DNA of 64,000 bases. Origin: Lama glama. Its lineage: Eukaryota. A program made the position numbers and the translations under genes. The first letter of the stretch is position 1, and each line of letters opens with the position of its first letter. This document shows positions 1-64,000 of the stretch, piece by piece. The notes beneath the pieces are model-generated. The model worked only from the letters and a program-made list of their open reading frames with translations. It ran no database searches and had not been told where the DNA came from. The stretch is taken from assembly GCA_028534125.1 (NCBI GenBank), contig CM052818.1:7750001-7814000 (forward strand), read 5' to 3'.

Positions 1-1004
1 TTAGATGTGGTGCCTTCTCAGTGTTCTCACCCCTCCTCCAGTGGTAGCCAACCTCTGCTTTGATTGTCATAGGATCTTGGGCTTAAGATGTTTTTCTTCC
101 TTCCCTCAGGACCATGCGTGTTTTGTTTCTACCCCTTACGTGGTGGCCTTGGGGATGAAAGAGTTTGGGGCCCCTTCTCCCTTCACAGTGACTTAAAGCT
201 TTTGCTTTGTATAAGAAGGGCTTGGGGAAGTGGGTGGCATTTGTTCCTTTTCCCTAGTGCAGCCAGTCATCTCCTGCTTGCCTGTGCTACTGAGAGTGAC
301 TCTCTGTTGTCTCCTACCCTGACCCCAGTGTTGCTTGTGAGCACTGGCTGGAGACCCATGGAGAACTTGTGAGTGACTGCAGACTTGCTTTGTGGCTAGG
401 GTTCTCACTTATTCTGAATGTATGTCTACTTGGCCTTTGGAAATTTGTTAAAATGTTAGTTCTTTTCTTATTTGCTTATGGGATGGTCATCTCTTCTTCC
501 TCTGCTTTGCCAAAAGTGATTGCCATGATCTGTCTCTCCTCTGAGGGCCTTGTCACTCCTTGGAATTAGTTCCCTTGGTTCCTGTGACCTCTGTTCTGTG
601 CTAGGTTCAATAAAAGTTATGGTTTCATTAATTATTCCTATGTTTTTCTTGTGGCTAGGGTAGTAATGACATTCTCTTGCATCTTTCTAAATTTAAACAG
701 AAACAGAACGCAAAAGTTTTTAAACTAATGAATCACATGATTAGAATTGCACTTTAGAGGGGTCAATCAGATAGTATGTGGAATGGATTTAAGGTGATAT
801 GGCATGTCCTGTATTTGGAATACTATAACTTTTTTCCTTTGAAGACGCAGCAGCTGCTCAGGAAGCCATCTGTGCAGTTGCCTAAATGTCCTCCACCCAT
901 GTTCCTGTAGCATGCAGTGTCCACTTTCTGGGCCACCAACTTTTAGACAGTCAGTTCTCCAAAGAGACTATCTCTGATTAATCTCTGTAGACTCCAGCCA
1001 GCAC

Positions 1005-1092
1005 AGTACACATGTACACATATGCATACACACACATACATGCCTGTGTTCACATATGCACACATGCGTGTGCATAGGTACATATACACACC
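1005..1092. repeat. Degenerate (CA/TA/TG)n alternating purine-pyrimidine tract
   Basis: acacatgtacacatatgcatacacacacatacatg... Confidence 0.7.
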
Positions 1093-1220
1093 CAAGAGAA
1101 TATTTATTCAGTGCTTCCTATGTGCCAAGAAGTTTTATTAAATGTTTGTTGAACTAATATCTGGAATCGTTAAAATGCTGTATTTTTTCAGGTGAGACGT
1201 GTTGAAGGCCTCGCCTGGGG

Positions 1221-1427
1221 CAGTGTTTCTCAAGTGAGACAGTTTTGACCCCTAGAGGACATTCTGAAATGTTGGGACCATTTTTGGTTGTCACAGTTGA
1301 GGGTGGGACAATACTGGTAACTAGTGAGTAGAGGCCAAGGATGCTGCTGAGCATCCTACAGGACAGCCGCCACAACAACAAATTATCTAGCCCAAAATCT
1401 CAGTAGTGTAGAGGTTGAGAAACTCTG
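1221..1427. mobile_element. MER20 (hAT-Charlie MITE)
   Basis: Terminal inverted repeats CAGTGTTTCTCAA...TTGAGAAACTCTG and the internal gaggccaaggatgctgct motif; about 207 bp. Confidence 0.85.
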
Positions 1428-1469
1428 ACCCAGAGTACTAACTAATGTGTAAAATAATTTGAAAGTATG

Positions 1470-2145
1470 TTTGATGGGACTTAGTCAGTGATTCAATACA
1501 AGGAAACAAGGAAAAGAAGGGATTAAAAACTGAGATGGAGTTTTCAGGTCTGTATGACCAGGAGGATTGTAAAGGCAGCAGTAGTAACTGAAACAGGTAA
1601 GAGGAACAAGTCTGGGAAAGCTCATGGTAGCTCAGTGATGGACTGGAACAAGATGTGTGACTTCAACTCAGTATAAAGTGGTTCAGGACTAGAGATATAT
1701 TAGAAGTCATGAGATTGAGTGATATTGATAAGAGGAAAAATGAGGAAGATAAGAGGGGATTAATGTTGAAGAGCTTTGCATTTAGGAGATAGGAGATAGA
1801 AGGAGGGGAAGATAGGAGGGGAGGAACCAGGAAAGCATTCTGCATACACCATGATCATGTTTCAGGTGGGAGATAGTGTGAGATACTGCAGGACGGTGAG
1901 GAAGGGGCACTAAAAAAAGTTACTAAATTTGGAAGTTAGGACATCTTTAGTGATTTCTCCAGAGAGAAATTTCAGAAGGTTATAAACAGTAGGGAGAAGG
2001 TGGTTTGGGTAGTGGCAAGAACCAAATTTTAAGGGTTAAGAATAAAGATGTAATAGTATCAAGTTTAAGTGATTGAAGAAATATGTAGTGAAGATAAGAT
2101 GGAAAGAATAATATCTTTAGGGAAACAGCAGTGAAGGAAGGTTTG
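1470..2145 (-). mobile_element. L2 LINE fragment
   Basis: Purine-rich, degraded L2-like motifs (gaagtcatgagattgagtgatat; tttggaagttaggacatctttagtgattt). Confidence 0.55.
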
Positions 2146-2149
2146 GGGA

Positions 2150-2735
2150 GTGTTTCCTAGGACTGCCATAACAAATTACCAAGAGTGAGTGGCTTAGAAC
2201 ACAAATTTATTCTCATCGTTCTGGAGGATAGAAGTCCTAAATCAAAGTGTCACCAGACCATGCTCTCTCTAGAGGTTCTAGCAAAGAATCCTTCCCTTCC
2301 TCTTTCTTGTTTCAGGGCTTGTTGTCAGTTGTTGGTATCTCTTGGCTTGTAGATACATCACTTCAAGCTCTGCCTCTGTCTTCATGTGGCCGTCTTTCCT
2401 CTGTGTCTGAATTCCCCTCTCCTTTTTGTTGATTCTTATTTTGTGGTTGGCTTTATTCCTTTGATGTCTATGTAAGTTTAAAACTAAAGCTCTAAACTGT
2501 TCTTATAAACTAAAAAAATTATGTGCAGTATATTGTATATATGTATTTACATGAAATATATTGTATATGTGCAGTCAAATTGTAACCATTCTACCTAATA
2601 ACCCCTCCCCCAAGTAAATTCGCCTCTCCTTTCATTTATAAAGACACTAGTCAGTGGATTTAGGGCCCACTGTAATCCAGTATGACCTTATGTGGCTTCC
2701 AGTAGACATGAATTTTGGGGGATACTACTCAGGAG
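2150..2735 (-). mobile_element. MLT1 (MaLR) solo LTR, interrupted by an insertion at 2426-2616
   Basis: ctgccataacaaattacca...tggcttagaacacaaatttattctca...ggatttagggcccac...gaattttggggga motifs. Confidence 0.8.
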
Positions 2736-2761
2736 TGTAGTTAAAATAAGGGGATATTACC

Positions 2762-3450
2762 ATAGTGAGATACTATTTCAAACCCACTAGAATGGCTAAA
2801 ATAAAAAAGACAATAACAAGTGTTTGTGAGGATATGGAGAAATTGGAACCTTTGTACACTACTGGGTGGGATTGTAAAGTGGTACAGCCACNNNNNNNNN
2901 NNNNNNNNNNNNNNNNNNNNNNNNNNNNNNNNNNNNNNNNNNNNNNNNNNNNNNNNNNNNNNNNNNNNNNNNNNNNNNNNNNNNNNNNNNNNNNNNNNNN
3001 NNNNNNNNNNNNNNNNNNNNNNNNNNNNNNNNNNNNNNNNNNNNNNNNCAAAAAAGTAGAAATAATTCAAATGTCTGTTAATTAATGATTGGGTAAACTA
3101 TGGTGTATTCATGCAATGGAGTATCATGCAGCCATAAAAAGGATTAAGTACTGACACATGTTGCAACATGGATGAACCTTAAAAGCATGTTAAGTGAAAG
3201 AAGCCAGTCACAAAAAGCCACGTATTATATGATTCCATTTCTAGAGATTAATGGTTGCCAGGGGCTGAGGGGAGGGAAGAGCTGGGAGTACCTGCTAATG
3301 GGTATGGGGTTTCTTTTTGGCATGATGAAAATGTTTGTATATTAGTGATGATGGTTATATAACTATAGTTTACTAAAAAAACAGTTAATTGTACACTTCA
3401 AAGGGTTGCATTTTATGATATGTGAATTGTATCTTAAAGCTGTTATTAAT
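2762..3450 (+). mobile_element. Old L1 (L1M) 3' fragment spanning an N gap
   Basis: acccactagaatggctaaaat...ggatatggagaaattggaacc...atggatgaacctt...agtgaaagaagccagtcacaaaa. Confidence 0.85.
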
Positions 3451-3997
3451 AAAAAAGATAAATGGATGTTTGATATATTTCTAGGCTGAAGAGAGACAGA
3501 CTCTTGGGTGATCATAACTTTGCTTATCTTGGTCCAGTCATATGGTGACTTCTACATAGTTCCTGCTGTAGCAGTTTATTAGAACTCATTTTAATAAACT
3601 ATATAAGATTAGTGCATCAAAAATATAATTATTTAGCCCAAATTTTTCTTATAAATGAGAATGATTTATAATTTAAGCTGTGAATTCTAAATGTGGGCCC
3701 AAAGATGATTATCTAAATTATACCAGTATACTGTTCCAGATGTAAGAATAGTAAAATGAATTTACCTAAGTTTAAATTTTCAGTATAGTTCATTGAAAAA
3801 GTCTTCTCTTAATCTTAGTTAGGGTAAATATGATTACTATATTGGCCCACCTACAAAAGAAAAAGAACATTTTAACTCTGCCAGTTACATTGATTTCAGA
3901 TATGATCATGATGACACATTCTTACAATCATGTTTTTTTAAAACTCTATTAATTTGGAGAGTCTGCTTTAATGATTCATCATTGTATATTGAGCCAG

Positions 3998-4185
3998 AAT
4001 AGTAGCCAACGTTTTTTGAGTACTTTGTATCAAGCACTGTTCTTTGTTCTTATTGGCCATCTTTTAAAGTCCTCACAGCAAGCCCTTTGAGATACAGAGA
4101 AATAGGTCACTCAATATAGTGAAGGAACTCACCCAGAGTCACAAAGCTAAGAATTTTAAGAGTTGAGATTTGAACCCAAGCAGAG
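3998..4185 (-). mobile_element. MIR SINE
   Basis: Core motifs: cccagagtcacaaagctaag...gagatttgaacccaagcag. Confidence 0.6.
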
Positions 4186-4407
4186 CCATTTTAAGAAGGG
4201 AAACAGCCTATGTTCTTAGCCATTAAATTATGCTGGCTCTCTCAAAGTATATAGGATTTTTAATGAAGAGTTGTTGAGATTTGCATGAGTAGCAGAGATC
4301 AGAGTTAGATGTGTAGGGTCAGAAAATTTATGTCCTAGGGAACAAGTGGGGATCCAGTGGGCAATCCAGAGGATGTGAACATAATTCTCATTATTTTTCC
4401 CTGCCAG

Positions 4408-4515
4408 TATGAGGTGAAAGCTCCCGTTCCTTCTGCCTGTTTCAGGAATATTTGTAAACAAATGGCAAAAATGCATGAAGCTATATTTGATCTCCTTCCA
4501 GAAGAACAAACACAA
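4408..4515 (+). CDS. VPS54: VPS54 (GARP complex subunit) internal coding exon, third from last
   Basis: ttttccctgccag|TAT...CAA|gtgagt. 108 nt encoding YEVKAPVPSACFRNICKQMAKMHEAIFDLLPEEQTQ, which matches the mammalian VPS54 C-terminal region. Confidence 0.96.
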
Positions 4516-4765
4516 GTGAGTAGAAATTCCTAAAACTACTTCATTATATATAACATAATATGCATGCAGAATTGGAGTGTTTTTATGTACTTTTGGCACA
4601 GTAAAGCTTAGTTCATATCCGAATATGATTATTATTTTTTCCAGTTGTTATATTGACTTCTGGAACATGGATAAAAGTTTCTGATTTCAAAGTGTCCCTT
4701 GCTCTGACAGGCCAGAGCAGTAATAGCTTTGCTGTATAGTCAGCAATTCTAAAGAGCAGATTTTC

Positions 4766-4846
4766 TTTTTTAAATTTTTATTTTTTATTGAAGTATAGTT
4801 GATTTACAGTGTTTCAGGTGTATAGTAAAATGATTGTTACACATAT
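4766..4846 (-). mobile_element. Short 5'-truncated lineage-specific L1 3' end with TSD
   Basis: poly(T) followed by ttattgaagtatagttgatttaca. 16-bp TSD taaagagcagattttc (4750-4765) / taaaaagcagattttc (4847-4862). Confidence 0.8.
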
Positions 4847-7034
4847 TAAAAAGCAGATTTTCATTTGTCCATTGAGTTATCAGAGTCCCGGATTCTACTT
4901 ACATAATTTATTACATTATTAATTTGAAAATCAGGATTGACATTTATTAATGAACAGTAAAATATGTTACTGCGATTATAATCCAAATTGGATAGGGGAG
5001 GAATTAGTGATGGACTTAATAATGAGATGACATTTAAAGTAAACCAATGTTCTTTAATATTAATATTTATTAAATCGGCATAAATGATGTGTAGTAGGCA
5101 CTAACCAGGAAGAATATCTAAGTGGGTAGTCTGTGGCACCTTTTACCTATGAAATATCCATCCTCTGTCCCTGCTGTCTCCCCCGCCCTATTATCAGAGT
5201 TCTCAGCCCTCTTCAGTGGCATTCCTGCCCCCACTTCCCTCCATATCCTTGCCTAGTACTTTAAAGCTTCCAGTATTCCTTTTTTCCCAGTCTTTACCCA
5301 CCTTAGCTTGTTCTCTTTATACCAAGTGATGTCATTCAAGCCTAGTTGTAGAATGATATGTTATAATACAAACCTACTTGTTATATGACTGATGAAATGG
5401 GGTTTTTGCTGTTCAGACAAGTTTGTTATTTCAGTTTATCTCTATTTGGTTGAGTGCGTGGAAATGGTATTTGGGAACAGAGGGTAGCTTTCTTAGTATC
5501 TCTCCCCTGCTCTTTCTCCCGCTAGTCTCCTTTGCCATGCCACCTCAGACTTTCATCCTCTACTAGCTTTTTCCATTTTTTCATGCTTCCCTAGGTTTCC
5601 ATTAATCATACTGGCCCTGTAATTAAATATCATCCAATTCCTTTGGGGCTCACTTAGGACTGAAGATACAGAGCACCCACTAGGGTCTCATTTTTCTTTC
5701 TCAGTCTTTGTAGCCAAGTCATCCTTTCATTCCATGTTTAAGACTTCCCACCTCTGACATTCTGACCTGAATTTTCCATCTGAGTTCTAATTCTCTAGCA
5801 AGGCTTAGCCAAGTCAGGGAGCTTGGTAGACAGGTATTTCGTGTGTTTTTGTCTGCATCATCATTTAAAAGGAACTCTTGTCAAAGTTAAGTAAAAATGA
5901 CAGATTTTATGTCATTATTGTCGCTTGAATACCAGTAATTCCGTAAAACTTTTCCATGGATGACTTATATAATTTTTCCCATAGAAAACACATTTCACAA
6001 AATTGTTTGCATAGAGTAATTGCATATAATTTCAGGTCAGGTATTTCCCAAAAAAGTATTGGACCATTGCATTAAAAATGTGCATGTGGAGTAATAAAAT
6101 ACTTTCAAGTAATTTAGAAGGGTAACGGTAGCTTTGTGTCTACCGTTATGACTTTTTTCAAGTTCCTGGTTAATACACTGCAGAATTCTCCGTCTCTTTG
6201 TATTCTTTTCACCTGTGTGGTAGGTTGCCTTACATATCCCAGAGGACTCCTTCTAAGGGGCAGAAAGGCAATGATAAGTCATATCACTTAAAGTTGTACT
6301 GCTGAAAAGAGGGAAGAGCTTTTTTCAACTAAGGAGAAAAACTATACTGAAGTAACAGTTAAATACTTTTGGAGGAGCATTTTAAAAGTGTATGCCAAGG
6401 CAAAGGCTTTTTAAAAAATATTTTTTCCAAATAATATTGATAACTTAACTACTTATGTCTTCNNNNNNNNNNNNNNNNNNNNNNNNNNNNNNNNNNNNNN
6501 NNNNNNNNNNNNNNNNNNNNNNNNNNNNNNNNNNNNNNNNNNNNNNNNNNNNNNNNNNNNNNNNNNNNNNNNNNNNNNNNNNNNNNNNNNNNNNNNNNNN
6601 NNNNNNNNNNNNNNNNNNTTTTTAGCACATTCTCCCATATTGAATTGTTCAGTTGGTTTTTATTGATTATGCTGTCCTTTTCCCCAGGGCCTCAGAATTG
6701 TAAAGTCAGCAACTTTTGCCTTTTTTTCATCTGTGGAGGTGATAGTTATCTATCATCTATCTACCTCTCTCTGTTAAAGTGTTATATAAATGTCATTACT
6801 TAACTGACCTTATATGTCCATTGTTGAAGCAGGTGTGCTAGTAGCACCTCCTCACGTTACCCAAGTCCTCCCTGTCCAGACAGAACTCCGAGTCCTACTT
6901 GGCCTCTGTGAAGAAGTCACTTAACCTCTGTGCCTTACTTATAAAATGATAGGGATAAATTCCTTCACAGGATTACAAAATTTAGTGTGTACATATTTTA
7001 TTGTAAGCCATTGAACAAATTATATGTATTAGTA

Positions 7035-7270
7035 GTGAAACAGTGTGATATAGAAGAGAAAACAGGATTTAGAATCAGAAAACTTAAGTTCTGCTACTTT
7101 CTAGCTGTGTAACTGAGCAAACCACTTACTGTCTGAGCCTTTATTTTCTTAGATTTGAAAATAGGGAAGATGATAAAAAATGCTGTCATAGGATTTTTGT
7201 TAAGAGTAATGTAGATAAAAGTGTAGGTTTAAAGATTATACAAAATGCAAAGCACTGATCATATAGTTAG
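7035..7270 (+). mobile_element. MIR SINE
   Basis: ttctgctactttctagctgtgtaactgagcaaaccacttactgtctgagcct core. Confidence 0.65.
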
Positions 7271-7437
7271 ACCTTAACGTGGTTTCTTTAGTGTGTTACC
7301 TCGGTTGCATGGATTTTTAGGAATAAAATATTTTGTTCCCTGTTAAAGGAGTTTCAGGCTTAAATTTCAAACTTATAGGAGCAAGTGAAGAAAACATATT
7401 TTAGAGTCAGAAGGTGGCCTTGCCCTTAAAAAAAGTA

Positions 7438-7683
7438 CAGTTGACCCTTGAACAATGCGGGGATTGGGTGGGGGTTATGGGTCCTGACTCTCCAGCAGTT
7501 GAAAATCCACGTATAACTTAGAGCTGGCCCTTCATGTATGGGGTTCCTGCATAGCCACAATTCCACATCCACAGATTCAACCCACAGTAGATGGTGTAAT
7601 GCTGTAGTATTACAACTACTTAAAAACATCTGCGTGTAAGTGGTCCCATGCAGCTCAAACTCATGTTGTTGGAGAGTACAATG
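7438..7683. mobile_element. Tigger2/MER8-family MITE (TcMar)
   Basis: TA followed by the CAGTTGACCCTTGAACAA TIR, internal gaaaatccacgtataact, and a degenerate right TIR. Confidence 0.8.
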
Positions 7684-8264
7684 AATTGATTTTGCAGATA
7701 ATTATTTGGAAGCTTCAGACTGCTGAATCTATCAGCCGGGCTTAATTTAGGAGTTTTATGCAAAAATCTTGATTCTCTCTTTTGATTATTACCTGGTTCT
7801 TTTTTTTTTAATTATTTATTTTCAAAAATTTCAAAGCCATAGAAAAGTTCAAAGACAGTATAACAAATAACAAATACCCCTCAGAGATTATTCAGAAAGC
7901 TAGTAATATTCTAGAGCCCCGTTCCACTCATACCCTTCTACTTTTACTATTTACTCCCATAAATAAATCTGGTTAGTTGGTTGATTTTTCTCAGGCCAGC
8001 AGTTCTGAAGCCTCCAAGTTAACTCATCACCTATTATTTTCTTCACTAATGTAGCTATTTGGCAGTTAGTACAGCTTTAGAGATCTTCACTGTCACATAC
8101 TTTTAAAGACATTGATTCTGTGTAAGCCAGATTTTGTCTTTGAGTTATCCCTTGAAAGATAGAATTCCCTGAAAATTAACTTCTAGACTCTAGCCAAAGA
8201 CATAACAAACTATCTGCTTACAAGGAATTTTCATTTCTGAAATGGCTCTAAAAATTCACCTCTT

Positions 8265-9400
8265 CTTCAAGGTGAAATTCATATAACATAAAATTAACCA
8301 TTTTACAGTTTACGTACGATTCAGGGGTACTTAGTACCTTCACAGCCGCCTCTGTGCAACCACCACCTCTGTCCAGTTGCGAACGTTTTACTACTCCAAG
8401 AGGAAATCCCCTACCCATTAAGGAGTTGCTCCTTAGTCCTTCTTCTCAGCCCTGCACTTTTTTAATGTGATTTACTTTTTCTGTATTTTAAGATATTTTA
8501 AAAGTATGGAGACATTTGGAGAATACTTGTATTCCTGTTACTTGAATTAACATTTGTCATTTTCACTTGAAAAAAATTTTTATGTTCTAAAATTTTTAAG
8601 TTCTAAAATGAAACTGAAGTACCCCTTGACCCCATCTCTAGTCCCTTTCTCTTTTCCTCAACCCTTAGGCAATATTTCTGGTAACTCCAGTCTATATTGT
8701 TTAAGTCCTTCGCATTCTGTGTCTAAAAAAATGTCGAGCTGTTCTTACATGGCATATTGTACATTTGCTGCTTGCTTTTTTCCATGCAACATTGTTTCTG
8801 ATTTATCTATACTGATATATAGAAATTGTCCACTTTTTTACTGCTTTTTTGTATTCTCCCACATGAATCAACCATATGTAATGTGTCCATTTCACCTAGT
8901 AATTGATTTTAGGTCATTACTTTTTTCCATTACAGTCATGCCACAGTGATCTTTATACATGTCTACTGGTGTCATCATTTCTTTAGGGTATATACCTACA
9001 AGTGGACCACAGCACATGTACTTTTCACTTCACTGGGTTTTGCCAGAGTGTTCTCCAAAGTGGCTGTACCAAGTTTGTATTCCCACCTTTTCTCCACATC
9101 TTGCCAACATTTGCTGTTAGATTTAATTATTGCCAGTCTAATGGGATAAATGGTGTTTTGATTTGCATTTCCTGGTATTTGTCACCTTTTAATATATTTG
9201 TCATTCAGGTGACGAATTCCTGTTCCTATTCTTTGTTCATACTCTTTTCCTGTTCATATTCTTTACCCATTTTTTTCTCTTGGGTATTATATTTTTGTTG
9301 ATTTTAGATTTTTGCATATGCCCTCAAACTAATCTTTTCTTGGTTACATATATTGCAGATATTTGCTTTTCTTTTATGTTTTTATCAAACAAAAAATTTC
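8265..9400 (-). mobile_element. Old L1 3' fragments (L1MB/L1ME-like)
   Basis: ggtgaaattcatataacataaaattaaccatttt...; tgccagagtgttctccaaagtggctgtacc...; tttgatttgcatttcc. Confidence 0.7.
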
Positions 9401-10500
9401 AACTTTGTGCTTTTTTGTGGAGACTGTATAGTTGTTTATTAAACATAACGTGGTATTTTAAAATGGAGATTTACTTCAATTTTAATTTTTAATGTGGGAA
9501 CCTTGCCTTAGAAAGGCTCTTTTTTGAGCCATTGTTGTCACTTTCAGTGTACTTACATTATTGCAAGAAGCATTGACACTTTAGAATCTTTTTATGGATT
9601 TTAAAGTACCCTGAATCAGATGAGTTTCAAATGAAAAATATGGTCCTTACTAAATTCTGCCATGTGACCAAAGTTGAAACATTAAGTACGTAAGTCTGAA
9701 GGATGTATGGACTAGACTGTAGTACATGTATTAAGATGTTTACAATACCTTTGTCCCCTTGTAGTCCAGCAGTCCAGAACTTAGGTTTTCATGAAAATAT
9801 CAAAGCTGTATTTCCTCTTTTACAAACTACTAAGTCAAGCTCTCCTATTTGTTTCTCCATGGACCACATCTGTCAGCATATACATCTTATCAGACCAGTC
9901 CCTATTTTTTTGTGTGTGGAGCTTTGATATTTATCTGAGCATTCTTTCCAGGAGTGTTCTTTCATGTATAGGCATTAATGTCACAGCTCAATTCTCAAAA
10001 GTGTAATTCTTTTTTGTCAAGTATTGTTATATTGATTGTCAGTATCAAGTTTTATTGTCTAGTAGTACCTACACACGAATCCCAGCCTTCATTTAAATTC
10101 TTAGGATGGTACTCCAAAACCCTTGTCTCTTTCCCTTTATTTCACTAGTCATACGCAGCTATATTCTAGTCTAGTGACAACTGATTAAAAAAAAAAAAAG
10201 CTTAACCTGTTTTCTTTCTGTTTCATACTGTTTTTAAGATAGATCTATTTTATTGGGCAGAATTATGAAACTGAGTCCAAACTGCATTGTTTTATTCCTT
10301 TTCAAAATATTGAGAGGATTAAATGGTCTAACTATATGGTAGTAGGAATCCTACTAAGAGAAATACATTGATACTTTGTCCCTAGGAAATCTAAATTTTA
10401 AATAATAGTCCAGCAACTAGGATAGGACTCTTACTCTGTGAGCATTGCTACTTTGAAAAGAAAGTGTAAGATTAAAAATAATTTTCTCTCCAATGTTTAG

Positions 10501-10606
10501 GTTGGTCACAGCAGATGTAGCTTTTTACACTGGAAATCTTCAAGCCTTAAAAGGCCTTAAAGATTTGGACCTAAATATGGCCGAGATCTGGGAACAGAAA
10601 AGGTGA
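10501..10606 (+). CDS. VPS54: VPS54 last coding exon
   Basis: ttttctctccaatgtttag|G TTG GTC... encodes (G)LVTADVAFYTGNLQALKGLKDLDLNMAEIWEQKR*, the VPS54 C-terminus. Stop TGA at 10604-10606. Confidence 0.97.
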
Positions 10607-11915
10607 TGACATACTGGGAAACTGGGTAGTTCATCTGACCATGTGATGTGTATGTTCATGACAAGAATATGGATGCCTGTGATCCAAGAGCTGAACCTGG
10701 AACCCAAAGTAAACTGGTGTTGGGGAAGGGGAAGAGGAAGGTATCAGTGTTGGGAAACTGGGATTCAGTGGGATCTACAAGGAATGCCATTNNNNNNNNN
10801 NNNNNNNNNNNNNNNNNNNNNNNNNNNNNNNNNNNNNNNNNNNNNNNNNNNNNNNNNNNNNNNNNNNNNNNNNNNNNNNNNNNNNNNNNNNNNNNNNNNN
10901 NNNNNNNNNNNNNNNNNNNNNNNNNNNNNNNNNNNNNNNNNNNNNNNNNNNNNNNNNNNNNNNNNNNNNNNNNNNNNNNNNNNNNNNNNNNNNNNNNNNN
11001 NNNNNNNNNNNNNNNNNNNNNNNNNNNNNNNNNNNNNNNNNNNNNNNNNNNNNNNNNNNNNNNNNNNNNNNNNNNNNNNNNNNNNNNNNNNNNNNNNNNN
11101 NNNNNNNNNNNNNNNNNNNNNNNNNNNNNNNNNNNNNNNNNNNNNNNNNNNNNNNNNNNTTTTAGTGACCAATGTCGAGTTTTAGGCTTTGTGTGTTGCA
11201 TATTTAATCTTTCTACCACCGGTGTATGTCAACTGGGTAAAGCCTTCCAAGACAGTCGAAATACTTGACAGGTTGATCTCAAGTAATAACTAAGATTTTG
11301 GTGTTTATTTATGCAACTACTAATTTCAGTACTTTTCAGATGTGGTATATGGAAGCCTGCAGTTTAACAGCTGTATTTTTATAAAAGTATCTATGAAGGG
11401 TTGGGGTTGTTTTTTGATCTTTTTTTTTCGCCTTTTTATTTGTAGCAGAGGTAAGAATACGTTTTCATATATTCTGCCTACTTACGAGTTCTCATTTTAA
11501 CATTTAGATAACATTGAAGTTTGGCCCCCTTAGGTTCTTATTTCTAAGTTACTTTCAATGTGTGTATGAACAAAGACCAGGGAGAAGTAGAATTTTAAAA
11601 TATAGGCTGCTGTGTTGGGGCCAGAAATAAAAGTGATGAGTAAGTTATTTAAAGACTTTTATAATACCTACCTTCAAAATTAGAATCAGCAGCACTCTAC
11701 AAATTAAAGTGCCTGTGCTTCACTTCACACCAGGAATCTTGCCTAACCCTGTCAGAGTGCCTAACCTTGTGGTGATTCTGTACAATGAAATAGTCTTATT
11801 TTGTGCTCTTCTGTTTCCTAAAAGGAAAGCCTGTTTTCGTTCCTTTCTCATTACAAAGGTATGTCACTGGTTCTTAACTGTCTGTCTTAAAATAAAGCTG
11901 TAAAAAATTATCAGA
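10607..11915 (+). other. VPS54: VPS54 3' UTR (partly in an N gap)
   Basis: Follows the stop codon; AT-rich; AATAAA at 11626-11631 and 11891-11896. The 3' end is approximate. Confidence 0.7.
11891..11896 (+). terminator. Probable VPS54 polyadenylation signal
   Basis: AATAAA about 1.3 kb after the stop, with a T-rich tract at ~11930. Confidence 0.6.
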
Positions 11916-12523
11916 CGTTAAAAGACAACTTTTTTTTTTAATAGTATACAGTAAACTTTTTAAACAAGCAGCTTACTCAAAAACAAGTATGGAAGAATCA
12001 GTTCTTAGAGAAAAGCCGCAAATCAGACTCCAGCAGACCTGATTGGGAAGGTTATTCATGAACATTTTTCAGTGACAACAAGCAAGCTTCAAGAAGTGAA
12101 GCTTCAAGGAAAGGGAACTTTATAAAGTTATACCCCCACCTCACTAGAGAACAAGGATGTGAAAAAAACACCCTACCTCTACCCACCCCACCCCCTTCAG
12201 CTGGGAAAGGAAACACTGCTTTGTTTCAGTAAATGGGGAGTCTGTGGAAAGCATGGCAGGCATCCCAGCCTTAGACCTAGACGAAAGGTACTGAACACCT
12301 TCCAGTTTAATTCCTATGGAAATAATGATGTGGTTAAGAGTCTTAGAAATGCACAAACTGGATTTGTTAGGTAGCTGGCCAGTGAATACTTAAAAATAGT
12401 CCAAGAGCAAATCTTCCAACTGATAGAAAAACTGTTTGTTTAGCAAGAGTAAACCAGTTTTCTTCACCATTTTGTAAAGTTATCATTGAAAAGTATAAGT
12501 GTACACATGTATTGCTTCACAGC

Positions 12524-12529
12524 TTTATT
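12524..12529 (-). terminator. Probable UGP2 polyadenylation signal
   Basis: TTTATT on + (AATAAA on -), about 340 nt downstream of the UGP2 stop. Confidence 0.7.
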
Positions 12530-12869
12530 TTTGAAATCACAAGCCGTTCAAAGTGACCGTCATTGAGGCCTCTGTTAATAGATTTTCCAGCAGAGCTGCC
12601 TCAGTTTTAAGACTGAACAATATTGCACTTTAAGATGAATTCACTTTCAGGATCCTCTTCAAAAAAGAAAAGTATTGCTTCCACCTTTGCTTTTCTCAGA
12701 CTAAAAGCATACATACTGCAGAAAACTCTACTTTAAAAATTAACACTTGCAGGGTACAGTAACATAGTAAAGTACCTGCTTTTTTAAGAATCCTAAAGAA
12801 CATTTCATTGTAAGAAACTGTTTAGCCCATAATTAGTATAAAGTAAGTGTACAGACAGTATTTTTCATT

Positions 12870-12977
12870 TCAGTGGTCCAAGATACGAAGGTTCCCAGAT
12901 ACAATCTTGTTCTCTAATACTGCTCCAGGTGGGATGTCAATTCGGTCACCATGATTTGCGATGATGATAACTGTTCC
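12870..12977 (-). CDS. UGP2: UGP2 exon 10 (last coding exon)
   Basis: 108 nt encoding [35 protein letters not shown]. Acceptor AG at 12978-12979. Confidence 0.98.
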
Positions 12978-14078
12978 CTAAGTGAAGGAAAAACAAAAAG
13001 CAAGAATGGACTTGCAACTACAGCTGAAAGGCAGTTGGTTTTCTTATAATTACCAAGTTTACGTAGAACTCTCTTGGAGTAAGTATATTTATAAATATTA
13101 ACCACGAAAAACAAGTGACACGTTAAGGGAGATAATAATGTGTTCTGTCACAACTCTGGCAGCAGATCTGGTATCATCTGTGATAAGGGGCAAGGAGTGG
13201 GAAGTGAACCCGGGGCTACAGCATGAGTGGCCTCTCAAAGAACTACCTGCAAGGCCACCAGCGTTACTTCCCTTCATAAACTAAAAGGTGCTTGGTTTAT
13301 GTTTACATACAGGTTTTTTTTCTTTTTAAGAACAGTTTACTGATACATTTTTCAGGTCTTAAACTGTTTAGATGAGGCAGTATCAGCAATAAAGCTTATA
13401 TGAATATATATATTTTTTGTTTTTTTCAAGATCTTCAATTAAGTAGCTTTAATGGGAAGAACACATGAAATCTAGGTACAGCATTTTAAAAAAATATTTG
13501 ATTAGGAAAAAGCTGTTTTATCTTTGAGTCTGAGCTTTAATACTCATACCTGTAGTCCTTCTATTATGCTAGGCTGGAATGCTACTCAGAGTACCCAAGC
13601 ACCACAGTAATATGAACGAACATCTTCATACTGATGACAACAGATGACTTTAACAGGAATAGACAATATTCAGTATAAATGAAGTCATTTTTTTCTACTT
13701 TCATTCAGATTCAAATAGTTATCTTTAGTGAACTAATGCTAATTTAACAGTGATCTATTTTAAAGATGGTCATATTTCAATAAAAGAGTATCAGTTCAAT
13801 TATTTATTGGTGTTTGCTTTCCACTTGAATGCTGTTATATCCCACAGAATTCCTATATACAACACTTATGACTGTATTCTAACTATGCTGTATATCTATG
13901 GAAGACATTATTAATACTAAATATTGTGATAAGCCTTTTCCCTTTAAAAATGTATCTATATCTTATAAACATCTGATACAGACTAAGAAGTATTCTTTAA
14001 AATAAAGGTAAATTTAGGACTAGAAAATGAAATCTTTCTTGTAAAGCTATAATAACTGTAATTTTCATCATAACACAC

Positions 14079-14183
14079 CTTTAATGAAACATTCTTGCCA
14101 AATGTCACATCTCCTGAAACTGTGAGGTGATCCAGTTCAAGCATATCTGGTATACTTTCAAATCTCCTCAGATAATCCTGAAC
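14079..14183 (-). CDS. UGP2: UGP2 exon 9
   Basis: 105 nt encoding [35 protein letters not shown]. Acceptor tttcag, donor gtgtgt. Confidence 0.98.
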
Positions 14184-14699
14184 CTGAAAGAAAAATAGAA
14201 ACAAAAATTGTTTCAAAACTGAGTTAACAGAAAAATGGATTAAATTAACAAGATATTTTAATTAAAATGTAAAAAAGCATTCTGTTTATGGCCAAGCACA
14301 GGCCTTCAATGGAAAGAACCCTATTTATTAAAGCACTCACTATTTGTGCAGAGAGAGTTGAAATATTCTGTGCAGGAGAGACCAGGAGATAGGAACACTT
14401 GTCCCTACAATCAAGCAATTTACATTACAGCTGAGCAGATCAGATGTTAAAAAGTAATAAATAAAAAGATAACCAACATACTAAGAGCCAGATGAGTAGA
14501 GTCACATAACCTGGAGTTAGTTGGAAAAAAAGATCACCATGGTTCGAAGCAAACTCGACAGGAGCTGGGCTTTATGGAAGGGGCAGCACTGAGAGGAAAC
14601 GGAATACAGCTCAGAAGAGCAGCAGCACAAATTATCACTGTAAGTGATCACTATTTTTGCCTCTTGTTTCCTTAGATTTATTGGCACTACAGATTGTCC

Positions 14700-16758
14700 T
14701 AGATGGCCTTGTTTCCTACTTTGCAAAGAAAAATAGAAGCAATAGGAAGACTTTCACTGGCTTCTACCACTACCACCCACTTGCCCCCGAACCCATCCTC
14801 TGTCCCTCCTACAACTGGGGTTGGACCATTTCTCCTCTGCCAGGCTAACCCTTCTTGTGGCCTGTTCAAGGATACTGTCCATGCCATAAATCCTCCCAAC
14901 TTTAAAAAGCAAAACAAAACTTTTATATCCCTTTCTATTTAGGGCTCCATTTTTCTGTTTTTCTGTAATGCAAAACTCTTGAATAAGCTGTCTATATTCG
15001 TATCTCCAGTTTTTCTTCTATTCTCTTTTAAATCTATTCCATTCAGGCTCCGAAACCTCTATACTGTTAGATCTAATAGTGAATCCTCATTCCTCTTACT
15101 TGAACTGGCAGCAGCACTTGACACAAGTGATCACTTCTTCTTTCTTGAAACATTTTCTCCATTTTGCTTTCAGGACACACACATTCATGGTTTCTACCCA
15201 GTTCTTCATCTGCAACTCCTCAGTCACCTTTGCTGCTTCTCCACTTCATCCCCATCCTCTAAGCCTTGGGGTACCTCAGGGCTCAGTTCCCCAGCCCCCA
15301 TTCACTCCCTGGGTGATGCTTATCTCGCGGCTTTAAATGCCAGCTATAAACTGACAACTCTTAAACTTACCTCTCTTCTAGATCTCTCCCCTGAGCTCCT
15401 GACGCATACATTCAGCTTCTCCATCTGAAGGTTCAAGTACAGTATCTCCACAATTTAACTCGCCATTCTGCTCCCCCTAAACCTGCTCCCCCAGGCCTTC
15501 CCCCATCTCAGTAAACGGCAATTCCATGCTTCCAGCTGCACGGGCCAGAAGCCTTGGAGCCATCCTTATGCTTCTCCCTCTTACCCTCCATCTAGTCCAA
15601 CAGCAAATCCTGCAGGTACAGCTTTCAAAATATCTCAGAATATCAACATTTTTCATTATTTCCACTGTAACCACCCTGATCCAAGTCATCATCTCCTCTT
15701 GTCAGGATTCCAGCAAAAGCCTATTCACTGGTCTCTATGATTCTACTCTTGTTCACCAGATCGGTCCTTCACCCCTTAGCTCACAACTCTCCAATGACTT
15801 CTCATCCACCAGAGGAGGGGAAAAAGCCCCATTCCCAATGTTCAGTGACAAAGTTCTACACAATCTGACCTGTTACCTCTCTGACCAACTGTCCCTCACC
15901 TGCCCACTGTGCTCCAGCCATACTTGCTCGCTAATGTCCCTGGTTCTCCCTCAGATAAACTAGCCATTGCCTACTCGGCCCCTGTGCTCAGACTTGGGTA
16001 GCTGAAGTTCTAACCTCCTGCAGGGTATGGAAGAGGCTAGGAAGGAAGGGAAGATGAGGCTAGGTGGGAAAATGGTTAGCAATCCCATCTCAGGACGTGA
16101 GAAGACGGTAGGTCCTTGTAGCACCAGGATTTTCCCAGCCCAACCAGGCAGATGAAAGAGGCACCAAAGACCGAGGACACTCCTAAAATGCCTGATGGTA
16201 TCTTGGGAATTGCAGCCCAGCCACAGCATCCAGAATCATACCCATGAATATATAAGGTAGTATACACATCCACACCAGGTGGCACTAAACCACAGCCAGG
16301 ACTAGACAGGCTTGGATGGCACATCAGGACTCTACAGGCCAGCCACAAGCTCACCATCACTTCATTAACCTCAGCATTTCGTATGATTAAATTTTTTGGA
16401 TTCCATTTATCACATTAGGGTTGGGTTTTACTCTACTTGCTATCCCCCCTGCCTAGAATGCTGTTTGCCCGCAGATACCTGTGTGGTGTACTTAATTTCC
16501 CAGTGAGGCCATCTCTGGCCACCCAGTGTAAAATGACATCACTACCCACCCCAAACACACACACACTCCCTATTCCTGCTTTATTCAGCATTTGCCATCA
16601 CTTGGCATTCTACACCTTTGATTCTCTTGCTCACTAGCATCCTTTACCCCACTAGAATATCCACGAAAGTGAAGAATTTAGTCTTTTATTTACTGCTAAA
16701 CACCAAGCACCTACAATACACCTTGCACATGGCAGGGGCTCAATAAATTTTGTCGAAC
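14700..16758 (+). mobile_element. L2 LINE 3' part, interrupted at ~15965-16435
   Basis: gcagcacttgacacaagtgatcac, catctcagtaaacggcaattccat, and the terminal gcacatggcaggggctcaataaat. Confidence 0.85.
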
Positions 16759-17076
16759 TAGGATTAACATTTTCTCACCAATGAAAGCAGTAATGATTTT
16801 AGACGAGACATAAGATAAAATGTCCTAAAATTTAAACATTCTTTTCTACTCTATAGCAGTCAGTTCAAAAATGAGTTATAGCTTCATCTTCTATGGTCTA
16901 TTTCCTTTCAAAGACATCAGAGATGGAGGAATATAATAGGTCAGCAGCGAAGACTGGACTCCAATTCACATGTGTGTCATATCTTTATAATTACACATTT
17001 AAGAAACACACATTCACACGTATATCCAAAAAGTCACATGTATATCATACGTATATATATATGTATTATTACATAC

Positions 17077-17319
17077 CTTTGTAAAAGAACTGCCTAATTT
17101 CACCAAGGGCACTGTAGGAAATTCCCGCTTTTCACTCATTGTCAGAGATCCTGCGTTAAGGCTGTAGAGGTTTGACATCACCAGCAAGAGATCTGATGTG
17201 GTCTTGACAGGCAGGAAACGGCTCCTAGGAACATTAATACCTAGAGAGTTCTCAAAACTTTTAATGGCAGCCCCTACTGCAGTTTCTAACTGAATGACAT
17301 TCAGGCCTCCGTCCAAAGT
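17077..17319 (-). CDS. UGP2: UGP2 exon 8
   Basis: 243 nt encoding TLDGGLNVIQLETAVGAAIKSF...RSRFLPVKTTSDLLLV...LGSSFTK. AG acceptor, gtatgt donor. Confidence 0.98.
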
Positions 17320-17672
17320 CTGTAGAAAAGGGAGCAGGGAGAGAAACACAGGTTTTAGCAACTTCCTTCCACTTGGGTCAGTTAATACTTGGGGGTGGTT
17401 TCAGAGATCCACTGAAGGAAACAATTTTGAGAACTGACATTTCTCGAGCACCTCCCATATGCCAGGTGCTTATATATGGTTATCTTTTTTCATTGTCATA
17501 ACTCTTCTCTTCAGTAACATTTCCATTTTATTATAGAGAACCGCAGCTTCAGAAAACTCATGCAGATGCCTGTGACCAAAAGGCCTATAAGTATCAGAGC
17601 AACCAGACTGAGGTGGGTCCCCTGCTTTTGGGCCCCGTGCTCTTGCCAGTACCACAGCCCAGGGCCAGGTCA

Positions 17673-17966
<294 letters not shown>

Positions 17967-19082
17967 CTAGAAAGGCAGAGAAGAGTGAGTGCCTCCACGT
18001 CTCTCCCAGTCACAACCATACCACGCTGTCCACAGTCTATAAAAGATACAGAAAAGACACTGATGATAAAACCCCCCAGAAATAAAAAGCACTGGCAGGG
18101 GTTCGATCTGTGATAGAAAGCAATATACATATGAAGGTAAAACCAAAGGAAATAATTCAGGTGTCTGTCATTTTATACTGTATATATGCCCTCTTGTCCA
18201 TAATAAAAGCCATGGGAGTACATCAGAGTTTTCCTTATTTTCCAAAGAACTGTACGGAAGATCCATTCCTCTTACTCCCAAACCACTGTCCATCACCAAA
18301 CAACCAATCCTACCACCTCAGACCCTCCTCTGACAACCTCTAGGAAGCGGGGAGTAAAGGCAAGACAAAGGCACAAGTGGATGAGAAGTGGCCCCCGAGT
18401 GGCCTCAGCCCAGGGGAGCTCCTGTAGTCACGAGGCCAGGGCAGTGTGGGAAGAGGCACAGAACCCAGCCCAGGCACCAGCCACATTAGTATTCACACTG
18501 CCCACTCTTCTCACTCCCTGTGGGTAAGTAGAAAACCTTGTGAACCGCTTCATCAAAGGCCAAGTGTCATCGCCACTAAACATGCAAAGTTAAAAAACAA
18601 ATTTTTGCTTTGCGTCAAACAACTGCCTTTTTTTGTAACTACAGAGATGTTAAAGTGATAAAAAATACAGAGAGAGAAATACACACTGGAGAAATAGAAA
18701 TAGTAAATTTTCATTAAAGGAATAATGAAACAAAAACACTTAAGCACCAAACTAGAATAGTAATGGTTTGAACAAACTTACTCAGAGTATTTTCACACGT
18801 TTCAGGTTATCCTATAAATATATGTGAAATTCTTTTCAATTAAAATTGCCCATATAGATTATTCAAAAAGTGATGAATTAATTGCTATTAAATCTGGATT
18901 TATATGCACACTGTTATATCAGATGGAACTTGAGGTACTCTAGAATACTATCCCACTCTACCTTATAATGATGTTATCAAGTGGATAGATGTGTTTTGCT
19001 TAACACAGAAGCTCTGCAATAAAAAGTCTGAACTATGACTGTGGAGATGTGAATCCCCAAACTGCTTCCTCTTGGTATTTAC

Positions 19083-19380
19083 CTTTACATCTGCACGTGT
19101 TTTGTTTGTGACTTCCATGACAAATTCACAGGGTTTCCCATTGGGTGGGTTCATTAGATGATTAAGAATATAAAGATCCACTGTGGCGCCTAGATTATCT
19201 ATGTTGGACACAAAAATATACTCTTTGCCTTCTCCTATAAAGGTGTCGAGCAAACCGGAGTTGTAGAAACTGGCATAAATATCGCCGTGACCTGGAGGGT
19301 ACCACGCTTCAGTATTCTCCCCTGAGTACGATACATCCTTTGCTACAGGCAGTAAAGATTCTTTATTAATCCTCGGGTAC
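19083..19380 (-). CDS. UGP2: UGP2 exon 6
   Basis: 298 nt encoding YPRINKESLLP...WYPPGHGDIY...SNIDNLGA...TRADVK. AG acceptor, gtaaat donor. Confidence 0.98.
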
Positions 19381-20537
19381 CTTAAAAGAAAGAAAAGTTC
19401 TTTTTCACTATCAACTCTGTAAAGCATTGCAGAGCATGAAGTAAAACAATGCGTTTAAAGTTAAATGAAACTTCTCTGCATTACAGTCTATCAGGAGTAA
19501 TTAAACGTAATTTAAACACAAAGAAAACTTCTAATTATCTGTGTTGTCCAAAAAATCAGTTTCCTAGACAGTACCATTTCCTTCAAAAATTTTTTCCATG
19601 GTCATTCAGATGGGAGGACACCCCATATTCCTAAGATAGTAATGTGTTTTATGATCTCTGAGAGGAGAGATACATTAAGTAAATTTTCTCAACTGATTTG
19701 GTCGTGGGATTGTTCTTTTCCCTGAAAACCTATTTGGGAAATGCCGTCCATTCTCACCAAGAGATATATTCAGGCGTGGCTCTCTTTCTTTCCCAGAAAA
19801 TCAAGAGCAGGTTAGTGCTCAGGGCTGTCTGCTTCCTACCACTCGTGAGGACTGTGTAGGGGCTGGCAGTGGGGAGGAGGGAAACAAAGGAGCTGGCACC
19901 GAAACAGACTAAAGGCCAAGCAGAAATGGAGGCAGAGCACCTATGACATGAAGTCTCCATGGAAAAACAGGTTAAAAAAAAAAACCAAATTAATGGTACA
20001 ACTTTAGAAATATCCCTCCTGTACAAGTTTATATAGACCCGTGTCCATCCTTAAATGGAAGCTTTCTATCCCCAGTTGCCTGGACTTTATCATCTAAATT
20101 CCTTTTTACTTACTCATCCATCCCCAAAATAGAAGATTTTTCTCCAGAACTCATTAAATTTCCCCCAAGCCTATTCAGGGTTTTGAAGAAATTCCTTCCC
20201 ACAGGAAAAGAAGGTTGTCAAATTGTGGAATATACGGAGAATTTCATAGACCTGCCTGGAGCCCAAATATGCCCTCAGAAAGCAAAGACCTGAGCTGTCC
20301 TCCAATATTCTGGACATGGAGCAGAACCTCGAGCAGATTCTTTTAAGACATGAAAGTTACAGAACCACAGAGTGGTTACAACAATCACATATCTATAACA
20401 AATGTTCAGCCTTTAAAGGCATTAAACACTTTGCTGCAAACAGTCTTTGGCACATAGAAATCCTGAGGCTGCTCTGTTTAAACAAAACACAGTCTTCCTT
20501 TCCCAGGAGTAATACCCCCCCGAGTTGGTTATTTTCA

Positions 20538-20681
<144 letters not shown>

Positions 20682-21279
20682 CTAGGGAGGAAAACGACAA
20701 TCAGATCACCCAGACTTACTTTTCTCTGGCTTCGCAGCGTAAAATTAACTCTCAATGAGTTATCACAAAATGTCCAAAACATCATCTATATGTGGCCAGA
20801 TACATACATTTGAAATAATAAGTAACTACTCAGCATGAGCCACTTTGCTAAGCAGTTCACCATGGACTTGCTCCTGACACCACAACGCTACGAGACAAAC
20901 TGCTGTCCGTGTTCTCAGACGGCTGAACCAAGGCCCAGGGAGGTGGCAGGTCAGCGGCAGAGCCAGGACACCCCGGGCCCTGTGGACTCTGGAGCTGGGT
21001 GCCCAGCCACAGTGCCCCATGGCCTCACTGGGTGAGTACATGCCAACTAGGCATTATTCAGCATCCAAAGCACTGGGATGAAAGTATAAATGTCACAAAG
21101 ACATGCCTCCCGAGTCTCAGGATTGTTAAGAACTGTGACTCACACGCCAGCTGGAACTTTCAACCTGTAGGAAGCGCTAAGAGGCAACACAGAATGAGAA
21201 GAGAACAGGGTCTCAGAAGTCAGCCTGTCCTGCGTGCAGAGTATGATGCTGTAATTACTAGCTAGGGAGCCTGGGGCAC

Positions 21280-21450
21280 CTAAACCCACCTCTCTGTGCC
21301 TTGGTTTCCCTGTCTGGAAAATGGGGATGATAATCGTGCCTATCTTAGAGCTGTCTGAGAGGAACAACGAGTCCACTCACGTCGAGCTCACAACACAGGG
21401 TGCACAGTACGTTCTGGGTAAGTGCTGGCCACTGCTTACCGCTATTACTT
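21280..21450 (+). mobile_element. MIR SINE
   Basis: acctctctgtgccttggtttccctgtctggaaaatggggatgataat core. Confidence 0.75.
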
Positions 21451-21956
21451 ACTGTGGTTGCCAGCTCTCTATTAGACACTAGAGATAAAGAGATGAAAAA
21501 GTTAGGGCCATGTCCTGAAGAGCTGATGGTCTGTGATTAATGACTTTATCATAAGAGAGAAGCCATGAACAGTTCTTAGCATCCATGGCGCCCAACCAGA
21601 TACATTAAATTCTTCCCAGTCCCTCAAAAGGGGCTAACAAAGCCAGATCATCCCAGCCGTGATGAAGGCTACTGCTAGAAAGAAAGGGGGGAGACGGGTG
21701 GGGAGATCAAAGGAGAATCCAAACAGATCCAGAGATTTCAGCAACCACAAATGCTACTTATAGATCAAAAGCTTTGCACCACCCTAAGGATTTGCCCATA
21801 GGACACCAGACCTTTTTATGTTCTAATAAAGGGACTAAAGATAGCAAGCTCCCCAACTAGCTCAAACCCACATTTGTTATTTTACAAGGTAACATTTATA
21901 ATAACCTAGAACACGACTTTGGCAGCTCATGACAAGGGCTAAATGTTAAGGCTCAC

Positions 21957-22142
21957 TTCGATTTGCTGCACAGTCAGATCCAGAAAGGTGTTCTCGTTCC
22001 TCACGCCAATCAGACTCTTGGGGCCCTTGCAGCCCATGCTGGTTCCCAGACCGCCATTGAGTTTCACCACCACCAGCTTGTTCAGCACAGAAGAGATATT
22101 ATCAGGTAAGCCCCTGGCCTTTACCTTTTCATAGGGTTGAAT
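21957..22142 (-). CDS. UGP2: UGP2 exon 4 (nucleotide-binding loop)
   Basis: 186 nt encoding [64 protein letters not shown] acceptor, gtgagc donor. Confidence 0.98.
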
Positions 22143-22574
22143 CTGAAATTAAAAAAAAAAAATTACAGAATAAATCAAACAGCTTTATGAGAGGTTAAAC
22201 CAAATCAATACCAGGGTTGTTTCCATGCTTCCCTACGAGTTTTACTTTCTCTGTGGAAAGTTTCAACTACGTTTCCTTTAATGTCACGGGCCCTTCTGGT
22301 TCACAATCAAGTTTTTATGAGCAACTTCTGTTGCACACAGAAGTAGTCCAGTGGTTCACTCTACATAATGTCCTACAAGAGAAGGAAAACTTAGTTTACA
22401 AATATTTGTCTGGCTGGTGACAACATCCAAGTGTCTTGAACTACTTTTGAAAATTCAGAATTCCTCATTTGCAGCAACATAGCAAATAGGATACACAAAA
22501 CTCATCAAATCTGGAAATACTTCCAGTGCACTATGGATCTGCTTCAATTCTGGAGACGAATATATATACAGTAT

Positions 22575-22770
22575 GACCACACAGTTCTTCATAGCACATT
22601 CATGCTATTTCTGGAGATGGTGTCAAATACTCAAAACAAGCTAACAGTACCTGCCCTATTATGGTTCACAAAGGTCTGATTATTGCAATCCACAAGATTT
22701 TTTTTCCCCAACAAAAGCAAGTTTGCCTGAAAGAAAATGAGCTGTGTAAACAGTAAAAGGAATCAGAAAC
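22575..22770. repeat. Local duplication, copy A (partner at ~28595-28790)
   Basis: Manual alignment gives 14 mismatches in 110 nt (22591-22700 vs 28611-28720), and similarity continues with small indels. Confidence 0.9.
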
Positions 22771-23503
22771 GAGCACAGAGCCTTACTCTTCAACTTCTCC
22801 CTCACAGGAAAGGAACAATGACACAGTTGAAGACCAGACTCTTTCGTTTAAAGAAGAGGCACAATCAAGTTTAAACATTTAATAACAAGAATGAAAGCTT
22901 TTGAAAAGATCACAGTGTATTTTCTATCCATGTATACAATTTTTGTTGCTAATCTTTCTTTAATGGAATACGCCACCAAATGTACTGTTAAGTTACTTTA
23001 TGGTGGAGGACAGACAACACTTGAGGGGATTAAAAAAAAATAAAACCTGGTAGCAAGTGCTCAGCAAACACTTTGCTGTATCTGTGTCCTACTGCCTGTA
23101 GGGGTGTGTGTGGGTGTGTGTGACGGACGAACTCTGTGACTCGGAAAGGAGTTAATGGGCTCCCAATCCAGTGATTAGGCCCTGGAGGCAGAAATCCCAT
23201 TTCACTTGGTCAAATATACATACATGTCATGTGGATTCCTGACCACATGATTCCTGCGGTTAACAGCTCCTTCCACAAAAGTTAGCCTGTGATTCCCATT
23301 TTGTCCACCCTGCGAGACACTTTATTAACTGCTAAGTGCAGATGAATACACTTGCTCACTTGGTGTGAATACTGAGGAACCTGGAACGCTCTTCTCTAAG
23401 ACTCTCCACTGGTTATCACTCAGCTGTGACTCATTCTGAATTAGTCTCTAATGTGGCAGGACTGCCAATCTTCCTGGTTACTTGCTGCTAAGAAGTCTTC
23501 AAT

Positions 23504-23563
23504 CAGCCCATGCTGGTTCCCAGACCGCCATTGAGTTTCACCACCACCAGCTTGTTCAGCACA
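23504..23563 (-). repeat. Exact 60-bp intronic copy of UGP2 exon 4 segment 22030-22089
   Basis: Direct comparison gives 60/60 identity. Confidence 0.95.
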
Positions 23564-24759
23564 TATTCAAAAGAAGGGCTGGTGACAGAAAAGACTGGAG
23601 TTGGGGACAAGCCTCCTACCTCAGAACACTAACCACCAAGGAAAAGGAGGGCAGGGAGACAGAAAAGAACACAGACCACACGGTTGCTTCCCTGGCAGTG
23701 CTTGGTCTGGGTGAGGACACGTCTGGGTGATAACTCAGATGCCCAGCACACACACACAAAGTGCCCGACATTCCCTGAAGGATGTTTTTACTCCACTGCC
23801 GTGAATATCATTTGTTCAAGCATTTCAAAGAAACTGGTAATATCGCTTGGGAGAAAAAAATCAACTTAAGTGTCATATTACCAGAAAAGTAAGAGTAGAT
23901 GACAGAGCCACAACCTCTGTCATCCTGACGGCACATAGTAGCTTATAATCCTCTTTAGCCCAGCTGTTGAAATCAACCAGTCAGTAAAAGGAATGTCACT
24001 GTGGTACAATGGCTTCTAGTATCTATTATTAGTAGGAGAATTTATTGGGCACATTATATTTACTCAAAAGAGTTATTAGGAAATGAGGCCAAGCCAATTG
24101 TTTTCCAGTTACCTTTTAAAAGCCAAGAATTTTCCATTTAGCAGTTACTTTTGACTTCTCAGAAGAGTGTGGTATTTACAGAAGTCCCACAAAGGTGTGA
24201 AAATCCATTCAGCCGAAAACCTCTAGTTCATGTATTCATTTTAGGTAAAACTGTTAGTTTAGAAATATTTTTACCAATTTAATGCTATTTTGAATATACT
24301 TTTTAAAAACAGAATACATAAGCAATTTTTTTCTACATATGGTAAGACAGCCCTATGTTTTCCAATTTCATCTAAAAAACTTTCATTGTGAAGTCATATA
24401 CACAGAAGTTTATAAAATATACATGTACAGTTGAAAGAATAACCTAAATTTAGAAAGAATACTGCCGTAACAGATGCCTCCATGCATCTGGGAGGATCAC
24501 ATTCCTCTTCTGCCCTAATGGTACCACCATCCTGACTTTCTGCTCTCCAGTTTTACCACCTATGCATGTATCCTTAATGATAATAATTTACATAGTTTTG
24601 TCTCTAAACTTTTAACTAAATTGAATCATACTATAAAGTATCCTCTTGTGACCTGCTTCTTTAATTCAATATTATATTTTAAGAATTATTCACATTAATG
24701 CATGTAACTATAATACAGTCACTGTTCAGTGCCACAGAGTCCTTCAATTGACATACCCA

Positions 24760-25910
24760 TTAAAAGAGACAAAACTTTCATTATTTACAGATGATACAAT
24801 TTTATATGTAGAAAAATCCAAAGACCTTACAAATAAATTGTTGTATTAATGTAAGCATAGCAACAATGGAGATACATGGTCAGTATTTAAAAAAAGAAAA
24901 ACACCCAGAACTGCTTTTGGAACCCTTGTAGGCTGTTAGTAGGAATGTGAAATGGTGCACCTGTTAAGGAAAAAAAAATGGTGGTTCTTAAAAAAAATTA
25001 AAAATAGAATCACCATATGATCCAGCAATTCCACTTCTGGCTATATGCCCAAAGAATTGAAAGCAGAGTTTCAAAGAGGTGTTTGTACACTCACTTCCTA
25101 TCAGCATTATTCACAATAGCCAAAAATGGAAGCAACTCAAGCGTCCATCAACAGATGAACGGATAAAACAAAACATGGTATATATACACATGGAGTACTT
25201 TTTAGCCTTAAAAAGGAAGGAAGTTCTGACACATGCTACAATGTGGATGAAGCTTGAAAACATTGTATTAGGCCAGTCACAAAAAGACAAATACTTGTAC
25301 GAGTCTACTTATGTGAGGCAGTCAGAGTAGTCAGATTCATAGACACAGAAAAAGGGGTGGTTACCAGGGGAAGGTGGTGTGGAATGAATGGGGAGTTGTT
25401 GTTTAATGGGTATAGAGATTTAGTTTTGCAGGATCAAAGAGTTCTGGAGACTGGTTACAAAACAATGTGAATGCACTTAACACTACTCAATTCTATGTTT
25501 AAAAATGTTCAAAGATGGTAAAAAAAAAAAAAGAATCTTTAACTGTTCCCATATGTAAAGAATTGGAAATTAAAATTGATTTAAAAGGTATCTTTTGTAA
25601 TACCATCAAAAATAGCAAACAGCAAATATTGAGGAATAAATCTAACAAAAGATATACAAGTTATACACGGAACACTATAAAACATTTTTGAGAAAAATTC
25701 ATGACTTAAATAAATAAATCCAGGAATGTACTTATCATGTTTATAAATTAGAAGACTTACTAATGTAAAAATGTCAATTCTCCCCAAACTGATCAATGCA
25801 GTCCTAATCAAAACCTCAAGAGTTTTTGGTATGGAAACTGACAAGCCAAATTAATGTATGTGAGAAATGCAAAGGGTGAAGAATAGCTAAGACACTCTCA
25901 AAGAAAACCT
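24760..25910 (+). mobile_element. Nested L1: an L1MA/MB-like 3' end (~24915-25530) inside an older L1 ORF2 remnant
   Basis: ttatttacagatgatacaattttatatgtagaaaa (RT remnant); catatgatccagcaattccacttctgg; a poly(A) at ~25520, after which ORF2-like sequence resumes. Confidence 0.85.
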
Positions 25911-25944
25911 TAGTAAGTTGAGAGAATCAGCTTTATAACATGCT

Positions 25945-26255
25945 TTTTTAAAAAAAACTGCAGTAAATATGTGTAGCATGCAATTTGCTATCTTAAGCGT
26001 TTTTAAGCGTACAGTTGAGTAGTATATTAAGTATATTCACACTGTTGTGCAACCAATCTCCAAGACTCTTACATCTTGCAAAACCAGAACTATACTCGTT
26101 TAAAAAAAAACTCCCCACTCTCTTCTTTCCGCAGCTTCTGGCGATCACCCTTCTACTTTCTGTCTCTAGAAGTCTGACTACTCCTGGTGCCTCAGACAAG
26201 TGGAATGAATCATTTGTCTTTTTGTGACTGACTGATTTCACTAAGCATAATGTCC
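25945..26255 (-). mobile_element. L1MB-like 3' end
   Basis: tattaagtatattcacactgttgtgcaaccaatctcca...tttcactaagcataatgtcc. Confidence 0.8.
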
Positions 26256-28594
26256 AAATGTCCTCTTTTAAAGTGGCTTAGATATATGTTTGAGGATATT
26301 CCAAATTAATGCAGATTTTTCCAGAAAAAGGTCCATATTTAATAAAGTTGATGTGTGTGTATTATGTTTCAGTCCATTTTAATAAAACTCCGCTAGAATC
26401 TTTTTTTCTTCTATATAATCCTTTTTTTCAGTTTACTGACACAGACATCACAAGACTGCAGTCAAACACATAAACATAACCTTTGAGTATGTTAGATATC
26501 TTCAGGAAGAATATAATTTCCTTTTTTAGCCAACTAATGTTTATACAAATTTAAATAATAATGTAATAGAATACATTACAGAATAATGTAAATTGGATTG
26601 TATCTTAATCTTTACCTTTAAAGAACTGTTTGGTATACTAACGCTCATAGCATTAAACAAAGTGACATTTAGGAACCATTTTTAGTTTTTAGCTATTTAA
26701 TTCCATTTAGGTTATGCATCTTTAAGAAAAAGCACTAACAGGAATTTTTCACCTCCTATGGATATGAATTAAAACTCAAATGTCAACCTTGTTGCCTTGA
26801 AGTTTCATCAGAAGGAAAAAAATCCCTCCAAAGATCATGTATATTCTGATAAATCACCTTTCATTCACATACCATAAAGAATATGTGTTCAGAGAAAAGT
26901 ATTTAGATAAAAAATACATTTTGTTCACACTAATTCAACTTCAAAAGATGCATCAGGATGCTCTGAGAAGCCGATTCCTGATGACTGAGTCTGAGGAGAC
27001 TAAACAAATTTTTCCTCGTATCCCAAAGACTTATTCTATAATGGCAATAAAAGGTCTCAGCCTCACAATGATTTTAACATAATGAATTTAATAAAATATT
27101 AAGTATACTTTTACTTTTAACTCAAATCTTTCCAAGATTGGTATCTTAAAAACTTGAGTTTAAATTTAAAAAGTACTTCTGAATTACTTTTCAGATATTT
27201 GGAGTGAAATAANNNNNNNNNNNNNNNNNNNNNNNNNNNNNNNNNNNNNNNNNNNNNNNNNNNNNNNNNNNNNNNNNNNNNNNNNNNNNNNNNNNNNNNN
27301 NNNNNNNNNNNNGTATTTAGATCCTTGTCCCACAAGTTAAGTGGGCAGGGAGTCACCTTATCCCTACAAATGTCAAGAACCCATGGCTCTCTAGGTGGTG
27401 CTTTCAGTAATACCCACTTGTCTTGCTGTATCTAGTCCTTAAAGCAGCTAATTAAATACCCCCACCCCCACCCCCTGCTGAGGAACTGACTGTTAACAAG
27501 AAAAGGACTCAGAACTATGGAGAGAAAGGGAAGAGTCACAGGTGTGAAGTAACAAGGTATGACCAGGGGACAGATGCCCGGAGTCATGAAGTTAGTGTTG
27601 CTGCTGGAAGCCTCCACTGCAAGTCTTTCAGTCCTGTTTTGACTTATACCCACCCCACCCCTCCGCAGACACAGACACACAGACACTCAGACAGGCACCG
27701 ATCGTCTGAGTCCGGGAAGACAGGACACTTTTGTCTACTGCTTATTACCGGTTAAATCAGGTGGTAAGCTCGGCCTTCCATCACATAAATCACCCTACGT
27801 GCTAACAGAAGTTCTCTCTGTTGAGGATGCTGTCCACACACTCCACCAGGGACGTCACCAAGCAACTCCACAGAGCTCAGCTTATTTCCACAAACCAAGG
27901 GGACCTCTGTTAGAACACTGCTTGGCCACAGCTGAAGTCATGCGGGACACACCTAGTCACAGAGACATTTTTAGACCTGCACTCCACTATCCCCTTCTCA
28001 GCTTCCCCAGGAGAATGCACAAAGACATCCCCTCAGGCAAAGTGGGACGGTGCTGGGAGACAACGGGGGAGTACCACGCACTGCGCACGTGGCCTCGATG
28101 TTACTCTGACTGAGTAACTTTCGTCAGTCACTAGAGCTATCTTTGTGCTTTTAATCTCAGTCACCCTGCTTCTCTTTCTCCCAGACATGAATAGAATTCA
28201 GTGTTCCAAGAAGACCTCTGCTGCAACTAAATATATAGCAGGGCAACCCTTACTGGTGGGGGGTGGGGGCAAACCGCGTGAGGCTCCTCCAAAACGTGCA
28301 GGGGAGACGAGGCTTCGCTGGGAGAGAAGAATGGGTCAAACACCCAACTTCCCCTGGGGAATGAACAAAAGAAAGAAGTTGGCAATCTACAAAAGAACAC
28401 GATTTAAGTAACATTCTGCCCCTTAGGATGTCATCTAGTTTTTCTACAGAAACAAAGTTTTTTTTAAAAAGATCTTTTAAAAACTGTCTACCACGACCTG
28501 TATCTTGCCAAGTCTGTTCACAACTTAGTTTCTACTTAGAAGAAAAGCTGAATTCATCACACAGTCATGGACATACTGTTCCCATTAGCAGTGG

Positions 28595-28790
28595 TGTAAC
28601 CCAGTTCTCGGTAGCATATTCCTGCTATTCCTGGAGATCGAGCCAAATACCCAAAACAAGCTAACAGTACCTGCCCTGTTACGGTTCACAAGGGTATGAT
28701 TATTGCAATCCGAAAGATTTTTTTTTTCAACAAAAGCAAGTTTGCCTGAAAGAAAAGCTGTGTGAACAGTAAAACAAGTCTGAAATGATG
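28595..28790. repeat. Local duplication, copy B (partner at ~22575-22770)
   Basis: Shares caaaacaagctaacagtacctgccct...gattattgcaatcc...caacaaaagcaagtttgcctgaaagaaaa with copy A. Confidence 0.9.
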
Positions 28791-29149
28791 CTCCGTATGT
28801 ACAGGAAGCGTTCCAAGAACACTGGCTCACTCACCAAACTCTCACTGCACAGTGTCTGTGCACCAAGGCCTGGCCAGGTTGCTTTGACACATTGTCTCTT
28901 CACGCCACATTTCTAAAGATAATGGCCAAAATCTGGGTCATTTGGAAGCTCCCACAGATTGATTTAATGACAGAAAAATCATACCTAGACCAGAAATTCG
29001 TTTTCTCATTCAGGAAAAGCTGGCAAATCATGTACCTGATCACAGGCTCCACCTACACCCCCACCAACACCTCCTCAGTCACCAAGAGGAGCTCAACTCC
29101 TATGCACAAGACGATAAAAACCATGCTATGTGGGAATGCCTCCCGTTAA

Positions 29150-29990
29150 GATCCTCAGGACCTCCCTGCAACTCCACCCTTGTTGCTTCCCCCTCGTTCT
29201 GGTCCCAGGAGAGCTGTCCCCCACCCTAAGGCAATCTCTCCGCCAGTGCCCATCTCAGGATCCCCACTTCACCCATCACCCAGCCGTAGCTCAGCCCCTC
29301 CCTCTCTGCCTCTCCGTCAACATGAACACATTCAAATATCTGACATCTAAAAAACAAAAAAAAGAGCAACGCATACACTCACTCATCCTCTTCCGCGCTC
29401 ACATCTTTTTTTCTCCATCTTAGAGGCAAAGCGTCTGCACTCACCTCTACTTGCTCACCTCCCTTACGTTTACTCACCTGCTGCATTTTAGTCTTCTCCA
29501 TAGTTCAATGAACTGCCCTTAACAAGGTCATCAACACCCTTCTAACTGCTAAACCCTATCAAGAATACAATACTTCTCTTACTTGCGCTCTCAGATGCAT
29601 TTGACACAACTGACCACTCCCTAAATCTCGCAGTGCTCTCTCCTCCTTGACTTCTGGCACACCACATTCTATTCTCCTCTTCTTCCTTCCTGTTCCTTTT
29701 CAAGCCTATTCTAAGTAGACCTCCTCTTTCCAGGCAATCTGCTCCAATCTCATGGCTACCATCTCTCCTGTCTCTGTGGCACCACGACACACCCAACTGC
29801 CAAGCCAGTGCCAAGTCCTGTCAGCCTGGTGAAACGGTCTCTGCTGCCATGGTCGGCATCCCACTCACCTCCCATCTGTGTTACTGCAGGGGTCTCTATG
29901 GTCTCCTTACCGCCCTCCAACCCACCCTCTACCTCACAGATGGTGATCTTTTAGAAAAGAGAAGTTGAACATTCACAAAACAAAGCACTG
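29150..29990 (+). mobile_element. L2 fragment
   Basis: gaactgcccttaacaaggtcatcaac...gcatttgacacaactgaccactccct. Confidence 0.65.
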
Positions 29991-29995
29991 ACATG

Positions 29996-30432
29996 GTATG
30001 GCCGAGATTATTAGCTGCCTATGCCAAAATCATTCTTCCCCTTCCACTTTTGGGCCCTGATTTTCAGCTGGGTACCCCACCATCCTAAGTAAAAGACCAC
30101 ATTTCCAGTCTATCTTGTGGCTGTTGGTGCCAAAGTTCTGGTCAATGTGAATAACTGGAAGTGAGTTGGAAGATTTCCAGGCAGTTTCTGTGAAAGGACA
30201 GGGGGGTGTGCCCTTCTCCCTCTTCTCTGCTGTTTGGAACAGAGACATGAGGACTAGAGCTCACTCAGGCAGCCATCTGGGACCATAAGCAGATACACTA
30301 AGGACGGCAGAGCGGCAAGACAGAGAAGCCCAGGCTCTGATGACCACGCACTGCCGTGGTGCTCTAGACAGTTACTCTTTACTTTGAGTTTCACTGCCAA
30401 ATGTAGTTGAACTGAACCCTGAACAGAAGACA
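29996..30432 (+). mobile_element. MLT1J/I-like MaLR solo LTR
   Basis: gaccacatttccag..., gcagccatctgggaccat, ggcagagcggcaagacagagaagcccagg. Confidence 0.7.
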
Positions 30433-31744
30433 TGTTATGAAAGATCCTTAGTGATTTGGCCCTTTGTGCCATTCACTCCTCTCTCCCCGGCACACTGTGC
30501 TCCGGGGGCGTGCAGTGCCAGGCTCTCTAATGAGCCGCATCTCTTGCTTGTAAGCTTCTGTGCTTTCCCCCTCAGGCAAACTCACTCCACCAACTGCCTT
30601 TCTTCATTCTCCACATCCCTGTTCAGACCAGTGATTCTCAGGCTTTATGAGCAATCAGGCACTTGTGAGAATTAGACGTTAACGGGCTCTCAGCGAAGTG
30701 CAACGCCACCCCTCAAAAAACAAAACTTCACTACTAGGAAACTTCATTCACAGAAAATAAAAAATAATCTTTATAAGAGATGCTGCTTATTTCCTAGAGA
30801 AAGTTATTACGTAAATAAAGCCCAAAATAAAGTAACGCTCTAAACCGAATCTCAATGAGAAGGCTTCTGTTCGGCTTGAATAAGAAGTTGACACTGTGAT
30901 GGACTTTAAGATGCCTGCCACCTTTAACTGCCATTCACTTTTGACTTTTCTTTTTGATGATCTCAAGTACTAGAAACCTCAACTCTCCAAGGCAAGCGTT
31001 CACAGCTTGCTCTGTCAGCTGAATGCAGACCTGTGCTAGGAACACCAGAATTCTCCAACACTCTTGAGAGCTCAATGGCTCATACATTTTCTGTGTCTTC
31101 AAAAGTCAATAAGCTCACAGATGCAGGAGAGGATGAATTACAGTGATCTGTGGTGCTCACTCTCCTCTGTAGTGGGACCAGCAGTGCTGGCTGGCATCAC
31201 AGATACTGCTGTGCACAGGGCACCAAGGCTTCTCTGCCAGCCAAGTTTTGCTTGGCTTAGAAACTTTATCATTTAAAAAACATTTTCAGAAGAGGTTCAT
31301 AAATAATCATTCTTCTCCGAGGGCACCGGCAGGCACACAATGGATAAAAACCAGTAGTTTGGCTGGCTGCTCTGAGAAATGTCGGAAGGTGCAAGGACAT
31401 GCTAAAAGGAATTGATGTAGTTTGTTTCCTCCATGACGTGATTCAAATCATTGTAATAAACTACACCAACTCCAGCGTGAATGGTATCATTTGACAAAAA
31501 GACTGCTCCAGAACTGAATGAGGCAGGATGTACAGTAGCTGAGAGCAGAGATTTTAATGCCAGGCTGCCTGCATTTGAATTTTAGACTCCACTGCTTATT
31601 ACAATAGATTATTTTTCCTGTTCAAAGCCCTTTGCAACAACTTCACTGATTTATTATGAGGATAAATGAGATACTGCACATGAAGGGCTAAGCAAAGTGT
31701 GTGGCCCACAGTAAGAACACAAGCGTTGGCTGTGTTAGCATGAC

Positions 31745-31922
31745 ATCATTGATTCAGACACATTTCTCCGCCACCCACCCCACATTTTAACATTTCGAAA
31801 ACTAGGTGCATCATATAAAATGAGAGCTTAAAATTAATTGGCTGCACTTGTTTCTTTCTTTCTTACTGGTCCATAAAAAGGTACAACTTATAATCAATGG
31901 CACAAATTTGATAAAATATGGT
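31745..31922. mobile_element. MER104/Kanga-like TcMar element
   Basis: cattgattcagacacattt...cacattttaacatttc...acttataatcaatggca...ttgataaaatatggta. Confidence 0.5.
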
Positions 31923-32579
31923 ATTAAATTTCTCTCTGCTCCAAGCCACACCCCAGCTCAGTGATCTCCCAGGTCTGGGTTTCACCCAGTCTCTCTCCTG
32001 TCACGTGCAGCTTGAGGATAGTTTAAGACAGGGGTCAACACACCGCAGCCTGTGGGATGGGGGGCCCGCTGCCTGTTTGCACGGTGCTCCTGCACACAGC
32101 CGCTTTACTGCTTTACACACCCTCTAAGGCTACTCTCACGCCCCCGCGGCTGAGGTGAGCAATCATGACAAAACGCACAGCCTGCAAAGCCTAAAATATT
32201 TACCATTTGGCCCCTTACAGAAAAGGTCTGCTAAACCCTGGTTTAAGACAGTCTTGTGTGGTTAAAAAAAAAAAAAAAGAACAAAAAAACCCTAAGTTTT
32301 GATAATATCTCTGCCTTTTCCAACTCTGCTGCTCCTAAACTGGCTGCAAACTGCCTGACAACTTCTCGGGGTGGCCAGAGAGCAGGTCACCCGAGGCCAG
32401 GTCAGCCTGTGCTTCCACTGGCAACATCATTGCCATGTGACACCCCCCAGGCTTCTGTATCTCCTCAGGTCCTTCCAGGAAAGCAAAACCAAGGATGCGC
32501 ACTTGGTAGCAGAACTCAGGCAATTTTCAGAACAGAAAGAAAATCTAAGATTAAAAGAATTTTATTGACTTATCTCGGG

Positions 32580-32812
32580 TAAGAGTAGTTACATTCATAG
32601 AGACAGAAAGCAGGACAGTAGTTGCGCCGGGCTGAGGGGAGAGGGAAATGGAAGTTGTTGTTTAATGGGTAGAGAGTTTTGGTTTTGCAAGATGAAAAAG
32701 TTCTGGGGCTTGGTTGCACAACAATGGGAATATATTTAACCCTACTGAAGTATACACTTGAAAATGGCTAAGATGGTAGATTTTATATTATGTGTATTTT
32801 ACCACAATTAAA
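32580..32812 (+). mobile_element. L1MB-like 3' end
   Basis: ttcatagagacagaaagcagga...gttgttgtttaatgggtagagagttt...tatttttaccacaatt. Confidence 0.8.
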
Positions 32813-33721
32813 GGAAGTTTTTAAAAATGCTAAGTCCTTCGTGTGGGTGTATATGTGCAGGCATACTTGTATGCCCCATCAAGGTATCTGAGGATCACGT
32901 AGAAGTATTACTTCCTTCAGAAGCCTTTTGTGACCCTCATATGACCAGGAGTGGATATGACACAGCCCCCACTCTTGCTGTAGGTACTATCAGCACAAAT
33001 TTGTAAGAGAGAGTAAGTAAACAGGTCCTTTCAAAGTCAGAAGTTTTGGCACCAACACTGTTCTCTAAACAATTACACTCACCAGCATATATATATATAC
33101 ATATATATATGCTGTATATTTCCTTCATGTGATGAGTTAGATTTATTCTTATTTCCCAGCATCAAAAAATTAAGAAAAAAACATTTCATTTTTCCAAACT
33201 TTTGCCACGCTCAATGATACATGATCAAAGAACGCATACCATTATGCTCATCAGCCATCCTTCCTACAATTTCACCTGAACTTTGAGAATCCAATGCCAA
33301 GGACATTCTGCAAAGCCTTCTCTGCTCACTAAACCTTAACATTCCACAATGAACACACAAATCCTTTAAATATCTACACAGCCACACAGGATGAGGATGG
33401 GCACCCGATTCTTTTAATAGCTACAACAGTCCTCTGAGACAACACTAACTCTTCACATTTACCTTGAGTTTAGTAGATAAAAAATCTACAAACGTGCTCG
33501 TTAAAGACAACTCTACATATGCCCTGGTGGTTTCACTATGTGGATCTTCAATAAAACTCATAAAACAGAATAGTACAGCTCATCGTCTTCATAACAGAGA
33601 ACATTATGTTGTTTATCTTCACTGGTGTGACAGAGTACAGACCTCCTGTAATCCAAAAAGTTAAAGAATTTCTAAATTTTTATCTCTGCAATAAGGAAAA
33701 ATTGTTAGAAATAGATGAGCT

Positions 33722-33802
33722 ATGACTGGGACATTGTGCTGTGCACCAGAAATTGACACATTTTGTAACTGACTGTACTTCAATAAAAAAAACTTTTTTT
33801 AA
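33722..33802 (+). mobile_element. Young camelid-like L1 3' end with perfect TSD
   Basis: atgactgggacattgtgctgtgcaccagaaattgacaca...gactgtacttcaataaaaaaa, flanked by the 15-bp TSD agaaatagatgagct (33707-33721 / 33803-33817). Confidence 0.85.
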
Positions 33803-34169
33803 AGAAATAGATGAGCTTTATCTATTACAACAAAAACTGCAAACTACCCACACATTTGATACAAGAGAATTACCGGGATGTACATTCACTTACTTGATGG
33901 AATATTTTTCAAAAAATAAGATAAACATAAAAAGAATTAAAGTATTCATGATCATAAATGAAATTTATATCAAATTAAATATACTAATAATAAATATATA
34001 AAAATACACTTATAACCAAAGAAAAATGATAGAATTTTTAATTAGGAAATTTATAGACTTTAAAAAGAAACACCATCAGTAATTTTAATACAATTCTGTT
34101 GTTTTCACTATGCTTGGGACAGCACCTGACATCTAAGAGGTACTTAGTAAATATTTACTGAAAGTACAA

Positions 34170-34400
34170 CAACAACAGTAAACATTTATGCAGTCTTCGT
34201 CAGAGTGCCTGGCACACAGTAAATGCTTTACATGCACTGTCAATAATACTCATTAAAATCCTACTTCTATCATGTCTACTTTTTACGAGTGAGGAGACTG
34301 AGGCTTAAAGTAGTTAAATAACCTGCCCAATGTTATGTGGCTAAAAGTAATGAAGCTGGGTTTTAAAACTTTGGAGTCTGTGTCCTTGACCTCACTGCCC
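34170..34400 (-). mobile_element. MIR SINE
   Basis: tttacgagtgaggagactgaggcttaaagtagttaaataacctgcccaa core. Confidence 0.75.
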
Positions 34401-36619
34401 TTACTGTTAAACTGGGGGAAAAAGTGTTAAATACACTGACAGCAGAATGAATTCAGTCTGCATATGGAGGTGGTTCTGTAACGATGGAATATATTAATGA
34501 CTGACACTGAGGCATGAGGTAATTTCTCAGATACCTCTTGACTAAGCATATGTTTAAGAATATGATAGCTCAGTATCATGAGATTAGAGATTTTAAACTA
34601 TAAAAAATTGCTCAATACACATCAATGTATATAAAAACTAAACTGCAAGAAAGTCAGCTAGCCCTGATAAAGGATGTTAAAAAAAGACAGGAAAAATTAA
34701 AAGTAACCATTTCATCAGCAGTGACCATGAACTATAAGAACTCCAAATCTCCAGCGTAATTCAGAGTGAGCCACTCCTTACGTGCTTCCTAAAAATGCAT
34801 TCCAATGAGTCTGCTATAAAGCTAAGAACCTCGCATCTCCTGTATTTTCCAGCATCCTATTTGATCCCTCCTAAGTGACAGATTGCTGACATGGTCCCTA
34901 CTTACCTTGTTTACCAGCATCTCCCACCCATTCCCATTCTTATTCTCCAGTAGGACCACAAAAACTGCAGTTCTTAGAGCACCTTCCACTCTCCTGTGCC
35001 TCCGGCCTCTGTACATCAAGTTCTCTTGAAACTGGAATGTTTACCTGACTTTTTGGGCAAACATGTTCATACTTCAAGTCTCAGTTCTGCTGTCACTCTT
35101 TGTCCTTAACTTGCTTAGGACAACTTCCCAACTCCCAAACTGCTCTTTTCCAGCTACACTTGGTACATATACCAGAAACCCACTTATCTGGAACATTCTA
35201 GACAGACAGTTAATTTAAAAAATAAGTTCAAACAAAAAAACAATGAAAAAGTTTTAGATACATAAACTATTTCAACTTTTACAAATAAAAGTACATTCAT
35301 TCACAAAGATCCTTTCCCTAGGTAGTGTATGGATCTGCTGACCAGAGTTCTGTGTTATCTTCTATAAACCACATCAGTAATATACTATCTGATTTCCACT
35401 TTCATTTCTTCAGAGTGGACCAAGAACTTGGTCAGTTGTGAAACAATGTGCATGGAGAAGAATCATTTTAGATTTCTGCAATTTATTCACTCTTTCATGC
35501 CTGTCTTGCCCCACACCTAATTTAACAATATCTTTTTAGGGGGAGGGGGCTACTCATCTTCATCCCATTTTCCCAAAGCCTTCAACTCAATTTTCATGAA
35601 AACTTTTTTTAAGCCTGTTTCATTGGTTTACATAAAATTTAATTACGTCATTAAAAAATGTAATTGGTATGAACAGGTTTGGGAACAAACATAAAAAACT
35701 TCCGGTGAACAAACTACTCCACTTAGTGAGAGAAGAACTTAGGATGACAATAAAGAGAAGATCCAAGCAATGGAGACACCAGTTCATCTCTCTAGGACGG
35801 AAGCTGGTGAGTGACTATCTCTGGAACTACCCTCAGAGCTACATCCCGTTGTACTATAAACATATCTTTATGGAAACATCTCCACATTTAAAATTCAAAA
35901 CTGGCTTGCCGTTGCATGTCTGTGTTGTTGATTTCTTTAAGCCCTCAGGCAGCTGGGCAGACCCTGAAGCAGTAAAAGCCCTCCTCCCAGCTAAACAGCC
36001 TCTTGTACTTATGCCATTCATTTTCTGTGTACATCGTAACACAGGGAAGGTTGGGAAGCATTGCTCAAAAGTGTAAGCTGTTTAAGAGCAGTGACTGTCT
36101 TTATTTTTGCACTCCCAATAATTAAAATAGTGGATATCTGATAAATCTGTAGGATAAAAGTAATGAATAAAGGAGACCCTTCATAGACTCACATAGTGAC
36201 TACAGGTAAACCAAAGACTTCGACCAGGGAGATGTGACTGCTAAGAGTAAGCCTGGGCCAGGAGAGCAGCAATGGAAATCAGTCTTTAAAACTGCCTTGT
36301 TTATTTACACATTTATGTTTTCTCTCTCCTACTAGAATGAAGCTCCACTGAGTATGAGGTCCTTGTCCATCTTGTTCTCTTGTATCCCAGTGCTGAGATA
36401 AATGCTTCCCACATAGTAGCTATTCATTAAATATTTGTTAAATATATTGCTGTAAGAATTTCAAAGAGAAGTAGGTATTTTAAGCTGTAAAGGAAGGAGT
36501 GAAGCCTATCAACAGTCCTACTCAAGGAAAGGTGTGGGAATGATGGAAAAGCCGTGCTTTAATGACTTTCAAGTTCCTCTCAAACATGGATAGCAATTGG
36601 TGATTGCTCTATAATATCC

Positions 36620-37190
36620 CACAGTGGTTCAGAGCCTGGGCTCAGGCAGATCTGGGCCTAAATTCTGGTTCTGCCACTTACTTACTAGCTAAGTAAACTT
36701 GTGTGGACAACTCGACCTCTCTCAGTCTCAGAGTGTTCCATTGTGAAACTGGTAATAGGGAGCTCCTAGAGTTGTTTGAGGATCATGAAAGGAAAAAACA
36801 TGTGAAAGCTGAGAACAGTGCTTTACACATTAGTGCTGAATAAATGTATGCTGCTACTGCTATTACAACTGTTGCTGATAAGCTCATAAAGTACGTCACA
36901 CACCGTGCACTCGAGATGAAGACAAGGTCACACTCCTTGAAGAGCTCCATTATTGTTACTGAAGGATAAAGTCCAAAGAGCCGGGTCTTTGGAGCCTGAC
37001 TACCAGGTTCATGTCAGGGATCTTCCTTTTAGGCAAGTTACTAACTCTAAACTTCAGTTTTTTCTTTTCTTTAAATAAGCATAATAATAGTGCCTGTCTT
37101 CCAGGTCTACTGTGAATATTAAATGAGATCACAATTATAAAGCATTCAGAACATCCGCTCATAAGCACCCCAACACTGACAATAAACATT
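36620..37190 (+). mobile_element. Two MIR SINEs (~36620-36860 and ~36965-37190)
   Basis: ttctgccacttact...acctctctcagtctcag; ggcaagttactaactctaaacttcagtttt...attaaatgagat. Confidence 0.65.
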
Positions 37191-40100
37191 AATTACAGAA
37201 TATAGAGCTTTTGCATATACAGGTTTTCATAAATTTTTTAGGTGAAAAATGCTTAATAAAGCTTCTCTGCTTCAATAAAAAACAAAAATTTTTAATGGTG
37301 TTTATTTCATGCTCTTTTGAAATAACAGAAAACTTTCCAGTGTCCCAAGGGCTTTAGGACTATGTACACTGAAGACACTTGTCTTAAACAAGCCTATCTA
37401 GAAATAGAAATCTTTGTTTAATGGCTTACTTTCACCTTTTTCCATGTTTAGTCTAGTCGTAGGTAGCACAGGTAGCCCTCTGGCATTTCCGTGTTTCTTC
37501 TCAGCTATCTTTTATTTATTTTCCATTTTGAGCTTGGGAGAAACATGCCGTCAGCATTTTCACTAATTATTTTGTGCTTCTTTTGACTCAGCAGGAAATT
37601 TAAAAATGGGATATAGGTAACAAAAGTCAGCTTGGATAGCTGTATAATGTTTCTAGTTAAAAACACAATGAATCTTTGTAATTGTTCTATAAATCGAACT
37701 AACTATTCTAAAATTAAAAGTTTATTTAAAAACACATAAGTTATTCAATTCTCACGTATTTATACCTATAGCATTTCGTTTATTACTCTTAATAGTTTTG
37801 CCTCTCAAAATCCCATACATACTGCCCTCCCATTAAAAATTATACTTCCAAAATGCCGAAAAGATTTAAAATCATAATACTCTCATTACAACTGTGTCCT
37901 TTAAGCCTGGTAAACCGGAGAAGAGATGACAATAAAATCACTGGCAGAAAATGCAAATGACAAAACCAAGAAACAAACAGAGTGATTACAGATGGCAAAT
38001 GATTCTACAAAGGAGGAGGCAAGTGTGAAGAGAAGGTGCCAACTTGCTCTCTAAACCTTGTTGTAATCAAGAATTTTCTTATAGGCATTCTGGAAAGTTC
38101 AGACTTTTAGATATTTTTTGACTGCTAAAGGCAAAAGTAATACATACAGATGGTAAAAAATCTGAACACTGCAAAAGATGTATGTTCATCAAATCAGCTG
38201 AATTATAAAATTAGTCACCCTTGTGAGGTATTCAGCCCATATCCCTGTCGGCTAAAGTGGTAGTTTTCAAAGAACATTCCACTTTAGAATGGATTAGAAA
38301 GAACAAAGGTAAATGACTCAGGGAGCTGGAAGGGAGTTCTAATGGAAGAGATGGGAGGTCCAAAAGCCAATCTGCCTTTGTGACCAGGACTAGCTCTTTA
38401 CTAAAATCACCTTGCATCTCCCCTATAAGCCAATCCTCTTGTTGGTCTGTGGACAAAAGATGCTTCAGAGTAACTGTGATAATCCTGAATTCCCTAAAAT
38501 ACAAAACTGACACCTCTAACATCAAATCCTGTATATTAGCTTTAAACTCTAAGTAAGGTACTAAATAGCCAGTGATTAAAACAGTGTACATTATTAGTTT
38601 AATTATATAATTCACATTGCTGGAGCAGCTCTAAAAGAATGAAGGTGGGGAAAGGCAGGTGTGGAGAGAGGACAAAGGTCAGAAAAAAGGCCAGATGACA
38701 TAAAACTGAGGGTGGAAGCAGGGCTGGGCTTTTCCTTTGGAGAATGAAGGGAAAGGCAGCATTTTAGAAAGATACATATTTGCTTAGCTTAAGCCATTAA
38801 GAAACCAAGCCTTACAAGGATATAAGAGGTAGCATATTTTAAAGTTGCACAAGGAAGCTGCTGGGGATAATGGAAAAGTTCTATATCTTGATTGTGATAG
38901 TAGTTTCATGACTATATGCACTTGCAAACTCAAAACTGTACACTAAAAAGAGTAAATTTTATGACATGTAAATTACACCTCAATCAACCTAACATTACAA
39001 AAATAAAAACTATTAATTGGTAAAACACTGATTAACCTTATAAAGTTTTTTTATCACAATTAAAGAAACAAGAATTAATTTTTTTTTCAGTAGAATAAAC
39101 ATCTTTAAATTTTGGGTTGATTTTTTTAGGGTTGAAAAATCTAGACAAACTGTTTGAGGTATACAATGAAGTACAGATTTTAAATTCTGTTCCCATCTTC
39201 CACCATTAGTGTCCCTCTTAAATGGAAATGGTAGTTTCTGACCTTTCTCCAGCATAGCCCAATGTTACAGGAGCTGCAAGGGCAGACAGAGACTCAGCGT
39301 CTGCCTCTGTCAGGGCCATTCTTCTGGCTCTAGACACAGAGAAGCAGACACACCACCATAAGCTCCACAACCAGAGAACAAGCTACATGCTATAAGCCTC
39401 TTATTTCTAGACTCCTACCATTCTCAAAGACTGTCTCTCTTTGACTCCCCCCCCATCTTGCCTCAGGGTTACCCCAAGAGTCTACCTCAATGCCAGGAAG
39501 TCTTTCCTGAGCCCTCTTGCCAGTTAGATGCTTCCACAGCACCCAGTGGACTGCTTATCACACTGTTCATAGGCAGCTGTTGCTGGATCCGGCTCCTCTA
39601 CAAACTCAAGGCCAAAATGCTGAAGAGGGGGCAAGACTTAATTTTTGCAGCCCCATCCAGCTAGTGCCTGGCAGAGAGGAGGCACCCAATAAATGTTTCT
39701 TGAATAAGATTCCAAAATAGTACTTCTTAACATTGACAGGGTCATGAACTCCTTTGAGAATCTGATGAAAGCCAGGGAATCTACTCCAAAAAATATCCAT
39801 TTATACACAGTTTCACCTATAAATAAAAGAAATCTATCTAGGGCCACAATCTCTGTAGAGACTTTTTGGGTTGAGATGCCTGATGTGAATATTCCAGTCT
39901 CATCTTGGCTATACAATGGGACAAGCAGAGAGTCAGTTGTCCACATCTGATCTAGAATAAGGAGAAGGAACTAGTAAAATAATTCCCCAAGGAATTACAA
40001 GGCAGAAAGCATTCTAGGTAAGCATGGGTACCCATCCTGTTTTTTTATAAAAATTCTCCTAGTGTCAGTCTTGTAGGTTCAGAGCTGTCCTATACTAAAA

Positions 40101-41904
40101 AAAGATAATGGAAATTCCCTCACAGTTGTACCACAGATGCAGATGTGGGATAGGAGACCCTTGAGATGTATTTTTCTCATCTGATTATAAGACACAAAAT
40201 GCCTACATAAAAGATACACTTGGAGAGTTTAACACTAAAATGATCTGTACTGGGCCCTACAACATTTAAGCCAAGATCCAAGAAGATGTACGCTGGGAGT
40301 TGGGGAGGAAGAAAGGGTGATGCTCAAAAAAGTGGTACTATTACCTATACCCTGTACTACGGTTTTCCCCAAGGAACTTGATTCTTTGGGACTGAACTGT
40401 CCCCTATTCTAGACACAGGGGCAGTGGTTACAGACCCTGGTCCAACACTATTACCTGGAGTCTCTCAAAGTCAATCATGGAATTGACATTAAAGTGGCCA
40501 CATACTTACCATTACTATTTCTCAAGTGAAATAATAAATAAGTAACCAGAATGGAATTAAGACTCACAGGCCTGTGGTCAGCTTCCTTAGTCACATTCCC
40601 TTCCTGAAATAAGGTTCCTGTATATAAAGGTATGTGGAGGCAGGTAGTCGGGGGAGGGCGGAAATTAAAGACTCTAATTCATCACAAAATCAAAAGGTAG
40701 AGAATTAGAGCTTTGGCAGTATTTGCTAAATTAGTATTAGTATATTTGCTTACATTGGTAATTCTATATATTAACATTCTAAAATTTTATGTCATGGAAA
40801 AGATGAGACTTTTTGGTATCCACCCCATGTCCCCAGGACCATTTCCTTAAACGCCAGTACTAATTTCCTTTTTGTGAAACACTTTTACATTCGGGATCTC
40901 ATGTTATCTTCACACACACACAAAACAAGTCTCTAATGGTTTTGCCATTAGCTGCTGACTACAGTTGGGAAATCTTCACATCATGTCAGATCCTTGCCTC
41001 CAGTAAGTCTTTCAAAACAATGTGCAGTGTTAGCTGCACAATATACTATGATTCACCTTCCAAAAAACAAACATATGAAAACCTGTGTATTTTCACTATG
41101 CACACAACTTCCTCAGAATGCCATATCATTTAAAGAGACACATTTTAATGTTTTCACACTGATAAAGTAAGAGTAAGAAAAGCTCTCAGTTATTCTATAA
41201 AGCAAAATGAAAAAGTCTGTTGAGCTAAATACCCACCGATGTGATATTCCTCATGCCATTTCTCTACCTAGATTAAACAAACAAAACAGAGTTGATCCTA
41301 TATAACTCTTCCCCATTCACAAATACACCTTCACCCTTTCGAGGACTTTAAAACAAGAACAATGGCAATCATAAATCAACCAGGGACCTTGTGTTCCTAT
41401 CTAAATAAAAAAAAATCTTATTTAGAGAACATTTTTCACATACACAATAATGCACTTTAGCATCACTAGAGGTCATGGCCAGCCAGATGATAACAGGTTT
41501 TAAGTTAGGATTCAAAAGAACCTGTCAGCCCCAAAATCTTCTTGAGTAGGCTCTGTACCTTCTCACCTCTTCTGTTTCCCATTCCTCTCCATCCTCAATA
41601 CATAAGCTCAAACATTAAACCTGACCAGGAATAACACTCTTATGGCCTCTCTGGAAAACAAGGAAGTGCTCAAATGAAGCTGTACATGCTGACTGGTCCC
41701 TCACTGCTAGTCTAAAACATTATCCTTAGTATATTTTTAAACAATTTTCTTTTATTTACGTAGTTAGATACCAAAGCAATCTTGATTATAACATTCACTT
41801 AATTAATAGTCATAAAATTGGGGTAAAGTATAGCATAACTCCATAAAGTGGGTTCTTCTTTTTAGCCATAATTCAATAAGCTAAGGACTCAATGGGCTTT
41901 TCAA

Positions 41905-42232
41905 AAAACACATGTGACAGAGAACAGACTGGTGGTGGCCAGAGGGGAGAGGGGAGCAAAATGGGTGAAGAGGATCAAGAAGTACAAATTTCCAGTTATA
42001 AAATAAATAACTCATGGGGATGTAAAGTAAAACATGGGGATGTAAAGTAAAACATGGGGATGTAAAGTAAAGCACGGGGAATACAGTCAATAATATAGTA
42101 TTAACTCTGTGTGGTGATAGATAATAACTAGACCTGCTGTGATCATTTAGTAATATATACAAATGTCAAATCACTATGTTGTATACCTGAAACTAAATAA
42201 TATTATATGTTAATTATACTTCAATAAATAAA
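41905..42232 (+). mobile_element. L1 3' end (L1MA9/laurasiatherian type) with an internal 20-bp triplication
   Basis: gacagagaacagactggtggtggccagagggg...tgtatacctgaaactaa...aattatacttcaataaa. Confidence 0.85.
42013..42080 (+). repeat. Tandem repeat CATGGGGATGTAAAGTAAAA x~3.4
   Basis: Units start at 42013, 42033 and 42053, with a partial unit at 42073. Confidence 0.9.
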
Positions 42233-42487
42233 CAAATCATATATACATACACACACTGACAGAGCTAAAAGAAGTATGCAACACAGTAGGCAAGTGTAAT
42301 CAAACTTGATAACACAAAATTTCAGTGTCTATTTAGGCGTATATCCTCCAATCTAGTAGTTATGAAAAAGCAGTTTTACCTGAAAAGTAATCATCTGAAT
42401 TGAAAAAGTCTTTTGAGATCAGTATTCTGAGGACCAAAGAAGTCAAGAAAACTACTGAAGATCATCTGAAAATAAATACACTAAAAT

Positions 42488-42640
42488 GGGGTCAATAAAC
42501 TTTTTCCGAAAAGGGCCAGAAAGGAACTATGTTGGGGTTTTTAGGCCACATGGTCTTGCTTGCAACTATTCAACAGCTGTAGACAATATGTAAATGAATA
42601 TATGTTCTGATAAAACTTTATTTAGAAAACAAGGTGGCCA
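42488..42640. mobile_element. MER58 (hAT-Charlie) fragment
   Basis: ggggtcaataaactttttccgaaaagggccaga...gtagacaatatgtaaatgaat...ataaaactttattt. Confidence 0.7.
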
Positions 42641-45398
42641 ACTCTTACACAAAAATATAGATTCTTTGTTATGACAATGTGCACACCTTTGATGCAAGGT
42701 TCACTTGAGAAATGTCACTCTAAATGACTATTCCCTCTCTTTATTCTCTTAACAGAAATTTTTCTATTACCTGCATTTAAAAAATAAAAACCTACGTTTA
42801 CTGAAGAATGTTGTGTTTTGAAAGGAAAACTGATCTCTATATAATCTCTATAACTAGAGACCTCTATAACCTGTGGGTGCAGAGGGGGAGGGTGGGGAGG
42901 GAGGGAGCTGGAGGAATATAAGGGAAGAAAGGTGAATTAACACTAATCATGATTTGTAGTCTCAGAACTATTTACAAAAACTGTTAACATACAGAATATA
43001 AGACACATCTGTGCCCTCAAGAAGCCCGTGGTTAAAAGAGCAAACTTATTTTTGCCTCTGCACTCTGCATTTCAAAACCTTCAACATTAGGGGCACATGG
43101 GATTATAAACACATTTTTTAAAAGATGCTCAAAACCTAGGCTTCAAAATAGAAACATATTTTAATGATGACATACTTTTATAAACAGAAAAATACTTCAT
43201 CAAATCAATTATATATAGAATTTCATTTTCTATTTGTATTCTTTTTTTTTTTTCCTGTATCAATTCAGCATTCCTATCAGTAACTATCAGGGGATTTGTC
43301 AGGACCTTGTTGGAAATGGTGGTGCTGAATTGGAAAAATCCACAGTAGTTCTGATTCCTCTACTCCCTTCCTTTCCTACTCTCCAATCCCCACTCCAAGA
43401 AATCCTACCATATATATATCATAATCTTCTCTCAAAACACACAAAGGCAGATTTCTCCTTTGGCAAAGTAAATTCTTGAATCTTAAAATATATTGAAAGT
43501 AACAAATCTGTGTGCCTTCCTTCAAGGTAGGCTCTATCATCAAAAGGTTAAGTTTGCTAGGAGAAAAAAAATTCGTATGTCTGCAAGAATTAAGAAGAAA
43601 ATCATACCTTTATACCCAGGTCTGTTATTAATTAGAAGAGTGAGGTTATTTCAACTAGGAATAAATTCCTAGCCAACATTATTAAGTATTTAAAGTGGGG
43701 TAATACACAACACCTAAATTTTTTATTATAGTTTTCGGCCTGCTCCTAAACATTATTTTTTTAATCTGACTGAATTTACAACTAGTTCCTTTTTTAAATT
43801 ACATACCACTCCAGAAGATTTCTCCTATTAATTTTTCAGGAGAAAATATTAACCGTACCATTTAAAAACAGAAAAATAAATCACAATACATTCACTAGGG
43901 CCAAGGAAATCAAAGACTAAAATAGAAGACCCTAAAAAAAATGCACACTGCAATTGACAAGCATTATAGACAAGATGAATTTTAAGTTCAACACTTCAAA
44001 GTGAATGCTTAGGTAGGATTTTTTTTTTTGCCTGATAATTTTCTTTTTTACCATGAACATGTAATTTATAATTTTTGAAAGTTTAAGAGCTGAAAGACAT
44101 TTTTCACATATAGGAATAAAAGTATTCCTCATCAGAAACTAAGACTTTTTTATCAGAAAAAAGTATGAGGGACTCCATCAGCTTAAGCCACCAGAGACAG
44201 TGTATAAATGAATGCATGCAGTTACATTCCAGTAAGACTTTACAAACAAAAGCAGTGCTGTAGCTTTTAGGCAGTAGCTTGCCAAACTCCTGCTCAAAAC
44301 ACTCCTGTTTTCAAACTAATATTAGATTATCTAAGATTATAGATACATAAGAGATAAACTATCTATTCCACTCTATCGATTCTTTTCCACCTGTAGTGAA
44401 AAGTGCTACAAGCAACAGAGATCAAAACTGCTGACAGGAAAGGTAAGAAAGGTCAGTGTGTTAACAAAACCTGTCCCTGAAATAATCACTTCACTTAGAT
44501 CAATCATTCAACTCAGGACAAATGTTTTCCTGGCCTCAAAGACTAGTAGAAGACAGTGCATGAATACAAACAACTACTACGAACAAACAACTACTACTAA
44601 TCAGGCTGGCTAAGTACCACATCAGGATAGAAATAACCATAAACATCTGCAAAATGTTTCACAGTTTAATGTGTCTCCGTGTTTCTGAATAGAGTCTCAT
44701 AACAACCCTGTGAGTGCAAAAAGCACTTGGTGTTTTTCTCATTTTACACAAAGCTCAAAATCAGTAGAGCTACGATAGGAACCTCTGATGCTACTGTACT
44801 ACTCTTCAGTGCAGCACTCTGCCAGGGGTTAATGCCAGAGATGGAGGCATTTGGACTAAGCCTCAAAGAATGAGCAGGATTTTGACAGGTGATGAGATCA
44901 TGGCATTCCAAGGAAACAATATACACAGAAGTCTAAAAGCAGGGAAATACCATGTGTGTGAAGGGAATGCTAGGATGGGTCAAGTAAGGCAGACAAGAGA
45001 AATACGGCTATAAAGATGGGCAGAAAGCATAGAGAGAGCTTTAAGTAGCTGACAATGTCTGTACATGACCCTACAGGCAATGAGAAATCAGACAGTTTAG
45101 AGATAAAAAGGAAGAACAGAACATAACGAAGCTCTTGCCTGCGTCTGAGCAAAAGAACTGTCTCACATTCAAGGAAGTTAAGTTATGAGGTAGTGTTACA
45201 GGGAGATTAGACTTCCATAAGTCCTCTGCAGGACTGGATCGATGGGCCTAACAGAAGGGAAAGCAGTAGATGGCCAATTCTGTAGTTTCAATGTCTGGAG
45301 TGATGGTTCCTAACAGGCACCCTACAGTACCCTACCCGCAAAGCTAAAACAGTGTCCAATATGACCTTAAAATTTCCCACATTTTATCCAAAACTTAC

Positions 45399-45506
45399 TG
45401 AATCTTCTGGAGGTCTTTGGATTTTCCCCCAATCCACAGAAGGTCCCTTTTCTTGCAAAAATCTATGAAATAGCTTCCGAAATCCATCAAGGTCTTTTTT
45501 AGTGTG
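45399..45506 (-). CDS. UGP2: UGP2 exon 3
   Basis: 108 nt encoding HTKKDLDGFRKLFHRFLQEKGPSVDWGKIQRPPEDS. AG acceptor, gtaagt donor. Confidence 0.97.
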
Positions 45507-46324
45507 CTGTGAGAACAGAAGTCATTGTTATAACTGCTTAATATTTGATTTTTTAAAAATACACATACATTTAAAATATCTTTCAGTGAAATTCTTATAT
45601 CTTTAGAATATCGAGTAGAACAGAGAATTTTATACCCCAATTTAAAACTAAAGAGGAAGAAAAGCTAATAGGGACCATACTTAAAGGAATACAAACAATC
45701 TCCCCATCTCCCACCAGCATCACATAATCTGAACACCATCTGGTCCATGGGAATTCCAACTGGTTCTCTACATTCACTCAACAATGTATTTCTCTCCTCC
45801 TTTTAACTGAAAATTAATCTTCACCAAAAAAACAAAAAGAAACAAAAAACAGGTAACCTCAATACACTGAGTACATATTAAAATTTGAAAATGAAAAGGA
45901 TAATCTACTGATTTACAAGTAGAAAAGTAAACATCTACGTATTCTGGGAAGCCTCTATCAGAGTAGCACAGACAGTTCTATTCGAATTTGCTCTTTGGAA
46001 AAGGCATGTAGAATATAAGGCTGATAAATTAACTTCTCACAATTTTAACTGAACACTTGTATCCATTTCTCCACCCAGTGAAGTCAAAACAGAATAAATT
46101 GTAATTTTGTTCTGATTCTTTTAGACTTTAGAAACTTCTAGAATAAAAAAAAAAGGACAATGGTTTTATAGTGGGCAAATGTTGAAAATGCTTAATTATT
46201 AAGCAATTCTAATTTTTAAAATGTATCATTACACCTTATGCTATTTCAGGCCGGATGATCAGTAGCAGCAATAACAACTTGGCATGTAGATGTATGAAAG
46301 CAAAAAATAGTGTATGGTCCTTAC

Positions 46325-46452
46325 CTCAAACTCATGTGATGGTGCTGTGGTGAGTATCTTTTCCAGTTCCTTTTTCACAGATAATTCTAACTCTTGTCGA
46401 ATGACTTCTTGGAACTGAGAAGCGCCATCTTGAGACATTGCTTTGCTAAGAT
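46325..46452 (-). CDS. UGP2: UGP2 exon 2 (contains the short-isoform ATG at 46438-46436)
   Basis: 128 nt encoding (D)LSKAMSQDGASQFQEVIRQELELSVKKELEKILTTAPSHEFE. Acceptor ttttaag, donor gtaagg. Confidence 0.97.
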
Positions 46453-49400
46453 CTTAAAACAAAAATACAAAACCACAAACTGAAAACTCAGCCAGCCATT
46501 CAAACAGCTGGTAAGCCACAACCGATTTATTTCTGGTGTGCCAGCAAATGAAAAGGCTCTGTCCTCTGGTCCCATCATCCTGCAGCAGGATTTCAGCAGT
46601 CTCAACTAGCTGGGACCAGATAATCAAATAGGCTCAAATCTGACTGTCTGCTACATCTATATGCTTTACTAGTATATTATTACAATACTAAACACTGGGG
46701 GGAGATGGGGGTGGGTGGAAGTAAAAGGATTACTCTTCATTTGAGCATATAGTTCCATCTCTACTAATGTTTCCCTCCTAGACATCAAAGCTGGGGAAAA
46801 AAAGAGAACAATTGGAATACTGTTAATAAGGGCATGTTTCACGGTATATGCCCTTATGGAACTGCTGCGTCATAAGAAAACTGAAGGGATTTGGCAACTG
46901 AAGCAGAAGACTCCTCTCTCCTCCAGGCCAGACAAAAAAATTAAGGAATTCTTTCCATTTTAGAAAAGGAGCCACACCAGTTCATATTCCTCACGAAAGA
47001 AGAACCCCTTGAGAGACAGTGGCAGTTCCAAAGTGCGTCTACTTTCCAGGCACTTTGCATTTTCATTTTAAGGAAAAGAGCACAGCGTCATCTCCCTGCT
47101 TCTGGTCCCCAATTTCAGCCAAGACTTTTCAATGCTTATCTGTGTTGGACAAGACTATCAGGACTTCTGGCACAGTTGGGCACCTCTGTGACAGATAAAC
47201 CTCACTAAAAGTGACAGAAATGTCTGTTAGGTGGAAACAAAAATAGAAACATACAGAAAAATAAAGCATCCCAGGCCCAAGTACCTTGGGGGGGAAACGC
47301 CAACACAGGTTGTTTTAACACACTTTGTCATCTAGGCAGCAATTACCCTGTCTCCTTCTTATAAAATAAAGAACAATCAGATTATTGTTCACCCTCCCTT
47401 ATCTTCAATACATAACTCAATTTTATAAATGTATTTTTGAAGCTTATGTTCAAACATTTCATTTGATAGGTAATTAGTTCTACAAATGTTGGTTAATTTA
47501 GCAAAATCATATTTCAATATAGCTAGAAACACTCCCTTATATCATAAATTCCTTCATTTGTTGTCTTCATTGTTATGGGTAGAAGGAAACAAAGACAGAA
47601 TTAAAAGTTATAATCAATATTTTTAAGATGTTTCTGAGGGCAGAAATGAGTCAATTACTTTAAAAATTGGTAAATATGTAACTCCTGAGGCAATTTATTT
47701 AATGTAGACAGACTCTTCCAAACATCTAAAAATGCTAACAAATGAGACATTTAACATAGCTCTTCAAAAAAAAATTTATAGTTTCCATCATATTGAAATC
47801 CAACAGGAAAAAAGAGAATTTGGTGAAAGCACACAATCTAATCTAAACCTAAAATAGTTTTCTAACTATGCTCTTTTTAAAGGCAAAGTTTATGGATTCC
47901 AGTAAAACTACCAAAATGACCCAAACTGTGGTTCATAAATAACTTCTTTGTGAGCTAAGAAACAAAAGAAACACTTATGTTCATGTTCCATAAACAACCT
48001 GAAGATATAGTTTCAACTAGTAAGTAGCAATTTGATTATAATCTGTGAAAAATGATGACAATGGATGAGCATGTTGGCGTAACTGTAACAGGTAATTAAA
48101 AATTCCTACAGAACATTTTAAACTAGACATCAAACATACATGCCATCCCTTGGCTAACAGCTTTAATTTAAAATTTGTCACAGGTTAAGTCCCACACCCT
48201 GTCACCCCATGTATAACTGTGATAACTCTCCCCCGATCTTTAAGCCAATTCCCATATTAATGTTTAGGAAGTAATCTGGCAGAAAAATATACTAACTCAA
48301 ACCTCGAACACATGAATTGTTTGATTCTCTGTGACACAGATGGATAAAAATACATCAAGAAAAAACTATATAATGACTTTAAAATAAATTTTTTCTTAGA
48401 ATCAAAAAGATCTGTAAGATTTGCTGCTTTGTTGTTGAAGTTAGATCCTTAAGGCCAGCATGCACGGTCACATTCCTACAAAACAGTGATGAACTTATAT
48501 TCTGGGCAAATACCAAAAGTGAGATAAAACTAAATGAAACTACAAAGTTTCAGAATAACTACAGTAACTGTCTGAGACATGAGAACAGTTCAAAAAAAGT
48601 CCAATCTTTAGACTCCCTCTGCAGAACAACAGCCTATCAATGTACAATTTAAGGTCAAAATGCACAGAACCCATGTCACTAACCTCTCTACGAAGACAAG
48701 CAAAGAAAGACTGCCTAAAAGATTCACATTTAGTACTACATGAGATCTTTGCCAGCTGCGGCAGGTCTAACCTTCAAACACAAATTCAAAAAGAACTCAG
48801 ACACAGATTCAGACTGAAGTTGTGACAATATTCCTAAACTTTATTCCTCTCATTCATCTGATACAGCACCAAATGCAAATGAAGAACAATCTGTATTCCT
48901 TCTATCCCTCTACAAATTGAACAGCTTTTACAACAAAAGAACGTTCCTTCCAACAAGCTTCTTCCATCCTTTCCATTGCTGGTTCCTTCCACTTCCCCTG
49001 GGCAAAGTGCTACTGTGAAGTTCTGATTTTAAGTGATTAAAGAATAAGGAAGGGTTTTTAAGGAATAAAGAATTTTCAAGAATAACGAAGTATGCTTAAT
49101 CAAGAAAAGAGTCTATCTTAAGCACCTGCAGAGACTAGAAAGCACAGTGCTAGAAACCATTTCCCTTTACAGTGACCTTCTTTATCCATCCTGAATTTTT
49201 TAAGAAAAGTCTGGAATTTCTGATAGGAAAAGAAGTACAGAACTTAGAAGCTTTCTCGGACTTAATGTTCTCAAGTTACACTTCTGGCAATGGCAGCTGT
49301 GTTTCTAATGGAAGGTCAATTAAAGAATCCATTGAATAAGGCAAGATTTCTAACCTCCTAAGATGGTCTGTCCCTCCTCATTTCCTAGCAATAGAGAATT

Positions 49401-49489
49401 GATTCCCCTCTAATTTACACAGTGTTTTAGGAATCAAACATTTCATTACCTCAGTCATAAATCAAAACATTTTTCGAGATGAGAGGGAG

Positions 49490-49615
49490 CATTTCATCTA
49501 CCCTCAACATTTTACAGATGAAGAAACTGAGGCTGAAAAGTTAAATGACCTACCCAAGGTCACAGAAGCAGGCTAATGCTGGAAGCAAAGCCAATTTATT
49601 CTGAGTCCAATTCCA
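49490..49615 (-). mobile_element. MIR SINE
   Basis: cattttacagatgaagaaactgaggctgaaaagttaaatgacctacccaaggtcacag. Confidence 0.85.
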
Positions 49616-50559
49616 CCTCAGTGAGGTAGAAATATCCTGCTCATTTCTGCCTCCTATCTGGCTCTCTTTAATCTTTGGCACAAAAGCATTCTCATCAGAA
49701 TGTATTCTTATGCCCAATGGAACAGACAGAAAACTCCCTACCACACATAAAACTGGCTTTATTAGAATTGTCTTAGTTGATTTAATTACAATTTAGTCAA
49801 TTTGGGATAGAACAGGCAGTAGCTTTTGTTTTTTTTTAAGAAGTTTTTTCCCCTACGCCAACTTCTTAACTCCTTCCTAGTCACAAGAAATAAAATTTCA
49901 ACATCATGGAATTTCCCCTATCCAACTGGAGCCAAAAAAGGGGAGAATGGAGGAGAGGAGGAAGAAAACAATAGAATCAGGAAGTAGGAGACATTCAATC
50001 TAACACGTGACTGCTTTCATTTCTTAATTCAGGGTATTTCATTTTATCCTTTTTAGCAACTGAGAAGTATACATAACACCCTTCCTGACACCCTGACACT
50101 GGCACAAATAAAACAACATTCCAGAGTAGAAAGCCAGCCTCACGATGTGTAGGCCAGAGAGAACACCGAGCGCAGCAAATCTGGGGGGAGTCCCCCCAGG
50201 CCGACTCCCACCACTCATGAGATCTCATCAGTCTCAACCTTCCTTGGAAACCCAAACTGACAGGTAACCGAAGTCAAAGGATTGGAGATCTCACTTAATC
50301 TTAAACCAGGAAATGACTTGTGACCCAATTAAGTATAAAACTCTAAGAGCATAGCAGCAACTGGAAATAACCATGAATAAAGCTGAGGACATATGCTGAC
50401 CAGATTTATGACAAACTAAGACTAACCAGCCTCTCCTGGGCTCTTACTGCGGTCCTTTAAACTCAGTTATTTGTGAACAGTCCTCCTAGAAAAGCTCTTC
50501 TTTGTATTCAATGACCCAATATTACCCTATGTCTAACCATGCCTCAGTTTCCATAACAG

Positions 50560-51190
50560 AATACTCCATTCTTCTCCTACTCTTTGGATTCCTAAGATTC
50601 TGTCCCCAGACCATTTCCCCCCTCAATTATTCCCTTATCAGTCTCCTTACTGGTAACTCCCAAATGTGTGTCTCTCATCCTGATCTTTTTTCCTGAGCAC
50701 CAGGCTCATATTCCCTACCACCTTCTAGACCTTTTGCACATGGGTACCTAGCTGGGTACTTCAAACTCGACATGCCCAAAACAAAACTCACCATCTAAAC
50801 TAAATTCATCTTGCTGCCTGCTCCTCCCTTTCCCACCCCCCACAGTATTAACATTCTCCTAGTCACTCCTAGGTGACCTAGAAATCTCAGTCACAGTTGG
50901 CTCTTCCCTCCTTTGCCCTCACATTACATCCACTCCAACACCAAACCTCTTAACTGAATCGCCATTACATTCATTGCTTTCCATTACCACTGCTGCTACC
51001 TTAATTTCCCTCTCATTTTCACTCTCCTGGTCATGACGACAACAGCTTTCTAACTAGTTGGCCCACCTCTCACTCTACCTGGTGGTACCAAGCAGAATGG
51101 ACTGGTTCCCCTAAACTGCAACTCCAATCATATTTCTTCTCTTCCTCATTTGATGGGAAGCAAATACAAATTCCTTAGCCAGGCACATCT
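50560..51190 (+). mobile_element. L2 fragment
   Basis: tcaaactcgacatgcccaaaacaaaactcaccatc; agaaatctcagtcacagttggctcttccctc. Confidence 0.65.
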
Positions 51191-51293
51191 TAAAAACCAA
51201 GCTTAAGCACTTCTTGAGTAGCCAAAGCTCATGAAAGTGCTAAAGCAGAATGCCTGAAGGCGGCAAGTTCCTACTCTATTTGTGACTTTTCAA

Positions 51294-51450
51294 AAGTGTT
51301 TCTAAAACTTAATATGCATACAAATCTCCTCGAGGGCTTGTTTAAAACTCAGATTCCTAGGCAGCTCCTAGAGATTCTGACTCAGTGGGTCCGAAGTGAG
51401 AAGAATATGCATTTCTTATAAGTGAATGCTTCTAGTATTGCCTTGAGTAG
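51294..51450. mobile_element. MER5A-like hAT MITE
   Basis: gtgtttctaaaacttaatatgcatacaaatctcct...cagattcctagg...agagattctgactcagtggg. Confidence 0.7.
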
Positions 51451-51484
51451 CTCTGATATAGATTATACTCCATTTGTCTGTACA

Positions 51485-52000
51485 TGTTAGTAGCAGCCAC
51501 ACACATTCTTCTTCCAACCCCTATGCTATTCTGTCACCTATTCTCCACCCAAGCACATGTGCTTCAGAGATGGTATCAGGCCCAGATTAGCCTAAGCCTT
51601 CCCAGGGATTGGTTTAAATGGGAAACATAATAGATTCTACCAGTGAGCAACAAGGGTATAGTTTGCCAAAGGACTTTGGAGAAAGGCGTTTGTCACTGAA
51701 AAGAGACACATGAGAAGAAATAGTACCTTTTCCCTGGAATATAATGAGTATGTGTCCACCCCTCACCTTCAGTTTCTTCTGCCATCTGGTGACCTTGAAG
51801 GAAGCTGACCCAAGAATAAGGCATATATGCTTAAGAGAGCAGAGCAGAAGGAAGAAAAGGCTGATGCAGTCTTTGTACTGAATTAATCAACCCTGGAATA
51901 TCTTACTTCAAGAATCATGTGATACAAGTCCCTCAGTTTTTAAGCTAACTGAGCCAGTATTTTTCTGCTCCATGAAATTAAAAGCATCCTAACTAATAAG
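51485..52000 (+). mobile_element. MLT1K/L-like MaLR solo LTR
   Basis: agggattggttt, gccatctggtgaccttgaaggaag, and the terminal aaagcatcctaactaata. Confidence 0.7.
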
Positions 52001-53451
52001 ATTATTCCAAAACATATTATCTCAAGTGTCATCCAACACTTTTAGAGAAAGGCAGGCAGAAATGAGAAGAAAATAGAAATTAATGGCCCAGTTGTGAATT
52101 CCAAAATCATGAGAATCATTCAATACCTTAGCCTCCAAACGCTCAAATTCGAGATTGAATAGCACCTGCTATTGTGGGGGTGGCACTCCTAGTGTTCTAG
52201 GTGACAGACATTCAAAGACTTCCTTTCTATCACAAATCTGTTATATGGAAGGTTTAATCACTCCTGCCTTTGTACTATATCAAACACCCTAAAACTTTAA
52301 TTCTTTGCTTAGATGTCTGTCTGCAACAATTTAAGGGCACAGCCATATAATGTTATTCAACTTTCTTTTTCCGACATCTATCTCAACACCTGGCACAGTA
52401 CAGGTACCCGACTGATAATGTGTAAATAAACTAGAGATCAAGACTTAACTTCTCATAGCAGTGGTTTGACCGGCCACTAATCCATCAATTGTCAGAGTTC
52501 AGTTTAAATGTGTCTCCTAGAAATCTTTCTAAACTACACAAGGTTGCCCATTACATGCTCACATGGTAGATCCTTGGAACTTCCTTTCATAATACTTTCT
52601 AAAATTTATGAAATGTATATCTTACCCAACAATACCCGAGAATATATCATGACTATTTTGCTCATTCCTGTATTCCCAATGTGTTCACAAAACAGAGCTT
52701 GGGACACAGCAGATACTCAAGCAATGTTTATTTCATCAATGAGTAAGAGCCTGTTAATGACACAGCTACACGCTGGGTATAGATAAAGCAGGTAGAGTTC
52801 AGTCTAGTGGAGTTAGTATCTGATAAGGTCAAAGAGTAAGCGTTCAAGAGCCATGACTTCTGGTCATGGAGAAGCAAGGCTAAGAAAACTATGGACTGTG
52901 TCTTCAGTACTTGAAGTCTCTAAGGCTTCTTAAATAGAGGCTCATTAATCAGTCAAGTATCAGGGATGCGGTCAAAGAAATTCCAAACTGGTAGGCAGTC
53001 TGGGCAAAATGACCTCTAAATTTCCTTTCAATTTATATTATCCTGTATAAATGTCAGCATAATGTTTTCATTAACTTTTGAGATGAAACAAAACTGGGTA
53101 ATGTATATATTTAAATTTAGCTTAATTAAGGAAAAATATGGAAAAATAAAGTTGCTGTCATTCAATCAAAGAAAAATCAATTAGTTGCTCTTATACAATT
53201 TTATGTGATCTTTCAGTATTAAAGCCAATATTGACTATTCATTATTTTAGATTGTAAACTATAGTATGGCTGTTTACATTTACAGAGACTTTTAAATGAC
53301 TCAGCCATGAACATTGTAACACCTGCACAGGTAACAGCCATATGAATGCTTAATAAATGATTTTTGATTAACAAAAATAAAAAGGTACCAGACTTCTGAG
53401 AACTGTTCCAGCACTGAATATGCAGAGCTACTTGAGAATCAAGATTTTTAA

Positions 53452-53575
53452 ATTAGGAGTTTGGGGTCAGCAGATACAAACTACTATATGTAAAATAAAC
53501 AACAAAGTCCTACCATATAGCACAGGGAACTATATTCAATATCCTGTAATAAACCATAATGGAAAAGAAAAAAAT
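53452..53575 (+). mobile_element. Cetartiodactyl-type L1 3' UTR fragment
   Basis: aggagtttggggtcagcagatacaaactactatat...tatagcacagggaactatattcaatatcctgtaataaacc. Confidence 0.8.
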
Positions 53576-56500
53576 ATTTTTGCTAATCATGTGTTGCTTG
53601 CATAAAAAATGTTTTAACTGTTAGAATTTATACATAAACCAGACTTCTCATTAATTATTAAGACTAACCTTGCTTTCATACAACAAAGTAGCTCTTAAAA
53701 TTAAAACAGAAAATATTACTTCTAGAAAACAGAACATTCAGGAGATGTATCAACTAGTTAAACAGTATCATTCTGCATTAAGTTTAATGGATAATAAAGA
53801 GGCCAAAGGGCCTATCACACCCATTTTTTGAGAGTAGAGAAAAGGAATATAACATAAAATCATCATCAAGGACCAAAACATGATTTGACAGGCCTGCCCT
53901 GTAATTTGATATATGTGCACTGAGGTAAAAATTTTGCCCTTGGAAAGGCTTTAAGGTCACTGAGTCCAATTCTCTTATCTTGGAGATGAAACAGGGGCTA
54001 GAGATGCTGACTTGCCTAGCGACACAAGGGCAGTGCCACGCAGGAATCCAAACCTGCTGCCTGGTGCCCTGCTTCTCCTTCCTGGAGGAAGTTCTCCCCC
54101 TTCTCTGTTACAGTGCATTTACCCAGCTTACCACCTCCAAGCTGTATGCCACCAAATTGGAATGAAAACTGGCCAAAACTGAAACATGTCTATTAAGTGA
54201 GGTTATTATGTGAGGTGAAAACTACATATCAGGATAAGCATTCTCTTACACTCTACAACTTTTCCTTCTATATTGTTTATTTTCTGGGCAATGAAAAATC
54301 GAAGAAAGCTTTTATGCACTCTATAAATATTTTATTACCAGGGCTAAGCATTTTACCATTGGCATAAATGAACCCACAATACTTTGTTCTTCTGTTTTCC
54401 TGCACTCTTTGGAAGTTTTAAAATTGTATGCAGGGTTATAACATAAACGAAAAATCACATCAGCCTTTCTTTGCCAGGGCAGCAACCAAAGGAAAACACA
54501 AACTTAAATTACCTTTGTGGCCAAACCAAAGAGTAAGTGGAACTATTGTTAAAGTGAGTGTCCCTAGAATAGTATTTCTTACAATTTGGTGATTAACAAA
54601 TTAAAAAGTAGACTAAGCATAATGTGACTATTTCATATACATGAATACAATCAATAGTGGGGTATTTTAAAGATCTAAGTAAAAGTCACAGAAAAACTGG
54701 GAACTCTCCTGGTTTACATAGGAAAAACCAACAAATATCTAGCAATGGCTTGGAAAACAAAACATTTTGTCGTTTATTTAAGTTAACTAAGACAACATAG
54801 CCAATTTCTCCATGGTTCTCAAAAACAATCCTTAATTGTCAAAATGGTTTGGGGCACAATCAATTTCATTTGGCAAAGACTGAAAGAAATAAACAATGGG
54901 ACTGTTGGCAGGGGAAAAATATGAGCCCCAGACAATTACTTTGCAACAAACTAAAGGAGATGCCTGCACCACCAGTCAAGAGAACTGGGAAACAGTTTGC
55001 AAATGGAGTATTATCCCCTTTCCAACACATAAGCCCAATCAAAAAACACATAAAGTTTAATTTTCTTTAGACAACTTAATAAGTTGTTAATAGAAAGATG
55101 CATGCCTGGCATTAGAATTCTAGAGACCTAAGACAATTAAAAGTCACCATGCCCTGGACAATCAAATCACCCAAGACCAAGATGTCCACAATTCAAACAC
55201 TATTACACCACGTTCCAAATATGATAGTTTAGGGAAGAAAAAAAAAACTTAGTCTGTGTCAAAAGGAAACCTGTCTTTAAAAGAGTTCTGCTTCTAAAGA
55301 GATCCCAAGCAAACAAAAGTGTGGTAAGTGAATCGTATCTCCTCATTCACTAAATCCCAAACCCTCAGAAGATCTCCCCCACAATTTTATTCTAATACTA
55401 CTGGATTTTCTTCACTGGCATAAATTCTGGATATCAGAATGAATTATATTACATAAAGTTAATTCAGTCAACTCTTATTTATTTTTACAGATAACCCAGA
55501 GTTAGTTAGTTTGACTTTCAAATATTTGTTTATATTAACTTTTCAGTAATGATATATTTGACTTTCTGGGAACTCCTAATACCTGCACTTCCACAAAAAG
55601 TACCAAATTCAACTTGGTGGAAACTAGAAAACTACAGTATATTTTTATTACTACATAACATTTTTATTACTAGGTTAACTAAAGTTCCTCACACAAATTA
55701 AGTATCCCATTATTTTAATTAAAGTCACTACAATTCATAAAGTCACTACAATTTTCTATGAAGAAAAATAAATACACAGAATGGTCTCTATGAGGTGATA
55801 ATACAAGAAAACACCTACTGTCCAAAATTAACATCTAATTTCCTTTTAAAGTTGTTTCTCAATTTATCATATTAGAATGGCACTTTTGAGAAGTGTACCA
55901 GTTAATATTCCTTATTTCTCTAACATCCCTTGTCAATTTCTTTTTTTCCTTGAGTAGGCTTCTAAAAATGAAAATCATCCATTTTACTAGAAGAAAGACC
56001 CAGTTAACAAGAACAAAGACAATTTAACCACAGAGATGACAAGATCCATGTTGGAAAAGTCAAAGTTTTCATCAGTTCAACATTGAATTTCTTTTAATTT
56101 TCCATTTATAATTGTGACTCTGAATTTAACTACATCCCTCTCTAGAAATATAATGAATCTACCTACATCTTTAAAAAATGAGGAGTGTGCATTAGTCATT
56201 GCTTTGCTACCTCTAGTTCTGCCTCAAATCCATGCCACAATCCCCTGGGCTGAAAACATCCTAATCATTCAAATAATCAACAACAAGTTAAATTTGGTCT
56301 TAGGACTTGAGAAGAACCAGGCTTAGGCCTGACCCCACAACTAGGCCCCAGAATGCATCTCATCCCTGTATTCAACTGAGACCCGGCCGGTTATAATTAG
56401 CTCAGCTCATCCTTCCTGGTGAGCTGCCATCTACCAAACAGGAATCACTAAAAAGTCTTAATAAAAGAATCCCAATAGAAACGTTGACAGGCCTCTAATA

Positions 56501-57477
56501 CTTTTTTGAGTGACACAAAGGTACTAAAATGTCTTCTCTTGAAATATAAGTATCTTAATTTAAGAATATTAAGGGACATTTTTATATAATTTAGATAAAC
56601 AGCTCCAAAAAAAGTTCCTCTAATATTATAGTATAAGCATATAACAGCCTTAGCTGGCAAGATGACAATAGGCCCAGTGCCATTTATAAATTTCAAATCA
56701 TGCAGGGAGAGTACCCGGTGGCTCAGAACTTTTAAAAAGCAAAATCACAAATGGCACCTATTGACAAACCTGGCAAAAGTCACAGCTGCTGATGACCCCT
56801 GGTACCTCCAACTGCGACAAGAGGCCCCTTCTCACTCACCTAGCAGTCACGTTTATTTAGAATAACTAGGCCCCCTGCAACAACCCCTGAGGTGGAGAAA
56901 ACTAGCAAATGGAGATATAATTCCACAGGCAGGCAGAAGGTGACCTGAGAGCAGAATGCACCAGCTAAGGAATTATGCTATAGTTCCACTAAAGAAGAGC
57001 CTTCTTTAGTGAATCCTAAGTGCCTGAGGAACACAGACTTGGGAGATGCCCAAAAGCTGAACCTTCTTTTGGCCAAAGAATATATACTGAGAACTCTCCT
57101 GCCAATCAACATTAAGTATTTTTAATAACTGAATATTTCTACCTAATAACTTTAGATAATCAAAGTGCTTGAGAATGGAAATGCCCAGCTTTCCTATAAA
57201 GCACACTGCCAAGATTTGGAGGAAGAGATTTAAGCCAAGTGTAGCAACACCAGCTTCCAGGACATTCAAAAACATGTGTGCACAACATGCAGGTATAATA
57301 ACCAGATCTTCTGCACTTCAAGTGCCCACCATAAGAGATGCATGAGAAATCCCAATATAGTGCAACGCATATTTTAAGAGCTAATGATTTTTTGACCAGA
57401 CTGAAACAAAATTGTCACCAACTGTATACTCACATCACTGTTCAAGCTTTCCCCCTCCCATTCCAACACTTAAAAAA

Positions 57478-57607
57478 ATATATATATATTTTATATATAT
57501 AAATATATCTTATATTTTATAAGATATCTTAAATATATTATATATATATATTTATATATATGTGTGTGTGTATATATATATATATATATACACACATATA
57601 TATATAT
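57478..57607. repeat. Compound (TA)n/(TG)n microsatellite
   Basis: Visible directly in the sequence. Confidence 0.95.
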
Positions 57608-60298
57608 CTCAACTCCCAAGTTTCTAGAGGCCTGAACACCAAACCTGGAAAAGGAAAACAAAGGACCATCTTAAGTGCCTTGTTTCTGTTGATGACATGT
57701 GGTTATACTTATGATGGCAATGCTATCTGAAAAGCCACCATTTTAAGAAAAATTAAATTTACTGGCCATCTAATATGTGACTAGTACATTCACATAATTC
57801 ATTTCATTTCAGCCTCTCAAAAACCCTGTGGCATAAATATTAATACTCAATGTTTATTTAAGAAAAAACCGAAGTTCAGAAAAGTTTGAATCCTGTTAGT
57901 AACAGGATTCAAACCTAGGGCCATCCTTTTATCTTTCTTAACATTTCTGTCAGAGGTGTTATTAATAATAACTACAACCAAAAATGTAGGCTAAACTACT
58001 AAGCCCACCACTTCAAGACACCGTATTTCCCCCAGGGATATAATATTATCTTTGCCCACAGGGAACTGACAGTCTAGTTGGAGAAAGAAGCCACTGTTTC
58101 TGATAAGTTTTTAATGTAAGAGGCAACAAAAGGTACTGGAAAGGACAAAAGCTTAGACACCTTTACTTGTGAATTTCAGCACTTACTAGCTGTGAACTTT
58201 GGGTAAGATACTTCAGTTTCCTTACCTGTAAGGTTATGATAAAAATCTACTACCTCTCAGGGCTCCTGTGAAGCTTAATGAGACAACATATGAAAATAGG
58301 TAAGGGGCCTAATATTTGTTCAATCTTTCCTTATGAAGTGGCACAAGCTAAGGGACAATGACTGGAAATATCAATAAATGCTACAGCAAAGATCAAGCAA
58401 TTTGATCTGCTACCAAAAAATTCAAAAACAAAAATTCCATCTCTTACACTTAAAAACTGATCTGTGGAGACAGCAGAGTTACTAGCCAATGAGGGGTATC
58501 ACTTATAACAGCAGCAGAGCTAAACATAGAGAGTTTACACGTGAAGTACAAATTTAAACAATGATAAACAGGTGCAAAATCCTGTTAAAAATTTTTTTCC
58601 GGTGAGGGGAGAGCTGTCTTCTTTTCATGTAAAACTGCCAATTTAAAAGGAAGACTACCAGTTAGAGCAAAATTTGATGGCAACTAAATGTAACACTGGA
58701 TTGAATCATGGAAAAATATTCTGAATAAGTCTGTAGTTAATAGTCATGTACCTACAATAATTTCCTAGTTTTGATATATGTACTATTTTTCAATAAATCT
58801 TAAAGTATTCCAAGATAAAAAGCTTATTCTGTTAAAAGGTGGATGACCAGAGAAAGGAATAACAACATACACAGGTATTGCCATTTGATTTTGAATATCC
58901 TGAAAACAGTTAGCCATTAACAGCAAAGAACGCGACATCAGTTAATGCGTTACCACCCCTGTGAGTTACGCTAAAGCACAACAACAAGGAACACCTGGAG
59001 TTTAATACTATTAACTTTTAAAGAGAAGTGACTTGTCCCCTTTTCTCTAGCATATTCTTGCAATACTGACTTTTTGGTCACTGAATTTTGTTGTTGTAAC
59101 AAAATCAGCAAACTTCTAACAGTTACCTCTACTTTCTGTTCTTGACTAAGACATTTATTCAATCAGAACATAAGAAGCATCTCTCACCACATATAAGGCA
59201 TAACATGAATTTAAAAGTCTAATGACAAGTGACATTTTTGAGCTTATTTCTAAAGGGAGACACAAGTGTCCCATCTGTTTTCATAATAATACACAGTCAA
59301 AATTTCTTTATTATACAAAACTCAAAGAAAGTTAATAAAGTGATGTAAAACCTACTGGGGCATTTTTATGCTCAGAGTCAAATGATGGCAATTACTGACA
59401 ATTTTTTAAAGTACATCTACATTTACTGAGTCACATTAAGTGGTTATGAACTTTATTAGCTGTGTGTTCAGCAAGATGGCTGAAGCTTTCACACTCTGGG
59501 GTCTGCAAGAAAAGAGTTTACTTGCATACCAGAAGGCAAGTGTATGCTACAAACTGGTGTCAGAGGTTTAAGGTAGCACCAATTTCAATGCGTACACATA
59601 CACACACACAACGTTACTGCTTAACTCTGGTGAGAGACATTCCCTGAACCTGTTTTAACATACGTGTAGAATTTAGAGGGCAATTTTTAAATTTCAAAGA
59701 AACCTTAATAATCTTTCCAGATTTCAAAGAAGGAAAAAAAATAAACACAGCAATGCAGCAAAGTCATTTCTCCTGCTGAAATGACCTCCAGCTTCTACAA
59801 GCTACTCCCGGTTTCGCAATAAATGAATCTGAGACTCAGACCACGTACACTCAAACGGAGAAGCTAAGAACACTAAAGCTTCCCCAACAGTCCTGGCAAA
59901 ACCCACCTGCCTTTCCTCAGCCCTCTCAGTTCCCCTTCCCGTCTGCACCCACAGAGTTACCTGGACTTCGACCAGGAGAAGAGAACAGGGATTAATCAAC
60001 AGCAAAAATCCTATTTTACCATCATTTACAGCCACTATCCCGGGGAGCCAGAGTGCTACTAACCTGATTTCAGGGAGGCAGAACTATACGCAGCAGAGTA
60101 CAGGGGGATAAATTATACGTATCTGAAATGCCAACCCAGCAGCCCAAGACAGCTCAAATGTCAATTTAACGAAAAGGGTTTCGCAAATAGTATCTCAAAT
60201 GAACATTTCCACTTTCAAACCACCCACCAACCTCTCGACTGCCAGTACCCCAATTCGGTACTGCTAAAGCAACCCGGGAGATAAGAAGCGTGTCTTAC

Positions 60299-60317
60299 CT
60301 TGTACAAATCTGGACAT
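60299..60317 (-). CDS. UGP2: UGP2 exon 1, coding part (long isoform, MSRFVQ-D)
   Basis: ATGTCCAGATTTGTACAAG|gtaaga. Its phase 1 end matches exon 2, and the total CDS is 1527 nt = 508 aa + stop. Confidence 0.95.
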
Positions 60318-60649
60318 TTTAGGGATTTATTAAAGTACTCTGGCGTTTATATAGATATATTTAAATTTCTAGAGAAGTCACGCTATAAGGCAGGTCTCTC
60401 TTCCACCCCTGCTTTAATAACCGACGAGTTCTTTCTCCTCTTCCTAGGTTTGGCCACTTAAGGGAGTATTTATGCAAAGCGACTGAAACTGCCTCAAAGA
60501 AAAAAAAAAAATACACCCAGGAAAACCTCCTCCACTGCCAAAAGACAGAAACTTGGTGAGACTGAGTCGGCTTGAAACTCCAGCCTACACGGCACCCCTG
60601 ACACAAATAAGGGCCAGCTGGAAACTCCCGGAAAAGGTAAAATCACACG

Positions 60650-61980
60650 AACTTAAATTTCATCAATGAAAGAGGCGGACCTACAGCGGCTACTCCACCG
60701 CCCCCGGGTCCCCACGCCCTCCGGGGCTGGACGGCAGCAGGCACTGGCTGGCCGCACCCCCAGCTCCCCCTCCCCTTGCGGCCGTCCAGCCTCCGGCCGG
60801 TTCCCCGGGAAACCCCGGTCACTAGCGGCCCCCGCCCAAGCAGGGGTCGGGAGGCGGAGGAAGCCGGCAAAGGGGGACGTTGCAACCATTTCTACCAGCC
60901 CATAAATATCCCGGGACTAGGAGGCGCTAAGAATTTGGCGCGCGAGCCGGCCAAGGGCCTCCAGCCCTGCGCCTCCCCGCGGCAAGCAACCCTGCCGCCG
61001 CTCCTTCTCGCGAGGGGCCGAAGCCTCCGGCGCCCCTCCCCCGCAGCGGACACCAGGGCGCCTCTCCGAGGGGAGAACCCGTATGCCGCCCCGAGTCCCA
61101 TGGCTGGGAAACCCGGAGGGCCCTTCCCTCCCCTCACAAATTCTAGTCCCTTCTGCTCTGCGCTCTTTCGAACCCCAAATTCGGCCTCCGGGACCACACT
61201 GCGGGTGAGGGAAAGGGGCTCTACACGCCTCGGAGAGGAAAACACACCCGCCCAAGGAGTGGTGGGAAGCCCTTCCCGGCCCCTCCCCAAACCGCCACGG
61301 AGACCCACCTTCCTCTTTCTCCTTTAGCAGCTGGGAAATTGGGGGCGTTTATGGCGCCCTGGGAAGAAGGCTCGCAAGCTAAGAGAATGTCACCTCTGAG
61401 GCGCCCTTCTCTCTCCCCCGCTCCCCTCACACATGCACACCTCGAAACCCCCGCTAGTGGCTGCAGTCCAGCTGCTGACCCCCTCCGTCCACCTGGCTGC
61501 GGGATCCCGACACCCAAAGCCCCCACTTTCTCCTAAACACCTCCCCTCCCCCTCCATTTGGAGCAGCCCCCCTCAATGCGGAAATGTCCCCGCGGCGCAG
61601 ACAGACAGGCGCAGCCGCCAGTCAGGTGCCGAGGCGGATTCGGGGCCTGGCCAATGAGACGCGCAGAGGTGGCAGGGGCGGAGCGTCTGCGGCTCGAGGG
61701 AGCCCGGCGGAGGTGGGCGCTGAGCCCAGCCTTGGAATCCCGCGCGTAGGAGCCCCACCTCCGGCGTCTGGGCAAGGACTGTTTCACCAGTAAGACTCCC
61801 AAACTTCCACAGACAAGGGAGAGAACCTGAAGCACGAGTGCTTATTTTTTCAGTCCTTAAGAAGTGTTTCCGCTTACCAGAGACTGAAGTTATCTGTCTG
61901 GCGGGTGGAGCCAGAGCACGCCCACAGCAACTCCCCAGAGAGCGCCCCGGCCCTTCTCAGTAGACACAAAGTCTCTTAAT
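60650..61980. promoter_or_regulatory. CpG island / UGP2 promoter
   Basis: Very high GC and CpG density against an AT-rich background. CCAAT at 61651-61655, GC box GGGGCGGAG at ~61675-61683, CAGCTG E-boxes at ~61328 and ~61469. Confidence 0.9.
61309..61500 (-). other. UGP2: UGP2 upstream non-coding first exon (short isoform); 5' end approximate
   Basis: ...CCCAGCTGCTAAAGGAGAAAGAGGAAG|gtgggt donor (61303-61308) inside the CpG island. Resembles the human short-isoform 5'UTR junction as recalled, not checked. Confidence 0.7.
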
Positions 61981-63267
61981 ACAGCTCGTCTCAGGAGGGT
62001 AAAGATGCGTTAAGGAGTAAAGCAGTGGGATGTCTGGGGCACACTAACAGGAGGGGGATTGAGGGCTTCGAAGAAAATGCCAGGTGAAAGCTCTCACACC
62101 CGAAGCACCACCCCGGCTCCTATTCCTGTAAAGATTTCCGCTGTGATAGGCGTTTACTTTTCTGTTTAAAGTGGAAGTGGCTTTAGTTACCCCTCAAGAC
62201 ATGCTTTAATAGATTTTTGAAGTCCTCATGGTAAGAGGACGTTAAAAGAACGTATTCGATGACGTGGGAACTGCAAGAGAGCCAGCCCAGCGCCCGCTAA
62301 ATCACACCTGGTATCGCCAACCCCACCTAACCTGTAAGACCCAGTGCGCCTCGCCTGCCTGTGATTGGGTGTGTCTCAGACTTTACAATTCATGACTCAA
62401 CCTACCTGCATCAGGACAAATAAATTGTCAGCGCTCTCTCTAGGTACCTCCCATAAACCAACTCATTCTCAAGTTTGAGACTATGGACAACACTAATCAA
62501 CCAAGGTAAAGTGAGAATTTTTAAATAACTCATTCTCTAAACAAACTTTTTGTAGCGCTACATATTCGTATGGAAATATTGAAGTAACACAGAAAAGGCC
62601 AGTGATTCATTTGTCATATTGGAGAATGACAACCCTTGGTACTATATTTCATATGTGAAATCCAAAAAGATTACACCCCAAAACATCTCAGCTATAAAAT
62701 GTTTCCCCAAATAAAACCAAAGAAGTGTCTAAAACCCAGATAACTATAGTAACTGCATTTGGAGACTGAAGATCTTAATCAGAATCTCCACATCCTTTGT
62801 GTACAGTGGAGAAGTTGTTCTAGCATTAAATAAGGAGTATTTATCCATCAGCATTAATACCAAATTAAAATACTACCGAAAGATTTGAACCCCACATGAT
62901 TGCTTAACCTGCAAATGACAAAGTTGAAGAGCAATGAAGAGTCTTTAATTATATAAAGTTAATTGTAGAACGAATGATCAGTTATTTTCTGCCTGCACAG
63001 AAGACTGAGGTAGAGGAAGTGAGTTTTAATTGCAGCAAGAGCATTTGGTAATACCTAAGACTGACATCTTGATTTATGAGTGAGCAAATATTGAGATATA
63101 GTACCAAAGGATGGTGCAATTTGCTGCCTCTAGAAATCTCCAAAAAGCAACTACTGGTCTTTAGTGGTTAAGTCTATATCCATCCAGAGGTTGGCTCTTA
63201 GAGAAGTAGCACTGTAGAAGCTCTATTCCCAAATACAATTTCAAATAGTATGCTGTAAAATGAAATT

Positions 63268-63657
63268 TCTTCTTTATTTATTTTTTATTGAAGTACAGTC
63301 AGTTATAATGTGTCAATTTCTGGCATACAGCACAATATACCAGTCATGCATATATACATACATATACTTATTTTCATATTCTTTTTAATTAAAAGTTATT
63401 ACAAGATATTGAATATAGTTCCCTGTGCTATGCAGAAGAAATTTGTTTTTTAATCTATTTTTATATATAGTGGCTAACATTTGTAAATCTTAAACTCCCA
63501 AATTTATCCCTTCTCATGCACTTTCCCTATAACTATAAAATTGTTTACAAGCCTGTTTCTGTTTTGTAGATGAGTTCATAGTGTCCTTTTTTTTTTTTAA
63601 TATTTCACATATGAGCAATACCATATGGTATTTTTCTTTCTCTTTCTGGCTTACCGC
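63268..63657 (-). mobile_element. Young camelid-like L1 3' end running into the terminal N gap
   Basis: tttattgaagtacagtcagttataatgtgtcaatttctgg... is the reverse complement of the family at 33722, and it continues into L1 3'UTR. Confidence 0.85.
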
Positions 63658-64000
63658 NNNNNNNNNNNNNNNNNNNNNNNNNNNNNNNNNNNNNNNNNNN
63701 NNNNNNNNNNNNNNNNNNNNNNNNNNNNNNNNNNNNNNNNNNNNNNNNNNNNNNNNNNNNNNNNNNNNNNNNNNNNNNNNNNNNNNNNNNNNNNNNNNNN
63801 NNNNNNNNNNNNNNNNNNNNNNNNNNNNNNNNNNNNNNNNNNNNNATTNNNNNNNNNNNNNNNNNNNNNNNNNNNNNNNNNNNNNNNNNNNNNNNNNNNN
63901 NNNNNNNNNNNNNNNNNNNNNNNNNNNNNNNNNNNNNNNNNNNNNNNNNNNNNNNNNNNNNNNNNNNNNNNNNNNNNNNNNNNNNNNNNNNNNNNNNNTT

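Follow-up and report, generated by a model that had tools for sequence, protein, structure and literature searches.

A 60-bp copy of UGP2 exon 4 in intron 3

The window, by which we mean the whole 64-kb stretch of DNA analyzed here, contains an exon of UGP2 on its minus strand (Table 1). Its translation matches the UDPGP family in Pfam (PF01704, E 4.4e-22), and 61 of its 62 residues are identical to a PDB chain of UTP--glucose-1-phosphate uridylyltransferase (4r7p). Judged by translations this is the fourth exon, and the intron before it spans 23,256 nt. A search of the genome with the exon 4 protein returned one match, the exon itself, indicating a single locus, and among the best-scoring candidates of a protein search we found no UGP2 exon 4 retrocopy that could have served as an alternative donor.

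Intron 3 carries a second copy of 60 bp of this exon. The two sequences are identical at 60/60 bases in the same orientation, with an offset of 1474 bp, an intervening gap of 1414 bp, and zero extension of the match on either side. This pair is the longest exact direct repeat of the window. Sequence comparison and inspection bore out the original prediction on the identity, orientation and distance, on the absence of poly(A) at the copy, and on the presence of a TTCAA word at each side of it. The donor segment lies entirely within exon 4, and its codons translate to 19 residues of UDP-glucose pyrophosphorylase, which we take to be the nucleotide-binding (UTP-binding) loop of UDPGP. A genome search with the copy and its flanks gave two matches, namely the copy and the donor, and none elsewhere for the flanks. 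Sensitive self-BLAST detected no decayed similarity beyond the 60 bp, and a longer old duplication was rejected on this basis.

Table 1. Features of the UGP2 donor and acceptor sites, in window coordinates
Feature	Position	Strand	Description
UGP2 exon 4, host of the donor	21957-22142	-	186 nt, 62 codons; identified by translation, Pfam and PDB
CAATCAG, likely first priming site	22007-22013	+	7 nt, same as left break end; role inferred
Donor segment identical to the copy	22030-22089	-	60/60 bases; entirely within exon 4
ATATT, match to right break end	22096-22100	+	5 nt, just past the donor's other end; chance ~3.8%
Possible pseudoexon around the copy	23360-23578	-	acceptor-like 23578, donor-like 23360; stop at codon 4; consensus scan
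TTCAA	23498-23502	+	pre-existing target; covered in empty-site contigs without listed differences
60-bp copy (acceptor), intron 3	23504-23563	-	repeat match, genome search, contig depth in X2 and X14
Left microhomology CAG	23504-23506	+	3 nt; in empty site and at donor start
Newly inserted bases	23507-23561	-	55 nt in place of a single base in the empty site; +54 bp net
Right microhomology CA	23562-23563	+	2 nt; in empty site and at donor end
TTCAA	23566-23570	+	pre-existing target; covered in empty-site contigs without listed differences

We looked for the copy in independent sequencing runs. A run search with positions 21500-25000 brought up 24 runs. Of these, 14 are of DNA type, spread over five coded organism labels, and contain 0.92-0.95 of the sampled words; six RNA runs also matched, and the last four contained almost none of the words. 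Four runs were compared at 23200-23740: the DNA runs X2 (label B) and X14 (label D), which come from different studies, and the RNA-library runs X15 and X19, likewise from different studies. Both insertion junctions were present in 2/2 DNA runs examined, of the 14 that matched. Contigs of X2 and X14 break just where a k=31 graph predicts for a 60-bp repeat: the contig between the copies measures 1473-1474 bp and ends in the first 30 repeat bases, and the right-flank contig begins in the last 30. Depth of the 60-bp repeat contig was about twice that of its flanks in both X14 (67.5 versus 36.9 and 39.5) and X2 (27.8 versus 9.3 and 13.7). Each of these runs differs from the window at 3/541 bases, and they differ from each other at two. 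Neither of the two DNA runs showed an empty-site joint, an observation that does not imply fixation as contigs drop rare alleles. At 23399 the window is unlike all four runs and at 23413 unlike both DNA runs, each position being either a private allele or a base error of the assembly.

Empty site in a relative and age of the insertion

The RNA-library contigs (2/2 runs, X15 and X19), from a relative about 3% diverged, carry an empty site. In both, 23506 is followed by one letter and then by 23562, and on the shorter side the contigs extend 180 and 107 letters. X15 differs from the window at 14/486 aligned bases (2.9%) and by one inserted base, and most of these differences are common to X19. 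Against this empty site only 55 of the 60 identical bases are new, the other five (CAG and CA) having already been in the target. All of this evidence comes from RNA-library contigs of a single relative lineage, so the one base that joins the ends could have been substituted later, and the microhomologies could differ in exact length. We considered splicing as the cause of the skip and rejected it, as neither strand has GT-AG at the ends of the skipped stretch. The one letter in between and the differences along X15 also contradict splicing.

The empty site with its microhomologies supports templated insertion, one of the two origins that the original prediction had offered. It also settles the status of the TTCAA words, which had been put forward as a flank of the insertion: because both are present in the relative, they belong to the old target sequence and do not represent a target-site duplication. 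On this evidence we are fairly confident that the repeat is real and reflects a lineage-restricted insertion into intron 3 of 55 bases from UGP2 exon 4, likely the result of break repair that copied nearby DNA, and likely neutral.

The insertion arose after the split from the ~2.9%-diverged relative, and before the split between labels B and D unless it is still segregating. We computed a probability of ~0.42 that 60 neutral bases stay unchanged along the whole branch, so the perfect identity of the two copies says little about age. The earlier description of the insertion as recent is thus only loosely true: the copy is younger than the 2.9% split, but it is common to labels B and D.

Repair route and competing explanations

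Sequence words near the donor suggest how the copying may have started. Within 2 kb of the break, both strands considered, CAATCAG is the sole match of at least 7 nt to the left break end; it lies inside exon 4, and the CAG from which copying starts comes 19 nt after it. A match of this length so placed arose by chance in 0.28% of 200,000 random end/donor trials, in a test devised after the match had been seen. The ATATT match to the right break end is weak and may have a chance origin.

We propose that a germline DNA break in intron 3 could have left a plus-strand 3' end terminating in CAATCAG. This end would have invaded the duplex 1.5 kb away, on its own or the sister chromatid, and paired at the 7-nt word in exon 4. 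The paired end may then have slipped 19 nt to the next CAG and copied 55 nt, after which the new strand would have been released and rejoined to the other end via the 2-nt match. Such a route would be compatible with synthesis-dependent strand annealing or template switching. The arrangement of the words suggests that the end first primed and then slipped, with the sense strand as template; an identical product would result if a longer first insertion had later lost 19 nt between the two CAGs.

The template for such repair might instead have been RNA, with the patch reverse-transcribed in cis from UGP2's own transcript. The donor and both extra matching words fall wholly within exon 4, and only 438 of the 9,867 possible 60-mers within 5 kb (4.4%) would be wholly exonic donors. 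Priming from a plus-strand end moreover requires a sense-strand template, whose sequence is that of the transcript, and mRNA-templated repair is known in human cells (PMC12065846). We nevertheless judge an RNA template unlikely. The copy stays within one exon and spans no exon-exon junction, and the scar reported for the pathway in the same source is loss of a whole intron, not ectopic insertion. Exons also do not dominate among the donors tabulated for comparable genomic duplications, where 8/824 overlap exons and another 16 lie in UTRs (PMC2671141 Table 2). Exonic copies are likelier to catch a reader's eye, and polarity agrees half the time by chance. With no spliced junction copied, an RNA template is possible but not required. 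If it were true, exonic sense-primed proximal duplications would form a second genomic signature of RNA-templated repair beside intron loss, one that could be counted across mammalian genomes.

Could the copy instead be old, kept identical by gene conversion or simply young enough to be unchanged, and deleted in the relative? We consider this very improbable, even though identity dates the copy loosely and the comparison holds no third outgroup. An insertion is far more economical, since a deletion in the relative would have to leave 3 bases at one edge of the copy and 2 at the other and also insert one base, whereas microhomology-mediated insertion explains these edges directly. The lack of decayed similarity past 60 bp also speaks against an old copy. 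Homogenization by gene conversion, the other origin in the original prediction, finds no support in a relative without any copy.

Equally doubtful is a functional role in which the insertion promotes a poison pseudoexon (23578 to 23360) and so lowers UGP2 via nonsense-mediated decay. An acceptor-like site does lie 15 nt before the copy, a downstream donor-like site matches at 5/7 positions, and translation would stop at codon 4. The acceptor-like site is, however, older than the insertion, with no listed differences there in the relative, and the configuration is unremarkable in an intron with 54 acceptor-like sites, 24 of which have such a donor. The copy brings no splice site of its own, and an in-frame stop in the exon's frame follows it.

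We assign still lower probability to an origin in which L1 retrotransposed a truncated fragment of the UGP2 transcript and TTCAA marks the target-site duplication. The source is exonic and a TTTT/GA-like word adjoins the site on the minus strand, but both TTCAA words occur in the empty site, poly(A) is absent, and one base was lost rather than duplicated. L1 priming has a defined polarity under the TPRT mechanism, and a nick at the TTTT/GA-like word would be expected to prime from antisense RNA, the wrong polarity. Provided that the empty-site contig is orthologous, the empty site rules retrotransposition out.

That the copy is an artefact of an assembly with 1,072,352 contigs has a negligible probability. 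The original prediction had proposed a check at both junctions, and both recur in two DNA runs (2/2) that come from different studies and labels and whose contigs were assembled independently, which refutes this reading.

Consequences, local background and known insertion classes

As it stands, the insertion, in our preferred reading a DNA-templated repair of a break in intron 3, matters little; only UGP2 RNA as its template, or an effect of the copy on UGP2 splicing, would give it more weight. At present it serves as a clean presence/absence marker for telling apart two lineages that diverge by about 3%. Its junction is unusually readable, with the empty site and the likely first priming site both visible. 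For sequence analysis, the repeat breaks k=31 assemblies at two places and could cause reads of less than about 60 bases to be misaligned.

By our computation, a deletion with its ends in the two copies would take out 1474 bp, of which 53 nt belong to exon 4, so that the 1.47-kb deletion raised in the original prediction is right as a matter of geometry only. If such a deletion were combined with use of the acceptor-like site, a 148-nt out-of-frame exon would result. The deletion is probably rare, since the available account of single-strand annealing in Drosophila gives 50 bp as too short (bioRxiv 10.1101/2022.09.24.509346). Contigs built at k=31 collapse the 60-bp repeat and are blind to this deletion; we did not accept the reduced depth of X2's inner contig (9.3 versus 13.7) as evidence for it, the values in X14 being 36.9 and 39.5.

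We also scanned 864 kb around and including the window for unique two-copy pairs of at least 50 bp, with the two-copy filter as the sole repeat masking. This yielded 26 pairs: 3 tandem, 5 non-tandem within 10 kb, and 18 farther apart. All five proximal non-tandem pairs are direct, and the UGP2 pair alone is perfect. Pair density per 1e9 position pairs was 0.94 at 50-5000 bp and 0.04-0.10 beyond 20 kb, roughly a ten- to twentyfold difference. Proximal pairs are thus present in the genome at several per megabase, all ages counted.

The same intron holds an older direct duplication (22579-22772 and 28599-28788; 194 bp, 85% identity, about 6.0 kb apart), which has only two genome-search matches and probably belongs to the same class. 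We considered intron 3 as a hot spot, with two of the five proximal pairs in the 864 kb, and rejected this, as we estimate that such clustering would occur by chance about 10% of the time. The remaining three unique direct non-tandem pairs, on G000:C3, are candidates for older local duplications with members within 2 kb of each other: 7440706-7440777 and 7442745-7442815 (81%), 7565599-7565894 and 7566451-7566751 (69%), and 7930885-7931139 and 7931267-7931520 (76%). The scanned region of G000:C3 also contains a near-perfect tandem duplication of 278 bp (8172292-8172839; 96.8%). Within the window itself we noted an exact tandem array of about three units with a 20-bp period (42013-42071), and short inverted matches at 33722-33790, 53483-53569 and 63281-63471 (77-88%) that are probably copies of interspersed repeats.

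A literature search found no earlier description of the UGP2 intron 3 duplication, and we compared it with several known classes of insertion. Among templated sequence insertion polymorphisms (TSIPs), class 1 is described as needing a target-site duplication and poly(A) (PMC5110952); like an L1 retrocopy, it differs from the UGP2 copy, in which both are absent. Class 2 TSIPs resemble it as patches at a break with end-joining features, but their donors are described as distant whereas the UGP2 donor lies 1.47 kb away (PMC5110952). Repair of double-strand breaks from an RNA template shares with the UGP2 copy a break in a transcribed gene and a template with transcript polarity; its described scar is deletion of a whole intron, whereas the UGP2 copy has no spliced junction (PMC12065846).

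Templated insertions made by Pol theta (TINS) are described as 3-30 bp long with templates typically within 30 bp of the break, first tracts rarely longer than 10 bp, and distal templates in <0.1% of repair (PMC7165422). The UGP2 copy resembles them in having microhomology at both junctions, in belonging to the direct-repeat class, and in showing signs of more than one priming round. At 55 nt copied from 1.5 kb away, however, it is outside their size and distance range, and the label "Pol theta type" given in the original prediction fits poorly.

The closest counterparts are found among short local duplications. Doublets (Thomas et al., cited in PMC2671141) are likewise identical pairs of <100 bp that lie close together and are not in tandem, although the UGP2 donor is coding and the direction of copying is given by the empty site. 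Repair-mediated duplications (RDs) were defined by Pace et al. 2009 as insertions of at least 50 bp with one donor (PMC2671141). In that study, 824 of 1,136 duplicons lie within 5 kb of their donor, with an apparent peak near 1.2 kb, and breakpoints show microhomology of 2-9 nt, deletions of 1-15 nt, or filler. Microhomology together with deletion was seen in 9/39 inspected proximal RDs, and poly(A) in 0/39. RDs number about 200 each in cow and dog, seven human-specific pairs are identical, and the totals run to hundreds per mammalian genome (PMC2671141 Table 3).

The UGP2 copy agrees with the RD class (PMC2671141) in every mechanistic feature we could evaluate. It adds 55 new bases, within the size range of at least 50 bp; its one donor, by two genome matches, is on the same chromosome at a gap of 1414 bp (>50 bp and <5 kb); and its breakpoints carry 3 and 2 nt of microhomology with one base replaced. 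Poly(A/T) is absent, the orthologous site is empty in 2/2 runs from the relative, and partial and whole exons are among known RD donors. Repair-mediated duplication therefore fits on length (>50 bp), donor distance (<5 kb), microhomology with deletion, and lack of poly(A). The copy is short for an RD (55 nt; the class median is 147 bp), and unlike the RDs described it has a longer 7-nt match 19 nt outside the copied part. RDs were found through interrupted transposons, a discovery route rather than a trait of mechanism, and the UGP2 copy was found otherwise. Together these comparisons suggest that the UGP2 copy is likely an ordinary repair-mediated duplication with a well-resolved junction.
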